DNA of 64,000 bases, taken from assembly GCF_003018115.1 (NCBI RefSeq), contig NZ_CP027457.1. One strand, given 5' to 3'. Under the pieces are notes generated by a model that worked only from the letters and a program-made list of their open reading frames with translations, ran no database searches and was not told the origin of the DNA. The position numbers and the translations under genes were made by a program. The DNA comes from Escherichia coli. GTDB taxonomy: Bacteria; Pseudomonadota; Gammaproteobacteria; Enterobacterales; Enterobacteriaceae. Position 1 is the first letter of the stretch; the number at the start of each line of letters is the position of its first letter. Positions 1 through 64,000 of this stretch are shown piece after piece.

Positions 1-215
1 CGGCGCATCTCTGCGACCAGCTTCCTGACCACCGGGCGAACAACATCGAATTGTCCGCGATATTGCAGGGTGGTGTAGTTTGATAGCCAGTCATCCCATT
101 GCGACACTCGGCTAAAATACAGGTCATTTGTCGCCTCGGTTCTGGCTTCATCGCTCGCCATCCAGTCCGCGTCAAACTTACACAGAATGGAATTGAGTCT
201 GTTTTCGTCGGCCAT
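1..215 (-). CDS. Portal protein, N-terminal fragment (P22 gp1-like); gene continues beyond window start
   Basis: Minus-strand translation from ATG at 213-215 reads [63 protein letters not shown], recognised as a P22-type portal N-terminus; ATG abuts the terL stop. Confidence 0.75.
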
Positions 216-1715
216 TTAAGTTCTCCGTGCGATGGGCCTGATTGGGGCTGGTATCTTTTTCTCTTTTGGTTTTTTGATGTCGCGCATCATTTTGGCGAAG
301 CGGCGCATCATGTATGCATAGCGAACGGCTGAGAGAACGTCGTCGTTAAGCTTGACGATCTTCCCGTTTTCATCACGGTGATAGAGGCGGAATTCCTCAA
401 AGAATGGTTCACAGGTGTTGAATACCTTGAAGCGACCATCTAGCATCATGTCGCGCAATTCAGTGATTCCAGGCTCAACAGCATTACCGCCATCAGGCCA
501 TGTCGCATGCTCCTGCAACATCATAAATCCAGCGTCCGCATACTGCCCTTTGAGCTGCTCACCGCCGCCCTTCTCGTGCTGGTTTCCGTCATGGGGCCAT
601 GCGGTTGGCACTTTATGCGCCCATGGTTTAACGGCTCCCCACGCCTGAACGGCTGTCTTTTCTTTCGCCTTCCACACGCGTGAAAGGTAGATTATGTCTG
701 CGTCCTTATCCCACCAAAGCTGAACCTGCGCCTGTGGGTGATCCCATCCGAAATCCATCCCGCCAATTACGTAGAAGTGATCCGGACACTCGAACGGCTG
801 ACACTTAATCGTCTCTTCCGGTATCTGGAAGATTCGACCGCTACCCATCGTAGGAATACCGCGAGCACGCGCCTCTCTCTCATGCTCGGGATAGGATGCG
901 ATGATTTGCTCTTTTTGCTCGTCGGTGTAGTGCTCAGCGTCGTAGATGGTCATGTTGACCACTTTCTGCGACTTGCTGGGATTCTTCAGGAACTTGGTAA
1001 CAACGTCAGACATCCCCATCAGCGGGGTAAACGTCAGAATTGAGAATTGCCCGTATTTGTTGGTACGGGTAAGGCCTTCGCCATAAATGCTGTATGGTGG
1101 TTCTTCGTCAAACCACACGCCATGGATTGTATCACCCTGCCAGCGAGCACGGCCTTGCGAGTATGGCTTGAAGTAGCAGATTGAAATGCCATCTTCAACG
1201 CCATCAGCCGTGTGATGCTTAACCAGAAGATGATCAACAAGGTTCGGAAAGAAAGGAGACTTCTTCCAGCTAATGATGTCTTCTTTCGGTATGGAACCGT
1301 AGCCAGGCTCATCATTCTCTTCGATACGACCGCACAGGATGCGTTGAGTCGTTTTGGTTACCGTCTCGTTTGTCTCGCCGCCAATCCAGAAGACAACAGG
1401 CTCATAGAAACGCTTACCTTTCCACTCGCCGCCATATTTACCATCAGCAGGATAGCCTTTTGTGCCAGGATAACGCCCTGTAAGGTGAAACGCGACTTCA
1501 GCAGCGCCAGTAAATGACTTACCAAGCTGGTTACCAGCCATAAAACATCGCTCTGGATAGTCATGCCCGGCGTCGATGAACTCACGCTGTTTGCTGTATG
1601 GCGTAAATTCATACAGCAGGTGTGTGTTCCGGTAGTTCTCTTCTTCTTCGAGTAGATCGAGCAATTCGATTTGCTCTTCATCGCTCAGGTTATCAAGAAT
1701 CGCGTCCAGTTCCAC
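216..1715 (-). CDS. Terminase large subunit (P22 gp2-like, 499 aa)
   Basis: 499-aa ORF directly upstream of the portal; length and position match the P22 gene 2 arrangement; overlaps terS end. Confidence 0.85.
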
Positions 1716-2181
1716 GGTTGAATAGCTCCTTGATACGAGAGCGCCGCTTATCGCGATCTCCCTTATCAGGTGTCACGTCTTCAACTTGCGACTGCTCTTT
1801 GAGGCCCAAATCACGGGCGATGATGTTAGCGTTGAGAAGGTCAGCGGCTGCGCCAGAGAATTTCTGGTCGTAGATGACCTGCTCTGCTCGCGTAACGACT
1901 TCAGATAAATCTTCTCGCAGGCGATATGTGCGCCATGTTTCAAGCGTCACATCAATGAACAGAGTGAGGCCGGTGATGGTCATCGCTCGCATCTTGGCGA
2001 TAGGCTCTTGCATCACTTCCCCCTGATACGAGAACGCCTTCATCTCCCATAGCGGGTTAGCTTCCACCCACTCGAAGTATTCACAACAAGCAGCCCACAG
2101 CGCCTCAGGCGATTCGAATTTAGGGTTTCGCCCATGACTACTGCGGGCCTCCCAAAATCGGTTGCCCTTTGGTGCTGCCAT
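1693..2181 (-). CDS. Terminase small subunit (P22 gp3-like, 162 aa)
   Basis: 162-aa ORF immediately upstream of and overlapping terL; same size and position as P22 gene 3. Confidence 0.7.
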
Positions 2182-2260
2182 ATTGATTATTTCCCTTCTG
2201 CTTGCTTATCCCATTCATCGCGGAATTTGGATGGGTTGTCGAAACCTTGAGTTGCCATGA

Positions 2261-2503
2261 TTATGCTCCGGTGGTGAACAGGTCTAACACTTCCTTCGAT
2301 TTACGTACCGCTTCGATAGTGCGGGTCGTGATATCTGAATTAGCGCCGCCTGACTGGAAGTGAATTTTGAATAGCTCAAGCTTCAGCTCGTCAGTGCCAA
2401 TGAACTGAAATGCTTCTTCTGCGGCTGCGTTCTGGTTCATGACCAGTTTGTAAATCTCTAACTGGAATTTCTGTTCTTCAGTCATGGGAATAATCTCTGC
2501 CAT
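2261..2503 (-). CDS. Hypothetical 80-aa phage protein (orf80-like, upstream of terminase)
   Basis: 80-aa ORF between rha and terS, as in P22-like genomes; no function recognised. Confidence 0.5.
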   Translation of the reverse strand: MAEIIPMTEEQKFQLEIYKLVMNQNAAAEEAFQFIGTDELKLELFKIHFQSGGANSDITTRTIEAVRKSKEVLDLFTTGA

Positions 2504-2712
2504 TGTTGGCTCCGTTTATCCGTTAAAAGGGATATCAGTTAAGTTATCCCGTGCAGGGTATAAGCTATTGTCGAGACCACTCATTGAATGGTCTCTCCAT
2601 CAGTCCGCCACCACAAAGAATCTTTTTTGCCATAAGGCAGGAGGTTCATCTTTCAGTGGCTGCCAGTGTTATTTCCCCACTTACTGGCTTGGGTTGTTTC
2701 GTGGTACTGCCG

Positions 2713-3255
2713 TTAATTGGTGAGTCCGGGGATTACGGTTTGCCCGTGCTGTTCAAGGCGTTCAATTCTCGCCAGTAGCTGAGGCTTCTTAATTTTTCCC
2801 CAGCGATTAAGCAGGCGGCCTGACATGCTGGCAACATCCTTCTCTTTCATGTACTCCAGCATTACGGCATTTCTCTCTTCTTCAAATTGACGATGACCAA
2901 CCTGAAGCATGGCGTACATCCAGTTGAATGCGTTGATGTAAGCAATTTTGATACGCATTGCTTCTTTTTTGGTGTAGGACATAACCAAAAGCATCAACCC
3001 ATCCTTACGTAGCCGATAGAATTTTTGCGGCTTACCATTCTGTAACTCATTGTTTTTATAGCAAAGCTCAAAGTTGAGCTTTGTATCAAACTCAGGAGGG
3101 CAAGCTTCTATGGTTCGCTCAATGTCACGGACTACGTTCTTCGGCAGCTTTCCAAATGCTTTTGCCACCATAAAAGAATCTGTAACCGGATCGTTGTTTG
3201 CTACAAAAATTAGGTCTCTGAAATCTATATCGTTAACAACGGTTGGGTAGTTCAT
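2713..3255 (-). CDS. rha: Rha-family phage regulatory protein
   Basis: 180-aa ORF with motifs typical of the Rha family (KDGLMLLVMSYTKKEAMRIKIAYINAFNWM); sits between lysis cassette and packaging genes. Confidence 0.6.
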   Translation of the reverse strand: MNYPTVVNDIDFRDLIFVANNDPVTDSFMVAKAFGKLPKNVVRDIERTIEACPPEFDTKLNFELCYKNNELQNGKPQKFYRLRKDGLMLLVMSYTKKEAMRIKIAYINAFNWMYAMLQVGHRQFEEERNAVMLEYMKEKDVASMSGRLLNRWGKIKKPQLLARIERLEQHGQTVIPGLTN

Positions 3256-3601
3256 TGCGTCTTTACCTTTTAGAAAGATGAGCCTGTTCGCACAGAAAAG
3301 CCGTCCCCGAGATGGTCGCCACCATATACGGCAATTCTCAGGCTCAGCTTTCTGAAAGACTCGGGATTGTTACGCGCTGCGATGCGCGGTTTACTGCAGA
3401 TGTAAAAAAGCCCCGCTACTGCGAGGCTAAATCCTGGTGTTTGTGATGACTGGCCCTTATCTCAACGCAGCCCCTTACCGCGCGCCAGATGCTCAATATC
3501 AAGCATCAGCAATGAGATGTTTAATCTGGATTCACTCCAGAAGTGATCACCACCCTGTCTACAGAGCCAGATGTGAAGGATGATGAGTAGAATTATCGCT
3601 A

Positions 3602-4039
3602 TCATCGAAGGCATTGCGTCCTGATGTATTCCTGCAGGTAGTTAACCTGCGCGGTTATCCTGTCGATTCCACTTCGGAGACGGTAATAATTGAGTTCAGC
3701 ATCTGCTGTAAGTCTTGGGCTTTCTCCATCGCCCATGCTGCTGGCTCCGGTCGTTGACTTTGCACAGGTGGCGGAGACTTGCAGGCGCTTACGACCAACA
3801 GAAACATCAGCACGGAGACTTTCGATAGTCGCGTTAGCATCAGCAAGCTCCTTTGTGTATCTGGCGTCGAGTTCTGCTACATCACGTTGACGCTTCTGCA
3901 TATCAGCGATGATGGATGTGGCTTTGTCGCGCTGGTCTTTATAGGCGATGGCGTTATCACGGTAATGATTAACAGCCCATGACAGGCAGACGATGATGCA
4001 GATAACCAGAGAGGAGATAATCGCGGTTACTCTGCTCAT
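3602..4039 (-). CDS. Rz: Rz spanin (inner-membrane subunit)
   Basis: 145-aa ORF beginning [30 protein letters not shown] (lambda Rz-like N-terminus), overlapping the endolysin stop. Confidence 0.8.
3655..3846 (-). CDS. Rz1: Rz1 spanin (outer-membrane lipoprotein), embedded in Rz in another frame
   Basis: ORF nested inside Rz with signal peptide, lipobox cysteine (LLVVSAC) and proline-rich segment ([13 protein letters not shown]); true start probably an internal Met. Confidence 0.65.
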
Positions 4040-4512
4040 ACCTCAATCTCTCTGACCGTTCCACCTGCTTCTTTGAATTTTGCAATCAGGCTGTCTGCCT
4101 TATGCTCGAACTGACCATAACCAGCCCCCGGCAGTGAAGCCCAGATATTGCTGCAACGGTAGATAGCCTGACGAATATCGCCGCGATCAATCATCGGTAA
4201 AGCGCCACGCTCTTTAATCTGCTGCAGCGCAACAGCATCCTGGCTTTTCGGAGAGAAGTCTTTCAGGCCAAGCTGCTTACGGTAGGCATCCCACCAACGG
4301 GAAAGAAGCTGGTAACGTCCAGCGGCTGTTGATTTGAGTTTGGGGTTTAGCGTGACAAGTTTGCGAGGGTGATCGGAGTAATCAGTGAATAGCTCTCCGC
4401 CAACAATGACGTCATAACCATGATTTCTGGTTTTCTGACGTCCGTTATCAGTTCCCTCTGACCACGCCAGCATATCGAGGAACGCCTTACGTTGATTATT
4501 GATTTCCACCAT
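4036..4512 (-). CDS. R: Endolysin (lambda R-type lytic transglycosylase)
   Basis: 158-aa [42 protein letters not shown]..., recognised as lambda R. Confidence 0.9.
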
Positions 4513-4819
4513 CTTCTACTCCGGCTTTTTTAGCAGCGAAGCGTTTGATAAGCGAACCAATCGAGTCAGTACCGATGTAGCCGATGAACACGCTCGTTAT
4601 ATAAGCGAGATTGCTACTTAGTCCGGCGAAGTCGAGAAGGTCACGAATGAACCAGGCGATAATGGCGCACATCGTTGCGTCGATTACTGTTTTTGTAAAC
4701 GCACCGCCATTATATCTGCCGCGAAGGTACGCCATTGCAAACGCAAGGATTGCCCCGATGCCTTGTTCCTTTGCCGCTAGAATGGCGGCTAACAGGTCAT
4801 GTTTTTCTGGCATCTTCAT
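4496..4819 (-). CDS. S: Holin/antiholin (lambda S-type)
   Basis: 107-aa [37 protein letters not shown]..., recognised as lambda S including the dual-start MKM motif. Confidence 0.9.
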
Positions 4820-5225
4820 GTCTTACCCCCAATAAGGGGATTTGCTCTATTTAATTAGGAATAAGGTCGATTACTGATAGAACAAATCCTGGCTACTGTG
4901 TTTAGTAATCAGATTTGTTCGTGACCGATATGCACGGGCAAAACGGCAGGAGGTTGTTAGCGCAGCCTCTTGCCACCCGCTTTCACGAAGGTCATGTGTA
5001 GAAGGCCGCAGCGTAACTATCACTAATGAATTCAGGACAGCCAGTGGCTACGGCTCAGTTTGGGTTGTGCTGTTGCTGGGCGGCGATGACGCCTGTACGC
5101 ATTTGGTGATCCGGTTCTGCTTCCGGTATTCGCTTAATTCAGCACAACGGAAAGAGCACTGACTAACCAGGCTCGCCGACTCTTCACGATTATCGACTCA
5201 ATGCTCTTACCTGCTGTGCAGATAT

Positions 5226-5283
5226 AAAAAATCCCGAAACCGTTATGCAGGCTCTAACTATTACCTGCGAACTGTTTCGGGAT
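5226..5283 (-). terminator. tR'-type terminator of the late leader (6S) RNA
   Basis: Minus strand reads CCCGAAACAGTTCGCAGGTAATAGTTAGAGCCTGCATAACGGTTTCGGGATTTTTT (hairpin plus T-run), matching the lambda tR' context downstream of Q. Confidence 0.7.
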
Positions 5284-5424
5284 TGCATTTTGCAGACCTC
5301 TCAGCCTGCGATGGTTGGAGTTCCAGACGATACGTCGAAGTGACCAACTAGGCGGAATCGGTAGTAAGCGTCGCCTCTTTTTATCTCACTACCACAACGA
5401 GCGAATTAACCCATCGTTGGGTCA

Positions 5425-5453
5425 AATTTACCCAACTTTATTCAATAAGTCAA
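5425..5453 (-). promoter_or_regulatory. Late promoter pR' (-35 TTGACT, 17-bp spacer, -10 TAAATT) with overlapping Q-utilisation (qut) region
   Basis: Minus strand TTGACTTATTGAATAAAGTTGGGTAAATT just downstream of the Q stop. Confidence 0.65.
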
Positions 5454-5495
5454 TATTATGCCGTTAATATGTTGCCATCCGTGGCAATCATGCTG

Positions 5496-6119
5496 CTAAC
5501 GTGTGACCGCGTTAAAAATGTTGTCTGCGATTGACTCTTCCTTGTGGCATTGCACCACCAGAGCGTCATACAGCGGCTTAACAGTGCGTGACCAGGTGGG
5601 TTGGGTAAGGTTTGGGATTAGCATCGTCACAGCGCGATATGCGGCGCTTGCTGGCATCCTTGAATAACCGACGCCTTTGCATCTTCCGCACTCTTTCTCG
5701 ACAACTCTCCCCCACTGCTCTGTTTTTGCTATATCAACCGCACGGCCTGTACCGTGGCAATCTCTGCATCTTGCGCCCGGCGTCGCGGCACTACGGCAAT
5801 AATCCGCATAAGCGAATGTTGCGAGCACTTGCAGCACCTTTGCCTTAGTATTTCCTTCAAGCTTTGCCACACCACGGTATTTCCCCGATACCTTGTGTGC
5901 AAATTGCATCAGATAGTTGATAGCCTTTTGTTTGTCGTTCTGGCTGAGTTCGTGCTTACCACAGAATGCAGCCATGCCGAATCCGGCTTGTGATTGCGCC
6001 ATCCCCATAGCAGCCATCACATCAGTACCGGAAAGAGAGTCAGAAGCCGTGGCCCGTGGTGAGTCGCTCATCATCGGGCTTTTTGGCGAATGAAATTTAG
6101 CTACGCTTTCGAGTCTCAT
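5496..6119 (-). CDS. Q: Late-gene antiterminator Q (lambda Q-type, 207 aa)
   Basis: 207-aa ORF with zinc-binding motif CRDCHGTG...CGRCKG, positioned immediately upstream of pR' and the lysis genes. Confidence 0.85.
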   Translation of the reverse strand: MRLESVAKFHSPKSPMMSDSPRATASDSLSGTDVMAAMGMAQSQAGFGMAAFCGKHELSQNDKQKAINYLMQFAHKVSGKYRGVAKLEGNTKAKVLQVLATFAYADYCRSAATPGARCRDCHGTGRAVDIAKTEQWGRVVEKECGRCKGVGYSRMPASAAYRAVTMLIPNLTQPTWSRTVKPLYDALVVQCHKEESIADNIFNAVTR

Positions 6120-6304
6120 GGTCTTCCCCTCTTGCCCTGTTTGACCATCAGGACGCCGTTAACTATTACGTGACGCTCGCCTTTGCTGTCTCGGTTGTAC
6201 TTGAGCACTGTTCCTCTTGCGCAGGAAAGCATCCTCGCCACTTCGGTCTGATTGCCTCGTGTCTGGATAAGAAGCTCTGGTATCGTTTGAATTGTGGCGT
6301 TCAT
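6116..6304 (-). CDS. ninH: NinH-like protein
   Basis: 62-aa ORF with YGNQTEVARxLxCxRGTVxKY motif resembling lambda NinH; adjacent to Q. Confidence 0.6.
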   Translation of the reverse strand: MNATIQTIPELLIQTRGNQTEVARMLSCARGTVLKYNRDSKGERHVIVNGVLMVKQGKRGRP

Positions 6305-6663
6305 ACGTTCTCCAGTTCGGTGATTTTTATTCCAAGCCTTCCGCCTGGTACTTTCACACCACGAATTACGCGAATGTCATCGAATTGCTCGTCGTCTTCC
6401 GCAAATCCGGCGTGGATAAGGGAGTCGAGTAAACCCTTCAGGATGTTATCGAGGTCGCGGCGGCGGGAGTCTGGAACGTCTGCGATGACTTTGATGCGGA
6501 GTCGTGATTTGGTGAAAATATCTAACTTGAGTTGGCGGATGATTTGCTGAACGTCTTTTCGGTATTTCTGGCCTTTATCGCTGATGTAGTATTGGCTTCC
6601 CCGTCTTCGCCAGTAGGTATTCACCGACGGCGGGTATGGAAGCACAAACCGATATTCATTCAT
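6301..6663 (-). CDS. rusA: RusA-family Holliday junction resolvase
   Basis: 120-aa ORF with RusA signature (PPSVNTYWRRRG...RRRDLDN...GGRLGIKITE). Confidence 0.8.
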   Translation of the reverse strand: MNEYRFVLPYPPSVNTYWRRRGSQYYISDKGQKYRKDVQQIIRQLKLDIFTKSRLRIKVIADVPDSRRRDLDNILKGLLDSLIHAGFAEDDEQFDDIRVIRGVKVPGGRLGIKITELENV

Positions 6664-6950
6664 GACTTAACCTTCCCCTCCTTCAGCAATACCGCCTGCG
6701 TCCTGATCACGCCTTCGAGGTGGTAAAGTCTGGCGTCTTTGTTGTCGAGGTTATGGGTGCGTCGGTCGATTTCATCGTGACACGCGCTACAAGCCCATGC
6801 GCCGATCAGGTCGTCAGGCTTCATTCCCGTTCCGCAAATTCCAGCCATCCGGTAATGTGCCAGAACTGTAGTTTCAGGATTGCCATTGCATACGCCGTAA
6901 ATACGTACCTGGCATTCTCTGCCGCGTGCTTCTTTGCGTAGGTTAGCCAT
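6660..6950 (-). CDS. Cysteine-rich nin-region protein (DUF1364-like)
   Basis: 96-aa ORF with several Cys/His pairs, start/stop overlaps with neighbours. Confidence 0.5.
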   Translation of the reverse strand: MANLRKEARGRECQVRIYGVCNGNPETTVLAHYRMAGICGTGMKPDDLIGAWACSACHDEIDRRTHNLDNKDARLYHLEGVIRTQAVLLKEGKVKS

Positions 6951-7219
6951 TATGGTTCACTCCAGTAATTCTCAATTGCAGCAGCCATTCTCTGCATCCA
7001 CTCAGCCAGCTTTAACGCGGCTTCTCTTTCAGAACCACATTTAGGGAAATCCTTCATTTCCATGCTGGCCTTATATGTTCTGAATGCCAGGTCTCCGGTA
7101 ATAACCAGCTCCTGATCAAGCACCGAGCGTTTATTCCGGTGTTGAACGTAATAGACAGATTCAGTCCGCATTTCTTCTCTGTCTTTTTTGAAGGAAATAA
7201 GCTCAGAGAAATCACTCAT
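6950..7219 (-). CDS. Hypothetical nin-region protein (89 aa)
   Basis: ORF with ATGA start/stop coupling to neighbouring genes. Confidence 0.5.
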   Translation of the reverse strand: MSDFSELISFKKDREEMRTESVYYVQHRNKRSVLDQELVITGDLAFRTYKASMEMKDFPKCGSEREAALKLAEWMQRMAAAIENYWSEP

Positions 7220-7388
7220 CGTCTTCTTCCTCGTACATTGAGCTATTCGGATCGCTCATCAGTTCTGCGCAGCAGTGCTCACATACGTGAACTTCCAGCA
7301 CATGCAGCTTCTGACCGCAGTTAGCGCACGTTAAAGCCCGCTCGACGCTTTCTTTCTGGTATTGAAGGGATTGGGATGGGCTAAGCAT
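7212..7388 (-). CDS. ninF: NinF-like small zinc-ribbon protein (58 aa); absent from the supplied ORF track (below its length cut-off)
   Basis: Hand translation of minus strand: [58 protein letters not shown]; ATG overlaps upstream stop (TAATG) and stop overlaps downstream ATG. Confidence 0.55.
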   Translation of the reverse strand: MLSPSQSLQYQKESVERALTCANCGQKLHVLEVHVCEHCCAELMSDPNSSMYEEEDDE

Positions 7389-7753
7389 TATTGGATTCTC
7401 TGCATCATGAGAAAGACAATCATGGCGGCGCGGAGGGGATTTTCATGTATAACTCGCTTAGATTTACAGTAGGCCACACCGCGTGCACCCCACTCGTCTT
7501 CATCGAGATTGATAATGCTAATCCTGTATTTTTCAATAATCGGCCATGCGTCTGCTGGGTTTGCGCATGGGTTAAAGGATCCGCGCTCAACTTCTACTTC
7601 AACTGCGTCTCCGTTTACAATGTCTCCCTCAAATGAGACAAACACCATATCGCCATTCTCACCTTCTTTGTAATCCGGTGATCCGTTATGAATGGCTTCG
7701 AATACCGCCACGTTAATTTCAAAATCACTTAACTGTGAATAATCCATTGTCAT
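7388..7753 (-). CDS. Hypothetical nin-region protein (about 121 aa from internal Met; ORF extends to 7789)
   Basis: ORF 7388-7789; likely start MTMDYSQ at 7753 overlapping the ninE stop. Confidence 0.5.
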
Positions 7754-7926
7754 TTCCTCGCACGATGTCTTAGCCACCGGATATCCCACAGGTGAGCCGT
7801 GTAGTTGAAGGTTTTTACGTCAGATTCTTTTGGGATTGGCTTGCGTTTATTTCTGGAGCGTTTCGTTGGAAGGTATTTGCAGTTTTCGCAGATGATGTCG
7901 GTGATACTTCGTCGCTGTCGTCTCAT
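7750..7926 (-). CDS. ninE: NinE-like protein (58 aa)
   Basis: [51 protein letters not shown]... starting at ATG overlapping the ninB stop; recognised as lambda NinE-like. Confidence 0.5.
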
Positions 7927-8333
7927 TCGTACCTCCTGTCGGTAAATCTGACACCCTGACCAATAGCCCACGCTGTTGTGTACTCAATCAGACTTGCCAT
8001 ACGCTTTACACTCATCTGCGCGCTGCTTTCGCGGATGTTGACGTATTCGCCTTCAAGCCCGGGCAAAACATCAGCTTCCTGCTTTGTTGCCACTGCATGA
8101 CCGCTGATCAACAAAACCTTCCATTGTTCTGGTTTTAACCATTTATCGCGCCACTGAACTTGCCTGGCGATATCTGCGACCATCGCGTGAAATTTTGCGT
8201 TCTGGTCAAGATTTCGCTTGTAGTCAGTAATGCGGATGGTGACTGGCTTGTCTTTATCGAGTGGTGTTGCGAGGATGGCATTTATTGCGGCTTGCTGTTG
8301 TTGCTTAGTTCGGAGGAAGATTGTTTGCTTCAC
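7923..8333 (-). CDS. ninB: NinB (Orf-family recombination mediator)
   Basis: 136-aa ORF in the nin region, recognised by similarity to NinB/Orf. Confidence 0.7.
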
Positions 8334-8344
8334 TGAATACTCCT

Positions 8345-8536
8345 TTATTTTTTATGCCTGTAACCCCATTCTTCCAGCAACCTTGCGGCGTACCACCCAA
8401 GAAACAAAGGAAAGAACATTACAATGAGATATTCCCCGCCACGGTCAATGTTCGAAATTGACCAGATTACGATGTAACCAGTGCAGGACAGGAATATTAC
8501 AAACCCCAAAAAGCTACTTCGTCGACTCATGCTCAC
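8345..8536 (-). CDS. Small hydrophobic protein (63 aa)
   Basis: ORF with two predicted transmembrane stretches; stop overlaps next gene. Confidence 0.4.
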   Translation of the reverse strand: MSMSRRSSFLGFVIFLSCTGYIVIWSISNIDRGGEYLIVMFFPLFLGWYAARLLEEWGYRHKK

Positions 8537-8853
8537 TCCTTCACTTTGATTCCAGCAGCGCGGATGTTTTCCTCATAAGCATCCATTGCATCACCGAAGC
8601 CATTGGAATAATCAACAGTAAACCCTTTGGCTAAGGCTTCTCTGCTGTCGATAAACTTTGGCGCGGTTATTTCAATAGCTGCTCGCGATGCCTGCCACGT
8701 TTGCCAGTGGCCTTGAACATCGTCCATCACGTATTGACCACCAATATTACCGCTGCCAATTTCATGGTGATTTTCAGGGTAACGGATAAGGTCTGAAGAT
8801 TCGCCCCCACGTCGTAACCAACTCTCTTCAAACTGCTTTCTTGATTCGTCCAT
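8533..8853 (-). CDS. Hypothetical phage protein (106 aa)
   Basis: ORF in operon context between helicase and ninB. Confidence 0.5.
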   Translation of the reverse strand: MDESRKQFEESWLRRGGESSDLIRYPENHHEIGSGNIGGQYVMDDVQGHWQTWQASRAAIEITAPKFIDSREALAKGFTVDYSNGFGDAMDAYEENIRAAGIKVKE

Positions 8854-8870
8854 CGATACTTATCCTCAGT

Positions 8871-9077
8871 TCAACTCACAAAACGCCACGCCATTTTTGC
8901 AACAGCGACAGGCGCAACACCGATAATCACCCACATGAGAGTGCTACCGAAAAGCACACCCACCATGTCTTTACCTTCACCTACCAACCGGATAAAACTG
9001 CTGGCAATCACAATGAACGTCACCACCATCCACGACGCACCGAGAAGCCTCAATGCAGAGAAAATTAACTCAGCCAC
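8871..9077 (-). CDS. Small membrane protein (68 aa)
   Basis: Hydrophobic ORF just downstream of the helicase gene. Confidence 0.4.
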   Translation of the reverse strand: MAELIFSALRLLGASWMVVTFIVIASSFIRLVGEGKDMVGVLFGSTLMWVIIGVAPVAVAKMAWRFVS

Positions 9078-9149
9078 GATTTACTCTCCCCCAAATAAAA
9101 AGGCCTGCGATTACCAGCAGGCCTGTTACAAGCTCAGTGATGTAGATGG

Positions 9150-10526
9150 TCATACGTCAGCCCCTTGTGCATATCGTCTGCCACGCGCAGCAGGTGCATT
9201 TGATGCTGTGCAAATCTGTCTGGCTTCATCCTGGTCACATGCAACAAAGTGTCCGTTACAGAACCGCTGGTAAACCGTACCAAGCGAGCCAAAACGGTTT
9301 TTCGTCACAATGATTTCAGCAAATGGTGCGGCGCTACTGTTCTCGTCATATACCGCTTCCCGATAGAGCATGATGATTGAGTCTGCGTCCTGCTCAATGC
9401 TTCCTGAATCACGCAAATCTGCGTTTGTCGGGCGTTTGTTTGGTCGCTTCTCAACATCGCGCGAAAGCTGACTCAGGGAGATAACAGGCGTTTTCAGGTC
9501 TTTCGCCATCGCCTTCAGGCTTCCGGAGATGTGAGCAATTGCAAGGTCGTTGCGGTCTGCTTTCGGCTTCTCAATCAGGCCAAGATAATCCGCCATGATG
9601 AGTGACAGGTTTGGATTTTCCTGTTTGTGCCGTTCTGCGATTGAGCGTATTTCTTCGACCGATAAACGCGAGGCATCGACTACCCATACATCCAAATCTG
9701 CGAGCTGACTCATGCCGTTAGCAACACGCGCCCAGCCTTCGTCATCCATCGATGCAGGATTTCGCAGTACGCTAACCGACATCCTCCCGGCGTTGGCAAT
9801 GCTTCGCTCTGCAATCTGCAATGCGCTCATTTCCATTGAGAAAATCAATACCCCGCGCCGGACGTCAGAACCAGGAATAACGCGGCTTGCAACGCCTTCG
9901 GCAATCTTCAGCGCCAGTTCGGTTTTCCCCATACCAGGACGAGCGGCGATAATCACCAGGTCTTCCGCGTTCATCCCTCCGGTGATAGCGTCAAGTTCTT
10001 CGATTCCGGTCTTCAGGGTATCTGACTCTTCTCCGTTCCTCAGACGCCTGTCAAGCGTGTCAGTGTAGTCGGTGATGATTTCCCCTAACCGTACCGGTTT
10101 AACCTCGTCACGGGGCTTTCTGATGGCTGAAAGACGCTTTACAAGCTCATCCATCGCCTGACTAGATGCGTCGATGGTTCCGCTCTGAATTGGTTCACGC
10201 ATTTCGTCCATGATTTCCAGCACCAGACGGCGGTGATAGTTATCCGCGACCATTCCGGCATATCCCTTCAGGTTTGCGGCACTCGGGCAGTTTTTGCTGG
10301 TCATCAGGATTGACGTGAAATGCTCCTCTCCGCACGCCTCGGCAACCATCAGCGCGTCGATTAGGTTTCTGTTTCGCGCCTGCTTGCGGATAACCTCGAA
10401 GGCTTTCCGGTAGAGCGGAATTGAAAACGCTTCCGGCTCAAGCGTTGCCAGAACGTCACTGGCGGTTGGAGTTAATCCACCAATCAGCAGGCCACCGATA
10501 ACGCTCGCTTCGATATCCTGTCTCAT
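9150..10526 (-). CDS. Replicative DNA helicase, DnaB family (P22 gene 12-like; replaces lambda P)
   Basis: 458-aa ORF with Walker A (GMGKT) and DnaB-type motifs; start overlaps O stop. Confidence 0.85.
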
Positions 10527-11344
10527 GCAATCCCCCTGTCTGCAAACTTCCCTTCCCGAACTCCCGTTAACGAGTCTTCCCTCAGCAGGTAATCAAAATC
10601 AGCCGTCCAGCCCGTGTCGTTGTCTCCGAAGTAAAACGGCTTGGCCTGATGCACAAACGCCCTGACATACGCTCTGAAACCGTCCACATTTGGCGTTTTC
10701 AGTTGCGGGATGATTTTCTTCAGGCGGCGTTTGCGTTTCTCGTTGACCGCAACAGCGTGTGGCAGTCTGTCACCGACTTCGGTGTTGTAGGCGTTCAGGA
10801 AGGATTCGTAGTCGATTCGTTCTGCCTTGCGACGTTCAGGTTTAACCTGCCCATCGCCACCCCCGTTAGGGGGTAAGGGGGTATTTGTATTTATTGTCTT
10901 TTGTATATTGTCTTTTGTGTTTAGCTGACTTGGCTTATACCCATTAGCCGACTTGGCTAATGTTTTATTAGCTGTTTTAGCTAATGTTAAGCTGTCATGG
11001 CTAATCCACTGAGAAACCACCTTGTTCACTCCGATTTTCACGCCATCAGCAATGAGGAATTTACGCTCGATAAGCTGGCGCTTGGCAGCGCAAACATGAG
11101 TGTGATGAATACCTGTCATGGCTGCTATCTGCGTGTTTGTGAGTCGATCCATCGGCTTATTGAATCCGTATGTCTTGCGCATGATAGCGAGCATCACCTT
11201 CATCTGCCGGACGGTTAAATCAGCCATCAGCAGACTGTCGGTAATCTCGTTAGCAACGCGCATGAAACCATCTTCGGTATCTGCCACGCGATGCTCCACG
11301 ACCTCCAGTTGAGGCCTGTAATCAGCTAACTTAACGACGCCCAT
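10523..11344 (-). CDS. O: Replication initiator O-like protein (contains the origin iterons)
   Basis: 273-aa ORF with HTH N-terminal domain; iterons and AT-rich tract lie within the coding sequence as in lambda O / P22 gene 18. Confidence 0.75.
10880..11007. repeat. Phage replication origin: four ~19-bp iterons (TTAGCYGNYTTGGCTAAT-like) at about 10921, 10944, 10968 and 10987, plus adjacent AT-rich tract (10880-10920)
   Basis: Direct repeats TTAGCTGACTTGGCTTATA / TTAGCCGACTTGGCTAATG / TTAGCTGTTTTAGCTAATG / TTAAGCTGTCATGGCTAATCC read from the sequence. Confidence 0.7.
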
Positions 11345-11502
11345 GTTTCACTCCTGCTTTGGCTAGTCTGTAAACACCAACAAGGCGCTCTGCGAACGCC
11401 CTGTTATTTGCTGCGGCTACCACTAATCCCTCAGGTGAATCAGGGTGTCGAATCTCTTCTTTTTCCTGGTATTTCTTACGACGTTTTGTCATAATTACTC
11501 CT

Positions 11503-11566
11503 GTGGATTGATCCAGTCTTTCTACATCAGGCCTCGAAGAATTCGCCGTTCTTCGGGGCTTTTTCT
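11503..11566 (+). ncRNA. oop: Putative OOP-like antisense RNA overlapping the 3' end of cII
   Basis: Plus-strand hairpin CGAAGAA-TTCGCCG-TTCTTCG followed by a T-run (11535-11566) inside the cII 3' end; upstream GTGGATTGATCCAGTC resembles the lambda oop 5' end. Confidence 0.45.
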
Positions 11567-11805
11567 TTTGTCAGCATTCTGGCTACTTTCTTAGCCAGTT
11601 CCGCCAACTCCTCGTCTTCAACACCCCATTCAAGAACAGCCAGAAGCATTCCCATTTTTGGGATGAAGCTGTCTTTCCATCGCGAAATTTGCGATTCATT
11701 AATTCCTAACGCGTCGGCAACCTTTCGCTGGCCACGTACAGCAATTCGATTCAGGATGTTGCTTGTAATTGCATTCGCTTTCTTGCGAGTACTTGTAAGT
11801 TCCAT
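11527..11805 (-). CDS. cII: CII-like transcriptional activator
   Basis: From internal ATG at 11805: MELTSTRKKANAITSNILNRIAVRGQRKVADALGINESQISRWKDSFIPKMGMLLAVLEWGV, lambda CII-like. Confidence 0.75.
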   Translation of the reverse strand: MELTSTRKKANAITSNILNRIAVRGQRKVADALGINESQISRWKDSFIPKMGMLLAVLEWGVEDEELAELAKKVARMLTKEKAPKNGEFFEA

Positions 11806-11864
11806 ATGTAAGTATTTCCTTAACAAATAAGAAGTTATGCGCATCAACTTATGCGCGTTGTATT

Positions 11865-11907
11865 CCCGCATTTCGGCGGGAATGAGGACCATGACTGTTA
11901 AAGAGCG
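11865..11907 (-). promoter_or_regulatory. nutR (boxA-like CGCTCTTTAACA plus boxB hairpin CCCGCCGAAATGCGGG)
   Basis: Downstream of cro on the minus strand; boxB is identical to the one at nutL. Confidence 0.6.
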
Positions 11908-11913
11908 GTGTTA

Positions 11914-12114
11914 CTATTTGTTTTTCTTGTTGCTTGGGAAAGGACGAACTTCCTCTCCAATCACACTGCCATCAGGCTTTACCGTAACCATGATGTTACG
12001 GCCTGCCAGAATGGCCTTGCTGATAGCGCACTGGATTACACCAAAGTCACTGGCTGCTTTAGCCTGTCCATGGATTTTGGCGTAATCGGCAAGTGTCATT
12101 CGAATCATATGCAC
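11914..12114 (-). CDS. cro: Cro-like repressor
   Basis: 66-aa [67 protein letters not shown], lambda Cro-like, divergent from cI. Confidence 0.8.
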
Positions 12115-12139
12115 TCTCCGTTATTAACCATGAACAAAG

Positions 12140-12179
12140 AATACTACAGGTATTCAAAGCAATCAATACTCAGGGTATT
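12140..12179. promoter_or_regulatory. oR operators: two 15-bp palindromes AATAC-N5-GTATT (12140-12154, 12165-12179) in the cI-cro intergenic region (pR/pRM)
   Basis: AATACTACAGGTATT and AATACTCAGGGTATT read directly from the sequence. Confidence 0.65.
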
Positions 12180-12214
12180 TTTAGTTTAAGTACCTTAGCT
12201 ATTAGAATTAAGCT

Positions 12215-12931
12215 ATGGAAAATAAAAAATCACTGACGACAGAACAGCTCGAAGACGCTAAGCGGCTTAAGGCTTTGTATGAGTCAAAAAAGAAAGAATT
12301 GGGAATAACCCAATACTCAATCGCTGATGAACTGGGTATCACCCAAGGAGCGGTAGGGCATTATCTTAATGGCAGAAACGCGCTAAACGTTGAGGTCGCA
12401 TCTGGTTTTGCACGTTTGTTGCAAGTCTCAATTGCTGATTTTAGCCAGTCAATTGCTGCCAAGGTTGCAGAACAGGCAGAAAGCCTTAAGAGCGATGCCA
12501 ACGTAAGGTATGCAGGGGAATACAGAGCAGGAAAGAGGTATCCGGTGTTAAGCAGTATCCAGGCTGGCTCGTGGTGTGAAGCATGCGAACCATACACCAT
12601 TAAAGACATAGATGTTTGGCTTGAGTCTGACGCGCATATTCAAGGTAATGCGTTCTGGCTTAAAGTGGAAGGTGATTCAATGACGGCACCGGTTGGGTTA
12701 AGCATTCCAGAGGGAACATTCGTTCTTTTCGATACCGGAAGGGAGGCGATCAACGGCAGCTTGGTCATAGCAAAACTTTCTGACTCTAACGAAGCAACAT
12801 TCAAGAAGCTGATAATCGACGGCGGAAATAAATACCTCAAGGGACTTAATCCTGCATGGCCTCTCGTGCCAATCAATGGAAACTGCAAGATTATAGGCGT
12901 TGCAATTGAGACAAAACTAAGGCTGGTTTGA
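12215..12931 (+). CDS. cI: CI-type prophage repressor (HTH plus LexA/S24-like C-terminal domain)
   Basis: 238-aa ORF; N-terminus MENKKSLTTEQLEDAKRLKALYESKKKELGITQYSIADELGITQGAVG parallels lambda CI; C-terminus AFWLKVEGDSMTAP...FKKLI is the autocleavage domain. Confidence 0.85.
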   Translation: MENKKSLTTEQLEDAKRLKALYESKKKELGITQYSIADELGITQGAVGHYLNGRNALNVEVASGFARLLQVSIADFSQSIAAKVAEQAESLKSDANVRYAGEYRAGKRYPVLSSIQAGSWCEACEPYTIKDIDVWLESDAHIQGNAFWLKVEGDSMTAPVGLSIPEGTFVLFDTGREAINGSLVIAKLSDSNEATFKKLIIDGGNKYLKGLNPAWPLVPINGNCKIIGVAIETKLRLV

Positions 12932-13317
12932 TCACGCAAGGGGCGATTATGGTTGGAACCGCTATAGCAAGCTTTTTTGGGATGTTGGCAATCTCGACAA
13001 TTTACGGCTTAGCGCATGCTTTTATTGCGAAATCTCTATCAGAAAAAATAAGCCAGGCTTGGGCGCATAGATCAGCTCGTTTCATGATTCTGGTGATCAT
13101 AGCAATACAAGGGATATCTGCATTTATCCTCTATGGATCAAGCTTATACCTATTGTATCAAGGCGCGACATTTACGCCTTACACCAGTGATTACGGAACT
13201 CTATACGATGGTAGTGAAGACATCACTGTGGCTTGGATCGTCTTTGGTTTATCTATGGCCGTGTCTGTTGTAGCAGACATCATTAAGGTAATTCTCGTCT
13301 TAACCTTCGCTGACTAA
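12928..13317 (+). CDS. Integral membrane protein (about 4 TM helices) co-transcribed with cI, at the rex position
   Basis: 129-aa hydrophobic ORF whose ATG overlaps the cI stop (ATGA); lower GC than surroundings. Confidence 0.6.
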   Translation: MITQGAIMVGTAIASFFGMLAISTIYGLAHAFIAKSLSEKISQAWAHRSARFMILVIIAIQGISAFILYGSSLYLLYQGATFTPYTSDYGTLYDGSEDITVAWIVFGLSMAVSVVADIIKVILVLTFAD

Positions 13318-13403
13318 CCTATAATCCCGGCAGCAATAGCTATCGGGATCCACTTCACATATCCCGCATAAAAAGCACTGAACAAGCAGACACCGAAAAA
13401 ATA

Positions 13404-13488
13404 AATATCCTTTGTATTCATTTGCTTATCATTATTTCACCAAAAATAAATACCTTGGGTATTTACACAATAAAATACCTACAGTATT
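13404..13488. promoter_or_regulatory. oL operators: AATAC-N5-GTATT palindromes at 13449-13463 and 13474-13488, plus a degenerate AATAT-N5-GTATT at 13404-13418 (pL region)
   Basis: AATACCTTGGGTATT, AATACCTACAGTATT and AATATCCTTTGTATT read directly; same half-sites as oR. Confidence 0.6.
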
Positions 13489-13536
13489 CTTTAGCCATCA
13501 GCAGGACGCTGGAAGCCAAACGGAACAGATTGGCAG

Positions 13537-13576
13537 GCTCTTTAACATTGATGGGATTGTCCCGCCGAAATGCGGG
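13537..13576 (+). promoter_or_regulatory. nutL (boxA-like GCTCTTTAACA plus boxB CCCGCCGAAATGCGGG)
   Basis: Same boxB hairpin as at nutR, in the pL leader upstream of N. Confidence 0.6.
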
Positions 13577-13684
13577 AACCAAAGAGTAGTTGGCTTTGGG
13601 GTGACGTGAAGTGCAGCTGCACGACGGCAACCGGAAGATAAGCACCCGGCGCGTCACCGCCAAAGTCAATCATCGGAGGTCAAC

Positions 13685-13990
13685 ATGACAGTAGTCATTA
13701 CATATCTGGCTGACGATAACGCCAGAAATCGCCGCAGAGCACGCAGACAGGCTCAACGTGAACAGGCAATGCAAGAGCAGCGACTGGCGCGAAAAATTGC
13801 GCTAAAGCTCTCTGGTTGCGTCAGGGCAGACAAAGCAGCATCACTCGGAAGCCTTCGCTGCCAGAAGGCAGAAGAAGTCGAGCGTAAACAGAACCGTATT
13901 TACTACCGCAAGCCACGCAGTGAAATGGGTGTGACATGCTCAGGCCGCCAGAAGCAACGCGGAAAATCAATTCCAGCTTATTACGATTGA
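13685..13990 (+). CDS. N: N-type antitermination protein (arginine-rich motif)
   Basis: 101-aa ORF with N-terminal ARM (NARNRRRARRQAQREQ); first gene after nutL; central region resembles phage-21-type N as recalled. Confidence 0.6.
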   Translation: MTVVITYLADDNARNRRRARRQAQREQAMQEQRLARKIALKLSGCVRADKAASLGSLRCQKAEEVERKQNRIYYRKPRSEMGVTCSGRQKQRGKSIPAYYD

Positions 13991-13995
13991 GGTTA

Positions 13996-14265
13996 ATGAT
14001 GAAATTCAAATTGAACGATGAAGTTAAATGGTCTAGCTCATCAAACGGTGTAACGAAGGTAAAAATCGGGTTTATCGTTGAGGTGATTCCTCCTGGTGTC
14101 AACGTAAAAAAATTCGAACTAGGCCGTCTGCTAGATGCACCTGGCCTTCCGAGGAAAGAAGAGAGCTATATAGTTTGTGTAGGTCCAAGACCAGGATCTC
14201 GTGCCAAGCCAAAATATTACTGGCCGCGAGTTAATAACCTGCGTCGCTTACACGATGACAAATAG
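13996..14265 (+). CDS. Hypothetical early protein (about 89 aa)
   Basis: ORF with RBS GAGG before ATGATG at 13996; frame open from 13936. Confidence 0.5.
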   Translation: MMKFKLNDEVKWSSSSNGVTKVKIGFIVEVIPPGVNVKKFELGRLLDAPGLPRKEESYIVCVGPRPGSRAKPKYYWPRVNNLRRLHDDK

Positions 14266-14320
14266 AAGTGAGTATCCTTGTTTTACTTTTTCGCAGCAAA
14301 CCACTTATTTGAGGTGAGAT

Positions 14321-14572
14321 ATGGAATTTCATGAAAGTGCGATTTGTGATTTTCGCGCTAACGCAAATTCAGTAAAACCACAGCCAATTGCAGTTCTTTT
14401 TAAAACAATGGGTGCGTGGGCTGTTTTATGCTTCGCCGCTGATGACACTGACGCAAGAATGGCAATAGGCCAAGAGATGGAGATGGACCCGACAAACGAT
14501 GAATTCATAATTTATGGCGCTCCATCTAATTACTTACTTGATACCTGCAACATTTACAACAAGGCTGCCTGA
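14321..14572 (+). CDS. Hypothetical early protein (83 aa)
   Basis: ORF in pL operon between N and cIII. Confidence 0.5.
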   Translation: MEFHESAICDFRANANSVKPQPIAVLFKTMGAWAVLCFAADDTDARMAIGQEMEMDPTNDEFIIYGAPSNYLLDTCNIYNKAA

Positions 14573-14611
14573 TGGTGGCCTTTATTTTTGGCATAAACAA
14601 CAGAGGCTAAC

Positions 14612-14908
14612 ATGGAATTTAAAGGTACTAAAGGTAAGTGGGAAATAATGATTGATGGCGATGAGATTAAAATCATCCAGGCAGACTCACTTGAAAATGG
14701 CGCAGGCTGGCGTTCGTATATTGCAATCTGTGAGGAAGTTCAATGCATTGAAGATGCCAATCTAATAGCGGCAGCGCCTGACCTTCTCGAAGCACTTCAG
14801 TTATTACTTAAGCAAACCAAAAATAGAACAACGACAACATATCCAGAATGGTATGGAGCTGTTAATAAAGGTATCGCAGCAATCAGAAAAGCTCTTGGGG
14901 ATAAGTAA
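14612..14908 (+). CDS. Hypothetical early protein (98 aa) with IAAAPDLLEAL motif
   Basis: ORF in pL operon; motif recurs in lambdoid Ea22-like proteins. Confidence 0.5.
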   Translation: MEFKGTKGKWEIMIDGDEIKIIQADSLENGAGWRSYIAICEEVQCIEDANLIAAAPDLLEALQLLLKQTKNRTTTTYPEWYGAVNKGIAAIRKALGDK

Positions 14909-15096
14909 TGAAAGTAAAAATAACTGCTTCTAATACCAGTTTTGTTAGTGTTGGTGATATTACAGAAGTAATAACAAACCATGATGGAACACAAGTTATG
15001 TGGTCTGATTTTTGTAAAAGATATGAGCGAGTCACTTGGTGTAAACTCGTATGGGGAGTCGAATACGAAGAATTACCTGAAATGCATGACGAATAA
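14908..15096 (+). CDS. Hypothetical early protein (62 aa)
   Basis: ORF whose ATG overlaps the upstream stop. Confidence 0.45.
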   Translation: MKVKITASNTSFVSVGDITEVITNHDGTQVMWSDFCKRYERVTWCKLVWGVEYEELPEMHDE

Positions 15097-15191
15097 GCAC
15101 TGTGTATTCATTCCAACGAGTGAATACACGGAGCAATGTTGCTCGTAACTAAACAGGAGCCGACTTGTTCTGATTATTGGAAATCTTCTTT

Positions 15192-15216
15192 GCCCTCCAG
15201 TGTGAGGGCTTTTTTA
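15192..15216 (+). terminator. Intrinsic terminator (tL-like) between the small-ORF cluster and cIII
   Basis: GCCCTC-CAGTGT-GAGGGC hairpin followed by TTTTTT. Confidence 0.6.
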
Positions 15217-15281
15217 TATGCATACCAATAACGCTTCACTCGAGGCGTTTTCGTTATGCAATCAAACAGAAGGAGCATCCT

Positions 15282-15452
15282 ATGCAACAGTTCGCTATTG
15301 CAGGGGCGGCATCGGTTCGCCCTTTCAACCCGATTTTATCGGTACAGCATTCACGAAAAAACATTCTAACCGGAGCAGACTTTAAACAACCAAGAATGAA
15401 AAGTTTGCTCGAAAAGCTTTGGGATATTTTGAAACAACAAGGCCGCCCATGA
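15282..15452 (+). CDS. cIII: CIII-like protein (FtsH inhibitor)
   Basis: MQQFAIAGAASV...SLLEKLWDILKQQGRP parallels lambda CIII (MQYAIAGWP...LLERITRKL...); start is an internal ATG of the listed ORF. Confidence 0.65.
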   Translation: MQQFAIAGAASVRPFNPILSVQHSRKNILTGADFKQPRMKSLLEKLWDILKQQGRP

Positions 15453-15533
15453 GTTTTACAGATAGCTGGTCAGACGAAGAATTCATTCGTCAGATGAACA
15501 AAATGCTCAATCAGCACAAAGAACAGGAGAAAG

Positions 15534-15845
15534 ATGATGATTCTGACTCTGAATGATAAGCGTGAAATATCGCAAATAATCGCAAGTTTTACTGATGAAG
15601 ATTACGAACGAATCAACAGTGAAGTTGATCGCCTCTGCAAACGTTGCGACCCAATAAGCGAAATGCTTCGATCATATAAACCAGATGAACACACTAAGGA
15701 CGCTATCGACTGGCTGGAAGATGATGACTGTAACTATCAGGAAAAAGCCGCTGAATGGTTCTGGGATGCAATAACCGAAAGAGTTAAGGCTGAATATGCC
15801 TTCGCAATATTCAAACGCAGACATATTTATGGAGAAGCTGCATGA
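15534..15845 (+). CDS. Hypothetical protein (103 aa) at the gam/kil position
   Basis: Acidic ORF immediately upstream of and overlapping recT. Confidence 0.5.
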   Translation: MMILTLNDKREISQIIASFTDEDYERINSEVDRLCKRCDPISEMLRSYKPDEHTKDAIDWLEDDDCNYQEKAAEWFWDAITERVKAEYAFAIFKRRHIYGEAA

Positions 15846-16744
15846 GCAATATCGTTGAATTCGTTAAACAGCAAGAGCAGTTATTCTGCGGAGCATTGAC
15901 TGAACAGACGGTGACATGGGCTAAGGAAAGCCAGTTTGCAATTCAGTATTTCCAGAAAAACGATTACCTGGCTAAAACAGCACTGGCAAATCCAACCAGC
16001 GCACAGAACGCCATCATCAATGTTGCGGCGATCGGCATCACCTTAAACCCGGCCAGCAAACTGGCTTATCTGGTTCCTCGCGACGGCATGGTGTGCCTTG
16101 ATATCAGTTACATGGGATTACTTCATCTTGCGCAATCGACAGGATCAATTAAGTGGGGGCAATGCAAACTGGTGTACTCAAACGACACCTATGAATCAAA
16201 TGGCCTTGATTCAGCACCAACCCACAAATACAACGCATTTGGTGAGCGAGGCTCTATTGTTGGAGGTTATTGCACGGTTAAAACAGCAGATGGTGACTAC
16301 CTGACTGAAGAAATGAGTCTGGCAGAAATTAAAGCTGTGGAAGCAACGAGCAAGGCAAAGAATGGACCGTGGAAAACATTCTGGGAAGAGATGGCGCGTA
16401 AAACAATAGTTAAACGCGCCAGCAAATACTGGCCTAAAGCCCAGCGACTGGATAATGCCATTCACCTGCTTAACGAAGATGAAGGTGTGCATCAGGAACC
16501 AGTTATGCCGCACAAATCAGAGGAAGATATCCGCGAAGATGAACGGAAACGCCAGCAGGAAATAATGGATAAAGCACAACTTCTTTGCGATGAAATGTCT
16601 CAGGCAGAAAACATGGATGATTTGAAGCGATATTTTGCAGAAGCATATCGCCTGACATCTGGAATGAAATTGCAGCAGAACGTACAAGCCATTTACATAG
16701 AATGCAAAGCGAAACTGGAGGTTGCCAGTGAGCAAACTGTATGA
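15842..16744 (+). CDS. recT: RecT-family single-strand annealing protein
   Basis: 300-aa ORF; motif NGPWKTFWEEMARKTIVKRASKYWP matches the RecT signature. Confidence 0.8.
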   Translation: MSNIVEFVKQQEQLFCGALTEQTVTWAKESQFAIQYFQKNDYLAKTALANPTSAQNAIINVAAIGITLNPASKLAYLVPRDGMVCLDISYMGLLHLAQSTGSIKWGQCKLVYSNDTYESNGLDSAPTHKYNAFGERGSIVGGYCTVKTADGDYLTEEMSLAEIKAVEATSKAKNGPWKTFWEEMARKTIVKRASKYWPKAQRLDNAIHLLNEDEGVHQEPVMPHKSEEDIREDERKRQQEIMDKAQLLCDEMSQAENMDDLKRYFAEAYRLTSGMKLQQNVQAIYIECKAKLEVASEQTV

Positions 16745-17210
16745 AATAGCCAATGAATACGCAAAGCTGATGGATTCAGATTTAGAGCCAGAGATGATTG
16801 CTGACACAATAGAAGGCATGGAAGGAGAATTTACCGATAAAATAGAGCAACTTCTCGCCATTATTAAAAATGAATCTGGTTATGCTGAACGCCTCAAGGA
16901 AGAGGCAAAGTCACTAAATGAGAGAGCCGCAGTAATTCAAAATAAGATTGACAGCATTATGGCGTATATAGCGTCATCGCTTGAAATGGTTGGCAAGAAA
17001 AAGATTCGAGCAGGTATTCACCAGGTAACAATCCGCAAACCGTCAGAAACTGTAGAAATCATCGACTCAAGCGCCCTTCCTCCTGAATACGTTGAATTTG
17101 AAACGACAATTAAAGCCGACAAACTGGCAATCAAACACCAACTAAAAGCAGGAATAAATATCCCCGGCGCTCAACTCAAAGTTGGGAAACCTTCACTTCT
17201 TATCAAATAA
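16722..17210 (+). CDS. Siphovirus Gp157-family protein
   Basis: About 160-aa ORF overlapping recT end; resembles Gp157-family proteins that commonly accompany RecT/Erf genes; probable GTG start at 16728. Confidence 0.45.
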   Translation: MPVSKLYEIANEYAKLMDSDLEPEMIADTIEGMEGEFTDKIEQLLAIIKNESGYAERLKEEAKSLNERAAVIQNKIDSIMAYIASSLEMVGKKKIRAGIHQVTIRKPSETVEIIDSSALPPEYVEFETTIKADKLAIKHQLKAGINIPGAQLKVGKPSLLIK

Positions 17211-17221
17211 CGGTATCGCCT

Positions 17222-17536
17222 ATGAAAAAGACTCCATGGGAGAAATGGGAAGTCGATTTCTTGCGCGAAGTGGCGGCGACAATGCCAGTTGAAGTTATCG
17301 CTGAAAAACTGGAAAGGACTGAAAAAGCAGTAATGGCGAAAGCAACAAGGATTGGAGCTGACATTGTTAGCCGACTTCGTGGAAGACGCTGGACAAGAGC
17401 CGAAGTATCACTTTTCGGTAAGTTCTCCGCAGAAGAAATAGCAATTGCAACCTGCCGCTCAATTTATTCAGTAAGAGCTATGAGATACAAGCTAAAAAAA
17501 CTCGATGAAGAAAGAGCAGGCATACGAATAAATTAA
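17222..17536 (+). CDS. Hypothetical protein (104 aa) with two internal repeats (possible DNA-binding)
   Basis: Two similar segments (WEKWEVDFLREVA...AEKLERTEKAVMAKATRIG and RRWTRAEVSLF...TCRSIYSVRAMRYKLKK). Confidence 0.5.
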   Translation: MKKTPWEKWEVDFLREVAATMPVEVIAEKLERTEKAVMAKATRIGADIVSRLRGRRWTRAEVSLFGKFSAEEIAIATCRSIYSVRAMRYKLKKLDEERAGIRIN

Positions 17537-17552
17537 CATGGAGTAATTAACA

Positions 17553-17834
17553 ATGAAGCTAAACATAGACCTAGGCAAATATGTTATTACAGGAACCAAA
17601 CACGACCTGATTCTTAGTGAAAGAGGAATTATCAAAGAAGGTGAGAATGCAGGGAAAGAAACACTAAGCCGTATCGGTTATTACAGCAAGTTTGAGCATC
17701 TGGTTAAAGAGTTATGTAACCGTGAAATCCTGTTATCTCAGGCGCAGACGCTACAGGATATTCAGCAGCATATCGAAACTTTAGGTATGTCACTTAGCAT
17801 GGCTATTGACCAGTTCGTGGAGAGTAAATCATGA
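17553..17834 (+). CDS. Hypothetical protein (93 aa)
   Basis: ORF with RBS, in the early leftward operon. Confidence 0.5.
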
Positions 17835-17973
17835 GAGGACTTGCATACAATCCCGGCATTCTTCCGGCAGAAATGATTATTCGCCAACGCGTAAAACCAA
17901 TGCCATCGAGAGAGGAATTGCTTAAGAGAAATTCTTTTCCATCAGTGAATCAAAACAAATATCTGAATGCTAT

Positions 17974-18468
17974 GTGGCGGAGTGGGAAGAAATGAAACTA
18001 ATGTCACTAATTGAGATGGATGGTTTTCTGAAAGGTAAATGCATCCCACGAGATTTAAAGGTTAACGAAACAAACGCTGAATATCTGGTGCGTAAGTTCG
18101 GTGAGCTTGAATCAAAACTGGAAACGGCGTTGCGGGAGTGTCGTTCTGCTGGAATCACGATTGATAACCTTGAGGCTAAATGCGCGAAGATGGCTGCTGA
18201 AAATACCTCGCTTAAGCAATCTGAGAAGGAATTTAATGACTTTTGTCGTGAGGAGTTTAGCGAATGGGAAGATGATGTTACTGAACCCCAAGCCACCGAT
18301 GCTTTCCTGGCTGAAGTCCGGGCTAAGGCGTTTGATGACCTTTGCGCGGCGTTCGTTAAGCACGCGTCGGTGTCCGGGCTGGACGATGGCGACTGCGTTA
18401 CGGTGAAAGAGGCGACTGACGCCCTGCTGCATTGTGCGGAACAGCTTCACGAGGGAGTGCATTCATGA
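17974..18468 (+). CDS. Hypothetical acidic coiled-coil protein (about 158-164 aa)
   Basis: ORF; stop overlaps the next gene's ATG (ATGA). Confidence 0.5.
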
Positions 18469-18707
18469 GCAACCTACTACCATGTCCATTCTGTGGCGGC
18501 GCAGCGCACGTTGCCAGCGAAGCAGATCACCCTGAATATGGCTCTGGCGGTCGATTCTATTTCGTTCGATGCGGTACGTGTCGCGCTCAATCTGGTAGCA
18601 AATATGCAGCGCCTGGAAATGACTGCGCGATTTTTTATTCAGAGGTTAGAGCAGAGTGGAATCAGCGAGCAAAGGAGGCAACCAGTGAGCGGAAAAAGAA
18701 TGACTAA
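18465..18707 (+). CDS. lar: Lar-like restriction alleviation protein (CPFCGG zinc-finger)
   Basis: From ATG 18465: [42 protein letters not shown]..., the Cys pattern of the Lar family. Confidence 0.5.
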   Translation: MSNLLPCPFCGGAAHVASEADHPEYGSGGRFYFVRCGTCRAQSGSKYAAPGNDCAIFYSEVRAEWNQRAKEATSERKKND

Positions 18708-18909
18708 CAGAGAGCTTGTTGATGCCGCCATTAAGCTTGCTGGTGATTTTTATTCAATGATGGGGTACACGCATCGCCCAGGCTTCAAATATTGGGAGTC
18801 TCCGCACCCGCAAGAGCAACTGGTATTTCAAATGGCCTGCCGTGCTTTTGAGGTTATTCGCGGTTCTGATGTGATGGACGCCGTTGCCGACTTGGAGGAT
18901 GAAGAGTGA
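18685..18909 (+). CDS. Hypothetical protein (about 74 aa)
   Basis: GTG at 18685 preceded by AAAGGAGG; overlaps the Lar 3' end in another frame. Confidence 0.45.
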   Translation: MSGKRMTNRELVDAAIKLAGDFYSMMGYTHRPGFKYWESPHPQEQLVFQMACRAFEVIRGSDVMDAVADLEDEE

Positions 18910-19358
18910 GCAAGATTGACTATCAGGCACTGCGTGAAAAGGCAGAGAAAGCAACGTGTGGGGTGTGGTCGCTCGAATATGGAGAGGAGAGATTTGATGC
19001 TGATGATGCGCTAATTCATCGTGAAGTTGTTGGATATCTTCCCATTTGCAGAATTGAAGGAGCGCATCCAGAAAGCGGTTTCGATGAAGATTTCCAAATG
19101 GAACAGCAGGCCAATGCTGAATTCATCGCCGCAGCCAATCCAGCTACCGTGCTGGCGCTGCTGGATGAGCTGGAAGCCAAAGACAAGCGGATTGCTGACA
19201 TGGAGGCGCGGGAGGTTGTACTGCCGCGTGCGCACGATGTTCACCCATTAGGGCCGCAGGCGGCGAAAATTTTTTGTGAGTTTCACCGGAGTATCGTGAA
19301 CAGATGCGCCGATGAGATTCGCAAGGTTGGCATCAAAGTCAGCATCAAGGGGAATTAG
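18906..19358 (+). CDS. Ea22-like early protein
   Basis: 150-aa ORF with AAANPATVLALLDELEAKDKRIADME motif typical of Ea22-family proteins. Confidence 0.45.
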   Translation: MSKIDYQALREKAEKATCGVWSLEYGEERFDADDALIHREVVGYLPICRIEGAHPESGFDEDFQMEQQANAEFIAAANPATVLALLDELEAKDKRIADMEAREVVLPRAHDVHPLGPQAAKIFCEFHRSIVNRCADEIRKVGIKVSIKGN

Positions 19359-19362
19359 GGAT

Positions 19363-19896
19363 ATGGCTGAACTAACCAAAGAATGGCTGAAGCAAACTAT
19401 CGCTGAATACGAAGCCAATCGTGATGAATTACCGTTTGGACTGGATACCAACAGTGCCATTGGGCTTCAGGCGTTCAAGTTGGCGCTGGCATCGCTGGAA
19501 GCAGAGCCGGTGGCGTGGGAGGTAACCTTCACGCAAATTGACCGTGAATATAACACGTTCACTGGTATGTATCCTGACAAAGCAGAAGTCGAACGGTGGG
19601 TGCGTCTGCATAAAGCATGTAATTTTCGGGCAGATATAACACCGCTTTATACCGCCAAGCCAGTGCCGGTAACTCCGGATGGTTGGATAAGCTGTAGTGA
19701 GCGAATGCCGGAAAAGAATCAGAACGTGCTTATTTCGGTGAATTTCGATAGCTCTCTGGTTGAACCGCTAATATGCTCCGCACGCTATACAGGAAGCACA
19801 TTCCGGCGAGGGGAAGCAACGATTAAGCCGGGTAATGGTATTGAGCAGGCAACTCACTGGATGCCGCTACCAGAACCGCCGCAGGAGGCGAAATGA
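19363..19896 (+). CDS. DUF551-like phage protein
   Basis: About 177-aa ORF with C-terminal ATHWMPLPEPP motif seen in DUF551 prophage proteins. Confidence 0.5.
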   Translation: MAELTKEWLKQTIAEYEANRDELPFGLDTNSAIGLQAFKLALASLEAEPVAWEVTFTQIDREYNTFTGMYPDKAEVERWVRLHKACNFRADITPLYTAKPVPVTPDGWISCSERMPEKNQNVLISVNFDSSLVEPLICSARYTGSTFRRGEATIKPGNGIEQATHWMPLPEPPQEAK

Positions 19897-20153
19897 TGGA
19901 TGTAAAAGAGAAGGTTTTGCAGGTGATGCGTTCCCGGGCTGCCCTGCAAGATAAAGCTCTCGGCGGGGAATATCAATTCAGGATGGCAACCTGGAATCTG
20001 CGGTTGGCAATGGAGAAGGAATTTCCTGATGAAGAATGGCGTTCGGCAGATTTGCGCAAAATTCTTATGGAGCTGGCTAAAGACGGAGCAGTATCCAAAG
20101 ATACCTATGCCAGCCGGATTGGTCAGGCGGTATGGAGACTGGAGGTGCGGTAA
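19893..20153 (+). CDS. Hypothetical protein (86 aa)
   Basis: ORF with ATGA overlap to upstream gene. Confidence 0.5.
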   Translation: MMDVKEKVLQVMRSRAALQDKALGGEYQFRMATWNLRLAMEKEFPDEEWRSADLRKILMELAKDGAVSKDTYASRIGQAVWRLEVR

Positions 20154-20247
20154 TGGCTAACCTGCAACTTGCCGTCAAAGGTGAATAACAATCCTCGCAC
20201 TCGCGGGGATTTCTTTTATCTGAACTCGCTATGGCGGGTTTTGTTTT

Positions 20248-20559
20248 ATGGAGATGATTATGGCCTATTCAACATTCAACCCTTTAACGTTACAGAAATA
20301 CCAGACAGACCCTGAAGATTTATGCTCACTGTGTGGCGGAAATCATGGTAAAGCAGCCATGATCGAATGTAAGGACAAAATCCACATTTGCCTTAATTGC
20401 GTTGATGTCCTCGTTGATATCAAAAATGAAAGAGAAGATAAAAAGCGTAGCGAGGCTATTCGCGCCTTAGATTCATGGATGCGAGATGGGTATAGTGCTG
20501 CGCAAATTTATGACTTAGCCATTTCAAAAGGCGAAATACCAGGTGTGCGAATCGAATAA
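20248..20559 (+). CDS. Small Cys-rich protein (CxxC...CxxC; about 99-103 aa)
   Basis: Motifs CSLCGG and CLNCVD. Confidence 0.5.
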   Translation: MEMIMAYSTFNPLTLQKYQTDPEDLCSLCGGNHGKAAMIECKDKIHICLNCVDVLVDIKNEREDKKRSEAIRALDSWMRDGYSAAQIYDLAISKGEIPGVRIE

Positions 20560-20594
20560 GAAGCGCACTCAAGCATCTTTTGGAGAAATCACAA

Positions 20595-20762
20595 ATGCAC
20601 TTCCGAGTCACAGGTGAATGGAATGGAGAGCCATTCAACAGAGTTATCGAAGCAGAGAACATCAATGACTGCTATGACCACTGGATGATATGGGCGCAGA
20701 TAGCACATGCAGAAGTAACCAATATTCGAATTGAAGAACTGAAAGAACACCAAGCCGCCTGA
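20595..20762 (+). CDS. Hypothetical protein (55 aa)
   Basis: ORF MHFRVTGEWNGEPF... ending in an intrinsic terminator. Confidence 0.4.
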   Translation: MHFRVTGEWNGEPFNRVIEAENINDCYDHWMIWAQIAHAEVTNIRIEELKEHQAA

Positions 20763-20776
20763 TGGCGGTTTTTTCT
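20753..20776 (+). terminator. Intrinsic terminator upstream of xis
   Basis: GCCGCC-TGAT-GGCGG hairpin followed by TTTTTTCTT. Confidence 0.65.
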
Positions 20777-20801
20777 TGCGTGTAATTGCGGAGACTTTGC
20801 G

Positions 20802-21020
20802 ATGTACTTGACACTTCAGGAGTGGAACGCACGCCAGCGACGCCCAAGAAGCCTTGAAACAGTTCGTCGATGGGTGCGCGAATGCAGGATATTCCCACCA
20901 CCGGTTAAGGATGGAAGAGAGTATCTGTTCCACGAATCAGCGGTAAAGGTTGACTTAAATCGACCAGTAACAGGTAGCCTTTTGAAGAGGATCAGAAATG
21001 GGAAGAAGGCGAAGTCATGA
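20802..21020 (+). CDS. xis: Excisionase (lambda Xis-type)
   Basis: 72-aa ORF MYLTLQEWNARQRRPRSLETVRRWVRECRIFPPPVKDGREYLFHESAVKV..., recognised as lambda Xis; overlaps int start. Confidence 0.85.
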   Translation: MYLTLQEWNARQRRPRSLETVRRWVRECRIFPPPVKDGREYLFHESAVKVDLNRPVTGSLLKRIRNGKKAKS

Positions 21021-22068
21021 GCGCCGGGATTTACCCCCTAACCTTTATATAAGAAACAATGGATATTACTGCTACAGGGACCCAAGGACGGGTAAAGAGT
21101 TCGGATTAGGCAGAGACAGGAGGATAGCAATCACTGAAGCTATACAGGCCAACATTGAGTTATTTTCAGGACACAAACACAAGCCTCTGACAGCGAGAAT
21201 CAACAGTGATAATTCTGTTACGTTACATTCATGGCTTGATCGCTACGAAAAAATCCTCGCCAGCAGAGGAATCAAGCAGAAGACACTCATAAATTACATG
21301 AGCAAAATTAAAGCAATAAGGAGGGGGCTGCCTGATGTTCCACTTGAAGACATCACCACAAAAGAAATTGCGGCAATGCTCAATGGATACATAGACGAGG
21401 GCAAGGCGGCATCAGCCAAGTTAATCAGATCAACACTGAGCGATGCATTCCGAGAGGCTATAGCTGAAGGCCATATAACAACAAACCCGGTCGCTGCTAC
21501 TCGCGCAGCAAAATCAGAGGTAAGGAGATCAAGGCTTACGGCTGACGAATACCTGAAAATTTATCAAGCAGCAGAATCATCACCATGTTGGTTAAGACTT
21601 GCAATGGAACTGGCTGTTGTTACCGGACAGCGAGTTGGTGATTTATGCGAAATGAAGTGGTCTGATATCGTAGATGGATATCTTTATGTCGAGCAAAGCA
21701 AAACAGGCGTAAAAATTGCCATCCCAACAGCATTGCATGTTGATGCTCTCGGAATATCAATGAAGGAAACACTTGATAAATGCAAAGAGATTCTTGGCGG
21801 AGAAACCATAATTGCATCTACTCGTCGTGAACCGCTTTCATCCGGCACAGTATCAAGGTATTTTATGCGCGCACGAAAAGCATCAGGTCTTTCCTTCGAA
21901 GGGGATCCGCCTACCTTTCACGAGTTGCGCAGTTTGTCTGCAAGACTCTATGAGAAGCAGATAAGCGATAAGTTTGCTCAACATCTTCTCGGGCATAAGT
22001 CGGACACCATGGCATCACAGTATCGTGATGACAGAGGCAGGGAGTGGGACAAAATTGAAATCAAATAA
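20998..22068 (+). CDS. int: Tyrosine integrase (lambda Int-type, 356 aa)
   Basis: 356-aa ORF MGRRRSHERRDLPPNLYIRNNGYYCYRDPRTGKEFGLGRDRR..., recognised as lambda Int; transcribed toward the att junction. Confidence 0.9.
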   Translation: MGRRRSHERRDLPPNLYIRNNGYYCYRDPRTGKEFGLGRDRRIAITEAIQANIELFSGHKHKPLTARINSDNSVTLHSWLDRYEKILASRGIKQKTLINYMSKIKAIRRGLPDVPLEDITTKEIAAMLNGYIDEGKAASAKLIRSTLSDAFREAIAEGHITTNPVAATRAAKSEVRRSRLTADEYLKIYQAAESSPCWLRLAMELAVVTGQRVGDLCEMKWSDIVDGYLYVEQSKTGVKIAIPTALHVDALGISMKETLDKCKEILGGETIIASTRREPLSSGTVSRYFMRARKASGLSFEGDPPTFHELRSLSARLYEKQISDKFAQHLLGHKSDTMASQYRDDRGREWDKIEIK

Positions 22069-22141
22069 TGATTTTATTTTGACTGATAGTGACCTGTTCG
22101 TTGCAACAAATTGATAAGCAATGCTTTTTTATAATGCCAAC

Positions 22142-22156
22142 TTAGTATAAAAAAGC
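22142..22156. other. attL core (lambda 15-bp common core, complement of GCTTTTTTATACTAA) at the prophage-host junction
   Basis: TTAGTATAAAAAAGC preceded by lambda P'-arm-like sequence and followed by host AGGCTTCA. Confidence 0.8.
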
Positions 22157-22202
22157 AGGCTTCAACGGATTCATTTTTCTATTTCATAGCCCGGAGCAAC
22201 CT

Positions 22203-23486
22203 GTGAACACATTTTCAGTTTCCCGTCTGGCGCTGGCATTGGCTTTTGGCGTGACGCTGACCGCCTGTAGCTCAACACCACCCGATCAACGTCCTTCTGA
22301 TCAAACTGCGCCTGGTACCTCTTCTCGCCCGATTCTGTCGGCAAAAGAAGCGCAGAATTTCGATGCTCAACACTATTATGCATCCCTGACACCAGGTGCT
22401 GCAGCGTGGAATCCGTCCCCGATAACCCTGCCTGCGCAACCTGACTTTGTTGTCGGCCCGGCGGGTACTCAAGGTGTAACGCATACCACGATTCAGGCGG
22501 CGGTAGATGCGGCAATTATCAAGCGCACCAACAAGCGCCAGTATATTGCCGTGATGCCTGGTGAGTATCAGGGAACGGTGTATGTCCCTGCTGCTCCAGG
22601 TGGAATTACTCTGTACGGTACAGGTGAAAAACCGATTGATGTGAAGATTGGGCTTTCCCTTGATGGGGGCATGAGCCCTGCCGACTGGCGTCACGACGTC
22701 AACCCGCGCGGCAAATATATGCCAGGTAAACCAGCGTGGTATATGTACGATAGCTGCCAGCGCAAACGCAGCGACAGTATCGGTGTTCTGTGTTCTGCGG
22801 TCTTCTGGTCACAAAACAATGGCCTGCAACTGCAAAATCTGACCATCGAAAACACGCTGGGCGATAGCGTAGATGCAGGTAACCATCCGGCGGTGGCACT
22901 GCGTACTGACGGTGACCAGGTACAGATTAACAACGTTAACATTCTCGGTCGTCAGAACACCTTCTTTGTCACCAACAGCGGTGTGCAGAACCGTCTGGAA
23001 ACGAATCGTCAGCCGCGTACGCTGGTGACCAACAGCTACATTGAAGGGGATGTGGATATCGTTTCTGGTCGCGGCGCAGTGGTGTTCGATAACACCGAAT
23101 TCCGCGTGGTGAACTCACGTACTCAGCAAGAAGCGTATGTGTTTGCACCGGCTACGCTGTCCAACATCTATTACGGTTTCCTCGCCGTAAACAGCCGTTT
23201 CAATGCTTCCGGTGATGGCGTGGCGCAACTGGGCCGCTCGCTGGATGTTGATGCCAATACCAACGGTCAGGTGGTGATCCGTGATAGCGCCATCAACGAA
23301 GGTTTTAACACGGTTAAACCGTGGGGCGATGCGGTGATCTCTAATCGTCCGTTTGCGGGTAATACCGGCAGCGTTGACGATAGCGACGAAATACAGCGCA
23401 ATCTGAATGACACTAACTACAACCGCATGTGGGAATACAATAACCGCGGCGTGGGTAGCAAAGTGGTTGCAGAGGCGAAGAAGTAA
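22203..23486 (+). CDS. ybhC: Pectinesterase-like outer-membrane lipoprotein YbhC
   Basis: 427-aa ORF with lipoprotein signal (LTACSS); position adjacent to attB-lambda. Confidence 0.9.
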   Translation: MNTFSVSRLALALAFGVTLTACSSTPPDQRPSDQTAPGTSSRPILSAKEAQNFDAQHYYASLTPGAAAWNPSPITLPAQPDFVVGPAGTQGVTHTTIQAAVDAAIIKRTNKRQYIAVMPGEYQGTVYVPAAPGGITLYGTGEKPIDVKIGLSLDGGMSPADWRHDVNPRGKYMPGKPAWYMYDSCQRKRSDSIGVLCSAVFWSQNNGLQLQNLTIENTLGDSVDAGNHPAVALRTDGDQVQINNVNILGRQNTFFVTNSGVQNRLETNRQPRTLVTNSYIEGDVDIVSGRGAVVFDNTEFRVVNSRTQQEAYVFAPATLSNIYYGFLAVNSRFNASGDGVAQLGRSLDVDANTNGQVVIRDSAINEGFNTVKPWGDAVISNRPFAGNTGSVDDSDEIQRNLNDTNYNRMWEYNNRGVGSKVVAEAKK

Positions 23487-23501
23487 GAGCTATTAACTAT
23501 T

Positions 23502-23612
<111 letters not shown>

Positions 23613-23626
23613 TCACATGGCGCTTT

Positions 23627-25888
23627 TTACATCTGACGGTTTTTATTGAAGTTAATCAAACTACCCGCCTTGATAATCTCGCGCTCTTCAGCAGTCAGAC
23701 TTTCCATATAGAGCGTAATTTCCGTTACCGGCGCATCTTCATGGATCACATAACCTTTAAACGTCGTACCCGGATTATCCAGCGCCGCTTTAATGCCAGG
23801 GATGTAAATGTAATCCCCCACTTCAAAGGTTGGCACTTCCGCCATTTGCAGCGGTAACATCCCCCAGTTGATGACGTTAGAACGATAGCGTTTAGTCGCG
23901 TACTCCTCGGCAATATTCGCCAGACCGCCAATCACACGCTGGCAGCTCGCCGCCTGTTCACGCGCAGAACCATCGCCTGGTTTCACCGCATAGACCATGC
24001 TGCCAATTTCAGTTTGCAGCGGATCAATATGCTCCTGACCAGCAATCTGCTTAATGCGCGCAAACACCTCTGTCAGCTCGCTGACATTCCCCGCCAGACG
24101 CTGATTTTCCAGCTCAGCAGTCGCTTTACTTCTGCCAACATAACCGGGATCGCGGCGAGACAGGGTAAACTCCGCCAGACCAATCGGATTTGAACGATAA
24201 GAAGAGGTTTCACCGGAAGGGATCAGTTCGTCGGTGGTGGTCACTTCGTCGAGGATCTTCGAGCACACTTTGAGGACGATATTGTCAGTCAGCGCACCTA
24301 ATTCCGGCCAGTCTTTAATGTTCGGTCCGTAAATCAGCGGTTGCTGAGTTGCCCCTTTCACAAAGCCCTGATAAACACGGTTTTTATACGGCGTTACATC
24401 GAAGGCGTACTCCGGCACGTTGTCCCAGCAATCGAGTTCGCTGGCAGAAGTTAAATAGCCACCGTTTCCCGCAGTCGCAGCGATAGAACGAGCGTCCATC
24501 AACGCCACCGCTGACATCTGCCCATTAGCTGGCTTAGAGCCTTCGCGGTTCGGGAAGTTACGCGTGGTGTGGCGAATACTTAAACCGTTGTTGATTGGCG
24601 TATCGCCCGCGCCAAAGCATGGGCCGCAGAACGCGGTTCTGATGATTGCGCCTGCGCCAATCAAATCTGCTACCACACCTTTTTTGGCGAGATCCATAAA
24701 CACCGGCTGTGATGACGGGTAAACCGCCAGCGAGAAGGTGTCATTGCCACAGGATTGACCGCGCAGTGCATTCGCCGCCGCGATGACGTTTTCGTAGTTA
24801 CCGCCAGAACAGCCCGCGATAATCCCCTGCTGCACTTTCAGGCGACCATTTTCCACTTTATCCAGCAGCGAGAGTTTGGCTTTACCGTGCGCCACGCGCT
24901 CGGACTCAATTTCAATCTCACGTAGAATGTCGGTCAGGTTCTGGTTCAGCGTGTCGATTTCATACACGTTGCTCGGGTGGAACGGCAGCGCAATCATTGG
25001 TTTGATGGCGCTTAAATCAACGCTGATGCAGCCATCGTAGTACGCCATCGGTTGAGGGTTAAGCTGGCAGTAATCCTGGCCGCGACCGTGCAGCGCCAGC
25101 CAGTTATGCACTTCTTCATCGGTTTGCCAGACAGAACTTAAACAGGTCGTTTCAGTGGTCATAACGTCAACACTGTTACGGAAATCGGTAGAGAGCGCAG
25201 CAATACCGGGACCTACGAATTCCATCACTTTGTTTTTGACGTAGCCGTTTTTGAACACGGCACCGATGATAGCCAGCGCCACATCCTGCGGCCCCACATA
25301 CGGCGCTGGTTTTCCGGTCAGATGCACCGCAACAACTCCCGGATAGTCGATATCCCAGGTGTCATTAAGCAATTGTTTTACCAACTCGCCGCCGCCCTCA
25401 CCGACTGCCATTGTCCCTAATGCACCGTAACGGGTGTGACTGTCTGACCCGAGGATCATTTTGCCGCCACCTGCCATCATCTCACGCATATATTGATGGA
25501 TGACCGCAATATGCGGAGGCACAAAAATACCGCCATAACGCTGAGCCGCCGATAAACCAAAAACATGGTCATCACCGTTAATGGTGCCGCCGACGGCGCA
25601 AAGTGAGTTATGGCAGTTGGTCAGCACATACGGCAGCGGGAAACGTTCCATACCGGACGCTTTAGCGGTCTGTACTATACCAACAAAGGTAATATCGTGA
25701 GAGGCTAATGAATCAAACTTAATTTTAAGTTTATCCATATTTCCGGACGTATTATGAGAAGAGAGAATAGACCAGGCAATAGTGCCTTTTTTGGCTTCTT
25801 CTTTTTTAATTTCGCCGGTGAAATGTTCTTCGGCAATTATTTCGTTATTACTGGCGAGAAACACGCCTTTTTCAGATAACTTGATCAT
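23627..25888 (-). CDS. ybhJ: Aconitase-family protein YbhJ
   Basis: ORF of about 753 aa (start MIKLSEKG) with aconitase-type Cys ligand motifs. Confidence 0.85.
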
Positions 25889-26070
25889 TAAATGCTCCAG
25901 ATATCTGCGCACCGTGAAGTGCGCAAAAAGATAATAAATGGATATACTCTAAATAATTCGAGTTGCAGGAAGGCGACAAGCGAGTGAATCCCCAGGAGCT
26001 TACATAAGTAAGTGACTGGGGTGAGCGAACGCAGACTCAGCACATGCAACTTGAAGTATGACGAGTATAT

Positions 26071-27504
26071 TTACAGCATGTTCCAGCCGATCAGCATATT
26101 CCACCACCACACTCCGAGGGTGATATGCACCAGGAAGGTTAATATCGTCAGTACCGCACCGACCAACCACCAGGATTTAATATCGTTATAACCCACGCCA
26201 AAGATGACCGGACCTGCCGCGCCGCCATAGTGAGTAACCATGCCGCCATAGGAGTTGGAGAACAACAGTGCCAGCGCGGTTAACATTAACGGTGCGCCGG
26301 AGACGTTCGCCAGCATGGCAAATACCGGTAACATAGCAACGATATAGGCACTACCGGAAGCGAAGAAATAACGCACGATGATGCTGAGGAAAATAATAAC
26401 GAAGAAAGCAACGTTACCGTGACCATCAAATGCCAGGTTATTTTTAAAGACTTCAGCTAACCATTCGAAAAATTTAACTTTCGATAATAAGGAGCTTAAG
26501 CCGATAATACCGCCGTACCAGATTAAGGTATTCCAGCCGCCTTTATTTTTAACCACGTCTTCCCAGGTAACGATACCCAGCAGCAGCATAGTCGCCATAA
26601 CAACGATTGCCACGGTGGATTCATCAACCCCCAGAGACTTACTGAAAATCCAGCCCAGCAGCGCCAGCACAAAGACACCGAGCAGCATTTTTTCGCGGAT
26701 TTTCATCGGTCCCAGTTCGGCAAGGCCCGCTTTAGCGATGGTTTTGTTATCCACCTTCTTAATTTCTGGTGGATACATGGTGTAAATCACCAGCGGGGTG
26801 ACCAGCAGCATAATGATGCCCGGCAATCCGGCGGCCAGCGCCCATCCACCCCAGCTAATTTGCAGGTGCAGAATGTCGTTGATCATTTTCAGCGCCAGAA
26901 TGTTCCCCGCCATTGCGGTAAAGAACATATAGCTGGTGGTTTTGGTGACCATGTAAATGGACATCATCAGGTAATGTCCGACACGACGCGGACTTTTTTC
27001 CGGTTCGGACCCCAAAGCCACCGCCACGCTGTTGATGATCGGTAACACAATGCCGCCCGCACGCGCGGTGTTAGACGGTGTTGCCGGAGCCAGTACCAGA
27101 TCGAGGAATACCGTAACGTAACCCAGACCCAGCGTGGTGTTACCGATTTTACCAATCAGCAGATAGGCAATACGTTTACCTAAACCGGTGGTCACAAATG
27201 CGGCGCTTAAGGTAAACGCCGAGAACACCAGCCAGGTAGTACCTGAAGAGTAACCGCTTAATACGGCGGTGGTTTTAAACGCACCGTCGGATAAGTTACC
27301 GACCACCACCATGGAGGCAGCAACGGCAATTAACAGTACGACAGGTTCCGGGAAAGGCTTGATAACCAGCCCCACAATGGCCGCCAGGTAAATACCAAAA
27401 AGCACCCACGCCAGTTCGCTTAATCCTGCCGGAGCTGGCATAAAGCCAATAATACATGGGATCGCTAATATGAGAATTAGCTTCCATAACGATTTCTTAT
27501 TCAT
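26071..27504 (-). CDS. ybhI: Anion (DASS-family) transporter YbhI
   Basis: 477-aa polytopic membrane ORF in conserved position. Confidence 0.85.
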   Translation of the reverse strand: MNKKSLWKLILILAIPCIIGFMPAPAGLSELAWVLFGIYLAAIVGLVIKPFPEPVVLLIAVAASMVVVGNLSDGAFKTTAVLSGYSSGTTWLVFSAFTLSAAFVTTGLGKRIAYLLIGKIGNTTLGLGYVTVFLDLVLAPATPSNTARAGGIVLPIINSVAVALGSEPEKSPRRVGHYLMMSIYMVTKTTSYMFFTAMAGNILALKMINDILHLQISWGGWALAAGLPGIIMLLVTPLVIYTMYPPEIKKVDNKTIAKAGLAELGPMKIREKMLLGVFVLALLGWIFSKSLGVDESTVAIVVMATMLLLGIVTWEDVVKNKGGWNTLIWYGGIIGLSSLLSKVKFFEWLAEVFKNNLAFDGHGNVAFFVIIFLSIIVRYFFASGSAYIVAMLPVFAMLANVSGAPLMLTALALLFSNSYGGMVTHYGGAAGPVIFGVGYNDIKSWWLVGAVLTILTFLVHITLGVWWWNMLIGWNML

Positions 27505-27579
27505 TTAAAATCCTGTTCTTTCTGTATGACTCATACAGAAGTCCTTTATTGATTGTCCTTATCCTGACAACGAATCTTT

Positions 27580-28632
27580 TCAGGGAAGATAAACTTCACC
27601 GGAAAATATTTTTCTGGTCGTCCGAATAACAGATGCGCGTAACGTCGTGGCATCCTGACCTTCATTAGTTAAATGAACGTCGAGCGCACCACTGGGGTGT
27701 TCAATATTGATATTGCCATATCCTACAGAAGGGATGATTTGTCGGGTGACGGTGCCTTCCAATGCACAACTACTGGAAATAGCAATAGCACCGGTTATCG
27801 CCAACGCGCGATGGCAAGAATGCGGCATAAAATAACGCACATTAATTGCCCCGCCTTTCTGCGCTGGAGAAATAAGCACAGGTTTAGGGATAACCATATT
27901 ACTGACATCACCTAAGCCCATTGCTTTACCCGCTTGTAGACGGATAGATTCAATGCGGGCTAATAATGCTTTGTCGGCATCCAGTTCCGCCGGTAATTCA
28001 TAGCCTGTTTTTCCCAGATATTCAGCCGGAATAATGACGACTGGCATCGCCATATCGATACAGGTCACCGGGACATCGTCAAAATAATCAATCTGATTAT
28101 CAGTCGGGAAAACTTTTCCGGTTTTGGTTCCAGCGGCATTCAGGAAAGTGAGCGCAACCGGTGCGGCAGTACCCGGTACGCCGTCAATTCTGGCGCTACC
28201 CTCGTACTCGACAACACCATTTGGCGTTTGCACATCAGCTTCGATGAACGTACCCGTATTGACGTTGCGGATACGTACACGGGTAACTGGCGAAGTCGCT
28301 GCAATCAAACCATTTTCAATGGCGAATGCGCCAACGCCAGACAGCATATTGCCGCAGTTAGGCGTGGTATCGACACGTTGCTCATGGACGATAACTTGAG
28401 CAAACAGATAATCAACATCAGCACGCGGATCGCTGGAACGGCTAATAATGGCGACTTTACTAGTCAGCGGATTACCGCCGCCAATACCGTCAATTTCCAG
28501 ATCGTTACCGGAACCCATAATTGCCATCAATATTTTATCGCGCTGCGTTTGATCTTCGGGTAAATGTTCCGCTAACAGGAACGCGCCCCTCGAGGTTCCA
28601 CCTCGCATCATCACGCAGGGTATTTTTTTCAT
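27580..28632 (-). CDS. ybhH: PrpF/AcnD-accessory-like isomerase YbhH
   Basis: 350-aa ORF, conserved neighbour of ybhI. Confidence 0.8.
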   Translation of the reverse strand: MKKIPCVMMRGGTSRGAFLLAEHLPEDQTQRDKILMAIMGSGNDLEIDGIGGGNPLTSKVAIISRSSDPRADVDYLFAQVIVHEQRVDTTPNCGNMLSGVGAFAIENGLIAATSPVTRVRIRNVNTGTFIEADVQTPNGVVEYEGSARIDGVPGTAAPVALTFLNAAGTKTGKVFPTDNQIDYFDDVPVTCIDMAMPVVIIPAEYLGKTGYELPAELDADKALLARIESIRLQAGKAMGLGDVSNMVIPKPVLISPAQKGGAINVRYFMPHSCHRALAITGAIAISSSCALEGTVTRQIIPSVGYGNINIEHPSGALDVHLTNEGQDATTLRASVIRTTRKIFSGEVYLP

Positions 28633-28815
28633 AATAATGCCCTCAATTTAAAAACATAACTTATTGCGATATGGTTACATTAAGGACAAAGCATCTCTAA
28701 TGACTTTAGCTCAACGATTAATAACATTTTTTCATTAATTTAAGTTGGCTAAATGCAGTTAAAATTTTTAACGACCAGCCACCCAAAATCGTCGCTTCCA
28801 TTTTCCGGAGTAATA

Positions 28816-29769
28816 ATGAAGCATGAATTATCAAGTATGAAGGCATTTGTCATACTGGCAGAGTCCAGTTCATTTAACAATGCCGCTAAATTACTCAACA
28901 TTACGCAACCTGCATTAACGCGAAGAATAAAAAAGATGGAGGAAGATTTACATATTCAACTATTTGAGCGTACAACTCGCAAGGTTACGTTAACAAAAGC
29001 AGGAAAAAGGTTGCTCCCGGAGGCGCGGGAATTAATAAAGAAATTCGATGAAACGCTTTTTAATATTCGTGATATGAATGCTTATCATCGTGGTATGGTG
29101 ACGTTAGCGTGTATTCCGACCGCAGTATTTTATTTTTTACCGCTGGCAATCGGTAAATTTAATGAGCTGTATCCCAATATTAAAGTGCGGATTCTGGAAC
29201 AAGGCACGAATAATTGCATGGAATCGGTGCTATGTAACGAATCAGACTTTGGCATAAACATGAACAACGTCACAAATTCATCCATTGATTTTAGCCCACT
29301 GGTCAACGAGCCGTTCGTGCTGGCCTGTCGGCGTGACCATCCATTGGCCAAAAAGCAGCTTGTAGAATGGCAGGAGTTAGTGGGTTACAAAATGATTGGC
29401 GTACGCTCCTCCAGCGGCAACCGACTGTTGATAGAACAACAGCTAGCCGACAAGCCCTGGAAGCTGGACTGGTTTTACGAAGTGCGTCATCTTTCGACGT
29501 CATTAGGACTGGTGGAGGCAGGACTGGGGATTTCAGCGCTTCCTGGTCTGGCAATGCCCCATGCGCCCTATTCTTCGATTATTGGTATCCCACTGGTGGA
29601 ACCCGTTATACGTCGGACATTGGGGATTATTCGCCGCAAAGATGCCGTGCTTTCTCCGGCAGCTGAACGCTTTTTTGCCTTGCTGATTAATTTGTGGACT
29701 GACGATAAAGACAATTTGTGGACCAATATCGTCGAACGCCAGAGACATGCGTTACAGGAGATAGGTTAA
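28816..29769 (+). CDS. ybhD: LysR-family transcriptional regulator YbhD
   Basis: LysR HTH (MKAFVILAESSSFNNAAKLLNITQPALTRRIKKMEE); start at internal ATG 28816 for 317 aa. Confidence 0.85.
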   Translation: MKHELSSMKAFVILAESSSFNNAAKLLNITQPALTRRIKKMEEDLHIQLFERTTRKVTLTKAGKRLLPEARELIKKFDETLFNIRDMNAYHRGMVTLACIPTAVFYFLPLAIGKFNELYPNIKVRILEQGTNNCMESVLCNESDFGINMNNVTNSSIDFSPLVNEPFVLACRRDHPLAKKQLVEWQELVGYKMIGVRSSSGNRLLIEQQLADKPWKLDWFYEVRHLSTSLGLVEAGLGISALPGLAMPHAPYSSIIGIPLVEPVIRRTLGIIRRKDAVLSPAAERFFALLINLWTDDKDNLWTNIVERQRHALQEIG

Positions 29770-29809
29770 TACACCGGCGCAGGAGAGACTGCGCCGGGTA
29801 AATCAGCGG

Positions 29810-30841
<1,032 letters not shown>

Positions 30842-30959
30842 CTAAAATTAGTCGCTTTTGGCGGTGAATGCTGAATTAAAACGCAGAATTTTGTCCGATA
30901 GTGGTATCGGTGTACCATTCGCGCAGACGAAAATTCTTAACCTTAATCTGGAATACGCC

Positions 30960-31778
30960 ATGACCACACGCGTGATTGCTCTCGACTTAGACGGCACCTT
31001 ATTGACCCCGAAAAAGACCCTGCTTCCTTCATCGATAGAAGCCCTGGCCCGTGCTCGCGAAGCAGGCTATCGATTAATCATCGTCACAGGTCGCCATCAC
31101 GTCGCTATTCATCCTTTTTATCAGGCGCTGGCGCTGGATACACCTGCTATTTGCTGTAATGGCACCTATTTGTATGATTATCATGCAAAAACCGTGCTGG
31201 AAGCGGACCCAATGCCCGTTAATAAAGCCCTGCAACTCATTGAGATGCTGAATGAACACCACATTCACGGTCTGATGTATGTGGATGATGCAATGGTCTA
31301 TGAGCACCCGACCGGGCATGTCATTCGCACGTCTAACTGGGCGCAAACCCTGCCGCCGGAACAGCGTCCGACTTTCACACAAGTCGCTTCTCTGGCTGAA
31401 ACGGCGCAACAAGTTAACGCCGTATGGAAGTTCGCCCTGACGCACGATGACCTGCCGCAATTGCAGCATTTTGGTAAGCATGTCGAACATGAACTGGGAC
31501 TGGAGTGTGAATGGTCCTGGCACGATCAGGTTGATATTGCACGCGGCGGCAACAGCAAAGGTAAACGTTTGACGAAATGGGTTGAGGCGCAAGGCTGGTC
31601 GATGGAAAACGTCGTGGCGTTCGGCGATAACTTTAATGATATCAGTATGCTGGAAGCCGCTGGTACAGGCGTGGCGATGGGCAACGCCGATGACGCGGTA
31701 AAAGCGCGCGCCAACATTGTGATTGGTGATAACACCACCGACAGCATTGCCCAGTTCATTTATAGCCACCTGATTTAA
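30960..31778 (+). CDS. ybhA: HAD-family phosphatase YbhA (pyridoxal phosphate phosphatase)
   Basis: HAD motif IALDLDGTLL after start MTTRVIALD (272 aa). Confidence 0.85.
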   Translation: MTTRVIALDLDGTLLTPKKTLLPSSIEALARAREAGYRLIIVTGRHHVAIHPFYQALALDTPAICCNGTYLYDYHAKTVLEADPMPVNKALQLIEMLNEHHIHGLMYVDDAMVYEHPTGHVIRTSNWAQTLPPEQRPTFTQVASLAETAQQVNAVWKFALTHDDLPQLQHFGKHVEHELGLECEWSWHDQVDIARGGNSKGKRLTKWVEAQGWSMENVVAFGDNFNDISMLEAAGTGVAMGNADDAVKARANIVIGDNTTDSIAQFIYSHLI

Positions 31779-32837
31779 TCAGGCGGTTATCGACACACTT
31801 TTAATTTGCGCGTACAGCCACAGGCCAGGTTTGATCGCCAGTTCATCCCTGGCCCACGGGCTGATACGCGCCCACAGCGTTTTACCGCCGACTTCCAGTT
31901 CCACTTCCACCTGGCCGTTGTCGTCATAACTATTAACAACTTTTGCCCGCAATACGTTACGAATGCTGGTTTGCTGCGGCGGTTGTAAAACCAGAGAAAC
32001 ATCGGAAGCCTGAATGCGGATACGTAGCGCAGCTTGCAGCGGTTCGTCCAGCTTATTGACCCACAAATGCTGATCGCCCAGCGCCAGCGCGGTCATCGCG
32101 TAATGCGGATGATGCTCAAGTACCGTCACTTTCAGAATGCTACTTTGTTGCTCTTTCGGCAGCCACGGATTCATCACGCTACTACCCCAGACTTCTTCCA
32201 GCGCGCCAAAGGCTTTCACCTGACCGTTTTCCAGTACCATCACTCTGTCTGCCAGATGGAGGATCTCATCCAGCGAATGGCTGACATACAACATCGGGAT
32301 GTTGATTTCCCGCGTCAGACGTTGCAGATAAGGCAACAGTTCGCGTTTACGCGGAATATCCAGTGACGCCAGCGGTTCATCCAGCAACAGCAATTCTGGT
32401 GCTGTCAGCAAAGCCCGACCAATCGCCACGCGCTGTTTTTCGCCTCCGGACAGGCTGCCTGGTAAACGGTCAAGCAACGGTTCAATGCCTAAAAGCGCCA
32501 CCAGCTTATCGAACTGATCGACCATACTTTTCGACATGCCGTAGCGCAGATTGCCACGCACTTTGTAATGCGGGAACAGCCGCGCATCCTGAAAAACATA
32601 GCCAACGCGACGCTTTTCCGGCGTCAGGCAGATACCTTTTTCGGCATCATTTAGTACCCGCCCATTGAGGACAATCCGCCCTTTTTGCGGGCGCGTCAGT
32701 CCACTGATGGCGTTAATCAGCGAAGTTTTTCCGGCACCGGAGACGCCAAAGATAGCAGTGATGCCATTGGCGGGCAGCGTTTCATTAATGGTCAGGCAAT
32801 GGTTGCCCAACGTCTGGGAAAAATTCAGCTCCAGCAT
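31779..32837 (-). CDS. modC: Molybdate ABC transporter ATPase
   Basis: 352-aa ABC ATPase (Walker [10 protein letters not shown]) downstream of modB. Confidence 0.9.
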
Positions 32838-32839
32838 GA

Positions 32840-33529
32840 TTAGCGCCCCGCCCGTTCACGGCTGATTCTGGCCAGCCATTCTGAAATCAACAGGGAGATC
32901 ATCGCCAGTGCAATAGAAATAATGCACAGTCTCGCCGCTCCACTTTCCCCGCCGGGGGTCTGGATCAGGGTATACATGGCAGAAGGAATGGTTCGCGTTT
33001 CACCAGGAATGTTCGACACAAAGGTGATGGTTGCACCAAACTCACCGAGAGAACGAGCAAAAGCCAGTACCGTACCAACAATAATGCCCGGTAATGTCAG
33101 CGGTAACGTGATAGTAAAGAAAACGCGCCAGCGCCCGGCCCCCAGTGTTCTTGCGGCCTGTTCCAGTTTGACATCAACCCCTTCCAGCGCCAGACGAATT
33201 GCCCGCACCATCAGCGGAAACGACATGACGGCGGCAGCGAGAACCGCGCCGCGCCAGCTAAAGGCGAAGGTAATACCAAACCAGTCATACAGACGTTCAC
33301 CGATAAATCCGCGCCGTCCCATCGAAACTAATAATAAGTAACCGACGACCACGGGCGGTAACACCAGCGGTAGATGCAGTACGCTGTCGAGCAGAGCTTT
33401 GCCCGGAAACGTGCATCGCACCAGTAACCAGGCAAAAAAGATCCCAAACGGCAGGCTAAACAGCACAGCCAGGGAAGAAACTTTCAGGCTTAATAAAACT
33501 GCCTGCCATTCTGGATCGGTCAGTATCAT
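32840..33529 (-). CDS. modB: Molybdate ABC transporter permease
   Basis: 229-aa permease in the modABC operon. Confidence 0.9.
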
Positions 33530-34302
33530 TACTTGGTTGTAAATCCGTAACGTTTAAAGATTTCCGCAGCCTGCGGTCCCTTCAGATAATCATAAAATGC
33601 TTTCACTGTCGCATTGTTATGCCCTTCCACAACAGCAACCGGATATTCCACTTTTTTATGTGAATCTTCCGGGAAGGTGGCAACCACTTTTACCCCTTTG
33701 CTGGCAACTGCGTCAGAACCGTAAACAATGCCCAACGGCGCTTCATTGCGTTCGACCAACGCCAGCGCCCCACGAACATCTTCCGCTGGGGCCAGTTTCG
33801 GAGAGAGCGTATCCCATGCGCCCAGTTTTTGCAGTGCTTCTTTTGCATAAATGCCAGCAGGGACATGTTCCGGATCGCCAACCGCGAGGCGACCGCCATT
33901 CAGCAGCGAAGTCCAGTTAGTTTTGCTGTCGATGATGAAATCTTTCTGCTCGCTGGCTTTCGGTGCTACAACGACCAGGCTATTGCCGAGCAGTGTCTGG
34001 CGCGAAGCCGTATCGATCGCTTTTTTATCAACCGCATAATCCATCCATTTCTGATCGGCAGAGATAAACAGATCCGCAGGGGCACCCGCTTCAATCTGAC
34101 GGGCGAGAGTAGATGACGAAGCGAAAGAAGAAACCACATCCACGCCTTTCTCTTTTTTATACTGCGTAGCAATGTCCTGCATTGCGTTAGTCAGTGATGC
34201 GGCGGCGAACACCGTGATTTTCCCTTCATCTGCCAGTGCATTGCCAGCAACAGCGAAAGAGAGTGCCGCCCCGGCAAACAAGTTCAACCATTTACGAGCC
34301 AT
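33529..34302 (-). CDS. modA: Molybdate-binding periplasmic protein
   Basis: 257-aa ORF with signal peptide; first gene of modABC. Confidence 0.9.
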   Translation of the reverse strand: MARKWLNLFAGAALSFAVAGNALADEGKITVFAAASLTNAMQDIATQYKKEKGVDVVSSFASSSTLARQIEAGAPADLFISADQKWMDYAVDKKAIDTASRQTLLGNSLVVVAPKASEQKDFIIDSKTNWTSLLNGGRLAVGDPEHVPAGIYAKEALQKLGAWDTLSPKLAPAEDVRGALALVERNEAPLGIVYGSDAVASKGVKVVATFPEDSHKKVEYPVAVVEGHNNATVKAFYDYLKGPQAAEIFKRYGFTTK

Positions 34303-34317
34303 TGGTAACCCCTTAAT

Positions 34318-34346
34318 GTAACGTTATGTAGGCGACAATATAACGA
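34318..34346. promoter_or_regulatory. ModE operator in the modA promoter
   Basis: Minus strand reads CGTTATATTGTCGCCTACATAACGTT, the characteristic ModE-binding motif as recalled. Confidence 0.6.
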
Positions 34347-34468
34347 ATAACTCGGAATTTTCCCAGCAGTTATTGCTAACCTTTGTGAGGTAGATAAGAA
34401 AAAATATCGGCAGGAAAAGCAGGAAGTTGAGAAAAAGAAAATGCCCGACTAAGCGGGCATTCAGGGAA

Positions 34469-34636
<168 letters not shown>

Positions 34637-34746
34637 TCATGAGACTATTCTAACCGCTAAGCACAGAAAAGCACTCCCCTTTTGTGCGGTCAGCTTTGCG
34701 TGGCGTTCGTTTTCCGTCACAATAAGACTTTTGCCAGGACATTGTT

Positions 34747-35535
34747 ATGCAGGCCGAAATCCTTCTCACCCTTAAGCTCCAACAAAAATTATTCGCCGAC
34801 CCGCGCCGCATTTCGCTACTAAAACACATTGCGCTTTCCGGTTCCATTAGCCAGGGAGCGAAAGATGCCGGTATCAGCTATAAAAGCGCCTGGGATGCCA
34901 TTAACGAGATGAATCAGTTAAGTGAGCATATTCTGGTCGAGCGCGCAACAGGCGGTAAAGGTGGCGGCGGCGCAGTACTGACCCGCTATGGTCAGCGACT
35001 GATTCAGCTCTATGACTTACTGGCGCAAATCCAGCAAAAAGCCTTTGATGTGTTAAGTGACGATGACGCCCTGCCGCTGAACAGCCTGCTGGCCGCGATC
35101 TCACGTTTTTCACTGCAAACCAGCGCCCGTAACCAGTGGTTCGGTACCATCACCGCCCGCGATCATGATGACGTTCAACAGCATGTTGATGTCTTACTGG
35201 CTGACGGAAAAACACGCCTGAAAGTCGCAATTACCGCACAAAGCGGCGCGCGTCTGGGGCTGGATGAAGGCAAAGAAGTGTTGATATTGCTAAAAGCGCC
35301 GTGGGTAGGCATTACTCAGGACGAAGCGGTCGCGCAAAACGCTGACAACCAATTACCGGGTATTATTAGTCATATTGAGCGCGGCGCAGAGCAGTGCGAA
35401 GTATTAATGGCGCTACCGGACGGGCAAACACTGTGCGCCACAGTGCCGGTAAATGAAGCGACTTCTCTTCAGCAAGGACAGAATGTCACGGCCTACTTTA
35501 ATGCCGACAGCGTGATTATCGCCACGCTGTGCTAA
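34747..35535 (+). CDS. modE: Molybdate-responsive transcriptional regulator ModE
   Basis: 262-aa ORF MQAEILLTLKLQQKLFADPRRISLLKHIALSGSISQGAKDAGISYKSAW... Confidence 0.9.
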   Translation: MQAEILLTLKLQQKLFADPRRISLLKHIALSGSISQGAKDAGISYKSAWDAINEMNQLSEHILVERATGGKGGGGAVLTRYGQRLIQLYDLLAQIQQKAFDVLSDDDALPLNSLLAAISRFSLQTSARNQWFGTITARDHDDVQQHVDVLLADGKTRLKVAITAQSGARLGLDEGKEVLILLKAPWVGITQDEAVAQNADNQLPGIISHIERGAEQCEVLMALPDGQTLCATVPVNEATSLQQGQNVTAYFNADSVIIATLC

Positions 35536-35602
35536 GCGTGTTGACAATTTGTTATGAAACACGTATCCCTGTCAGTAATCGCTGCACAAAATGGGATATA
35601 AA

Positions 35603-37075
35603 ATGTCATCGTTGCAAATTTTGCAAGGCACGTTTCGTCTTAGCGACACAAAAACGCTGCAATTGCCTCAGCTAACGTTAAACGCGGGTGATAGTTGGGC
35701 GTTTGTCGGTTCGAATGGAAGCGGGAAATCGGCCCTGGCCCGCGCGCTGGCGGGGGAACTTCCGCTTTTGAAAGGTGAACGGCAAAGCCAGTTTTCCCAC
35801 ATAACTCGTCTCTCCTTCGAGCAATTGCAAAAACTCGTCAGCGACGAATGGCAGCGGAATAACACCGATATGCTCGGCCCTGGCGAAGATGACACCGGAC
35901 GCACTACGGCTGAGATCATTCAGGATGAAGTAAAGGATGCACCGCGTTGCATGCAACTGGCGCAGCAGTTCGGTATTACCGCCCTCCTCGACCGACGCTT
36001 TAAATACCTTTCCACTGGCGAGACGCGAAAAACCCTGCTGTGTCAGGCGCTGATGTCGGAGCCTGACTTGTTGATTCTTGATGAGCCGTTCGATGGCCTG
36101 GATGTTGCCTCACGTCAGCAGCTGGCTGAGCGACTCGCCTCGTTACATCAGTCCGGTATTACTCTGGTACTGGTGCTCAATCGCTTCGATGAGATCCCGG
36201 AGTTTGTCCAGTTTGCTGGCGTGCTGGCGGATTGCACGTTAGCGGAAACGGGCGCTAAAGAGGAACTGCTCCAACAAGCACTCGTCGCGCAACTGGCGCA
36301 TAGTGAACAGCTTGAAGGTGTGCAACTGCCGGAGCCGGATGAACCTTCAGCACGTCACGCCTTACCCGCCAACGAACCGCGCATTGTGCTGAACAATGGC
36401 GTGGTTTCTTATAACGATCGCCCCATTCTTAATAACCTTAGCTGGCAGGTGAATCCAGGTGAACACTGGCAAATTGTCGGGCCAAATGGTGCAGGAAAAT
36501 CGACGTTATTAAGCCTGGTTACTGGCGATCATCCGCAAGGTTACAGCAACGATTTGACGCTTTTCGGCCGACGTCGCGGCAGCGGCGAAACCATCTGGGA
36601 CATCAAAAAGCATATCGGTTACGTCAGCAGTAGTTTGCATCTGGATTACCGGGTCAGCACTACCGTGCGTAATGTGATTCTTTCTGGCTATTTTGATTCG
36701 ATTGGCATTTATCAGGCCGTTTCGGATCGCCAGCAAAAACTGGTGCAGCAGTGGCTGGATATTCTCGGCATTGATAAACGCACGGCTGACGCTCCGTTCC
36801 ATAGTCTTTCCTGGGGACAGCAGCGTCTGGCGCTGATCGTCCGCGCACTGGTGAAACATCCGACGTTGCTTATTCTCGATGAACCACTACAGGGGCTTGA
36901 TCCGCTCAATCGCCAGCTTATCCGCCGTTTTGTTGATGTGCTGATTAGCGAAGGTGAAACGCAATTGTTGTTTGTTTCGCACCATGCTGAAGATGCACCC
37001 GCTTGTATTACCCATCGACTGGAGTTCGTGCCGGACGCTGGGTTCTATCACTATGTGCTGACAAAAATAAATTGA
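35603..37075 (+). CDS. modF: ABC-family ATPase ModF (two ATP-binding cassettes)
   Basis: About 490 aa from MSSLQILQG; two Walker A motifs (GSNGSGKS, GPNGAGKS). Confidence 0.85.
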   Translation: MSSLQILQGTFRLSDTKTLQLPQLTLNAGDSWAFVGSNGSGKSALARALAGELPLLKGERQSQFSHITRLSFEQLQKLVSDEWQRNNTDMLGPGEDDTGRTTAEIIQDEVKDAPRCMQLAQQFGITALLDRRFKYLSTGETRKTLLCQALMSEPDLLILDEPFDGLDVASRQQLAERLASLHQSGITLVLVLNRFDEIPEFVQFAGVLADCTLAETGAKEELLQQALVAQLAHSEQLEGVQLPEPDEPSARHALPANEPRIVLNNGVVSYNDRPILNNLSWQVNPGEHWQIVGPNGAGKSTLLSLVTGDHPQGYSNDLTLFGRRRGSGETIWDIKKHIGYVSSSLHLDYRVSTTVRNVILSGYFDSIGIYQAVSDRQQKLVQQWLDILGIDKRTADAPFHSLSWGQQRLALIVRALVKHPTLLILDEPLQGLDPLNRQLIRRFVDVLISEGETQLLFVSHHAEDAPACITHRLEFVPDAGFYHYVLTKIN

Positions 37076-37092
37076 GTCGGTAGTGCTAACCG

Positions 37093-37150
37093 TGCCGGAT
37101 GTGGCGTAAACGCGTTATCCGGCCCACGGTCAGACGCATCCAGGCATGAA
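37093..37150. repeat. REP element
   Basis: GCCGGATGTGGCGTAAACGCGTTATCCGGCC-type palindromic unit downstream of modF. Confidence 0.75.
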
Positions 37151-37242
37151 ACCGAGTCTTTTTTTCAGATAAAAAGCGCAATCATTCATAAACCCTCTGT
37201 TTTATAATCACTTAATCGCACATAAAAAACGGCTAAATTCTT

Positions 37243-37258
37243 GTGTAAACGATTCCAC
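37243..37258. promoter_or_regulatory. gal operator OE (GalR/GalS site) upstream of galE
   Basis: GTGTAAACGATTCCAC read directly; recalled as OE. Confidence 0.7.
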
Positions 37259-37336
37259 TAATTTATTCCATGTCACACTTTTCGCATCTTTGTTATGCTA
37301 TGGTTATTTCATACCATAAGCCTAATGGAGCGAATT

Positions 37337-38353
37337 ATGAGAGTTCTGGTCACCGGTGGTAGCGGTTACATTGGAAGTCATACCTGTGTGCAATTACTGC
37401 AAAACGGTCATGATGTCATCATTCTTGATAACCTCTGTAACAGTAAGCGCAGCGTACTGCCTGTTATCGAGCGTTTAGGCGGCAAACATCCAACGTTTGT
37501 TGAAGGCGATATCCGTAACGAAGCGTTGATGACCGAGATCCTGCACGATCACGCTATCGACACCGTGATCCACTTCGCCGGGCTGAAAGCCGTTGGCGAA
37601 TCGGTACAAAAACCGCTGGAATATTACGACAACAATGTCAACGGTACTCTGCGCCTGATTAGCGCCATGCGCGCCGCTAACGTCAAAAACTTTATTTTTA
37701 GCTCCTCCGCCACCGTTTATGGCGATCAGCCCAAAATTCCATACGTTGAAAGCTTCCCGACCGGCACACCGCAAAGCCCTTACGGCAAAAGCAAGCTGAT
37801 GGTGGAACAGATCCTCACCGATCTGCAAAAAGCCCAGCCGGACTGGAGCATTGCCCTGCTGCGCTACTTCAACCCGGTTGGCGCGCATCCGTCGGGCGAT
37901 ATGGGCGAAGATCCGCAAGGCATTCCGAATAACCTGATGCCATACATCGCCCAGGTTGCTGTAGGCCGTCGCGACTCGCTGGCGATTTTTGGTAACGATT
38001 ATCCGACCGAAGACGGTACTGGCGTACGCGATTACATCCACGTAATGGATCTGGCGGACGGTCACGTCGTGGCGATGGAAAAACTGGCGAACAAGCCAGG
38101 CGTACACATCTACAACCTCGGTGCTGGCGTAGGCAGCAGCGTGCTGGACGTGGTTAATGCCTTCAGCAAAGCCTGCGGCAAACCAGTTAACTATCATTTT
38201 GCACCGCGTCGCGAGGGCGACCTTCCGGCCTACTGGGCGGACGCCAGCAAAGCCGACCGTGAACTGAACTGGCGCGTAACGCGCACACTCGATGAAATGG
38301 CGCAGGACACCTGGCACTGGCAGTCACGCCATCCACAGGGATATCCCGATTAA
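37337..38353 (+). CDS. galE: UDP-glucose 4-epimerase
   Basis: 338 aa from MRVLVTGGSGYIGSH; NAD-binding Rossmann motif. Confidence 0.95.
   Translation: MRVLVTGGSGYIGSHTCVQLLQNGHDVIILDNLCNSKRSVLPVIERLGGKHPTFVEGDIRNEALMTEILHDHAIDTVIHFAGLKAVGESVQKPLEYYDNNVNGTLRLISAMRAANVKNFIFSSSATVYGDQPKIPYVESFPTGTPQSPYGKSKLMVEQILTDLQKAQPDWSIALLRYFNPVGAHPSGDMGEDPQGIPNNLMPYIAQVAVGRRDSLAIFGNDYPTEDGTGVRDYIHVMDLADGHVVAMEKLANKPGVHIYNLGAGVGSSVLDVVNAFSKACGKPVNYHFAPRREGDLPAYWADASKADRELNWRVTRTLDEMAQDTWHWQSRHPQGYPD
37356..37371. promoter_or_regulatory. gal operator OI (internal, within galE 5' coding region)
   Basis: GTGGTAGCGGTTACAT read directly; recalled as OI. Confidence 0.7.
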
Positions 38354-38362
38354 GGAACGACC

Positions 38363-39409
38363 ATGACGCAATTTAATCCCGTTGATCATCCACATCGCCG
38401 CTACAACCCGCTCACCGGGCAATGGATTCTGGTTTCACCGCACCGCGCTAAGCGCCCCTGGCAGGGGGCGCAGGAAACGCCAGCCAAACAGGTGTTACCT
38501 GCGCACGATCCAGATTGCTTCCTCTGCGCAGGTAATGTGCGGGTGACAGGCGATAAAAACCCCGATTACACCGGGACTTACGTTTTCACTAATGACTTTG
38601 CGGCCTTGATGTCTGACACGCCAGATGCGCCAGAAAGTCACGATCCTTTGATGCGTTGCCAGAGCGCGCGCGGCACCAGCCGGGTGATCTGCTTTTCACC
38701 GGATCACAGTAAAACGCTGCCAGAGCTCAGCGTTGCAGCATTGACGGAAATCGTCAAAACCTGGCAGGAGCAAACCGCAGAACTGGGGAAAACGTACCCA
38801 TGGGTGCAGGTTTTTGAAAACAAAGGCGCTGCGATGGGCTGCTCTAACCCGCATCCGCACGGTCAGATTTGGGCAAATAGCTTCCTGCCTAACGAAGCTG
38901 AGCGCGAAGACCGCCTGCAAAAAGAATATTTTGCCGAACAGAAATCACCAATGCTGGTGGATTATGTTCAGCGCGAGCTGGCAGACGGTAGCCGTACCGT
39001 TGTCGAAACCGAACACTGGTTAGCCGTCGTGCCTTACTGGGCTGCCTGGCCGTTCGAAACGCTACTGCTGCCCAAAGCCCACGTTTTGCGGATCACCGAT
39101 TTGACCGACGCCCAGCGCAGCGATTTGGCGCTGGCGTTGAAAAAGCTGACCAGTCGTTATGACAACCTCTTCCAGTGCTCCTTCCCCTACTCTATGGGCT
39201 GGCACGGCGCACCATTTAATGGCGAAGAGAATCAACACTGGCAGCTGCACGCGCACTTTTATCCGCCTCTGCTGCGCTCCGCCACCGTACGTAAATTTAT
39301 GGTTGGTTATGAAATGCTGGCAGAGACCCAGCGAGACCTGACCGCAGAACAGGCAGCAGAGCGTTTGCGCGCAGTCAGCGATATCCATTTTCGCGAATCC
39401 GGAGTGTAA
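38363..39409 (+). CDS. galT: Galactose-1-phosphate uridylyltransferase
   Basis: 348-aa ORF with the HPHGQ active-site motif. Confidence 0.95.
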
Positions 39410-39412
39410 GAA

Positions 39413-40561
39413 ATGAGTCTGAAAGAAAAAACACAATCTCTGTTTGCCAACGCATTTGGCTACCCTGCCACTCACACCATTCAGGCGCCTGGCCGCGTGA
39501 ATTTGATTGGTGAACACACCGACTACAACGACGGTTTCGTTCTGCCCTGCGCGATTGATTATCAAACCGTGATCAGCTGTGCGCCACGCGATGACCGTAA
39601 AGTTCGCGTAATGGCAGCCGATTATGAAAATCAGCTCGACGAGTTTTCCCTCGATGCGCCCATTGTCGCGCATGAAAACTATCAATGGGCGAACTACGTT
39701 CGTGGCGTGGTGAAACATCTGCAACTGCGTAACAACAGCTTCGGCGGCGTGGACATGGTGATCAGCGGCAATGTGCCGCAGGGTGCCGGGTTAAGTTCTT
39801 CCGCTTCACTGGAAGTCGCGGTCGGAACCGTATTGCAGCAGCTTTATCATCTGCCGCTGGACGGCGCACAAATCGCGCTTAACGGTCAGGAAGCAGAAAA
39901 CCAGTTTGTTGGCTGTAACTGCGGGATCATGGATCAGCTAATTTCCGCACTCGGCAAGAAAGATCATGCCTTGCTGATTGACTGCCGCTCACTGGGGACT
40001 AAAGCAGTTTCCATGCCGAAAGGTGTGGCTGTCGTCATCATCAACAGTAACTTCAAACGTACCCTGGTTGGCAGCGAATACAACACCCGTCGTGAACAGT
40101 GCGAAACCGGTGCGCGTTTCTTCCAGCAGCCAGCTCTGCGCGATGTCACCATTGAAGAGTTCAACGCTGTTGCACATGAGCTGGACCCAATCGTGGCGAA
40201 ACGCGTGCGGCATATCCTGACTGAAAACGCCCGCACCGTTGAAGCTGCCAGCGCGCTGGAGCAAGGCGACCTGAAACGTATGGGCGAGTTGATGGCGGAA
40301 TCTCATGCCTCTATGCGCGATGATTTCGAAATCACCGTGCCGCAAATTGACACTCTGGTAGAAATCGTCAAAGCTGTGATTGGCGACAAAGGTGGCGTAC
40401 GCATGACCGGCGGCGGATTTGGCGGCTGTATCGTCGCGCTGATCCCGGAAGAGCTGGTGCCTGCCGTACAGCAAGCTGTCGCTGAACAATATGAAGCAAA
40501 AACAGGTATTAAAGAGACTTTTTACGTTTGTAAACCATCACAAGGAGCAGGACAGTGCTGA
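39413..40561 (+). CDS. galK: Galactokinase
   Basis: 382-aa ORF with GHMP kinase motifs. Confidence 0.95.
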
Positions 40562-41595
40562 ACGAAACTCCCGCACTGGCACCCGATGGTCAGCCGTACC
40601 GACTGTTAACTTTGCGTAACAACGCAGGGATGGTAGTCACGCTGATGGACTGGGGTGCGACTTTACTTTCAGCCCGTATTCCGCTTTCCGATGGCAGCGT
40701 CCGCGAGGCGCTGCTCGGCTGTGCCAGCCCGGAATGCTATCAGGATCAGGCCGCGTTTCTGGGGGCCTCTATTGGTCGTTATGCTAACCGCATCGCCAAT
40801 AGCCGTTATACCTTTGACGGTGAAACCGTGACGCTGTTGCCAAGTCAGGGCGTCAACCAATTGCACGGCGGCCCGGAAGGGTTCGACAAACGTCGCTGGC
40901 AGATTGTGAACCAGAACGATCGTCAGGTGCTGTTTGCCCTGACTTCAGATGATGGCGATCAGGGCTTCCCGGGTAATCTCGGCGCGACGGTGCAATATCG
41001 TCTGACCGACGATAACCGTATCTCCATTACTTATCGCGCCACAGTTGATAAACCTTGCCCGGTGAATATGACTAATCACGTCTATTTCAATCTTGACGGC
41101 GAGCAGTCTGACGTGCGCAATCACAAGTTGCAGATTCTGGCGGACGAATATCTGCCGGTTGATGAAGGCGGCATTCCGCTCGACGGCCTGAAATCTGTCG
41201 CCGGAACGTCTTTTGATTTCCGCAGCGCCAAAATCATCGCCAGTGAGTTTCTTGCCGACGACGATCAGCGCAAAGTGAAAGGTTACGATCACGCATTCTT
41301 GTTACAGGCCAAAGGCGATGGCAAGAAAGTGGCGGCGCATGTCTGGTCAGCAGATGAAAAATTGCAGCTGAAGGTCTACACCACCGCTCCGGCTCTGCAA
41401 TTCTACTCCGGCAACTTCCTCGGCGGCACACCGTCGCGGGGAACCGAACCTTACGCCGACTGGCAAGGGCTGGCGCTGGAAAGCGAGTTTCTGCCGGACA
41501 GCCCGAACCACCCTGAATGGCCGCAACCGGACTGCTTCCTGCGTCCTGGCGAAGAGTATTCCAGCCTGACGGAATATCAGTTTATTGCTGAGTAA
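40555..41595 (+). CDS. galM: Galactose mutarotase (aldose 1-epimerase)
   Basis: 346-aa ORF, last gene of galETKM. Confidence 0.9.
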
Positions 41596-41600
41596 TGTTA

Positions 41601-41624
41601 AGCCCTCGTCATGAGGGCTTTATC
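41601..41624 (+). terminator. Possible intrinsic terminator after galM
   Basis: AGCCCTC-GTCAT-GAGGGCT hairpin followed by a weak T tract. Confidence 0.4.
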
Positions 41625-41796
41625 TCATATTGTTCAAATCACCAGCAAACACCGACATATTTGCAACTCAATATTCACAACAACCTTACACTGCGACACT
41701 ATTTTCGCTATGGTTATGCGTAAGCATTGCTGTTGCTTCGTCACGGCAATATAATGAGAATTATTATCATTAAAAGATGATTTGAGGAGTAAGTAT

Positions 41797-42549
41797 ATGG
41801 CTGTAACTAAGCTGGTTCTGGTTCGTCATGGCGAAAGTCAGTGGAACAAAGAAAACCGTTTCACCGGTTGGTACGACGTGGATCTGTCTGAGAAAGGCGT
41901 AAGCGAAGCAAAAGCAGCAGGTAAGCTGCTGAAAGAGGAAGGTTACAGCTTTGACTTTGCTTACACCTCTGTGCTGAAACGCGCTATCCATACCCTGTGG
42001 AATGTGCTGGACGAACTGGATCAGGCATGGCTGCCCGTTGAGAAATCCTGGAAACTGAACGAACGTCACTACGGTGCGTTGCAGGGTCTGAACAAAGCGG
42101 AAACTGCTGAAAAGTATGGCGACGAGCAGGTGAAACAGTGGCGTCGTGGTTTTGCAGTGACTCCGCCGGAACTGACTAAAGATGATGAGCGTTATCCGGG
42201 TCACGATCCCCGTTACGCGAAACTGAGCGAGAAAGAACTGCCGCTGACGGAAAGCCTGGCGCTGACCATTGACCGCGTGATCCCTTACTGGAATGAAACT
42301 ATTCTACCGCGTATGAAGAGCGGTGAGCGCGTAATCATCGCTGCACACGGTAACTCGTTACGTGCGCTGGTGAAATATCTCGATAACATGAGCGAAGAAG
42401 AGATTCTTGAGCTGAATATCCCGACCGGCGTGCCGCTGGTTTATGAGTTTGACGAGAACTTCAAACCGCTGAAACGCTATTATCTGGGTAATGCTGACGA
42501 GATCGCGGCGAAAGCAGCAGCCGTTGCGAACCAGGGTAAAGCGAAGTAA
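41797..42549 (+). CDS. gpmA: 2,3-bisphosphoglycerate-dependent phosphoglycerate mutase
   Basis: 250 aa from [17 protein letters not shown] (catalytic RHGE motif). Confidence 0.95.
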
Positions 42550-42574
42550 ACGTCATTCGTTTAAAAATGAGAAA

Positions 42575-42601
42575 GCCGACTGCAAGTGAGTCGGCTTTTT
42601 T
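42575..42601 (+). terminator. Intrinsic terminator after gpmA
   Basis: GCCGACT-GCAAGTG-AGTCGGC hairpin followed by TTTTTTG. Confidence 0.6.
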
Positions 42602-42714
42602 GTTTGTCGTTGCTAACAATGGAGCACATTGCCTGATGCGACGCTGCGCGTCTTATCAGGGCTATGGTGATTCATCGGATACGCCACTCTGGCGGTGCAT
42701 CCGACAATTAACCC

Positions 42715-43767
42715 TTACCCGCGACGCGCTTTTACTGCATTCGCCAGTTGACGTAACAGAGCATCGGTATCTTCCCAGCCGATGCAGGCATCGGTGATGC
42801 TCTTACCGTAGGCCAGCGGCTCCCCGCTCTCGAGGCTCTGATTGCCTTCCACCAGATGGCTTTCCACCATCACGCCAATAATGGCCTTTTCGCCACCGGC
42901 AATCTGCTGGCAAACGTCAGCACAAACATCCATCTGCTTTTTGAATTGTTTTGACGAGTTAGCATGGCTGAAATCGATCATCACCTGTGCTGGCAGGCCT
43001 GCTTTGTTCAGCCCTTCTTTCACTTCAGCAACGTGCTTCGCGCTGTAGTTAGGCTCTTTACCGCCGCGCAGAATGATATGGCAATCGCCGTTACCGCTGG
43101 TATTCACAATCGCCGAATGCCCCCATTTCGTTACGGACAGGAAGCAGTGCGGCGCACCGGCGGCATTAATAGCATCGATAGCCACTTTAATCGTACCGTC
43201 GGTGCCATTTTTGAAGCCGACCGGACAAGAAAGCCCTGATGCCAGTTCGCGGTGCACCTGCGATTCGGTGGTACGTGCGCCAATTGCGCCCCAGCTCATC
43301 AGGTCAGCGAGATATTGTGGGGTGATCATATCGAGAAACTCACCCGCCGCTGGCAGACCGCTGTCGTTAATATCAAGCAGCAATTTACGGGCTATACGCA
43401 GACCGTCGTTGATCTGGAAGCTGTTATCCATATGCGGATCGTTAATCAGCCCTTTCCAGCCCACCGTGGTACGCGGCTTTTCAAAATAGACGCGCATTAC
43501 GATTTCCAGCTCATCTTTCAGCTCTTCACGCAGCGCCAGCAAGCGAGTGGCATACTCTTTAGCCGCGACAGGATCATGAATTGAGCACGGGCCAATCACC
43601 ACCAACAGGCGATCATCATTACCTTTCAGGATCTTATGGATCGCTTTTCGGGCATGGGCAACCGTATTCGCGGCATTTTCAGTAGCGGGGAATTTTTCCA
43701 GCAATGCGACAGGAGGAAGTAACTCTTTGATTTCTTTGATGCGTAAATCGTCGTTCTGATAATTCAT
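42715..43767 (-). CDS. aroG: DAHP synthase, Phe-sensitive
   Basis: 350-aa ORF MNYQNDDLRIKEIKELLPPVALLEKFPATE... Confidence 0.95.
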   Translation of the reverse strand: MNYQNDDLRIKEIKELLPPVALLEKFPATENAANTVAHARKAIHKILKGNDDRLLVVIGPCSIHDPVAAKEYATRLLALREELKDELEIVMRVYFEKPRTTVGWKGLINDPHMDNSFQINDGLRIARKLLLDINDSGLPAAGEFLDMITPQYLADLMSWGAIGARTTESQVHRELASGLSCPVGFKNGTDGTIKVAIDAINAAGAPHCFLSVTKWGHSAIVNTSGNGDCHIILRGGKEPNYSAKHVAEVKEGLNKAGLPAQVMIDFSHANSSKQFKKQMDVCADVCQQIAGGEKAIIGVMVESHLVEGNQSLESGEPLAYGKSITDACIGWEDTDALLRQLANAVKARRG

Positions 43768-44082
43768 GTCTGTTCCAGTGTTGCCATACTTATCTTAGTG
43801 AATGCAATACTTCCAATCTATATCTTCCGTCAGAATGTGTAAACGGGGTTTTACACTATGAACGGATTAATCCTGGAATTAGCAAGAAAAACGCCAGATT
43901 GTCGCGAAAAACGAGATCTCTCCTACAATTTCTAACTGTAACTCCTTTGTTTGTTAATTATTTCAAGATTCTCTGCTGCGTTTCATAACCTGGCTGAAAT
44001 CTTAAACCAATGCCTTATATTCACCTGCAAATGCACTGTTGGAAGAGGTTATCCGACATAACGACCATAACAGGAGCATCCT

Positions 44083-44463
44083 ATGAAAATGACAAAACTG
44101 GCCACACTATTTCTGACTGCCACTCTAAGCCTTGCCAGCGGTGCCGCACTGGCTGCCGATAGCGGAGCGCAAACCAATAACGGCCAGGCAAACGCCGCAG
44201 CTGATGCGGGCCAGGTAGCCCCTGACGCCCGTGAAAATGTCGCGCCAAATAACGTCGACAATAACGGGGTAAATACCGGTTCTGGCGGCACTATGCTGCA
44301 TCCGGATGGTTCTTCAATGAACAATGACGGCATGACCAAAGATGAAGAGCACAAGAACACCATGTGCAAAGATGGTCGCTGCCCGGATATCAATAAAAAG
44401 GTACAAACCGGTGATGGCATCAATAATGATGTCGATACCAAAACCGACGGTACCACGCAGTAA
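44083..44463 (+). CDS. ybgS: Secreted low-complexity protein YbgS
   Basis: 126-aa ORF with signal peptide and Asn/Gly/Asp-rich sequence. Confidence 0.8.
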
Positions 44464-44484
44464 CCCTGCAAAATAGCCAATAAT

Positions 44485-44510
44485 GGGAGAGCGGAGTCTC
44501 TCCCTTTTAA
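44485..44510 (+). terminator. Intrinsic terminator after ybgS
   Basis: GGGAGAG-CGGAGT-CTCTCCC hairpin followed by TTTT. Confidence 0.6.
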
Positions 44511-44576
44511 TTTTTCCCTTCTAAAAGCAGTATGATGTCATAAAGTTAAGTGAGAATAATTAAGGGATGACTCGTC

Positions 44577-45518
44577 ATGGCGCACTCACACTCACACACG
44601 TCCTCACACCTGCCAGAAGATAATAATGCTCGTCGCTTGTTGTATGCTTTCGGCGTGACTGCCGGGTTTATGCTGGTAGAAGTCATTGGTGGTTTTCTTT
44701 CTGGTTCTCTGGCTTTGCTGGCCGATGCGGGTCATATGTTGACCGATACTGCCGCCCTGCTTTTCGCCCTACTCGCCGTGCAATTTTCACGTCGTCCTCC
44801 CACCATTCGCCACACTTTCGGTTGGCTAAGACTGACCACGCTCGCGGCGTTTGTGAATGCCATCGCCCTGGTGGTAATTACCATTTTGATTGTCTGGGAG
44901 GCGATAGAACGCTTCCGCACGCCGCGTCCGGTCGAGGGCGGCATGATGATGGCAATTGCCGTGGCTGGGTTGCTGGCAAATATACTTTCTTTCTGGTTAC
45001 TCCATCACGGCAGCGAAGAGAAAAACCTCAACGTGCGAGCAGCGGCACTGCATGTGCTCGGGGACCTGCTGGGTTCGGTTGGGGCTATTATTGCCGCGTT
45101 GATTATTATCTGGACCGGCTGGACACCTGCTGACCCCATTCTCTCGATACTGGTGTCGCTTCTGGTTCTGCGTAGCGCGTGGCGACTGTTGAAAGATAGC
45201 GTGAATGAATTACTTGAAGGTGCACCGGTATCGCTGGATATCGCTGAACTGAAGCGTCGTATGTGCCGGGAAATCCCGGAAGTCCGCAATGTGCACCATG
45301 TACATGTATGGATGGTAGGCGAGAAGCCGTTGATGACACTGCATGTGCAGGTGATCCCGCCACACGATCACGATGCCTTGTTGGATCAGATCCAACACTA
45401 CCTGATGGATCACTATCAGATTGAGCACGCCACCATTCAGATGGAATATCAACCTTGTCATGGGCCAGACTGCCACCTGAATGAAGGGGTGTCTGGCCAT
45501 TCACATCATCACCATTAA
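44577..45518 (+). CDS. zitB: Zinc efflux cation-diffusion-facilitator transporter
   Basis: 313-aa CDF ORF with His-rich N- and C-termini. Confidence 0.9.
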
Positions 45519-46234
45519 TGGGACAGCGCGCGTGAGCCTCTTTCACGTGCGCTGTTGATCCACATCCGGCTGCCGTTGAGCGCAATAAAGGTCAGGATGA
45601 TGTACTCCAGAGACATGGCGTAAACGCCCTGAAGTGCAAAAATAACGACGCTAATCACGTTAATAATCACCCACAACAGCCAGTTTTCCACATACTTACG
45701 CGTCATCAGAATCATTGCCACGATAGATAACACCATCATGCAAGAATCCCAGAACGGGAAAGCGTCCGGTTGCAGTTCAGGCATCACAACCTGTAATCCT
45801 AATGCTTGCATGATCATGACTGCCACGCGGGTCAAAAATGCAAACACCGGATTGATAAATACCGTCATCAGACCAATCGAAACAACGCAAACCGCCAACC
45901 AGCTGAGTGCCTTCGGCAATGGCAACCAGCGAATTTTCAACTCCGCCTCGTTCTGACTGGTTTGTCGCGACCACGCATACCAGCCGTAAATATTCGCGGC
46001 AAAGAAAAACACCTGTAATAGCAGGCTGGCATACAGCTGAATCTGAAAGAAAATAATGCCAAACAAGGTGACGTTGATCAGGCCAAAGAAGTAGTTGCTG
46101 ATCTTCTCCAGACTGGCAAGGCCAATACACAGCAACCCGGCGATCGTGCCTACCGCTTCGATCCATGAGAGATCATAACCGCCTGCCCCTATTGGTATAT
46201 GTACCAGGATATTCTGCACACTAAAAAAATCCAT
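45515..46234 (-). CDS. pnuC: Nicotinamide riboside transporter
   Basis: 239-aa membrane ORF downstream of nadA. Confidence 0.9.
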
Positions 46235-46271
46235 CTTTCCCCCAAAGCGTAACGTTACGCCTTATTATTCG

Positions 46272-47315
46272 TTATCCACGTAGTGTAGCCGCAAAATCCA
46301 GCATACGATTGAGCGGCACCAGCGCCCTCTCTCGCAGCCTTTCATCAACATGAACCTCGTGATTGCTTCCTTCCTGTTCTAATGCCTCTGCGATGGACTG
46401 AAGGCCATTCATGGCCATCCACGGACAATGCGCGCAGCTGCGGCAGGTTGCACCCTCACCTGCGGTTGGTGCTTCCAGTAACTCTTTATCTGGCACCGCC
46501 TGCTGCATTTTGTAGAAAATGCCCCGATCGGTTGCCACGATAAGCCGCTGATGTGGCAATGTTTTCGCAGCAGCGATCAGTTGACTGGTGGAACCGACCG
46601 CATCCGCCATATCGACAATAGCTTGTGGTGATTCTGGATGCACCAGTATGGCAGCATCCGGGTATTCTTCTTGCAAGCGGGTTAACGCCTGAGTCTTAAA
46701 TTCATCATGCACAATACAGGCACCCTGCCAGCATAAAATGTCTGCGCCCGTCTGTTTTTGCACGTAACGCCCCAGATGTTTGTCGGGTGCCCAGATGATT
46801 TTTTCACCCAAACTATCCAGATGATCAATAAGTTCGACGGCAATGCTTGAAGTTACCACCCAATCTGCGCGCGCTTTTACCGCAGCAGAAGTGTTGGCGT
46901 AGACGACGACAGTATGATCGGGATGGGCATCGCAAAATGCGTTAAATTCTTCAACAGGGCAGCCGAGATCCAGTGAACATTCAGCCTGAAGTGTCGGCAT
47001 CAGAATTGTTTTTTCCGGACTGAGAATTTTGGCGGTTTCTCCCATAAATCTCACCCCAGCGACTAACAACGTAGAAGCGGGATGCTTTGCACCGAAGCGC
47101 GCCATTTCCAGAGAATCAGAAATACAGCCACCGGTTTCTTCTGCCAGTTGTTGAATTTCGGGGTCGGTATAGTAGTGGGCAACCATCACCGCATTACGTT
47201 CTTTTAGCAGACGTTTTATCTTCTCGCGGTAATACGCTTTTTCATCAATGCTTAACGGCGTCGGCTTCGGGGGGAAAGGATAAATCGCCGTGTCTGGATC
47301 AAACATCACGCTCAT
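46272..47315 (-). CDS. nadA: Quinolinate synthase A
   Basis: 347-aa [37 protein letters not shown]... Confidence 0.95.
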
Positions 47316-47561
47316 CTTACCATCTCGTTTTACAGGCTTAACGTTAAAACCGACATTAGCGTGATATTCGCTGTTATCGGTGAAGTTTGTTTTATATGCT
47401 AAACAAGATAGTCGAATGGTGGGGAAAAGTCACTCGAATTACGTATGAGATGCCGAATGCCACACTTTGCGTCTTATTCCTCCGACGTAAAGTTGTTTAC
47501 GCAGCAAGCGCGTAGTATGTCATCAGGGTCAAGAATTGAAATTGAGAGATGCCTGAATAGC

Positions 47562-47588
47562 AAAAAATCGCCTTTAGGGCGCTTTTTT
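47562..47588 (-). terminator. Distal (second) copy of the lysT-operon terminator hairpin
   Basis: AAAAAATCGCCTTTAGGGCGCTTTTTT; duplicate of the hairpin at 47718-47744. Confidence 0.5.
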
Positions 47589-47717
47589 ACATTGGTGGGT
47601 CGTGCAGGATGACTCGCTTCGCTCGCCCTTCGGGCCGTCGCCGCGAGCGGCTCCGTTGTTTCGCTGCGCTCAACTCAAACCTGCTGCAGGTTCGAATCTT
47701 TGAGTATCGCAGATAGC

Positions 47718-47744
47718 AAAAAAGCGCCTTTAGGGCGCTTTTTT
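47718..47744 (-). terminator. Intrinsic terminator following lysQ (end of the tRNA operon)
   Basis: Minus strand AAAAAAGCGCCCTAAAGGCGCTTTTTT hairpin immediately 3' of the last tRNA. Confidence 0.7.
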
Positions 47745-47748
47745 ACAT

Positions 47749-47824
47749 TGGTGGGTCGTGCAGGATTCGAACCTGCGACCAATTGATTAAAAGTCAACTG
47801 CTCTACCAACTGAGCTAACGACCC
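47749..47824 (-). tRNA. lysQ: tRNA-Lys (UUU)
   Basis: 76-nt sequence (minus strand GGGTCGTTAGCTCAGTTGGTAGAGCAGTTGACTTTTAATCAATTGGTCGCAGGTTCGAATCCTGCACGACCCACCA). Confidence 0.9.
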
Positions 47825-47857
47825 CTTGCGGGATTATGATGCTTTAATCATTCAGGA

Positions 47858-47933
47858 TGGTGGGTCGTGCAGGATTCGAACCTGCGACCAATTGATTAAA
47901 AGTCAACTGCTCTACCAACTGAGCTAACGACCC
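47858..47933 (-). tRNA. lysZ: tRNA-Lys (UUU)
   Basis: Identical 76-nt tRNA-Lys sequence. Confidence 0.9.
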
Positions 47934-48079
47934 ATACGGGTGTTACCTGAAAGATTTTTACTCGGGGCCAATCTTTAAGATTGGTGGGTCGTGCAGGATG
48001 ACTCGCTTCGCTCGCCCTTCGGGCCGTTGCTGGCGCAACGTTATCCTTCACGCTTAACATCTGAGTTTGATGTTAAAAC

Positions 48080-48155
48080 TGGTGGGTCGTGCAGGATTCG
48101 AACCTGCGACCAATTGATTAAAAGTCAACTGCTCTACCAACTGAGCTAACGACCC
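48080..48155 (-). tRNA. lysY: tRNA-Lys (UUU)
   Basis: Identical 76-nt tRNA-Lys sequence. Confidence 0.9.
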
Positions 48156-48158
48156 GAG

Positions 48159-48234
48159 TGGTGGGTGATGACGGGATCGAACCGCCGACCCCCTCCTTGT
48201 AAGGGAGGTGCTCTCCCAGCTGAGCTAATCACCC
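48159..48234 (-). tRNA. valZ: tRNA-Val (UAC)
   Basis: 76-nt sequence (minus strand GGGTGATTAGCTCAGCTGGGAGAGCACCTCCCTTACAAGGAGGGGGTCGGCGGTTCGATCCCGTCATCACCCACCA). Confidence 0.9.
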
Positions 48235-48285
48235 GATACTGCGCTGGATACTACAAACTACTTCCACCGAACCCACCGTAATTAG

Positions 48286-48361
48286 TGGTGGGTCGTGCAG
48301 GATTCGAACCTGCGACCAATTGATTAAAAGTCAACTGCTCTACCAACTGAGCTAACGACCC
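48286..48361 (-). tRNA. lysW: tRNA-Lys (UUU)
   Basis: Identical 76-nt tRNA-Lys sequence. Confidence 0.9.
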
Positions 48362-48363
48362 GG

Positions 48364-48439
48364 TGGTGGGTGATGACGGGATCGAACCGCCGACCCCCTC
48401 CTTGTAAGGGAGGTGCTCTCCCAGCTGAGCTAATCACCC
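48364..48439 (-). tRNA. valT: tRNA-Val (UAC)
   Basis: Identical 76-nt tRNA-Val sequence. Confidence 0.9.
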
Positions 48440-48474
48440 GATACTACGCTGGATACTACAACTAACTAGGTTAG

Positions 48475-48550
48475 TGGTGGGTCGTGCAGGATTCGAACCT
48501 GCGACCAATTGATTAAAAGTCAACTGCTCTACCAACTGAGCTAACGACCC
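48475..48550 (-). tRNA. lysT: tRNA-Lys (UUU), first gene of the operon
   Basis: Identical 76-nt tRNA-Lys sequence. Confidence 0.9.
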
Positions 48551-48714
48551 ACTTTTTCGTTGCTTTCGGTTTGTTTGATATCCCGTGGCAACGGCGGCAT
48601 ATATTACTGATTTCAGACTTGAGCGCAACAAAAATTTCGATGTAGATCACTCAACTGCTTATGATTCGCACGACACGACCAGAAATAATGCGACTTCTGG
48701 TCGTGTGTTATGCA

Positions 48715-49506
48715 TTACATCGCGTTCAGACGTTTTTGTGCCTGTTTAGCGCCATCAGTACCAGGGTATTTACTGATAACCTGCTGGTATACGGCTTTCG
48801 CTTTTGCGGTGTCACCTTTGTCCTGCATGATGACGCCGACTTTAAACATCGCATCTGCAGCCTTTGGTGACTTCGGATAGTTTTTCACTACCGAAGCAAA
48901 ATAGTACGCCGCATCATCTTTTTTACCCTTGTTGTAGTTTAACTGACCCAGCCAATAATTGGCGTTTGGCAGGTAAGTTGAATCAGGGTAATTTTTGATG
49001 AAATTCTGAAATGCCACCATTGCGTCATCCTGGCGGGATTTATCCTGCACCAGCGCAATAGCTGCATTGTAATCCGTGTTTGCATCACCGCTTTTCACCG
49101 GCGCGCCAGCATTCGCAGTACCAGCATCAGCTGTCGGCGTCGTTGATGCCGCCGCACCGCTTTGATCACCGCTGGTTGATTGCGCCGCTGCACCACCGCT
49201 GCTGAGGCTGTCGATCTGCAACAGGATCTGCTTTTGCCGCTCCACGACCTGATTCAGTTGATACTGATTTTCCTGAATCTGACCACGCAGGGAATCAATA
49301 TCGGATTGATTATCAGAGAGTTGTTGCTGGAGTTGGGTTAAAAGCTGGCTGTGAGCATTAGAAATACGCTCAAGTTGAGTGACGCGGTCTTCGACCGAGC
49401 CTGAGCCGACACTACTGATTGGTGCCTGAGCAAAAGCGGCCCAGGGGGCCGCTATACCAACCAGTAACGACAGACTCAATAGTTGATGTCTGAAGTTACT
49501 GCTCAT
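48715..49506 (-). CDS. cpoB: Cell-division coordinator CpoB (YbgF), TPR protein
   Basis: 263-aa ORF with signal peptide, coiled coil and TPR repeats; last gene of tol-pal. Confidence 0.9.
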   Translation of the reverse strand: MSSNFRHQLLSLSLLVGIAAPWAAFAQAPISSVGSGSVEDRVTQLERISNAHSQLLTQLQQQLSDNQSDIDSLRGQIQENQYQLNQVVERQKQILLQIDSLSSGGAAAQSTSGDQSGAAASTTPTADAGTANAGAPVKSGDANTDYNAAIALVQDKSRQDDAMVAFQNFIKNYPDSTYLPNANYWLGQLNYNKGKKDDAAYYFASVVKNYPKSPKAADAMFKVGVIMQDKGDTAKAKAVYQQVISKYPGTDGAKQAQKRLNAM

Positions 49507-49515
49507 GCAATTCTC

Positions 49516-50061
<546 letters not shown>

Positions 50062-50071
50062 TTAATTATTA

Positions 50072-51364
50072 TCACAGATACGGCGACCAGGCAGGGAATT
50101 TGACCTGTCCATCAGTTGCCGGAAGACGCGCTTTGAAACGCCCATCTGTAGAAACCAAATTCAGCACGGATCCCATCCCCTGAGAAGAGCTGTAGATTAC
50201 CATAGTGCCGTTAGGTGCCAGACTTGGCGTTTCATCCAGGAACGTGGACGACAGAACTTGTACGCCTCCCGTTGCCAGATCTTGTTTGGCAATGTGCTGC
50301 TGCCCACCGTTGGAGCTGACCATTACCATAAATTTACCGTCGCTGCTGACATCCGCATCCTGGTTCTGCGAACCTTCCCAGGTAATACGTTGTGGCGCAC
50401 CGCCGTTGATATTCACTTTATAAACCTGTGGACGACCGGCCTGGTCAGAAGTAAATGCCAGGTTCTGGCTGTCCGGGAACCAGGTCGGTTCGGTATTGTT
50501 ACTGCGACCATCAGTCACCTGGCGGATCTGGCCAGAAGCCAAATCCATTACGTACAGGTTCAGGCTACCGGTTTTCGACAAGGCGAATGCCAGTTTGCTG
50601 CCGTCTGGCGAGAATGCAGGCGCACCGTTGTGACGCGGGAATGAAGCCACCTGACGTACAGCGCCATTTGCCAGCGTCTGAATAACCAGCGCGGAACGAC
50701 CGCTTTCGAAGGTCACATAAGCCAGTTTAGAACCGTCTGGTGACCACGCCGGGGACATCAGCGGCTGCGGTGAACGGTGAACGACAAACTGGTTGTAACC
50801 GTCATAGTCAGATACGCGCAATTCATACGGGAACTGACCGCCGTTGGTCTGAACAACGTAGGCAATACGGGTACGGAACGCACCTTTAATGCCGGTCAGT
50901 TTTTCAAACACTTCATCACTGGCGGTATGACCAGCATAACGCAGCCACTGCTTGTTCACTTTGTACGAGTTCTGAGCAAGTACAGTACCCGGTGCGCCGC
51001 CAGTGTCAACAAGTTGATAAGCAACATTGTAAGAACCATCCGGATTCGGAGTGACCTGACCGACAACTACAGCGTCAATGCCCAGTGCGGACCATGCAGC
51101 TGGTTGTACTTCCTGCGCACTACCCGGCTGCTGTGGCAGACGAGCGCGATCTAACGGATTAAATTTACCGCTGTTACGCAAGTCAGCAGCAACGATGCCG
51201 CCAATATCTTCAGGTGCCGCACCAGGCCCCGCCCACTGGAAAGGAACAACACCAATAGGACGACCGGAATCTACACCGCTGTCGATCACAATGCGGACTT
51301 CAGCATGCAGAACTGATGCCCACAGTATGAGAAAACCAAATGCTACTCGTAATGCCTGCTTCAT
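50072..51364 (-). CDS. tolB: Tol-Pal periplasmic beta-propeller protein
   Basis: About 430-aa [24 protein letters not shown]... Confidence 0.95.
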
Positions 51365-51496
51365 CATATCTCCCTTATCTGGACCGATGGCCCACGATAA
51401 TTTAGCAGAATGTTAACAAACTAAAATACACAAAACTACCAGAACCCCGTGGCAACCGGTGCCTGATGTTGACCGTCGGAACAGTCAACATCGCGA

Positions 51497-52762
51497 TTAC
51501 GGTTTGAAGTCCAATGGCGCGTTTTTGAACACTTCATATACTGCCTGGCTTGGTGGTTTCGGGATCTTCGCAAGTTTAGCTGCTGCCAACGCAGCCTGAC
51601 AAAGTGTGGGATCGCCACCTTCAGGTTTGATATCCAGTAACATGCCATCGGGTGCCAGTTTTATGCGCAGCGTACAGGTTTTGCCTGCATAGGACGATGC
51701 GTCATAGAACTTACTTTCGATAGCAGATTTAATCTGCCCGGCATAGTTATTGATATCGGCCCCTGATGCGCCATTGTTTTTAGTATTACCACTCCCGGCA
51801 GGCGAAGCATTGTTCCCTTTCGCCCCTCCCCCCGTTTTCGGTGCATTCTTACCAGAGCTTAGCTCACCGAAAATATCATCTGCCTCTGCGGCAGCTTTTG
51901 CTGCAGCGGCTTTTTCAGCTGCTGCTTTTGCAGCTGCCGCTTTTTTGTCTGCGGCGGCTTTTTCTGCCGCTGCTTTCTTATCAGCTGCTGCCTTTTCAGC
52001 AGCCGCTTTTTCTGCTGCTTTTTTGTCGGCTGCAGCTTTCTCTGCTGCCGCTTTCTTATCAGCTGCAGCCTTTTCAGCAGCCGCTTTCTTCTCAGCTTCT
52101 GCCTTGGCTTTTTCAGCAGCTTCAGTTGCCGCTTTCTTTCTTGCTTCAGCTGCAGCTGCTTCTGCCGCTTCCGCTTTCTTCTTCAGTGCCGCAGCGGCTG
52201 CCTCGGCTTTTTTCTGCGCTTCGGCTGCGGCTTTGGCGGCTTCTGCTTCTGCTTTTTTCTTCGCGTCTGCAGCCGCTTTCTTCGCTGCTTCTTCCGCAGC
52301 TTTAGCATCCGCTTCGGCCTTCGCTTTAGCATCTGCCGCCGCTTTCGCTGCCGCCTCTTCCGCTTGCTTCTGCTTTAACTCGGCCTGTTTTGCGGCTTCT
52401 TCAGCCTGCTTTTTCTGTTCCTGAGCAGCTAACCGCTCTTTCTCAAGTTGCTTCAGGCGTTCCTGTTCAGCCGCTTGTTTCTCACGCAGTTCTTCAGCAG
52501 CCTGCTGTTCCTTCATCTTGCGCTGCTCATCAGAACGCTTCGCGCTTGATTCCTGGCTTTGCATGCGTTTGTACTGCTCAACTACCGCACCTGAATCAAC
52601 CATGACAGCGTCGATGGACGAACCACCGCCGCCTCCAGCTGAAGCTTCTATATTCTCATCGAACGAACTCCAGATCAGCGCCGCAAATAAGATGACATGC
52701 AGCACTGCTGAAATAATTATCGCCCGCTTGAGCTTGTCGTTTTGTTCGGTTGCCTTTGACAC
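51497..52762 (-). CDS. tolA: Tol-Pal system protein TolA (Ala/Lys-rich repetitive domain II)
   Basis: 421-aa ORF with long A/K/E-rich helical repeat region. Confidence 0.95.
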   Translation of the reverse strand: MSKATEQNDKLKRAIIISAVLHVILFAALIWSSFDENIEASAGGGGGSSIDAVMVDSGAVVEQYKRMQSQESSAKRSDEQRKMKEQQAAEELREKQAAEQERLKQLEKERLAAQEQKKQAEEAAKQAELKQKQAEEAAAKAAADAKAKAEADAKAAEEAAKKAAADAKKKAEAEAAKAAAEAQKKAEAAAAALKKKAEAAEAAAAEARKKAATEAAEKAKAEAEKKAAAEKAAADKKAAAEKAAADKKAAEKAAAEKAAADKKAAAEKAAADKKAAAAKAAAEKAAAAKAAAEADDIFGELSSGKNAPKTGGGAKGNNASPAGSGNTKNNGASGADINNYAGQIKSAIESKFYDASSYAGKTCTLRIKLAPDGMLLDIKPEGGDPTLCQAALAAAKLAKIPKPPSQAVYEVFKNAPLDFKP

Positions 52763-52826
52763 TCTCGGTTTCCAAAAACTGTTCGCCTGTTACCCGCTCT
52801 CTTTCAAGCAAGGGAAACGCAGATGT

Positions 52827-53255
52827 TTAGATAGGCTGCGTCATTAAACCAACCGATTTCACACCCGCACTATGTAACAAGTTCAGTGCTTTAATTATTT
52901 CATCGTAAGGCACATCTTTTGCGCCACCGATCAGAAAGACCGTTTTCGGGTTGGCCTTGAAACGGCTGGACACTTCCGCCACCACCTGCTCTGGTGGTAA
53001 ACGCTCCAGGCGATCTTTCTCAACCACCACGGTGTACTGACCAATACCAGACACTTCAACAATCACTGGCGGATTATCGTTACTGCTCACCGCCTGTGAT
53101 TCAGTAGCGTCTGGCAGATCGACCTCCACGCTCTGGGTGATGATGGGCGCTGTCGCCATAAAGATCAGCAACAGCACCAGCAGTACGTCCAACAACGGTA
53201 CAATGTTGATTTCGGACTTGAGATCGCGACGACCTCGTCCACGCGCTCTGGCCAT
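52827..53255 (-). CDS. tolR: Tol-Pal system protein TolR
   Basis: 142-aa ExbD/TolR-family ORF. Confidence 0.95.
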   Translation of the reverse strand: MARARGRGRRDLKSEINIVPLLDVLLVLLLIFMATAPIITQSVEVDLPDATESQAVSSNDNPPVIVEVSGIGQYTVVVEKDRLERLPPEQVVAEVSSRFKANPKTVFLIGGAKDVPYDEIIKALNLLHSAGVKSVGLMTQPI

Positions 53256-53258
53256 GGC

Positions 53259-54352
<1,094 letters not shown>

Positions 54353-54501
54353 TTTACATCCCGGTAATGCAACAAAAGTTAGAGCTTTTAAACGCTGCTA
54401 CTATACGCGCGCGATTGAGGTTTGGGAATGAGGGCAAGTTAAGGGAGCGTAAAAATTTATGGGCCTGGCGCGGCCCATGATTTTTTAAAGAGAATTCTGA
54501 T

Positions 54502-54795
54502 TTAAAGGAAGAAGAAAATCAGCCCGACAATGAGAACAATATCGGCAAGCAATGGGCAAAAAATCCCTTGCCAAAGAACCTTCTGCGGACGAAAGCCCAC
54601 GCCGTGAATCACACCAGCACAGACGGCCCACATCAGCAATAAACCATGCCAGATTTCCAGTTCACTGGTCTTCGCGGCAAAACGAGATGGGTCCCAAAGC
54701 ATACATCCTGCTAACAGAAGCGCCATCACGAAGGAAAGCGCCCGCAGGGGGCGCTTGTCCATTACCGCATACAAGGTCGCGATAATCTTACTCAT
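54502..54795 (-). CDS. ybgE: Small membrane protein YbgE
   Basis: 97-aa hydrophobic ORF downstream of cydX. Confidence 0.85.
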   Translation of the reverse strand: MSKIIATLYAVMDKRPLRALSFVMALLLAGCMLWDPSRFAAKTSELEIWHGLLLMWAVCAGVIHGVGFRPQKVLWQGIFCPLLADIVLIVGLIFFFL

Positions 54796-54908
54796 CAGAT
54801 GTCTTCTTGACCGGCTTTGCCTGATTCGACGTGCTCAAGCGCCAGCGCGGTGATTACCCCAAACGAACAGGCAAGAAGCGTTCCCAGAATCCATGCGAAA
54901 TACCACAT
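54795..54908 (-). CDS. cydX: Cytochrome bd-I oxidase small subunit CydX (37 aa)
   Basis: Hand translation MWYFAWILGTLLACSFGVITALALEHVESGKAGQEDI; below the ORF-track cut-off. Confidence 0.85.
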   Translation of the reverse strand: MWYFAWILGTLLACSFGVITALALEHVESGKAGQEDI

Positions 54909-54922
54909 TTTTAGCTCCTTAC

Positions 54923-56062
54923 TTAGTACAGAGAGTGGGTGTTACGTTCAATATCTTCTTTGGTGATACGACCGAACATTTTCCAGTAACACCAGGCGGT
55001 GTAGAGCAGAATGATCGGTACCAGAACCACCGCAACCCAGGTCATGACGTTAAGCGTCAGCTGGCTGGAAGTTGCATCCCACATTGTCAGACTTGCGTTC
55101 ATCATGGTGCTGGACGGCATCACAAACGGGAACATTGCGATACCGGCAGTCAGGATGATGCAGGCCAGCGTCAGGGAGGAGAACACAAACGCCCACGCGG
55201 CTTTATCCATACGTGCAGTCAGGATGGTCAGCAGCGGCAGAACCACACCCAGTGCCGGAATAGCCCACAGAATTGGCGTGTTGTTGAAGTTAACCAGCCA
55301 TGCGCCAGCTTCACGAACCACTTCTTTATTCAGCGGGTTAGAGGCTGCGTAATGGTCCATTGTCGATTTCACGACATAACCATCGATACCGTACATCACC
55401 CATACGCCAGCCAGTGCGAAACAGACCAGTGTCACCAGTGCCGCCACCTGAGCCGTTGCACGGGTACGCAGGTGCAGTTCGCCCACGGTACGCATTTGCA
55501 GATAGGTTGCGCCCTGAGTAATGATCATCCCTACGCTCACCACGCCTGCCAGCAGGCCGAACGGGTTAAGCAGCTGGAAGAAGTTACCGGTGTAGTACAG
55601 ACGCAGATATTCATCAACGTTGAACGGTACGCCCTGCAACAGGTTACCGAACGCTACACCAATCACCAACGGCGGAACGAAGCTACCAATGAAGATGCCC
55701 CAGTCCCACATGTTACGCCAGCGGGTTTCTTCAATCTTGGAGCGGTAGTCAAAACCGACCGGACGGAAGAACAAAGACGCCAGCACGAGGATCATCGCCA
55801 CATAGAAGCCGGAGAACGCAGCGGCATAGACCATCGGCCAGGCAGCAAACAGTGCGCCGCCTGCGGTGATCAGCCATACCTGGTTACCGTCCCAGTGTGG
55901 CGCGATGGAGTTAATCATAATTCGACGCTCGGTGTCGTTACGACCGAGGAAACGGGTGAGCATGCCCACCCCCATGTCGAAACCGTCAGTGACTGCAAAA
56001 CCAATCAGCAGAACGCCAACCAGCAGCCACCAGATAAAACGCAATACTTCATAATCGATCAT
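54923..56062 (-). CDS. cydB: Cytochrome bd-I ubiquinol oxidase subunit II
   Basis: 379-aa polytopic ORF MIDYEVLRFIWWLLVGVLLIGFAVTDGFDMG... Confidence 0.95.
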   Translation of the reverse strand: MIDYEVLRFIWWLLVGVLLIGFAVTDGFDMGVGMLTRFLGRNDTERRIMINSIAPHWDGNQVWLITAGGALFAAWPMVYAAAFSGFYVAMILVLASLFFRPVGFDYRSKIEETRWRNMWDWGIFIGSFVPPLVIGVAFGNLLQGVPFNVDEYLRLYYTGNFFQLLNPFGLLAGVVSVGMIITQGATYLQMRTVGELHLRTRATAQVAALVTLVCFALAGVWVMYGIDGYVVKSTMDHYAASNPLNKEVVREAGAWLVNFNNTPILWAIPALGVVLPLLTILTARMDKAAWAFVFSSLTLACIILTAGIAMFPFVMPSSTMMNASLTMWDATSSQLTLNVMTWVAVVLVPIILLYTAWCYWKMFGRITKEDIERNTHSLY

Positions 56063-56077
56063 TTGACGACTCCTGTC

Positions 56078-57646
56078 TTAGCGTGCCGGCTGAGTAGTCG
56101 TGGAAGACTGCTCAAAGTGATAGCGACCGGTTTTCAGGCTGCTTGGGCCGAGGCGTGCAAACTTGAACATTAAGAACAATTCTGCCACCAGGAACAGGGT
56201 ATACAGGCCGCAAATCAGCACCATCGAGAAGATGAGGTCGCCTGCGGTCAGCGACGAGTTCGCCACGGCGGTAGGCAGCACTTCACCGATAGCCCACGGT
56301 TGGCGACCATATTCGGCAACGAACCAGCCCGCTTCTACAGCAATCCACGGCAGCGGAATACCGTACAGCGCGGCGCGCAGCAGCCATTTTTTCTCGCCAA
56401 TGCGGTTGCGGATGACACTCCAGAAAGAGAGCGCGATGATTGCCAGCAGCAGGAAGCCACACGCCACCATGATACGGAACGCGAAGTACAGCGGCGCTAC
56501 ACGCGGAATGGAGTCTTTGGTTGCCTGTTGAATCTGAGCTTCAGTCGCATCAGCCACGTTTGGCGTATAGCGTTTCAGCAGCAGACCGTAACCGAGGTCT
56601 TTCTTCATGCTATTGAACTGGTCACGAACCGCCTGGTCGGTAGAACCAGAACGCAGTTGTTCGAGCAGAGAGTACGCCTTCATCCCGTTACGAATGCGTT
56701 CTTCATGCTGCACCATCAGTTCTTTCAGGCCGATAACTGGAGTATCCACGGAACGCGTTGCAATGATGCCCAGCGCGTAAGGGATCTGGATCGCAAATTT
56801 GTTCGTCTCCTCTTCCTGATCAGGAATGCCGAACAGAGTAAAGGCAGCAGGCGCAGGTTGCGTTTCCCACTCGGCTTCAATAGCAGCCAGTTTGGTTTTC
56901 TGCACGTCGCCCATTTCGTAACCAGATTCATCACCCAGAACAATAACAGACAGAACGGCAGCCATACCGAAGCTGGCAGCGATAGCAAAGGAGCGTTTAG
57001 CGAAGGCGAAGTCACGACCTTTCAGCATATACCATGCGCTGATACCGAGGATGAACATCGCGCCAGTCACATAACCAGACGCTACAGTGTGAACGAATTT
57101 CACCTGAGCAACCGGGTTAAGCACCAGCTCGGAGAAGCTCACCATCTCCATACGCATAGTTTCAAAGTTGAAATCGGACGCGATTGGGTTTTGCATCCAG
57201 CCGTTCGCAACCAGAATCCACAGTGCGGACAGATTTGAACCGAGCGCCACCAGCCAGGTGACACACATATGCTGAACTTTACCCAGACGATCCCAACCGA
57301 AGAAGAACAGACCTACAAAGGTGGATTCGAGGAAGAAGGCCATCAGACCTTCGATTGCCAGCGGCGCACCGAAGATATCCCCTACATAGTGGGAATAGTA
57401 AGACCAGTTAGTCCCGAACTGGAACTCCATGGTCAGACCGGTAGCCACACCCAGAGCGAAGTTGATACCAAACAACTTGCCCCAGAACTTGGTCATATCT
57501 TTATAAATCTGTTTGCCGGAAAGGACGTAGACCGTTTCCATAATGGCCAGCAGGAACGCCATACCGAGCGTCAGTGGCACAAAAAGGAAGTGGTACATCG
57601 CGGTCAAGGCAAACTGTAAGCGCGACAGTTCGACTATATCTAACAT
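56078..57646 (-). CDS. cydA: Cytochrome bd-I ubiquinol oxidase subunit I
   Basis: About 522-aa [31 protein letters not shown]... Confidence 0.95.
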
Positions 57647-57983
57647 CATGACTCCTTGCTCATCGCATGAAGACTCCGAGAGTGAACCCCGTTAGAAAGG
57701 GTCACACGCATGCCCCAATACAAAATTATTTGCTCGCCTCTATCGTTGCCATTTCATCAAAAGAGGAAAAGACAATGATAAAAAAGTTACAAATATGTTA
57801 ATGAATAAACCAAATTGATCCCGTAATTATATTACGCCGCAAAATCCTTACAATAAACAGGTTTTTATTGAGCAAATTTGCATTTTTCGACAGTGATCAA
57901 TTTATAGCGAAATTGTCACGATCTCACCAATTTGATCTACGACAATTTATCGTGTTTTGCAGATTTTTTTCAAGAATTAAAAA

Positions 57984-57997
57984 TTGATTTATATCAA
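57984..57997. promoter_or_regulatory. FNR-type box (TTGAT-N4-ATCAA) in the cydAB upstream regulatory region
   Basis: Perfect palindrome TTGATTTATATCAA about 340 bp upstream of the cydA start. Confidence 0.55.
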
Positions 57998-58451
57998 AAT
58001 CAACCAAATATGTTAATTATGTATAAACCATAGATCATTGGTGATTTTATTGTTAATTTATTGTGAAATATTTATGCAACACAATTATTACAATGAAAAG
58101 GTATAGATAAAAAACCAGTATTTTATTTAACAGAACCGCCTTATCCACTTTTTATAATACCAATTGATTAGAGTAGCCAATTTGTTGCTATTTTACATAA
58201 CATATTTTTATCAAAGTTAATTGATTGTTGCCTTTATGAGCACCGACCGTAAGCCCGTTATGTTATTGTTTCATTAGTAATAATCACTTAAATGTATCGA
58301 TGAAACAGGTATGACTTACCGGGAGTGATTGTTTCTGAGTGAACAGAGGCCACTTTCGCCTGATAAATGAAAAATGAGCGATTTTTGCAAGTTAGTTTTT
58401 CTATAGCCGAGTACGCTCAGCGCCTCGCTTGATTACAATGAGGTTGCTGCT

Positions 58452-59396
58452 ATGAGTCCTGATAATATCGGTTCGGCTGTCAATCGCTTCTCAGGTTGGC
58501 CATCTAATGATCCTCTAAAAACAGATGAAGAATCAATGACATCACCCGTGACTGTGCAAGTAATAAAGATGATTGCCGCCATCCTTGACCCACATCGGAT
58601 AGTCGGTGGAATTGATACACTTTATACAACGCAGCGCGAAACATTTACCTCAGAGAGTCAACAGCTCATTGAATCAGCATTGCAAACACTTCATGTGATG
58701 AATTTAAATAATCTGGAAACAAATCGCGATGAAGAAGGTCACTATCTGGCTTTTGAATATAACGTTGACACCTCTGACAGAATAACCGTTTCTGCTTATA
58801 ATGAAAAAAAGCCTGGCTGCTATGGCCAATGTCTTTTAATACAGGATGACGAAACAGACTTATTTAACCTGATAAAAATTAAAATTTTCGAAGCCAGGCA
58901 TAATTATGTCGCTCAATTGATGAGCGATCCGGAATTTATGTTCAAATTCAGTTATAGCGCTCAACAAAATAGATTAGAACCTCATCTTCTGGTTCCCGCT
59001 TATTTCCCTCTAAAAACAAACGAACCGGTTACGCAAGAGGATGTACTGTTACTTTATCGTTTCTTTAAAATGAATGATGATTTTAATAAATTAACATCAG
59101 AGGAATACATGAGTATCATGACTCCTCTGATGAAGTGTGAGCGTAGCGTCCACGACAACAACAGGTATGTGACGGGCAAAGATACCCTTCTTCTGGACTA
59201 TCCTCCTTCTGGTAACCAGATACATTTCCATATTTTCCCTGACGAATCAGCAACACTAGTCCTTTATTTTTCAAACAATGACCTTGAATGTTTCGTCTTT
59301 GAAAGAGATATTCCTAGCCAGTATCGCTTTTTCAAAATGTTTACCAATCTGGCACTGGTTATAGATCAGTTAACCGAAGCCAATAAAATACTTTAA
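58452..59396 (+). CDS. Hypothetical protein (314 aa), AT-rich, no family recognised; internal YRFFKM repeat
   Basis: Long ORF in a very AT-rich segment; motif LYRFFKMNDDF / QYRFFKMFTNL occurs twice. Confidence 0.55.
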   Translation: MSPDNIGSAVNRFSGWPSNDPLKTDEESMTSPVTVQVIKMIAAILDPHRIVGGIDTLYTTQRETFTSESQQLIESALQTLHVMNLNNLETNRDEEGHYLAFEYNVDTSDRITVSAYNEKKPGCYGQCLLIQDDETDLFNLIKIKIFEARHNYVAQLMSDPEFMFKFSYSAQQNRLEPHLLVPAYFPLKTNEPVTQEDVLLLYRFFKMNDDFNKLTSEEYMSIMTPLMKCERSVHDNNRYVTGKDTLLLDYPPSGNQIHFHIFPDESATLVLYFSNNDLECFVFERDIPSQYRFFKMFTNLALVIDQLTEANKIL

Positions 59397-59476
59397 TTTT
59401 CTATATATCCCTATGGCAAATATTGCTAAACAATGCCTGGGGATTAATTTTTATTACTCACGGAAAGATTTAAATA

Positions 59477-59899
59477 ATGATACCATCTCAGATCTCTTTC
59501 AATACCCTTCCAGTCAATGCAACATACGCTTCAGAGACAACAGTTGACACACAAAAATTCTCTGACATCCTCTACTCAGCGGGGTGTTCCCTAAAGGATA
59601 TGGCTTATCTGAGCAGATGTCTGGCATCAATACACCCGACTCTCGCCAAAAACATTTATGAAACAGAAAATCTCAGCGATCAAAAATTACTGCATATTGA
59701 TTGCCGTAGTACAAATGACATCAAGATAAATATCTTTTTTGGTCAGCAACGAGAAGGATTAATTGAAATTAGTTCTGACACAGTTATTTTTTCGATACTG
59801 TCTTCATTGATTGACTCCGCCATTTCTAAATTTCAACATCAAAACCCCGTTAACGGTTCAGTTAATCCTGAACTATTGTATGAGGATTATACTGATTAA
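59477..59899 (+). CDS. Hypothetical protein (140 aa), AT-rich, acidic C-terminus
   Basis: ORF 80 bp downstream of the 314-aa gene, same strand. Confidence 0.5.
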   Translation: MIPSQISFNTLPVNATYASETTVDTQKFSDILYSAGCSLKDMAYLSRCLASIHPTLAKNIYETENLSDQKLLHIDCRSTNDIKINIFFGQQREGLIEISSDTVIFSILSSLIDSAISKFQHQNPVNGSVNPELLYEDYTD

Positions 59900-60446
59900 A
59901 CCCACCCAGTCGCGAAAAATGGCCTGCGTTATTGCCAGACGTAATAAAACCGTTGATTAACGTTACTCATACTGGTAGCACCTTCATGTACCTCTCTTTT
60001 TTACGAAAAATCAAAAGAGCTAACTAAGGTCATAATTCGCATGAATCATTAACCATTTGTTATTTTCAACATTATTTTTACATTAAGCAGAGATGAATTG
60101 CAGTGAAATTCGACTTAAATCTTATGAAATGCATTTACTCATGGCTAAAACCACGTCACAAAAATGCAAATTAGAAGTAGATCACAATTATCTCAATACA
60201 TTAAATCAAGTTAATTTTAAAAATTTAACATTCATGTCATTAGTTGACATAACACACTGAATTAACATGGAAATTTAAAAACACACTTTAAACAATCATT
60301 TCCCGAAAGACATTTTGAAAATAGATCAATTGCAACATTACGGTCAGATAAAGACACTCCTGTGATATTAAACCTGTGCCGTTATGAACGGCCATAAATA
60401 CGACGTGTGTAACTTATTTTACTCTCTGTCTTACAAAGGATTACCC

Positions 60447-60896
60447 ATGAAGAAAGCAACACTTGTGATTGGCGTTATTGGCGCGGACTGCCATGCAGTA
60501 GGCAATAAAGTTCTGGACCGCGTTTTTAGCAACCACGACTTCAGAGTCATTAATCTGGGCGTAATGGTCAGCCAGGACGAATATATTGATGCTGCCATCG
60601 AAACTGGCGCTGACGCGATTATCGTCTCCTCTATCTATGGGCATGGCGATATCGACTGTCTGGGCATGCGCGAACGCTGCATCGAGCGTGGACTGGGTGA
60701 CATCCTCCTCTATGTGGGCGGTAACCTGGTGGTCGGAAAACATGACTTCGCTGACGTGGAAACCAAGTTCAAAGAGATGGGATTTGATCGCGTCTTTGCC
60801 CCAAGTCATGACTTAGAAGATGTTTGTCAGCTGATGGCCCACGATATCAATCAACGTCATGACGTTGATACTCGTATTCTTGAAGAGGCTATCTGA
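60447..60896 (+). CDS. glmS: Glutamate mutase sigma subunit (methylaspartate mutase S; B12-binding domain)
   Basis: [27 protein letters not shown]... with the DxHxxG cobalamin-binding signature; about 149 aa from internal ATG. Confidence 0.85.
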
Positions 60897-62284
60897 TGCA
60901 AATCGTCTCTGTCGATATTGGATCGACGTGGACCAAAGCAGCCCTCTTCACCCGGGAGGGGGACGCGTTAACGTTGGTTAACCACGTACTGACCCCAACC
61001 ACCACCCATCATCTGGCGAAGGGGTTTTTCTCCAGCCTGAACCAGGTGTTAAACGTAGATAATGCCCTCCCCCTGTTAAACAGCGGTGAGGTTGCATTGA
61101 AGTATTCCTCCTCTGCCAAAGGTGGGCTGGCGGTTGCCGCAATGGGATTGGTGCCTTCTATCACCCTGGAAACCGCGAAAGTAACCGCTCACTCTGCGGG
61201 GGCTAAAATTGCGCAATATTACGCCTACAAGCTGAACCGCCGTGATATCCAGGCACTGGAAGAAACGCAGCCCGATATTCTCTTGTTCACCGGCGGCACC
61301 GACGGCGGAGAAGAAAGCTACGGACTGAATAACGCCCGTGTGCTGGCAGAATCCAAACTCGACTGCGCCATTATTTATGCCGGAAACCGGGATATTCAGG
61401 ACGAGGTGCAGGAGATCCTCGGGCATAAAGACCTGACCATCGTCGACAACGTTCTGCCCGATCTTGACCATCCGAACCCTTTAGCCGCACGCCAGGCTAT
61501 CTGCGACATATTCCTTAAACGCATCGTTAAAGGGAAAGGGCTGGATATCATTGTTGATAAAACAGGCGAAGAACCAATGCCGACACCGTGGACAGTCTTT
61601 GAACTGGTTAAGGCAATCAGTAATGTCGATCACAGCTGGAAAGAGTTCATGCTGATCGACATGGGTGGCGCAACCACCGATGTCTATTCCGCCTGTGCCA
61701 ACACGCTCTCGCCCGACACCGTTTTACACGGCGTACCGGAACCCTTCGTAAAACGGACGGTGGAAGGCGATCTGGGAATGCGCGTCTCGGCAATGGTGGT
61801 TGGTGAAAGTGCGAAAGAGTTAGTCAATGTGAATTTTGCTCAGCACCCCGCACAGCTGGACGCTTTTTATCATTACCTCCGTCATCTAGTCGCTCATCCC
61901 GACTACTTACCCGCAAATGCAGAAGAGAAATATTTCGATACCGTCCTGGCCGGACTGTGTGTGGGTTATGCCACCGAAAGACATGCGGGCACCAAAAAAG
62001 AGGTCTGCACCTGCGTCGGCAATGTCGATTTACAGATGGGACGTGACCTGACAACCGTGCGTAAAGTCGTCGGATCCGGCGGATGGCTCTCGCGTGCCTG
62101 TCAGTTCGATATGCATCACTGGTTGAAATACCGCGAGTTAAACGACGACGGTAAACGCATTCTCTTACCGACCGAATTTGAATATTACCGCGATTCCCGG
62201 GGGCTATTACCACTGCTGGCAAACGTCGCCAGAGTCGATCCGCTGGCCGCCGCGCGCACCAGTATTCAATGCTTAACCCTATAA
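60896..62284 (+). CDS. glmL: Glutamate mutase accessory protein (GlmL/MutL-like)
   Basis: 462-aa ORF between the S and E subunit genes with overlapping start (ATGA). Confidence 0.75.
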   Translation: MQIVSVDIGSTWTKAALFTREGDALTLVNHVLTPTTTHHLAKGFFSSLNQVLNVDNALPLLNSGEVALKYSSSAKGGLAVAAMGLVPSITLETAKVTAHSAGAKIAQYYAYKLNRRDIQALEETQPDILLFTGGTDGGEESYGLNNARVLAESKLDCAIIYAGNRDIQDEVQEILGHKDLTIVDNVLPDLDHPNPLAARQAICDIFLKRIVKGKGLDIIVDKTGEEPMPTPWTVFELVKAISNVDHSWKEFMLIDMGGATTDVYSACANTLSPDTVLHGVPEPFVKRTVEGDLGMRVSAMVVGESAKELVNVNFAQHPAQLDAFYHYLRHLVAHPDYLPANAEEKYFDTVLAGLCVGYATERHAGTKKEVCTCVGNVDLQMGRDLTTVRKVVGSGGWLSRACQFDMHHWLKYRELNDDGKRILLPTEFEYYRDSRGLLPLLANVARVDPLAAARTSIQCLTL

Positions 62285-62302
62285 CAATTAAGGCTGCAAT
62301 CA

Positions 62303-63748
62303 ATGGAACTTCGAAATAAGAAATTAACCCATGACGAATTCATGACCGAGCGGCAACAGGTACTGAAAACCTGGGAAACCGGCAAGGATGTTGAAAACTT
62401 TGAAGATGGCGTTAAATACCAACAAACCATTCCTGAGCATAAACGCTTCTCTCTTGCGCTGCTGAAAGCAGACAAGGAAGGTAAAACCCTTAGCCAACCG
62501 CGCGCAGGTGTGGCGCTGATGGACGAACACATCGAACTACTGAAAACACTACAAGAAGAGTGCGATCTGCTGCCGAGCACTATCGATGCATATACCCGTC
62601 TGAATCGGTACGAAGAAGCGGCTGTAGGAATTAAAAAATCCATCGAAGCCGGAACCTCTAAACTGAACGGTTTACCGGTAGTTAACCACGGCGTCGCAGC
62701 TTGCCGTCGCCTCACCGAAACCCTGCAAAAACCGCTACAGATCCGCCACGGCACGCCAGATGCGCGTCTGCTGGCTGAAATCTCGATGTCCAGCGGCTTT
62801 ACCAGTTACGAAGGCGGCGGCATTTCCTACAACATTCCGTATGCCAAACGCGTAACGCTGGAAAAATCGATCCACGACTGGCAGTACTGCGACCGTTTAA
62901 TGGGGATGTATGAAGAACACGGGATCCGCATCAACCGCGAACCGTTTGGCCCACTAACAGGTACGCTGATCCCGCCGTTTATCTCGCACTCTATCGCGAT
63001 AATCGAAGGCTTGCTGGCGCTGGAACAGGGTGTGAAATCTATCACCGTTGGTTATGGACAGGTCGGCAGCCTGACGCAGGATGTTGCGGCGATCCAGTCT
63101 CTGCGTGAACTTGCACACGAATATTTTCAGAGCTATGGCTATACCGACTATGAATTAAGTACCGTGTTTCACCAGTGGATGGGCGGCTTTCCGGAAGACG
63201 AATCGAAAGCGTTCGCTATTATCTCATGGGGCGCAGCCGTCGCGGGGATGTCTGGTGCCACCAAAGTCATCACCAAAAGTCCGCATGAAGCCTGGGGCAT
63301 CCCGACTGCCGCTGCCAACATTCAGGGGCTGAAAGCCTCCCGCCAGATGCTCAACATGGTCAACGAGCAGAAATTCCCGCCGTGCCCTGCGGTTGAACTG
63401 GAAATTGAACTGATTAAGAGCGAGGTTCGCGCGGTACTGAATAAAGTGTTCGAACTGGGTAATGGTGATATTGCGCGCGGTACGGTGCTGGCATTTGAAG
63501 CGGGCGTACTGGATGTGCCGTTTGCGCCAGCCGCCTGCAACGCGGGCAAAATTCTTCCGGTCCGTGACAACACCGGCGCGATACGCGTACTGGAAGCCGG
63601 AGCCGTTCCATTGCCAAAAGATATTCTCGACCTCCACCACGATTACGTTGCGGAACGCGCACGTTTTGAAGGACGCCAACCGACATTCCAGATGGTTGTA
63701 GATGACATCAATGCTGTATCCCATAGTAAATTAATAGGAAGACCATAA
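62303..63748 (+). CDS. glmE: Glutamate mutase epsilon subunit (methylaspartate mutase E)
   Basis: 481-aa ORF, TIM-barrel catalytic subunit by recognition; gene order S-L-E as in clostridial operons. Confidence 0.85.
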   Translation: MELRNKKLTHDEFMTERQQVLKTWETGKDVENFEDGVKYQQTIPEHKRFSLALLKADKEGKTLSQPRAGVALMDEHIELLKTLQEECDLLPSTIDAYTRLNRYEEAAVGIKKSIEAGTSKLNGLPVVNHGVAACRRLTETLQKPLQIRHGTPDARLLAEISMSSGFTSYEGGGISYNIPYAKRVTLEKSIHDWQYCDRLMGMYEEHGIRINREPFGPLTGTLIPPFISHSIAIIEGLLALEQGVKSITVGYGQVGSLTQDVAAIQSLRELAHEYFQSYGYTDYELSTVFHQWMGGFPEDESKAFAIISWGAAVAGMSGATKVITKSPHEAWGIPTAAANIQGLKASRQMLNMVNEQKFPPCPAVELEIELIKSEVRAVLNKVFELGNGDIARGTVLAFEAGVLDVPFAPAACNAGKILPVRDNTGAIRVLEAGAVPLPKDILDLHHDYVAERARFEGRQPTFQMVVDDINAVSHSKLIGRP

Positions 63749-64000
63749 TGAAAATAAAACAGGCCCTGTTCACCGCTGGCTATTCCTCATTCTATTTCGA
63801 TGACCAGCAGGCGATAAAAAACGGAGTGGGTCACGACGGCTTTTTTTATACCGGGGAGCCATTAACACAGGGGTTTAACGCCGTACGTCAGGCCGGGGAG
63901 TGCGTATCGGTACAGTTGATTCTGGAAAACGGCGCGGTCGCTGTAGGTGACTGTGCTGCCGTACAGTATTCCGGGGCAGGTGGTCGCGATCCACTGTTCC
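63748..64000 (+). CDS. 3-methylaspartate ammonia-lyase, N-terminal fragment (continues beyond window)
   Basis: MKIKQALFTAGYSSFYFDDQQAIKNGVGHDGFFYTGEPLTQGFNAVRQAGECVSVQLILENGAVAVGDCAAVQYSGAGGRDPLF; ATG overlaps glmE stop. Confidence 0.8.
   Translation, partial: MKIKQALFTAGYSSFYFDDQQAIKNGVGHDGFFYTGEPLTQGFNAVRQAGECVSVQLILENGAVAVGDCAAVQYSGAGGRDPLF

Follow-up and report, generated by a model that had tools for sequence, protein, structure and literature searches.

Two tRNA-linked repeats of the RtT family in the lysT operon of an Escherichia coli genome

The lysT tRNA operon in the stretch of Escherichia coli DNA analysed here (64,000 nucleotides of contig NZ_CP027457.1; hereafter, the window) carries two short fragments of the tRNA-Lys 3' end, each joined to the same element of about 30 nt. 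Our best overall explanation, to which we give a probability of about 85%, is that each fragment, with its neighbouring element, forms the 3' half of a tRNA-linked repeat (TLR; Rfam RtT, RF00391). We refer to the two repeats as copies A and B; they are paralogous members of the RtT family and not rttR itself. The finding is real, yet the family is already described and annotated, and this class of structured spacer has been known in E. coli since 1978. TLRs were first observed in tyrT by Egan and Landy in 1978; the catalogue of Rudd (1999) lists 22 of them in K-12, spread over 10 loci with one to five at each. [quoted passage not shown] They are without known function, and the stringent-response role claimed early on for rtT has been retracted (Stenum et al. 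2021, PMC8144298). Among the papers citing Rudd 1999, we found nothing on TLRs beyond Stenum et al. New in this analysis are the occurrence, across Gammaproteobacteria, of one core fused to the 3' ends of tRNAs (Lys, Tyr, Arg, Pro and Ser) and of 5S rRNA, the arm-tRNA pairing that closes a four-helix fold, and precise indels of 98-100 nt or 156 nt at five sites.

The tRNA array occupies positions 47749-48550 on the minus strand and consists of seven intact tRNAs, as the initial annotation had claimed, namely five Lys-UUU and two Val-UAC (ARAGORN). Its gene order, between cpoB and nadA, is the same as in K-12 and in strain F8111-1SC3, and the DNA of the latter strain is 100% identical to positions 47300-48700 of the window (1,401 bases). 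The features of the region are as follows.

48475-48550, minus strand: lysT, tRNA (ARAGORN; Rfam tRNA)
48364-48439, minus strand: valT, tRNA (ARAGORN; Rfam tRNA)
48286-48361, minus strand: lysW, tRNA (ARAGORN; Rfam tRNA)
48159-48234, minus strand: valZ, tRNA (ARAGORN; Rfam tRNA)
48080-48155, minus strand: lysY, tRNA (ARAGORN; Rfam tRNA)
47982-48079, minus strand: TLR copy A, short form, 98 nt (Rfam RtT, 57.8 bits; a precise 98-nt indel in strain R12)
48053-48077, minus strand: variable, site-specific 5' hairpin of copy A, UUAACAUC...GAUGUUAA (from the fold; the same hairpin occurs at the orthologous site of Kluyvera, locus L108)
48043-48052, minus strand: 5' arm of copy A, CGUGAAGGAU, pairing at 9/10 positions with the tRNA-Lys fragment to form the closing helix H1
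48000-48042, minus strand: conserved core of copy A with hairpins H2, H3 and H4 (alignment and pair counts)
47982-47999, minus strand: 18-nt copy of the tRNA-Lys 3' end, AUCCUGCACGACCCACCA, which ends copy A
47858-47933, minus strand: lysZ, tRNA (ARAGORN; Rfam tRNA)
47749-47824, minus strand: lysQ, tRNA (ARAGORN; Rfam tRNA)
47718-47748, minus strand: AUGU linker and terminator T1, directly after lysQ (hairpin of -19.1 kcal/mol)
47593-47717, minus strand: TLR copy B, long form, 125 nt, between T1 and T2 (Rfam RtT, 46.7 bits)
47686-47698, minus strand: inverted copy of the tRNA-Lys T-arm in copy B, GAUUCGAACCUGC (GCAGGTTCGAATC on the plus strand), within the 5' hairpin domain 47664-47712
47593-47610, minus strand: 18-nt copy of the tRNA-Lys 3' end, which ends copy B
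47562-47592, minus strand: AUGU linker and terminator T2, a duplicate of T1 with one mismatch (hairpin of -12.4 kcal/mol)
47557-47712, minus strand: 156-nt repeat unit (copy B, tRNA fragment and T2), bounded by the 54-nt direct repeat 47557-47610 / 47713-47766

Copy A makes up the first 98 nt of the 146-nt lysY-lysZ spacer and begins at the base after the lysY CCA, while copy B begins after lysQ, AUGU and T1. The initial annotation had reported two tRNA-Lys tail fragments of 17 nt followed by one and the same sequence. Both fragments are indeed there, but the first lies at 47593-47609, 2 nt away from the 47591-47607 given for it, and the identity to the tRNA-Lys 3' end extends over 18 nt (ATCCTGCACGACCCACCA on the transcribed strand, at 47593-47610 and 47982-47999). 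The shared sequence behind them turned out to belong to an exact 45-nt repeat that is far beyond chance: the 45-mer TGGTGGGTCGTGCAGGATGACTCGCTTCGCTCGCCCTTCGGGCCG, which joins the tRNA-Lys tail to the conserved 30-nt element (47608-47637 and 47997-48026), occurs exactly twice, at 47593-47637 and 47982-48026, and was matched 0 times in 100 shuffles. Around this 45-mer, the repeat reaches 57 nt at 95% identity (47585-47641 vs 47974-48030). The duplicated terminator hairpin was likewise found where it had been placed, at 47562-47588 and 47718-47744, with one mismatch between the copies, and the pair sits within a direct repeat of 54 nt at 98% identity (47557-47610 vs 47713-47766). Both T1 and T2 consist of a GC-rich hairpin and a following U tract on the transcribed strand, as expected of Rho-independent terminators, and T1 has been named the Rho-independent terminator of the lysT operon (PMC4176162). 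A scan of positions 47300-48800 for promoters and terminators did not recover T1 on the transcribed strand and gave nothing resembling a promoter; terminator strength was therefore taken from RNA folding, which gave -19.1 kcal/mol (z = -6.0) for T1 and, because of one stem mismatch, only -12.4 kcal/mol for T2.

The Rfam RtT model (RF00391), whose curated gathering score is 45 bits, matched copy A at 47982-48148 with 57.8 bits and copy B at 47593-47718 with 46.7 bits, just above that threshold and over model positions 1-130. The same model has five matches in the K-12 lysT operon, which is hence the five-copy locus, in agreement with the published range of one to five TLRs at each locus. Both copies in the window adjoin a stable-RNA gene on its downstream side within a tRNA operon, end with the 18-nt tail identity and are homologous to known TLRs, their core being common to the tyrT, Arg, Pro and rrB copies. 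They are not rttR in the strict sense, since they lie in the lysT operon with a tRNA-Lys tail and not in tyrT-tyrV with a tRNA-Tyr tail. Copy B is labelled 'RtT sRNA' by PGAP (NCBI) in the identical strain F8111-1SC3 and in many other genomes. The wording 'processed from tyrT transcript' that PGAP uses is a generic label. The suggestion in the initial annotation of a small structured spacer element was essentially right, as both copies belong to the TLR/RtT family and have a fold with covariation support. The opposite outcome that it had allowed for, namely ordinary spacer present in all E. coli, does not agree as worded with what we found: the elements are missing in some strains, and one of them is annotated as an RtT sRNA.

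On the transcribed strand, copy A runs from the variable hairpin through the 10-nt arm CGUGAAGGAU and the three-hairpin core to the 18-nt tRNA-Lys tail. The core hairpins are H2 (CGUUGC/GCAACG), H3 (GCCC-GAA-GGGC) and H4 (GC-GAA-GC, flanked by GA/GA). The arm can pair at 9/10 positions with the first ten bases of the tail, and this helix H1 would close a four-helix, cloverleaf-like fold in copy A, leaving ACCCACCA as a single-stranded tail. Folding of the element, a check proposed together with the first description of the repeats, recovered the four-helix model for copy A (-32.7 kcal/mol, z = -3.5; ViennaRNA). Copy B is a long form, in which a 5' hairpin domain containing the inverted T-arm GAUUCGAACCUGC precedes the same core and tail as in copy A; the inverted segment aligns to the T-arm-like segment of the RtT model. 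Its closing helix is degenerate (non-canonical pairs in the Rfam alignment), and its fold is modestly better than that of shuffled sequences (z = -2.0).

We then examined the fold in an alignment of 58 distinct short-form Lys- and Arg-linked TLRs (alignment A1). The four-helix model paired 95% of the cells in these 58 sequences, as compared with 28-45% when the partners were slid, and five pairs change on both sides; the observed covariation score was reached by 0/500 shuffles. The H4 pair occurs as GC, CG, AU and UA, while the invariance of H2 and H3 is partly due to the search pattern, which required both. H1 was 88.8% paired, with four pairs changing on both sides; this covariation lies mostly between tRNA classes and so represents few independent events, and an inverted-duplication origin would give it as well as selection for pairing. 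The 5' arm tracks the tRNA, being CGUGAAGGAU in Lys-linked, GGGGAAGGAU in Tyr-linked and GGGAGGAU in Arg-linked elements, and the arm of the Hafnia Arg-linked element, GGGAAGAU, differs where its tRNA-Arg T-stem differs. A hammerhead-like GGAUGAG...CGA in the tyrT-type arm was rejected by eye, because the CUGA and GAAA core residues are missing and there is no Rfam ribozyme.

To see how widely the core occurs, GCRACGGCCCGWAGGGYGAG was scanned in one genome per species, which yielded at least 120 loci. Among the 162 core matches pooled and listed, 101 have next to the core an exact copy of the 3' end of the nearest upstream tRNA, mostly 18-19 nt long; these tails are those of Lys (61), Arg-ACG (22), Tyr (11), Pro (6) and Ser (1). 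Further core matches carry a 5S rRNA tail. In K-12 rrB, between rrnB T1 and T2, the same H2/H3 core is followed by a copy of the 5S 3' end, and this 5S-identical tail is 18 bp long (PMC8144298). Outside Enterobacterales, RtT matches above threshold came from Neptuniibacter and Thioalkalivibrio only, among the matches listed. Several other non-enterobacterial core matches (Alphaproteobacteria, Kiritimatiellae, Lentisphaerae and others) fall below the RtT threshold and seem to be coincidental or to lie in coding sequence. Citrobacter (lysT-valT site) and Kluyvera (lysY-lysZ site) have orthologous TLRs that agree with those of E. coli in their site-specific 5' parts. That the core sequence is strongly conserved from Enterobacterales as far as Neptuniibacter and Thioalkalivibrio suggests that the element may have a specific binding partner or a function beyond that of a 'processed spacer'.

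These relatives bear on whether the fragments could simply be inert debris of duplicated and partly deleted tRNA-Lys genes, without a structure of their own. The fragments are identical to the tRNA-Lys tail, tRNA copy number differs between strains and the 5' half of the Rfam model aligns to the tRNA body, all of which would be expected of debris. However, the sequence beside the fragment is not derived from tRNA, and in many genera the same core adjoins the tails of Tyr, Arg, Pro and Ser tRNAs and of 5S rRNA. Furthermore, the hairpins of the core covary, the break always falls 18-19 nt before the 3' end and orthologous copies persist across genera. We consider debris very unlikely as an explanation, and the shared core largely refutes it.

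One core occurs on at least six stable-RNA tails; each time some 18-19 nt are duplicated, and in most cases the arm is complementary to the tail. This could also be taken as a sign that TLRs are a present or former self-propagating element that homes to stable-RNA 3' ends with the 5' arm as its target guide. Against such homing, the TLR subtypes largely follow tRNA type across the genera of alignment A1 (by inspection; Citrobacter sedlakii L102 is an exception), and we saw no sign of recent movement between loci in this alignment. In addition, the polymorphism within species is explained by deletion between repeats, E. coli copy B has no good arm, and we know of no enzyme associated with TLRs, so that homing seems highly improbable. 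An origin by insertion of the core into the T-loop may be suggested by Citrobacter and Kosakonia, although deletion between AAGGTTCGA repeats can produce the picture equally well.

The operon also varies between strains. We compared the lysT operon alleles of the window strain, K-12 and eight further E. coli genomes, a comparison that the initial annotation had called for. All five TLR sites were either filled or empty among these ten strains, giving 0 to 5 copies per operon: there are none in strain R12, five in K-12 (the five RtT matches mentioned above) and two in the window, and FCI48 has two tandem distal units. The empty and filled spacers measure 35/135, 51/149, 48/146 and 33/132 nt, and the lysQ-to-nadA trailer measures 277, 433 or 589 nt, corresponding to 0, 1 or 2 of the 156-nt units. 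When a TLR with its 18-nt tail (98-100 nt) was removed in silico from a filled allele, the empty allele resulted, with 34/35, 50/51, 31/33 and 43/48 identities; removal of one 156-nt unit gave the single-terminator trailer, with 240/250 identities. Copy A is accordingly missing in R12 as a precise 98-nt indel. While the four internal sites were judged from the ten sequenced alleles, a count over 5,426 complete E. coli genomes concerned copy B only, which was at least 80% covered in 3,239 of them; BL21(DE3) and the O157:H7 strain H6437 had partial matches to it only. The number of tRNAs varies too, with four Lys and two Val in O157:H7 and four Lys and one Val in DSM 103246, and a mosaic of filled and empty sites is also present in Citrobacter, Enterobacter, Kluyvera, Silvania, Pluralibacter and others.

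The three empty sites of the window strain are most likely deletions between 18-nt repeats, as judged by sequence comparison, because Citrobacter and Kluyvera have the orthologous TLRs described above, with matching 5' parts. The comparison points to each element being a recombination cassette by virtue of its duplicated tail. Whole units would be lost or gained cleanly through exchange or slippage, either between the 18-nt repeats or between the 53-nt repeats that include the terminator, and recombination among the identical tRNA-Lys genes would alter the tRNA copy number. Recombination had been proposed in the initial annotation as one possible cause of the pattern, and this holds in the sense that entire TLR units come and go between direct repeats of 18 or 53 nt; it does not hold as a source of random tRNA debris, because the tRNA fragment is an integral and defining part of the element. 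As natural strains have 0 to 5 copies, each TLR of the lysT operon appears to be individually dispensable.

Integrases that target tRNA genes classically leave a second copy of the tRNA 3' end that begins in the T-loop. The elements could accordingly be scars or miniature remnants of integrative elements in the tRNA-Lys T-loop, with the tail as an attR-like repeat; the start of the duplication in the T-loop, the filled and empty sites that differ precisely at the repeat, and the inverted T-arm inside copy B would all fit an integrase. Nevertheless, only 80-103 nt with short chance ORFs lie between the repeats, and the same structure occurs on 5S rRNA, which has no T-loop. The repeat is 18 nt at four sites and about 53 nt at the distal site, and orthologous sites are occupied across genera. 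We detected no integrase or mobile-element DNA between or beside the repeats, where there are a conserved non-coding core of 80-103 nt and the flanking genes cpoB and nadA. A search of a phage collection with both copies produced no genuine phage matches; the few short matches that it did give lie in fragments lacking annotation or in host contigs classed as phage. Taken together, an integrase scar is extremely unlikely. Three viral-contig matches have a tRNA-Lys/Val context (valU-operon-like in L004) and look like host flank. An arginine-rich ORF in copy B was also dismissed as a by-product of the core sequence.

How the TLRs of the lysT operon are expressed can be viewed against what has been reported for K-12. 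There, the operon is a single transcript of about 1100 nt that ends at the lysQ terminator; the terminator is removed by RNase P, which then cuts at each tRNA 5' end in the 3' to 5' direction, and the Lys pre-tRNA trailers, up to 150 nt long, have been proposed to be removed by RNase II and PNPase and then by RNase T (PMC4176162). These long Lys trailers are the TLR-containing spacers, and the repeats go unmentioned in that study. When spacer probes were used on northern blots, the RNAs seen were precursors and intermediates alone, in RNase mutants, and no stable spacer RNA was reported for the wild type (PMC4176162); likewise, no discrete stable RNA from lysT-operon TLRs is reported in PMC4176162 or PMC8144298. 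The rRNA-operon TLRs (such as rrB) are made by T1 read-through and are short-lived, with a 3' end 3 nt past the 5S-like repeat, a position that the authors ascribed to recognition by RNase E of a determinant shared with 5S (PMC8144298).

Given the transcript shown in K-12, copy A would be transcribed within the lysT polycistronic precursor. After the RNase P cut at the lysZ 5' end, it would make up most of the 3' trailer of pre-tRNA-Lys(lysY), which 3' exonucleases would then remove, as proposed for K-12. Copy B would be made only through putative T1 read-through, if at all, because it lies between the two copies of the operon terminator. By analogy, its arrangement appears to be that of the rrA/rrB/rrF TLRs between T1 and T2 of the rRNA operons. 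In both copies, we infer that the duplicated tRNA tail most likely provides the element with the same 3'-end processing determinant as a real tRNA.

A further reading, which is compatible with our best explanation, is that the TLRs are trans-acting small RNAs, that is, regulators or sponges like RrA/B/F or 3'ETS-leuZ, released from the lysT precursor or by T1 read-through and using the core as a protein- or RNA-binding platform. The high conservation of the core across Gammaproteobacteria would be consistent with this role, as would the T1-TLR-T2 layout, which matches that of the rrn TLRs known to bind Hfq and CsrA (PMC8144298). However, 19 TLRs of tRNA operons score below 0.01 in CsrA-binding prediction and TLRs are reported to have no known function (PMC8144298), and the H3 loop is GAA in the lysT copies as opposed to GGA in rrB. 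The K-12 spacer probes, as described above, revealed nothing but precursors and intermediates, and these in RNase mutants; some strains have no copy in the lysT operon at all, and the original rtT phenotype was retracted. On balance, a trans-acting role is unlikely.

Regardless of function, identification of the repeats as TLRs has practical consequences. For annotation, the fragments belong under TLR/RtT-family elements and not under pseudo-tRNAs or novel repeats, which is a routine result. The combination of identical tRNA-Lys genes with 18-nt and 53-nt repeats makes the operon a hotspot for changes in copy number and spacer length, which bears on genome assembly, typing and comparisons of tRNA dosage. 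TLRs are a conserved class that was described more than 45 years ago and has no assigned function, and the natural alleles of lysT, with 0 to 5 copies, offer clean presence/absence material for experiments. More speculatively, and in our view improbably, the TLR may be an ancient gammaproteobacterial RNA device, built of a four-helix junction, a free ...ACCA tail and a cognate arm, that acts on 3'-end maturation or turnover or on a partner of the near-invariant ACGUUGC-N4-GCAACGGCCCGNAGGGCGAG core, or that once spread by arm-guided homing. If this were true, the lysT alleles would be ready-made genetic test material.

Four known systems can be compared with the lysT TLRs. The attL/attR duplications of tRNA produced by integrases resemble them in having a direct repeat from the T-loop on and precise filled and empty alleles. 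In contrast to such duplications, the lysT elements have no integrase, island or phage relatives, a conserved structured RNA core lies between their repeats, and a 5S-linked version exists.

The TLRs rrA, rrB and rrF of rrnA, rrnB and rrnD (Stenum et al. 2021) are closer. They have the T1-TLR-T2 layout of copy B and, like it, end with a copy of the upstream stable RNA 3' end followed by a terminator; the H2/H3 core of rrB, GAACGTTGCGAAGCAACGGCCCGGAGGGTG, is common to the lysT copies. The differences are that these TLRs have a 5S tail and CsrA-binding GGA motifs, the corresponding loop of the lysT copies being GAA or GUA, and that T1 and T2 of the lysT operon are duplicates of each other, whereas those of rrnB differ.

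RtT/rttR of the tyrT operon (RF00391; Bosl and Kersten 1991) belongs to the same covariance-model family as copies A and B and follows the same plan of 5' arm, T-arm-like hairpin, core and tRNA tail; furthermore, the arginine-rich frame of the lysT core (RRPEGRA) is the same frame as tpr. Its tail and arm are those of tRNA-Tyr, whereas tRNA-Lys takes this place in copies A and B. Compared with this plan, the T-arm-like hairpin is missing from copy A, a short form, and the closing helix from copy B. The tyrT copies score 133-138 bits against the RtT model and the lysT copies 47-58 bits. Finally, the TLRs catalogued in K-12 share with copies A and B the setting in a tRNA operon, the position directly downstream of a tRNA gene, the 18-nt tail identity and the conserved core. 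Nothing essential sets copies A and B apart from these K-12 TLRs, of which they are members, and the window strain has only two of the five copies present in the K-12 operon.

Within copy B, the long-form tRNA-linked repeat (TLR) that lies between terminators T1 and T2 after lysQ, a short open reading frame was found:

47587-47673 of the window, minus strand: 28-codon ORF with a TTG start, MSAAKQRSRSRRRPEGRAKRVILHDPPM, inside copy B

In its RRPEGRA stretch, this ORF reads the TLR core in the frame also used by K-12 tpr (...RRQRPEGRSAQR). This agreement suggests that the arginine-rich frame comes with the conserved RNA core, as a by-product of it. The product of K-12 tpr is named 'protamine-like protein'. 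Copy B also contains one arm (47659-47676) of an 18-nt inverted repeat, the other arm of which lies upstream of lysT (48616-48633); the complementarity between the two arms is 83%, and this match is probably due to chance. Another RNA feature in the window is unconnected with the TLR repeats of the lysT operon:

49477-49615 of the window, minus strand: CpoB/ybgF intercistronic RNA thermometer (RF02782; Rfam 142 bits), upstream of cpoB

The TLR core was also observed in other settings. At four loci it interrupts a tRNA-Tyr-like body, and this chimera is kept in one design between genera:

Chimera loci: Citrobacter werkmanii (L008), Citrobacter sp. FP75 (L015), Kosakonia cowanii (L035) and Phytobacter massiliensis (L060)

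In all four, the tRNA-Tyr-like body is the first gene past the tyrT promoter and leader, and carries an altered D-loop (GCGATCATAAGGG) as well as the anticodon loop CUGCAAA. The core breaks the T-loop past GGTTCGA, the acceptor strand is gone from the 3' side, and two intact tRNA-Tyr genes follow downstream. In Brenneria roseae (L040), the core sits in the 23S-5S spacer, and a gap of about 10 nt separates its end from the downstream 5S rRNA gene (14401-14516, minus strand). A gammaproteobacterial MAG (L096; 3710-3830) carries it in tandem copies. Both share the layout ACGTCGC-AAA-GCGACGGCCCGAAGGGCGAG-hairpin-CGAG, and their core copies score under the gathering score of the Rfam RtT family (45 bits).

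In K-12, the terminators of the two operons, valU and lysT, are reported to be identical. An IMG/VR contig (L004; about 11040-11330) harbors a valU-operon-like Val-Lys array followed by a long-form TLR core, the tRNA-Lys tail of which has decayed (GAGTCATCCGGCACAGACATC). Partial matches to the lysT operon, comprising tRNA-Val and tRNA-Lys genes, were also found at 20408-20599 of the 50,485-bp plasmid NZ_CP098226.1.

The distal unit of the operon occurs in tandem elsewhere: Klebsiella sp. BIGb0407 (L017; 1315-1646) has three consecutive units (long TLR, Lys tail and terminator) with a period of 156, and the trailer of E. coli FCI48 (L132) has two 156-nt units. These tandem units are similar to the array downstream of tyrV, in which a 178-bp unit is repeated 3.14 times.

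Follow-up and report, generated by a model that had tools for sequence, protein, structure and literature searches.

Gene context of the glm upstream region

The window analysed here, a continuous stretch of 64,000 nucleotides of Escherichia coli DNA, carries the chromosomal cydAB genes on the minus strand (54923-57649), followed on the plus strand by two orphan ORFs of 314 aa (58452-59396) and 140 aa (59477-59899), each annotated in RefSeq as 'hypothetical protein', and then by glmS (60447-60896), glmL (60896-62284) and glmE (62303-63748), also on the plus strand. The first gene of the operon, glmS, is annotated in RefSeq as the S subunit of methylaspartate (glutamate) mutase and encodes a Pfam B12-binding domain (2.1e-13). 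Past the window the island continues with genes for methylaspartate ammonia-lyase, an AtuA-family protein, a DUF4387 protein, a dicarboxylate/amino-acid symporter, the class I fumarase FumD and CobO, and it ends, about 10 kb downstream of glmS, with a convergent gene for a LysR-family regulator. This glutamate mutase, methylaspartase and FumD island is present in about one fifth of E. coli, including EHEC of serotypes O157:H7 and O145, and in many opportunistic enterobacteria. The cluster has been described, with its LysR gene labelled only as putative, and the operon has been reported to be silent in laboratory culture, inducing conditions not having been found in the one study located that examined its expression (Kronen & Berg 2015, PMC4682846). 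A search of the literature by locus tag (ECs07xx, Z089x) and by topic returned no data on the start site or regulation of the operon.

The gap that precedes glmS extends from the end of the upstream ORF at 59899 to the glmS ATG at 60447 and thus measures exactly 547 bp (59900-60446). Its GC content is 0.327, compared with 0.492 across the window, and falls to a minimum of 0.265-0.29 between 60000 and 60399 (200-bp windows), while the glm genes lie at 0.50-0.58. The interval was found in 1135 of 5426 complete E. coli genomes, and in none of these 1135 does any annotated feature lie beneath it. Direct and inverted repeats in the gap are all short and at chance level. Four mechanical ORFs of 31-55 aa can be drawn within it; the longest (60093-60260, 55 aa) was considered as a hidden small gene and rejected as non-coding, because substitutions are spread evenly over its three codon positions and the frame is disrupted in sister Escherichia: that of Escherichia sp. 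MOD1-EC7003 has a frameshift, and that of E. whittamii is broken. The initial, sequence-only reading of the window, which had described some 550 bp of very low GC without an ORF ahead of glmS, is thus borne out in both respects, the second in practice if not to the letter.

Composite origin of the intergenic DNA

Comparison with relatives indicates that 59900-60446 is a composite non-coding spacer, whose proximal part of about 290 bp (60156-60446) is ancestral glm upstream DNA. In alignments of the window with E. whittamii and Escherichia sp. E1V33, similarity stops at about 58287-58292 and resumes at 60156-60158. Two segments are common to these relatives and E. coli: the cydA control region, from 57600 to about 58290, and a stretch from about 60156 to 60500. 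The 1.86 kb between has no counterpart in E. whittamii or E1V33 except for a single 42-bp match (60041-60082); in other genera alignment begins only at about 60249. This 1.86-kb, AT-rich stretch (about 58293-60155), which contains the two orphan ORFs, is an insertion confined to E. coli and its nearest relatives. Since alignments to relatives resume only at about 60156, the distal 256 bp of the gap (59900-60155) represent the 3' flank of that insertion. No conserved element, terminator-like site or excess folding was found in 59900-60155, and these 256 bp are without detectable function.

Searches of Pfam, NCBIfam, PHROGs, PADLOC and PDB sequences with the orphan ORFs of the insertion (314 and 140 aa) gave nothing significant. 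The module is wedged between the control regions of cydA and glm, occurs in essentially all glm-positive E. coli, and is missing from E. whittamii and other genera. A second AT-rich gap of about 800 bp (57650-58451) lies upstream of cydA, and at this junction E. coli genomes fall into three classes: the segment 57650-58022 is common to all, about 1100 further genomes match up to 58287 at 90-95% identity, and 1132 genomes hold the full sequence, including the orphan module.

A conserved box and predicted promoter upstream of glmS

GlmS relatives were scanned in one genome per species, which gave 80 loci, and the upstream regions of the 53 belonging to Enterobacterales were analysed. The most prominent conserved feature is an operator-like box of 45 bp, AACAATCATTTCCCGAAAGACATTTTGAAAATAGATCAATTGCAA, with core TTTTGAAAATAGATCAATTGC, on the plus strand at 60291-60335, or about -74 to -30 relative to the start proposed below. 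Within it a 20-mer, TT(T/C)TGAAAATAGATCAATTG, followed by C (60313-60333), is invariant in 36 Enterobacteriaceae loci, positions 60313-60332 being fixed but for the single T/C position. Information content reaches 2.0 bits per column at 60320-60329, against 0.3-0.9 in flanks that are nearly unalignable. With 4-9 changes the box can be recognised upstream of glmS in all 53 Enterobacterales loci; Yersinia, Morganella, Hafnia, Budvicia and Yokenella have variants of it. Neither the 64-kb window nor the E. coli island contains a second copy. Four Escherichia alleles, which show up to 42 differences elsewhere in the gap, have no polymorphism in 60290-60343. The symmetry of the box is imperfect: a GAT-N13-ATC dyad is centred near -47 (GAC-N13-ATC in the E. 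coli copy), and an ATC-N11-GAT dyad near -62 is confined to part of the Enterobacteriaceae.

These observations bear on one possible account of the region, that it is mere AT-rich xenogeneic spacer coated by H-NS and devoid of specific elements, its length and composition being by-products of transfer. Much about the locus would suit such an account: the GC content of 0.327 and the accessory distribution (1135 of 5426 genomes) are those of DNA typically silenced by H-NS, one half of the gap derives from the insertion, the operon is not expressed in laboratory culture, and a generic promoter scan of the region returned 11 hits when 12.4 were expected in shuffled sequence. The proximal half nevertheless holds invariant blocks amid unalignable flanks, and H-NS coating cannot be the whole story because neutral spacer DNA would not keep such blocks. 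We therefore regard this account, taken by itself, as very unlikely; H-NS silencing is compatible with the explanation preferred below as an added layer.

At its 3' end the box overlaps a predicted -35 hexamer, TTGCAA (60330-60335, plus strand), which is followed after 17 bp by a predicted weak -10 hexamer, GACACT (60353-60358, plus strand), of the form nAnAnT. Among 46 distinct promoter instances from more than 10 genera, TTG of the -35 is present in every one, and the -10 retains A at position 2 in 46, A at position 4 in 45 and T at position 6 in 45; the spacer is 17 bp in all 46, and its sequence is free. The pair TTGCAA/GACACT thus has the layout of a sigma-70 promoter (hexamers 17±1 bp apart, with A2 and T6 in the -10), matching 7 of 12 consensus positions. 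That score falls below the threshold of the generic scan, which is why the scan missed it. The weakness of the -10 implies that the promoter is probably activator-dependent; we accordingly describe it as a weak sigma-70-type promoter that would probably need an activator. Together with the distal box discussed below, the near-invariant operator-like box and the 17-bp-spaced hexamers lend comparative support to the suggestion, made from the window alone, that the gap might hold a promoter and regulator binding sites.

Predicted 5'UTR and the question of an RNA leader

From the position of the -10 we infer a transcription start at 60364-60366, which would leave a 5'UTR of about 82 nt (60365-60446, plus strand). 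Its only region of conserved sequence is the Shine-Dalgarno AAAGGA (60435-60440, plus strand). A small hairpin, GCCGTT/AACGGC (60375-60394, plus strand), falls within the predicted UTR; it was rejected as a conserved element, as its counterparts, found in many genera and not in all, differ in sequence and have a mean z of -0.65. The predicted glmS UTR spans 52-248 nt in other genera. Most Enterobacteriaceae have predicted UTRs of 58-86 nt, and three Pseudescherichia-like loci have 70-71 nt. Citrobacter amalonaticus S646 (L012:3809-4000) has a predicted UTR of 192 nt with an extra stretch of about 110-130 bp, which by eye we take to resemble an ERIC/IRU repeat; in E. coli an element of similar appearance separates the LysR gene from rtcB (L083, about 5725-5845). 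The 'long leader' proposed from the window alone survives only in part: the gap is real, and the part of it predicted to be transcribed measures no more than about 82 nt. To call the whole interval a leader is misleading, as most of it lies upstream of the predicted promoter.

The same reading had raised, as a speculation, riboswitch-like control. The idea that the interval contains a riboswitch or other structured cis-acting RNA, sensing B12, glutamate or the like, or a leader-peptide attenuator, has an obvious attraction, given the length of the gap and an operon that codes for an adenosylcobalamin enzyme; a long non-coding stretch ahead of genes for B12-dependent enzymes is a trait shared with cobalamin riboswitch leaders (RF00174). 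Nothing found at the locus bears it out. The suggested Rfam/Infernal scan (cmscan of 57500-61000 at the permissive setting of E<=10) gave only noise, namely three eukaryotic snoRNA or lncRNA hits, all with E>=3.5, and ten related loci from eight genera gave no hit at the gathering score. Folding of sliding 120-nt windows on both strands, compared with dinucleotide shuffles, yielded unremarkable z values of -1.9 to +1.25, and RNAalifold on 24 orthologous 5'UTRs gave a consensus of -0.13 kcal/mol, with four trivial pairs and no compensatory changes. There is no terminator-like site within 59900-60446, no conserved upstream leader ORF in the gap, and no conservation across the short predicted UTR outside the Shine-Dalgarno region. 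The glm gap differs from RF00174 leaders, then, in lacking a model match, a conserved structure and an expression platform, and in having a predicted UTR that is too short. We consider an RNA device of this kind extremely improbable, and genome annotation should not mark this long AT-rich gap as a potential riboswitch.

Distal and middle elements

Further upstream, the ancestral segment contains a CRP-like box, GCAAATTAGAAGTAGATCACAATTATCT (60166-60193, plus strand), whose core TTAGA-N6-TCACA (60171-60186) is centred at 60178.5, or about -186. The 16-bp core TTAGAAGTAGATCACA agrees with TGTGA-N6-TCACA at 8 of its 10 defined positions. Across genera the context reads AAAATAAGA-N6-TCACAAA; the right half is kept, and the left half is TAAGA in most and lost in Enterobacter and Pluralibacter. 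Among the Escherichia alleles variation is restricted to the N6 stretch and the flanks. In Enterobacteriaceae a distance of 143-150 bp separates the motif GATCACA(A), or a close variant such as GCTCACA or TATCACA, from ATCAATTG downstream of it; in Yersinia, Morganella, Hafnia and Budvicia the distance is 157-178 bp. The DNA between the distal box and ATCAATTG is not conserved. The centre of the box coincides with none of the class I or class II positions of CRP (-41.5, -61.5, -72.5 and so on), and we term the element only CRP-like because about -186 is not a classical position for CRP. It sits just inside the ancestral boundary at 60156, which fits the view that insertion was tolerated only upstream of the distal box.

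Between the two boxes an alignment of 24 sequences reveals a middle block, TAACACACTGAATTAACATGG (60250-60270, plus strand; consensus yAACAC..TGAT.TAAA), in which at least 90% of the sequences agree at the alignment columns A52, A53, T59 and G60 and which averages about 1.0 bit per column, compared with 0.3-0.5 in its flanks. It could be an auxiliary protein site or, given the TG at 60258-59, an extended -10-like alternative promoter.

The second possibility leads to a different picture of the operon, in which transcription would start further upstream, for example from the extended -10-like TG-n-ATTAAC (60258-60266), and the proximal box would lie inside a leader of about 175 nt as an operator, a roadblock or an RNA element. 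A TG with an A/T-rich hexamer is indeed kept in Enterobacteriaceae about 62-64 bp upstream of ATCAATTG. The block has no matching position in Yersinia, Morganella or Hafnia, however; the E. coli hexamer ATTAAC agrees with the consensus at only 3 of 6 positions; neither RNA structure nor covariation was detected; and the TTG-17-nAnAnT arrangement downstream is kept in every lineage. An upstream start appears improbable on these grounds. The conserved TATTAA (60366-60371) is another alternative promoter element in Enterobacteriaceae, and both elements count to some degree against the promoter predicted above, which remains the one we prefer.

A candidate regulator

The most likely candidate for the protein that would read the box is the LysR-family regulator encoded at the end of the island. 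Its top NCBIfam score is with the GcvA subfamily model, at 220 bits; since the cut-off is 288, it is not GcvA itself. The gene, or an ortholog or homolog of it, is linked to glm in E. coli and in six other genera. In Enterobacter, Salmonella and Yokenella an ortholog flanks the cluster; the Yersinia ortholog is 63% identical and lies upstream of the cluster instead of at its far end; and in the Betaproteobacteria Aromatoleum and Rhodoferax homologs of 43-45% identity are directly divergent from glmS. The recognition helix, LTQSAVFRQ, is the same from E. coli to Yersinia. In Yokenella regensburgei (L086:4452-10891) the LysR gene is divergent from a B12-uptake-like operon, comprising a FecCD permease, an ABC ATPase, a TonB-dependent receptor and a periplasmic binding protein, which runs into glmS. 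There the box occurs twice, once in the intergenic region shared with the LysR gene (TTGCCT-17-TATATA) and once before glmS (TTGCAG-17-CATATT); a cobalamin riboswitch was not detected at this locus.

The glm region has much in common with promoters governed by LysR-type regulators of the GcvA subfamily, such as GcvA at gcvTHP. One point of likeness is the linkage of the operon to a LysR gene of this subfamily. In gcvT, site 1 for GcvA occupies about -69 to -34 and a CRP site lies far upstream; in glm, similarly, a protein-sized block at about -74 to -30 overlaps a weak -35, and a CRP-like box lies far upstream. The regulator divergent from the operon in Yokenella, Aromatoleum and Rhodoferax is likewise typical of LysR-type systems. 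Several features depart from the pattern and count against the assignment. The regulator gene of E. coli is convergent and 10 kb from the promoter instead of divergent, as it is convergent at the far end of the island in Salmonella and Enterobacter too; the clean T-N11-A dyad at -65 sought in the box was not found, the best conserved dyad lying near -47; and no second copy of the box was found near the regulator gene or elsewhere in the islands of E. coli, Salmonella and Enterobacter. On balance, good circumstantial evidence points to the island LysR protein as the activator that would bind the operator.

The box could instead be a class II site for a global regulator of the CRP/FNR family, or for some other chromosomal regulator, with LysR uninvolved; the status of oxygen or carbon would then switch the operon directly. 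The box does contain a partial dyad, TTGA-N7-TCAA, centred at 60322 (-42/-43), over the -35 and close to the class II position of -41.5, and its right half, ATCAA, is an FNR half-site. A poor -10 is also characteristic of class II CRP and FNR promoters, a global factor conserved between genera would fit the strict invariance of the box, and the operon has an anaerobic or catabolic role, the pathway relying on oxygen-sensitive enzymes (PMC4682846). The half-sites, however, are one base too far apart, with N7 where CRP and FNR sites have N6 (TGA-N6-TCA), and the left half is poor and variable: the best FNR alignment has three mismatches, all of them there, and this half changes in Yersinia and Morganella. 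Neither NarL, IHF nor sigma-54 consensus sequences match within the box, and ArcA matches, with 4-5 mismatches, fall outside it; scans with the FNR, CRP, ArcA, NarL, IHF and sigma-54 consensus sequences produced nothing convincing apart from the CRP-like 8/10 site at the distal box. Direct reading of the box by a CRP/FNR-type factor is in our judgement unlikely.

Proposed control of the operon

We think it probable, though well short of certain, that the region is regulated as an ordinary activator-dependent promoter, with the box read by LysR, a CRP-like partner upstream, and a weak sigma-70 promoter. What the comparisons show is the pattern of conservation, the geometry of the promoter, the linkage of the regulator gene and the lack of RNA signals; the transcription start, the pairing of proteins with boxes and the inducing signal are deduced from these. 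According to this scheme, the operon glmS-glmL-glmE-mal... would be transcribed from TTGCAA-17-GACACT, starting near 60365; a LysR activator of the GcvA subfamily would most likely bind the 45-bp box (-74 to -30), overlapping the -35; and the CRP-like box, about 145 bp upstream of the proximal core, would probably add catabolite control or DNA shaping. The distal element is a less comfortable part of the scheme, lying at about -186 with a left half-site that is weak or absent in some genera. Silencing by H-NS would likely form an extra layer, since the context is very AT-rich and horizontally acquired. The island resembles the H-NS-silenced islands of E. coli in being AT-rich, accessory and silent in the laboratory, and a dedicated activator could counter-silence it; it differs from them in that the conserved boxes suggest specific control beyond generic silencing.

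A bolder version of this scheme can be envisaged, in which the nearly invariant 20-29-bp box, its phased distal partner and LysR would form a hitherto undescribed switch for the cryptic glutamate-to-mesaconate/citramalate island of enterobacteria, responding to a signal that laboratory media do not supply, such as a metabolite made by the host or its microbiota, or in which the box would be read by a factor other than LysR. Either would explain why the glm genes have never been turned on in E. coli O157:H7, and we view them as unlikely. The more modest scheme is preferred, and in that light what was observed is real and its kind unremarkable: a promoter region of the activator type, lengthened by the remains of an insertion, in an AT-rich accessory island. 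The glm boxes and their likely regulator appear not to have been described previously. With a likely promoter, an operator candidate, a CRP-like box and a probable regulator in hand, the question of how this operon is induced becomes experimentally testable.

Variation around the regulator gene and the operon

A broken LysR gene was considered as a cause of silence in O157:H7 and rejected. In strain 7.1_Anguil of this serotype the gene (L088:4262-5168) is annotated as a frameshifted pseudogene, with an extra T in a T-run at nt 618; other O157:H7 genomes have it intact, and because the insertion occurs in only 1 of 1122 genomes it is either a strain-specific lesion or a sequencing error. Trabulsiella odontotermitis (L087) has a LysR ortholog of 67% identity beside cobT, surrounded by pieces of IS elements and group II introns. 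No glm genes occur within 10 kb of this ortholog, which may be what is left of a cluster that has decayed.

Outside the genera in which glm is linked to cydA (loci L015, L018, L022, L031 and L038-L051), the operon adjoins cobalamin-related genes. Judged by eye from their translations, these neighbours encode a uroporphyrinogen-III methyltransferase, a CobD-like aminotransferase, a PduX-like kinase and a sirohaem synthase-like protein. In Enterobacter, Lelliottia, Pluralibacter and Buttiauxella these putative cobalamin genes are transcribed divergently from glm, and in Yersinia, Morganella, Hafnia and Budvicia they point the same way as glm.

Follow-up and report, generated by a model that had tools for sequence, protein, structure and literature searches.

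The window analysed here, a stretch of 64,000 nucleotides from Escherichia coli (contig NZ_CP027457.1), ends within a set of genes predicted to participate in the conversion of glutamate to mesaconate. Positions 60447-64000 harbour the intact genes glmS, glmL and glmE on the plus strand, followed by the first 84 codons of the methylaspartase gene mal, which is cut after 252 nt at the end of the window. The genes cydA (56078-57649) and cydB occupy the minus strand and point away from the glm genes, so that an earlier note on this DNA was right in placing the locus upstream of cydA. The packing is tight and operon-like, with overlaps of one base at glmS/glmL (TGATG) and glmE/mal (TAATG). The gap between glmL and glmE measures 18 nt, with an AAGG ribosome-binding site ahead of glmE, and an AAGGA ribosome-binding site is located 8 nt before the glmS ATG (60447).

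Gene calls were judged by NCBIfam equivalog models with curated cut-offs, which the three complete genes exceed. The gene glmS (60447-60896, plus strand) encodes the predicted B12-binding sigma subunit of glutamate (methylaspartate) mutase, a protein of 149 aa that scores 253 bits against NF002612 (cut-off 110) and is 61% identical to GlmS of Clostridium cochlearium (PDB 1i9c). Its B12 motif DxHxxG is present as D14-C-H16-A-V-G19, and further motif positions are S61-S-I63, where Ile replaces the Leu of SxL, and G91-G92. Judged by these motifs, GlmS has the Rossmann-like B12-binding domain of the base-off/His-on type. Located between the genes of the S and E subunits, and with a start codon overlapping the glmS stop, glmL (mutL; 60896-62284, plus strand, 462 aa) encodes a putative accessory or reactivating protein of the mutase, with 508 bits against NF040745 (cut-off 475) and 890 against TIGR01319 of the GlmL family (cut-off 204). 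The third gene, glmE (62303-63748, plus strand, 481 aa), encodes the predicted epsilon (catalytic) subunit, which scores 863 bits against TIGR01503 (cut-off 390) and is 58% identical to PDB 6h9e_B over its full length. Seven out of seven equivalents of R66, R100, R149, E171, Y181, K326 and E330 (C. cochlearium numbering) are kept in the alignment of GlmE. The arginines participate in substrate binding, and Lys326 and Glu330 contact the adenosyl ribose. Hence both the DxHxxG motif and the catalytic residues, on which the earlier note had made its assignment depend, are present on alignment. GlmS and GlmE are predicted to form an adenosylcobalamin (AdoCbl)-dependent glutamate mutase, interconverting L-glutamate and (2S,3S)-3-methylaspartate. 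Our literature search found no report of an enzyme assay of the E. coli glutamate mutase.

Methylaspartase belongs to the enolase superfamily and depends on a metal. The need for adenosylcobalamin, which the earlier note had extended to all enzymes of the locus, consequently applies to the GlmS/GlmE mutase and not to the methylaspartase. In the window, mal (63748-64000, plus strand) encodes a fragment of 3-methylaspartate ammonia-lyase that aligns to positions 1-83 of TIGR01502. The gene is complete in E. coli F9792, the closest genome, which is 100% identical to the window across 57650-64000. The full-length F9792 protein scores 540 bits against TIGR01502 (cut-off 286), shares about 93% identity with its Citrobacter amalonaticus counterpart (PDB 1kko) across all 413 residues, and keeps Q172, H194, D238, E273, D307, Q329 and K331, its catalytic part being encoded beyond the window end. 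The identities proposed in the earlier note for glmS, glmL, glmE and mal are thus borne out by the equivalog models, for Mal via the F9792 gene. In agreement with this assignment, Mal of strain O157:H7 was active in vivo when expressed (bioRxiv 10.1101/2025.11.12.688011).

The full cluster was read in F9792, where it runs glmS-glmL-glmE-mal-cmlA-cmlB-(gltP-like)-fumD-cobO and a convergent gene for a LysR-family regulator comes next. The order from glmS to cmlB is also kept in Riflebacteria and another distant lineage. Directly after mal, cmlA and cmlB encode DUF1446 and DUF4387 proteins matching PDB 9erq and 9evf, "Citramalate lyase subunit A/B" (E = 4.7e-292 and 5e-57, respectively), and CmlA is about 91% identical to the 9erq protein. 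On the strength of these PDB molecule names and of one preprint, in which CmlAB of Raoultella planticola served as a direct citramalate lyase in vivo, the E. coli pair probably cleaves citramalate directly; no report of an assay of E. coli CmlAB was found in the literature search. FumD scores 1278 bits against NF011921 (cut-off 1060), and the FumD of O157:H7 is a mesaconase whose kinetics were measured (PMC4682846). The adenosyltransferase CobO also exceeds its NCBIfam equivalog cut-off. The transporter of the GltP/DctA family scores under the equivalog cut-offs, and its substrate may be glutamate. Mesaconase and citramalate lyase genes, which the earlier note had suggested to look for downstream, are therefore linked to the glm and mal genes as fumD and cmlA/cmlB, beyond the window end. 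The proposed pathway from glutamate via methylaspartate to mesaconate is supported, and its description as the first half of the methylaspartate pathway is accurate for glmS-glmL-glmE-mal but not for the cluster, which encodes the whole pathway.

In the predicted route, a GltP/DctA-family symporter would import glutamate, and CobO would adenosylate imported cobalamin, because E. coli cannot synthesise B12 de novo. GlmS, with His16 as cobalt ligand, and GlmE would constitute the AdoCbl mutase, converting L-glutamate to (2S,3S)-3-methylaspartate by radical chemistry, with GlmL acting as its accessory or reactivating protein. Mal would then strip ammonia from methylaspartate to yield mesaconate, which FumD would hydrate to (S)-citramalate, a reaction biochemically shown for the O157:H7 enzyme. 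Finally, as suggested by the identity of about 91% and by the Raoultella preprint, CmlAB would split citramalate directly to pyruvate and acetate. We consider it highly probable (about 0.88) that 60447-64000 is the 5' end of the known nine-gene methylaspartate-pathway cluster for glutamate catabolism, located in a 15.5-kb segment between cydA and mngB that is present in some genomes and absent from others. A description of this cluster was published no later than 2015 (PMC4682846).

The DNA in front of the operon differs in composition. Between the cydA region and glmS there are about 2.4 kb with a GC content of 36%, and the sequence upstream of glmS is not shared with Pseudescherichia vulneris. 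Two orphan open reading frames are present on the plus strand, hyp1 (58452-59396, 314 aa, GC 38%) and hyp2 (59477-59899, 140 aa, GC 37%), followed by a spacer of 547 bp (59900-60446, about 32% GC) that presumably holds the operon promoter for the plus-strand genes. No match to Pfam, NCBIfam, PADLOC or PHROG was found for hyp1; its homologues among 5.8 billion clusters come from Escherichia only, and an exhaustive profile search against 1.84 billion representatives gave nothing beyond its own fragments. The dN/dS of hyp1 is 0.41-0.49, and a copy with 64% identity adjoins cydA without any glm genes (locus L005). A membership of hyp1 in the glutamate pathway is not demonstrable. Similarly, hyp2 had no significant match in NCBIfam, Pfam, PADLOC or PHROG, the lone PHROG match (E = 0.093) being far from significant; its homologues occur only in Escherichia, Shigella and E. 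albertii, and its dN/dS is 0.13. AlphaFold models (AF2) of hyp1 and hyp2, with pLDDT of 47 and 45.5, respectively, were too poor for a fold search. A kinship of both proteins, considered because each shows three strands and a helix in a similar arrangement, was unsupported (hhalign probability 0.8%).

A search with Rfam detected no match at E<=1 in 57000-64000 nor at E<=0.1 over the remainder of the cluster, and control of the operon by a cobalamin riboswitch was discarded since no such element was detected by Rfam in either part. Across the entire window, Rfam detected only a tRNA array, RtT and the cpoB thermometer. Matches to promoter and terminator consensus sequences in 57600-64000 were no commoner than in shuffled sequence, and therefore we claim no promoter; upstream of glmS, no promoter, LysR site or riboswitch was identifiable. 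Almost all E. coli genomes that carry the glm operon have hyp1 and hyp2 linked to it. It is conceivable, although quite improbable in our judgement, that the two reading frames and the AT-rich DNA control the B12-dependent glutamate pathway as a module specific to this lineage, e.g. a silencing/anti-silencing switch. If so, such a module could explain the failure to induce the operon in E. coli.

Among 5426 complete genomes of E. coli, the cluster occurs in about 1135 (~21%), and Kronen & Berg in 2015 reported it in 26.5% of E. coli strains, including O157:H7 (PMC4682846). Genomes of O55:H7 and O145:H28 strains match the window at 98.4-98.6% identity. P. vulneris possesses the cluster at the same site, and the module is also present on a conjugative Salmonella plasmid. 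Matches to 4.9-Mb "plasmids" in PLSDB were ignored as mislabelled E. coli chromosomes. Within E. coli, dN/dS of the cluster genes is 0.06-0.13 at dS of 0.06-0.11, which demonstrates ongoing purifying selection. Against P. vulneris, dN/dS is 0.04-0.06 with saturated dS (at least 2), compared with a dS of about 1.0 for cydA and sucD; this gap could reflect codon bias or separate histories.

In K-12, mngR-mngA-mngB lie between sucD and cydA and glm genes are absent, both as expected in the earlier note, which placed mngRAB at this position and read the locus as an island that had replaced them. That reading fits the K-12 arrangement and the complete lack of mngRAB from some genomes (loci L003 and L005, and L008 of P. 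vulneris). Nevertheless, mngB-mngA-mngR are intact just past the cluster in every carrier inspected, F9792 and A25 among them, and according to blastn, homology to K-12 stops at 58022 and restarts exactly at the mngB stop codon; a replacement of mngRAB is therefore next to impossible. The 15,537-bp segment, which in F9792 extends from the region upstream of cydA to the mngB stop codon, takes the place of only a K-12-type spacer of about 470 bp, which holds a 228-bp hypothetical open reading frame. Its left flank is the cydA upstream control region (57650-58022, not assigned to a strand), which is common to cluster-free strains and represents a deeply diverged form with about 80% identity to K-12, as established by blastn of K-12 and EC2 against F9792 and by identity bands over 5426 genomes. 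The annotation of the 15.5 kb in F9792 includes neither integrase nor transposase, no terminal direct repeats of note flank the segment, and its junctions lie upstream of cydA and at the mngB stop codon rather than at a tRNA. A classical integrative genomic island, with an integrase or recombinase, flanking direct repeats or a tRNA attachment site, was accordingly rejected.

Regarding function, the cluster might be a silent relic in E. coli, intact but unused and slowly being lost, perhaps silenced along with the AT-rich stretch that precedes it. Strain O157:H7 ATCC 700728 did not grow on glutamate, with or without cobalamins, no methylaspartase activity was detected, and neither expression nor activity was observed in any condition tried (PMC4682846). 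Partial losses, namely a deletion from glmE' to rtcB in A25 and an ISEc13-associated one in E2348/69, as well as the 36%-GC DNA before glmS with its upstream sequence not shared with P. vulneris, are also in line with decay. However, 1122 of the 1135 carriers keep at least 80% of glmS-glmE, the purifying selection described above is continuing, the catalytic residues are all intact, and FumD and Mal of O157:H7 are active enzymes, which makes a relic unlikely. Kronen & Berg speculated that the products are excreted (PMC4682846), and the pathway could accordingly stop at mesaconate or (S)-citramalate, released as a signal or host-directed metabolite instead of being cleaved for energy. This is hard to reconcile with the position of cmlA/cmlB directly after mal, with the close match of both proteins to deposited citramalate lyase subunits (about 91% identity for CmlA, a strong match for CmlB), with the use of CmlAB-type proteins as a direct citramalate lyase in vivo in the preprint, and with the synteny of cmlAB and glm-mal across phyla; we regard excretion as very improbable. 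A catabolic cluster beside mngRAB is the preferred reading.

As a discovery the locus carries little weight, since the literature already covers the cluster, its occurrence among strains and the majority of its enzymes; being well documented and beside mngRAB, not in their place, the finding is real but ordinary. Nonetheless, E. coli has very few pathways that depend on B12, of which this is one, and the cluster marks pathogens of phylogroup E (O157:H7, O55:H7 and O145:H28). With CmlAB named as a direct citramalate lyase, the cluster can be interpreted as encoding every step from glutamate to pyruvate, acetate and ammonia, which fills a gap of the 2015 account, and the retention of mngRAB averts a wrong annotation as a replacement. 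The locus is a reasonable target for expression and fitness experiments that address what induces it and what it does in the gut.

The cluster described by Kronen & Berg is the same locus, comprising glmS, glmL (mutL), glmE, mal, a DUF1446 gene, gltP, fumD, cobA/cobO and an LTTR regulator (PMC4682846). Nothing substantive differs except for the strain background, here closest to F9792. The 2015 account left the fate of citramalate open, and the DUF1446/DUF4387 pair is now named citramalate lyase CmlAB in PDB; the F9792 proteins are orthologues of 9erq/9evf, with a predicted lyase activity in E. coli. C. cochlearium and C. tetanomorphum possess the same S-L-E-mal order (GlmS 61% and GlmE 58% identical), and the B12 motif, substrate-binding arginines, Glu171 and Tyr181 are common to the clostridial and E. 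coli mutases. However, the clostridial clusters continue with the two-subunit mesaconase MesAB, whereas E. coli encodes the single-chain class I fumarase FumD, and the clostridial citramalate lyase is of the ACP-dependent citrate-lyase type (CitDEF and CitCXG), to which CmlAB is unrelated. Unlike the clostridial clusters, that of E. coli also has its own transporter and adenosyltransferase. In F9792 Mal, the catalytic residues Lys331 and His194 are identical to those of the C. amalonaticus ammonia-lyase (1kko/1kkr), as are the metal-binding Asp238, Glu273 and Asp307. In the haloarchaeal methylaspartate cycle, glutamate mutase and methylaspartase likewise lead from glutamate to mesaconate, but mesaconate is converted there to mesaconyl-CoA for acetate assimilation (PMC4682846). 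CoA-transferase and hydratase genes are absent from the F9792 cluster, which together with the presence of FumD and CmlAB indicates a catabolic route.

By the ORF list, the plus strand of the window harbours four closely packed genes: glmS (60447-60896), glmL (60896-62284) and glmE (62303-63748), encoding the sigma, accessory and epsilon proteins of glutamate mutase, and the initial 84 codons of the 3-methylaspartate ammonia-lyase gene mal (from 63748, cut off by the window end). Two junctions overlap, TGATG between the glmS stop and the glmL start and TAATG between the glmE stop and the mal start; ahead of glmE there are 18 nt of intergenic DNA, including an AAGG ribosome-binding site. A longer glmS ORF could start at 60384; the start at 60447 has an AAGGA ribosome-binding site, gives an N-terminus that agrees with the clostridial protein and corresponds to the RefSeq annotation. 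On the minus strand, cydA (56078-57649) is divergent from the glm cluster, and cydB has the same orientation. The 2.8-kb spacer between cydA and glmS is mostly AT-rich (27-41% GC vs ~51% for the glm genes). The window also contains two common E. coli features, the lysT-valT-lysW tRNA array with RtT repeats (47593-48550) and the cpoB/ybgF RNA thermometer (49477-49615).

E. coli F9792 (NZ_CP024273.1) matches window positions 57650-64000 at 100% identity; for O55:H7, O145:H28 and the other listed carriers of the cluster, the figure is 97.4-98.6%. Over the last 24 kb, F9792 differs from the window by 17 substitutions and one gap, and its genome was used for the genes beyond the window end.

Protein identities were scored with NCBIfam equivalog models against the curated cut-offs. 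GlmS reached 253 bits (cut-off 110), GlmL 508 bits (cut-off 475; GlmL family 890, cut-off 204), GlmE 863 bits (cut-off 390) and the full-length Mal of F9792 540 bits (cut-off 286); for the 84-residue Mal fragment of the window, the alignment to the methylaspartate ammonia-lyase model spans model positions 1-83. Compared with the solved sigma subunit structure of C. cochlearium, GlmS shows 61% identity and possesses the B12 elements D14-x-H16-x-x-G19 and S61...G91-G92. GlmE is 58% identical to PDB 6h9e_B over the whole length. The equivalents of Arg66, Arg100, Arg149, Glu171, Tyr181, Lys326 and Glu330, whose roles are known from the glutamate mutase literature, are all kept in the alignment. 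Full-length Mal is ~93% identical to the characterised methylaspartase of Citrobacter amalonaticus (PDB 1kko) and keeps Gln172, His194, Asp238, Glu273, Asp307, Gln329 and Lys331. The scores and the residues conserved with the solved structures thus bear out the gene identities proposed in the earlier note; of the two findings that would have refuted it, neither loss of the B12-binding motif or catalytic residues nor presence of these genes in K-12 was observed.

Downstream of mal, the F9792 genome encodes a DUF1446/'AtuA family' protein, a DUF4387 protein, a dicarboxylate/amino-acid:cation symporter, a class I fumarate hydratase, CobO, a convergent LysR-family regulator and an RtcB-family protein, and the cluster is then adjoined by mngB, mngA, mngR and sucD. 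The fumarase was identified as FumD (NF011921, 1278 bits vs a cut-off of 1060); FumD of O157:H7 is a mesaconase/fumarase preferring mesaconate two- to three-fold (Kronen & Berg, PMC4682846). The DUF1446 protein matches 'Citramalate lyase, subunit A (cmlA)' of PDB 9erq/9evf (E 4.7e-292, ~91% identity) and the DUF4387 protein matches 'subunit B (cmlB)' of the same entries (E 5e-57); a CmlAB citramalate lyase step is inferred from orthology to these deposited proteins. The order glmS-glmL-glmE-mal-cmlA-cmlB was also found in Riflebacteria and another distant lineage, and this recurrence supports a functional link of CmlAB with the pathway. With FumD and the putative CmlAB, the cluster encodes the methylaspartate pathway in full rather than the first half alone. 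Pairs of DUF1446 and DUF4387 genes (cmlA/cmlB-like) were also present without glm or mal genes, in an Accumulibacter chromosome (L014 9001-10679) and in Klebsiella plasmids (H90-H95). The roles or substrates of this family probably extend further than glutamate fermentation.

In K-12 MG1655 the order is sucD-sdhX-mngR-mngA-mngB, followed by 846 bp and cydA, in agreement with the earlier note on mngR-mngA-mngB, and the glm genes are absent. Alignment with K-12 and the K-12-like strain EC2 placed the left junction at window position 58022, in the cydA upstream region, where homology stops; it restarts precisely at the stop codon of mngB. The 15,537-bp segment between these junctions is specific to the carrier and stands in place of a K-12-type spacer of ~470 bp holding a 228-bp hypothetical ORF. 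The locus had been interpreted as a replacement island. However, mngRAB is retained beside the cluster in F9792 and only the spacer is displaced; the reading of the enzymes is right, and that of a replacement is not supported. Annotation, junctions and a repeat search revealed no integrase, transposase, tRNA junction or flanking repeats in or around the segment. At its mngB end lies a stand-alone RtcB-family RNA ligase paralogue (carrier sequence L001, 32372-33769; 465 aa), with a full PF01139 domain, scoring below all NCBIfam cut-offs and giving no match in a PADLOC search. This paralogue is kept in strain A25 despite the deletion of glutamate genes, and is absent from Pseudescherichia vulneris.

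The cydA-sucD interval is polymorphic, with several versions among E. coli genomes. Reading class sizes from identity bands via a few inspected representatives (L002/K-12, L003 and L001), the K-12-type version with mngRAB only accounts for ~3181 of 5426 genomes, the version with a TPR pseudogene and neither mngRAB nor glm (L003) for ~1122, and the version with both the cluster and mngRAB for ~1124. Between K-12 and F9792, ~375 bp beside cydA (window 57650-58022) and ~500 bp at the 3' end of mngB (L001 33911-34409) are only 80-82% identical, whereas the remaining flanks show 95-99.8% identity. Such diverged tracts within similar DNA suggest either an old polymorphism or the import of the whole haplotype by homologous recombination. 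The cydAB control region of E. coli therefore exists in strongly diverged forms, with a possible effect on regulation by ArcA/FNR.

Two AT-rich ORFs, hyp1 (58452-59396, 314 aa) and hyp2 (59477-59899, 140 aa), are located between cydA and glmS, with a GC3 of 0.34-0.36. Neither showed a significant family match or detectable domain in NCBIfam, Pfam, PADLOC or PHROG, their predicted structures were too poor in quality for use, and sequence searches found homologues confined to Escherichia, Shigella and E. albertii. With dN/dS of 0.41-0.49 for hyp1 and 0.13 for hyp2, they show weak to moderate purifying selection. Their co-occurrence with glm in E. coli is almost perfect (1138 vs 1135 genomes). 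Nonetheless, a genome lacking the cluster (L005) has a 64%-identical hyp1 beside cydA, and hyp1 and hyp2 are missing from the P. vulneris genome although it carries the cluster. They are therefore best viewed as an unexplained insertion distinct from the cluster.

Of 5426 complete E. coli genomes, 1135 carry the glmS-glmE stretch at 95-100% identity, 1122 of them with at least 80% coverage. P. vulneris carries glmS-glmL-glmE-mal-cmlA-cmlB-gltP-fumD and a convergent lysR at the same cydA-sucD site, in a genome without mngRAB, cobO and rtcB. In Yersinia and Salmonella the cluster occupies other locations. Salmonella Macclesfield harbours the whole glmS-to-cobO module plus the glutaminase gene glsA on the 416-kb conjugative IncFIB plasmid NZ_CP022118.1 (L018 7001-18145), flanked by transposase genes and with an HdeA/HdeB chaperone gene nearby. 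This setting suggests transfer of the module as one piece and a possible link to acid resistance. The cluster has decayed independently in A25 (L004 16653-17528), where a deletion runs from a truncated glmE through lysR, and in a derivative of E. coli O127:H6 E2348/69 (L016 6001-8391), where hyp1-hyp2-glmS is retained, ISEc13 comes next and the DNA as far as a fragment of mngA has been lost.

For O157:H7 ATCC 700728, Kronen & Berg found no conditions for expression of the genes, no growth on glutamate, whether or not any of three cobalamin forms was supplied, and no methylaspartase activity (PMC4682846); plasmid-expressed O157:H7 Mal works (bioRxiv 10.1101/2025.11.12.688011). Rfam detected no riboswitch in window 57000-64000 or the rest of the cluster, and a consensus scan of 57600-64000 revealed no convincing promoter. 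The dN/dS values are low, both within E. coli (F9792 vs cS51a: glmS 0.13, glmL 0.10, glmE 0.06; dS 0.06-0.11) and against P. vulneris (0.04-0.06 for all measurable cluster genes), which argues against the cluster being a decaying relic.

The 2001 O157:H7 genome paper reportedly listed glutamate fermentation genes among the O157:H7-specific islands, and Kato & Asano (1997; reference 27 of PMC4682846) reportedly used methylaspartase as a marker of the methylaspartate pathway in Enterobacteriaceae. The locus is the published enterobacterial glutamate fermentation cluster (PMC4682846).
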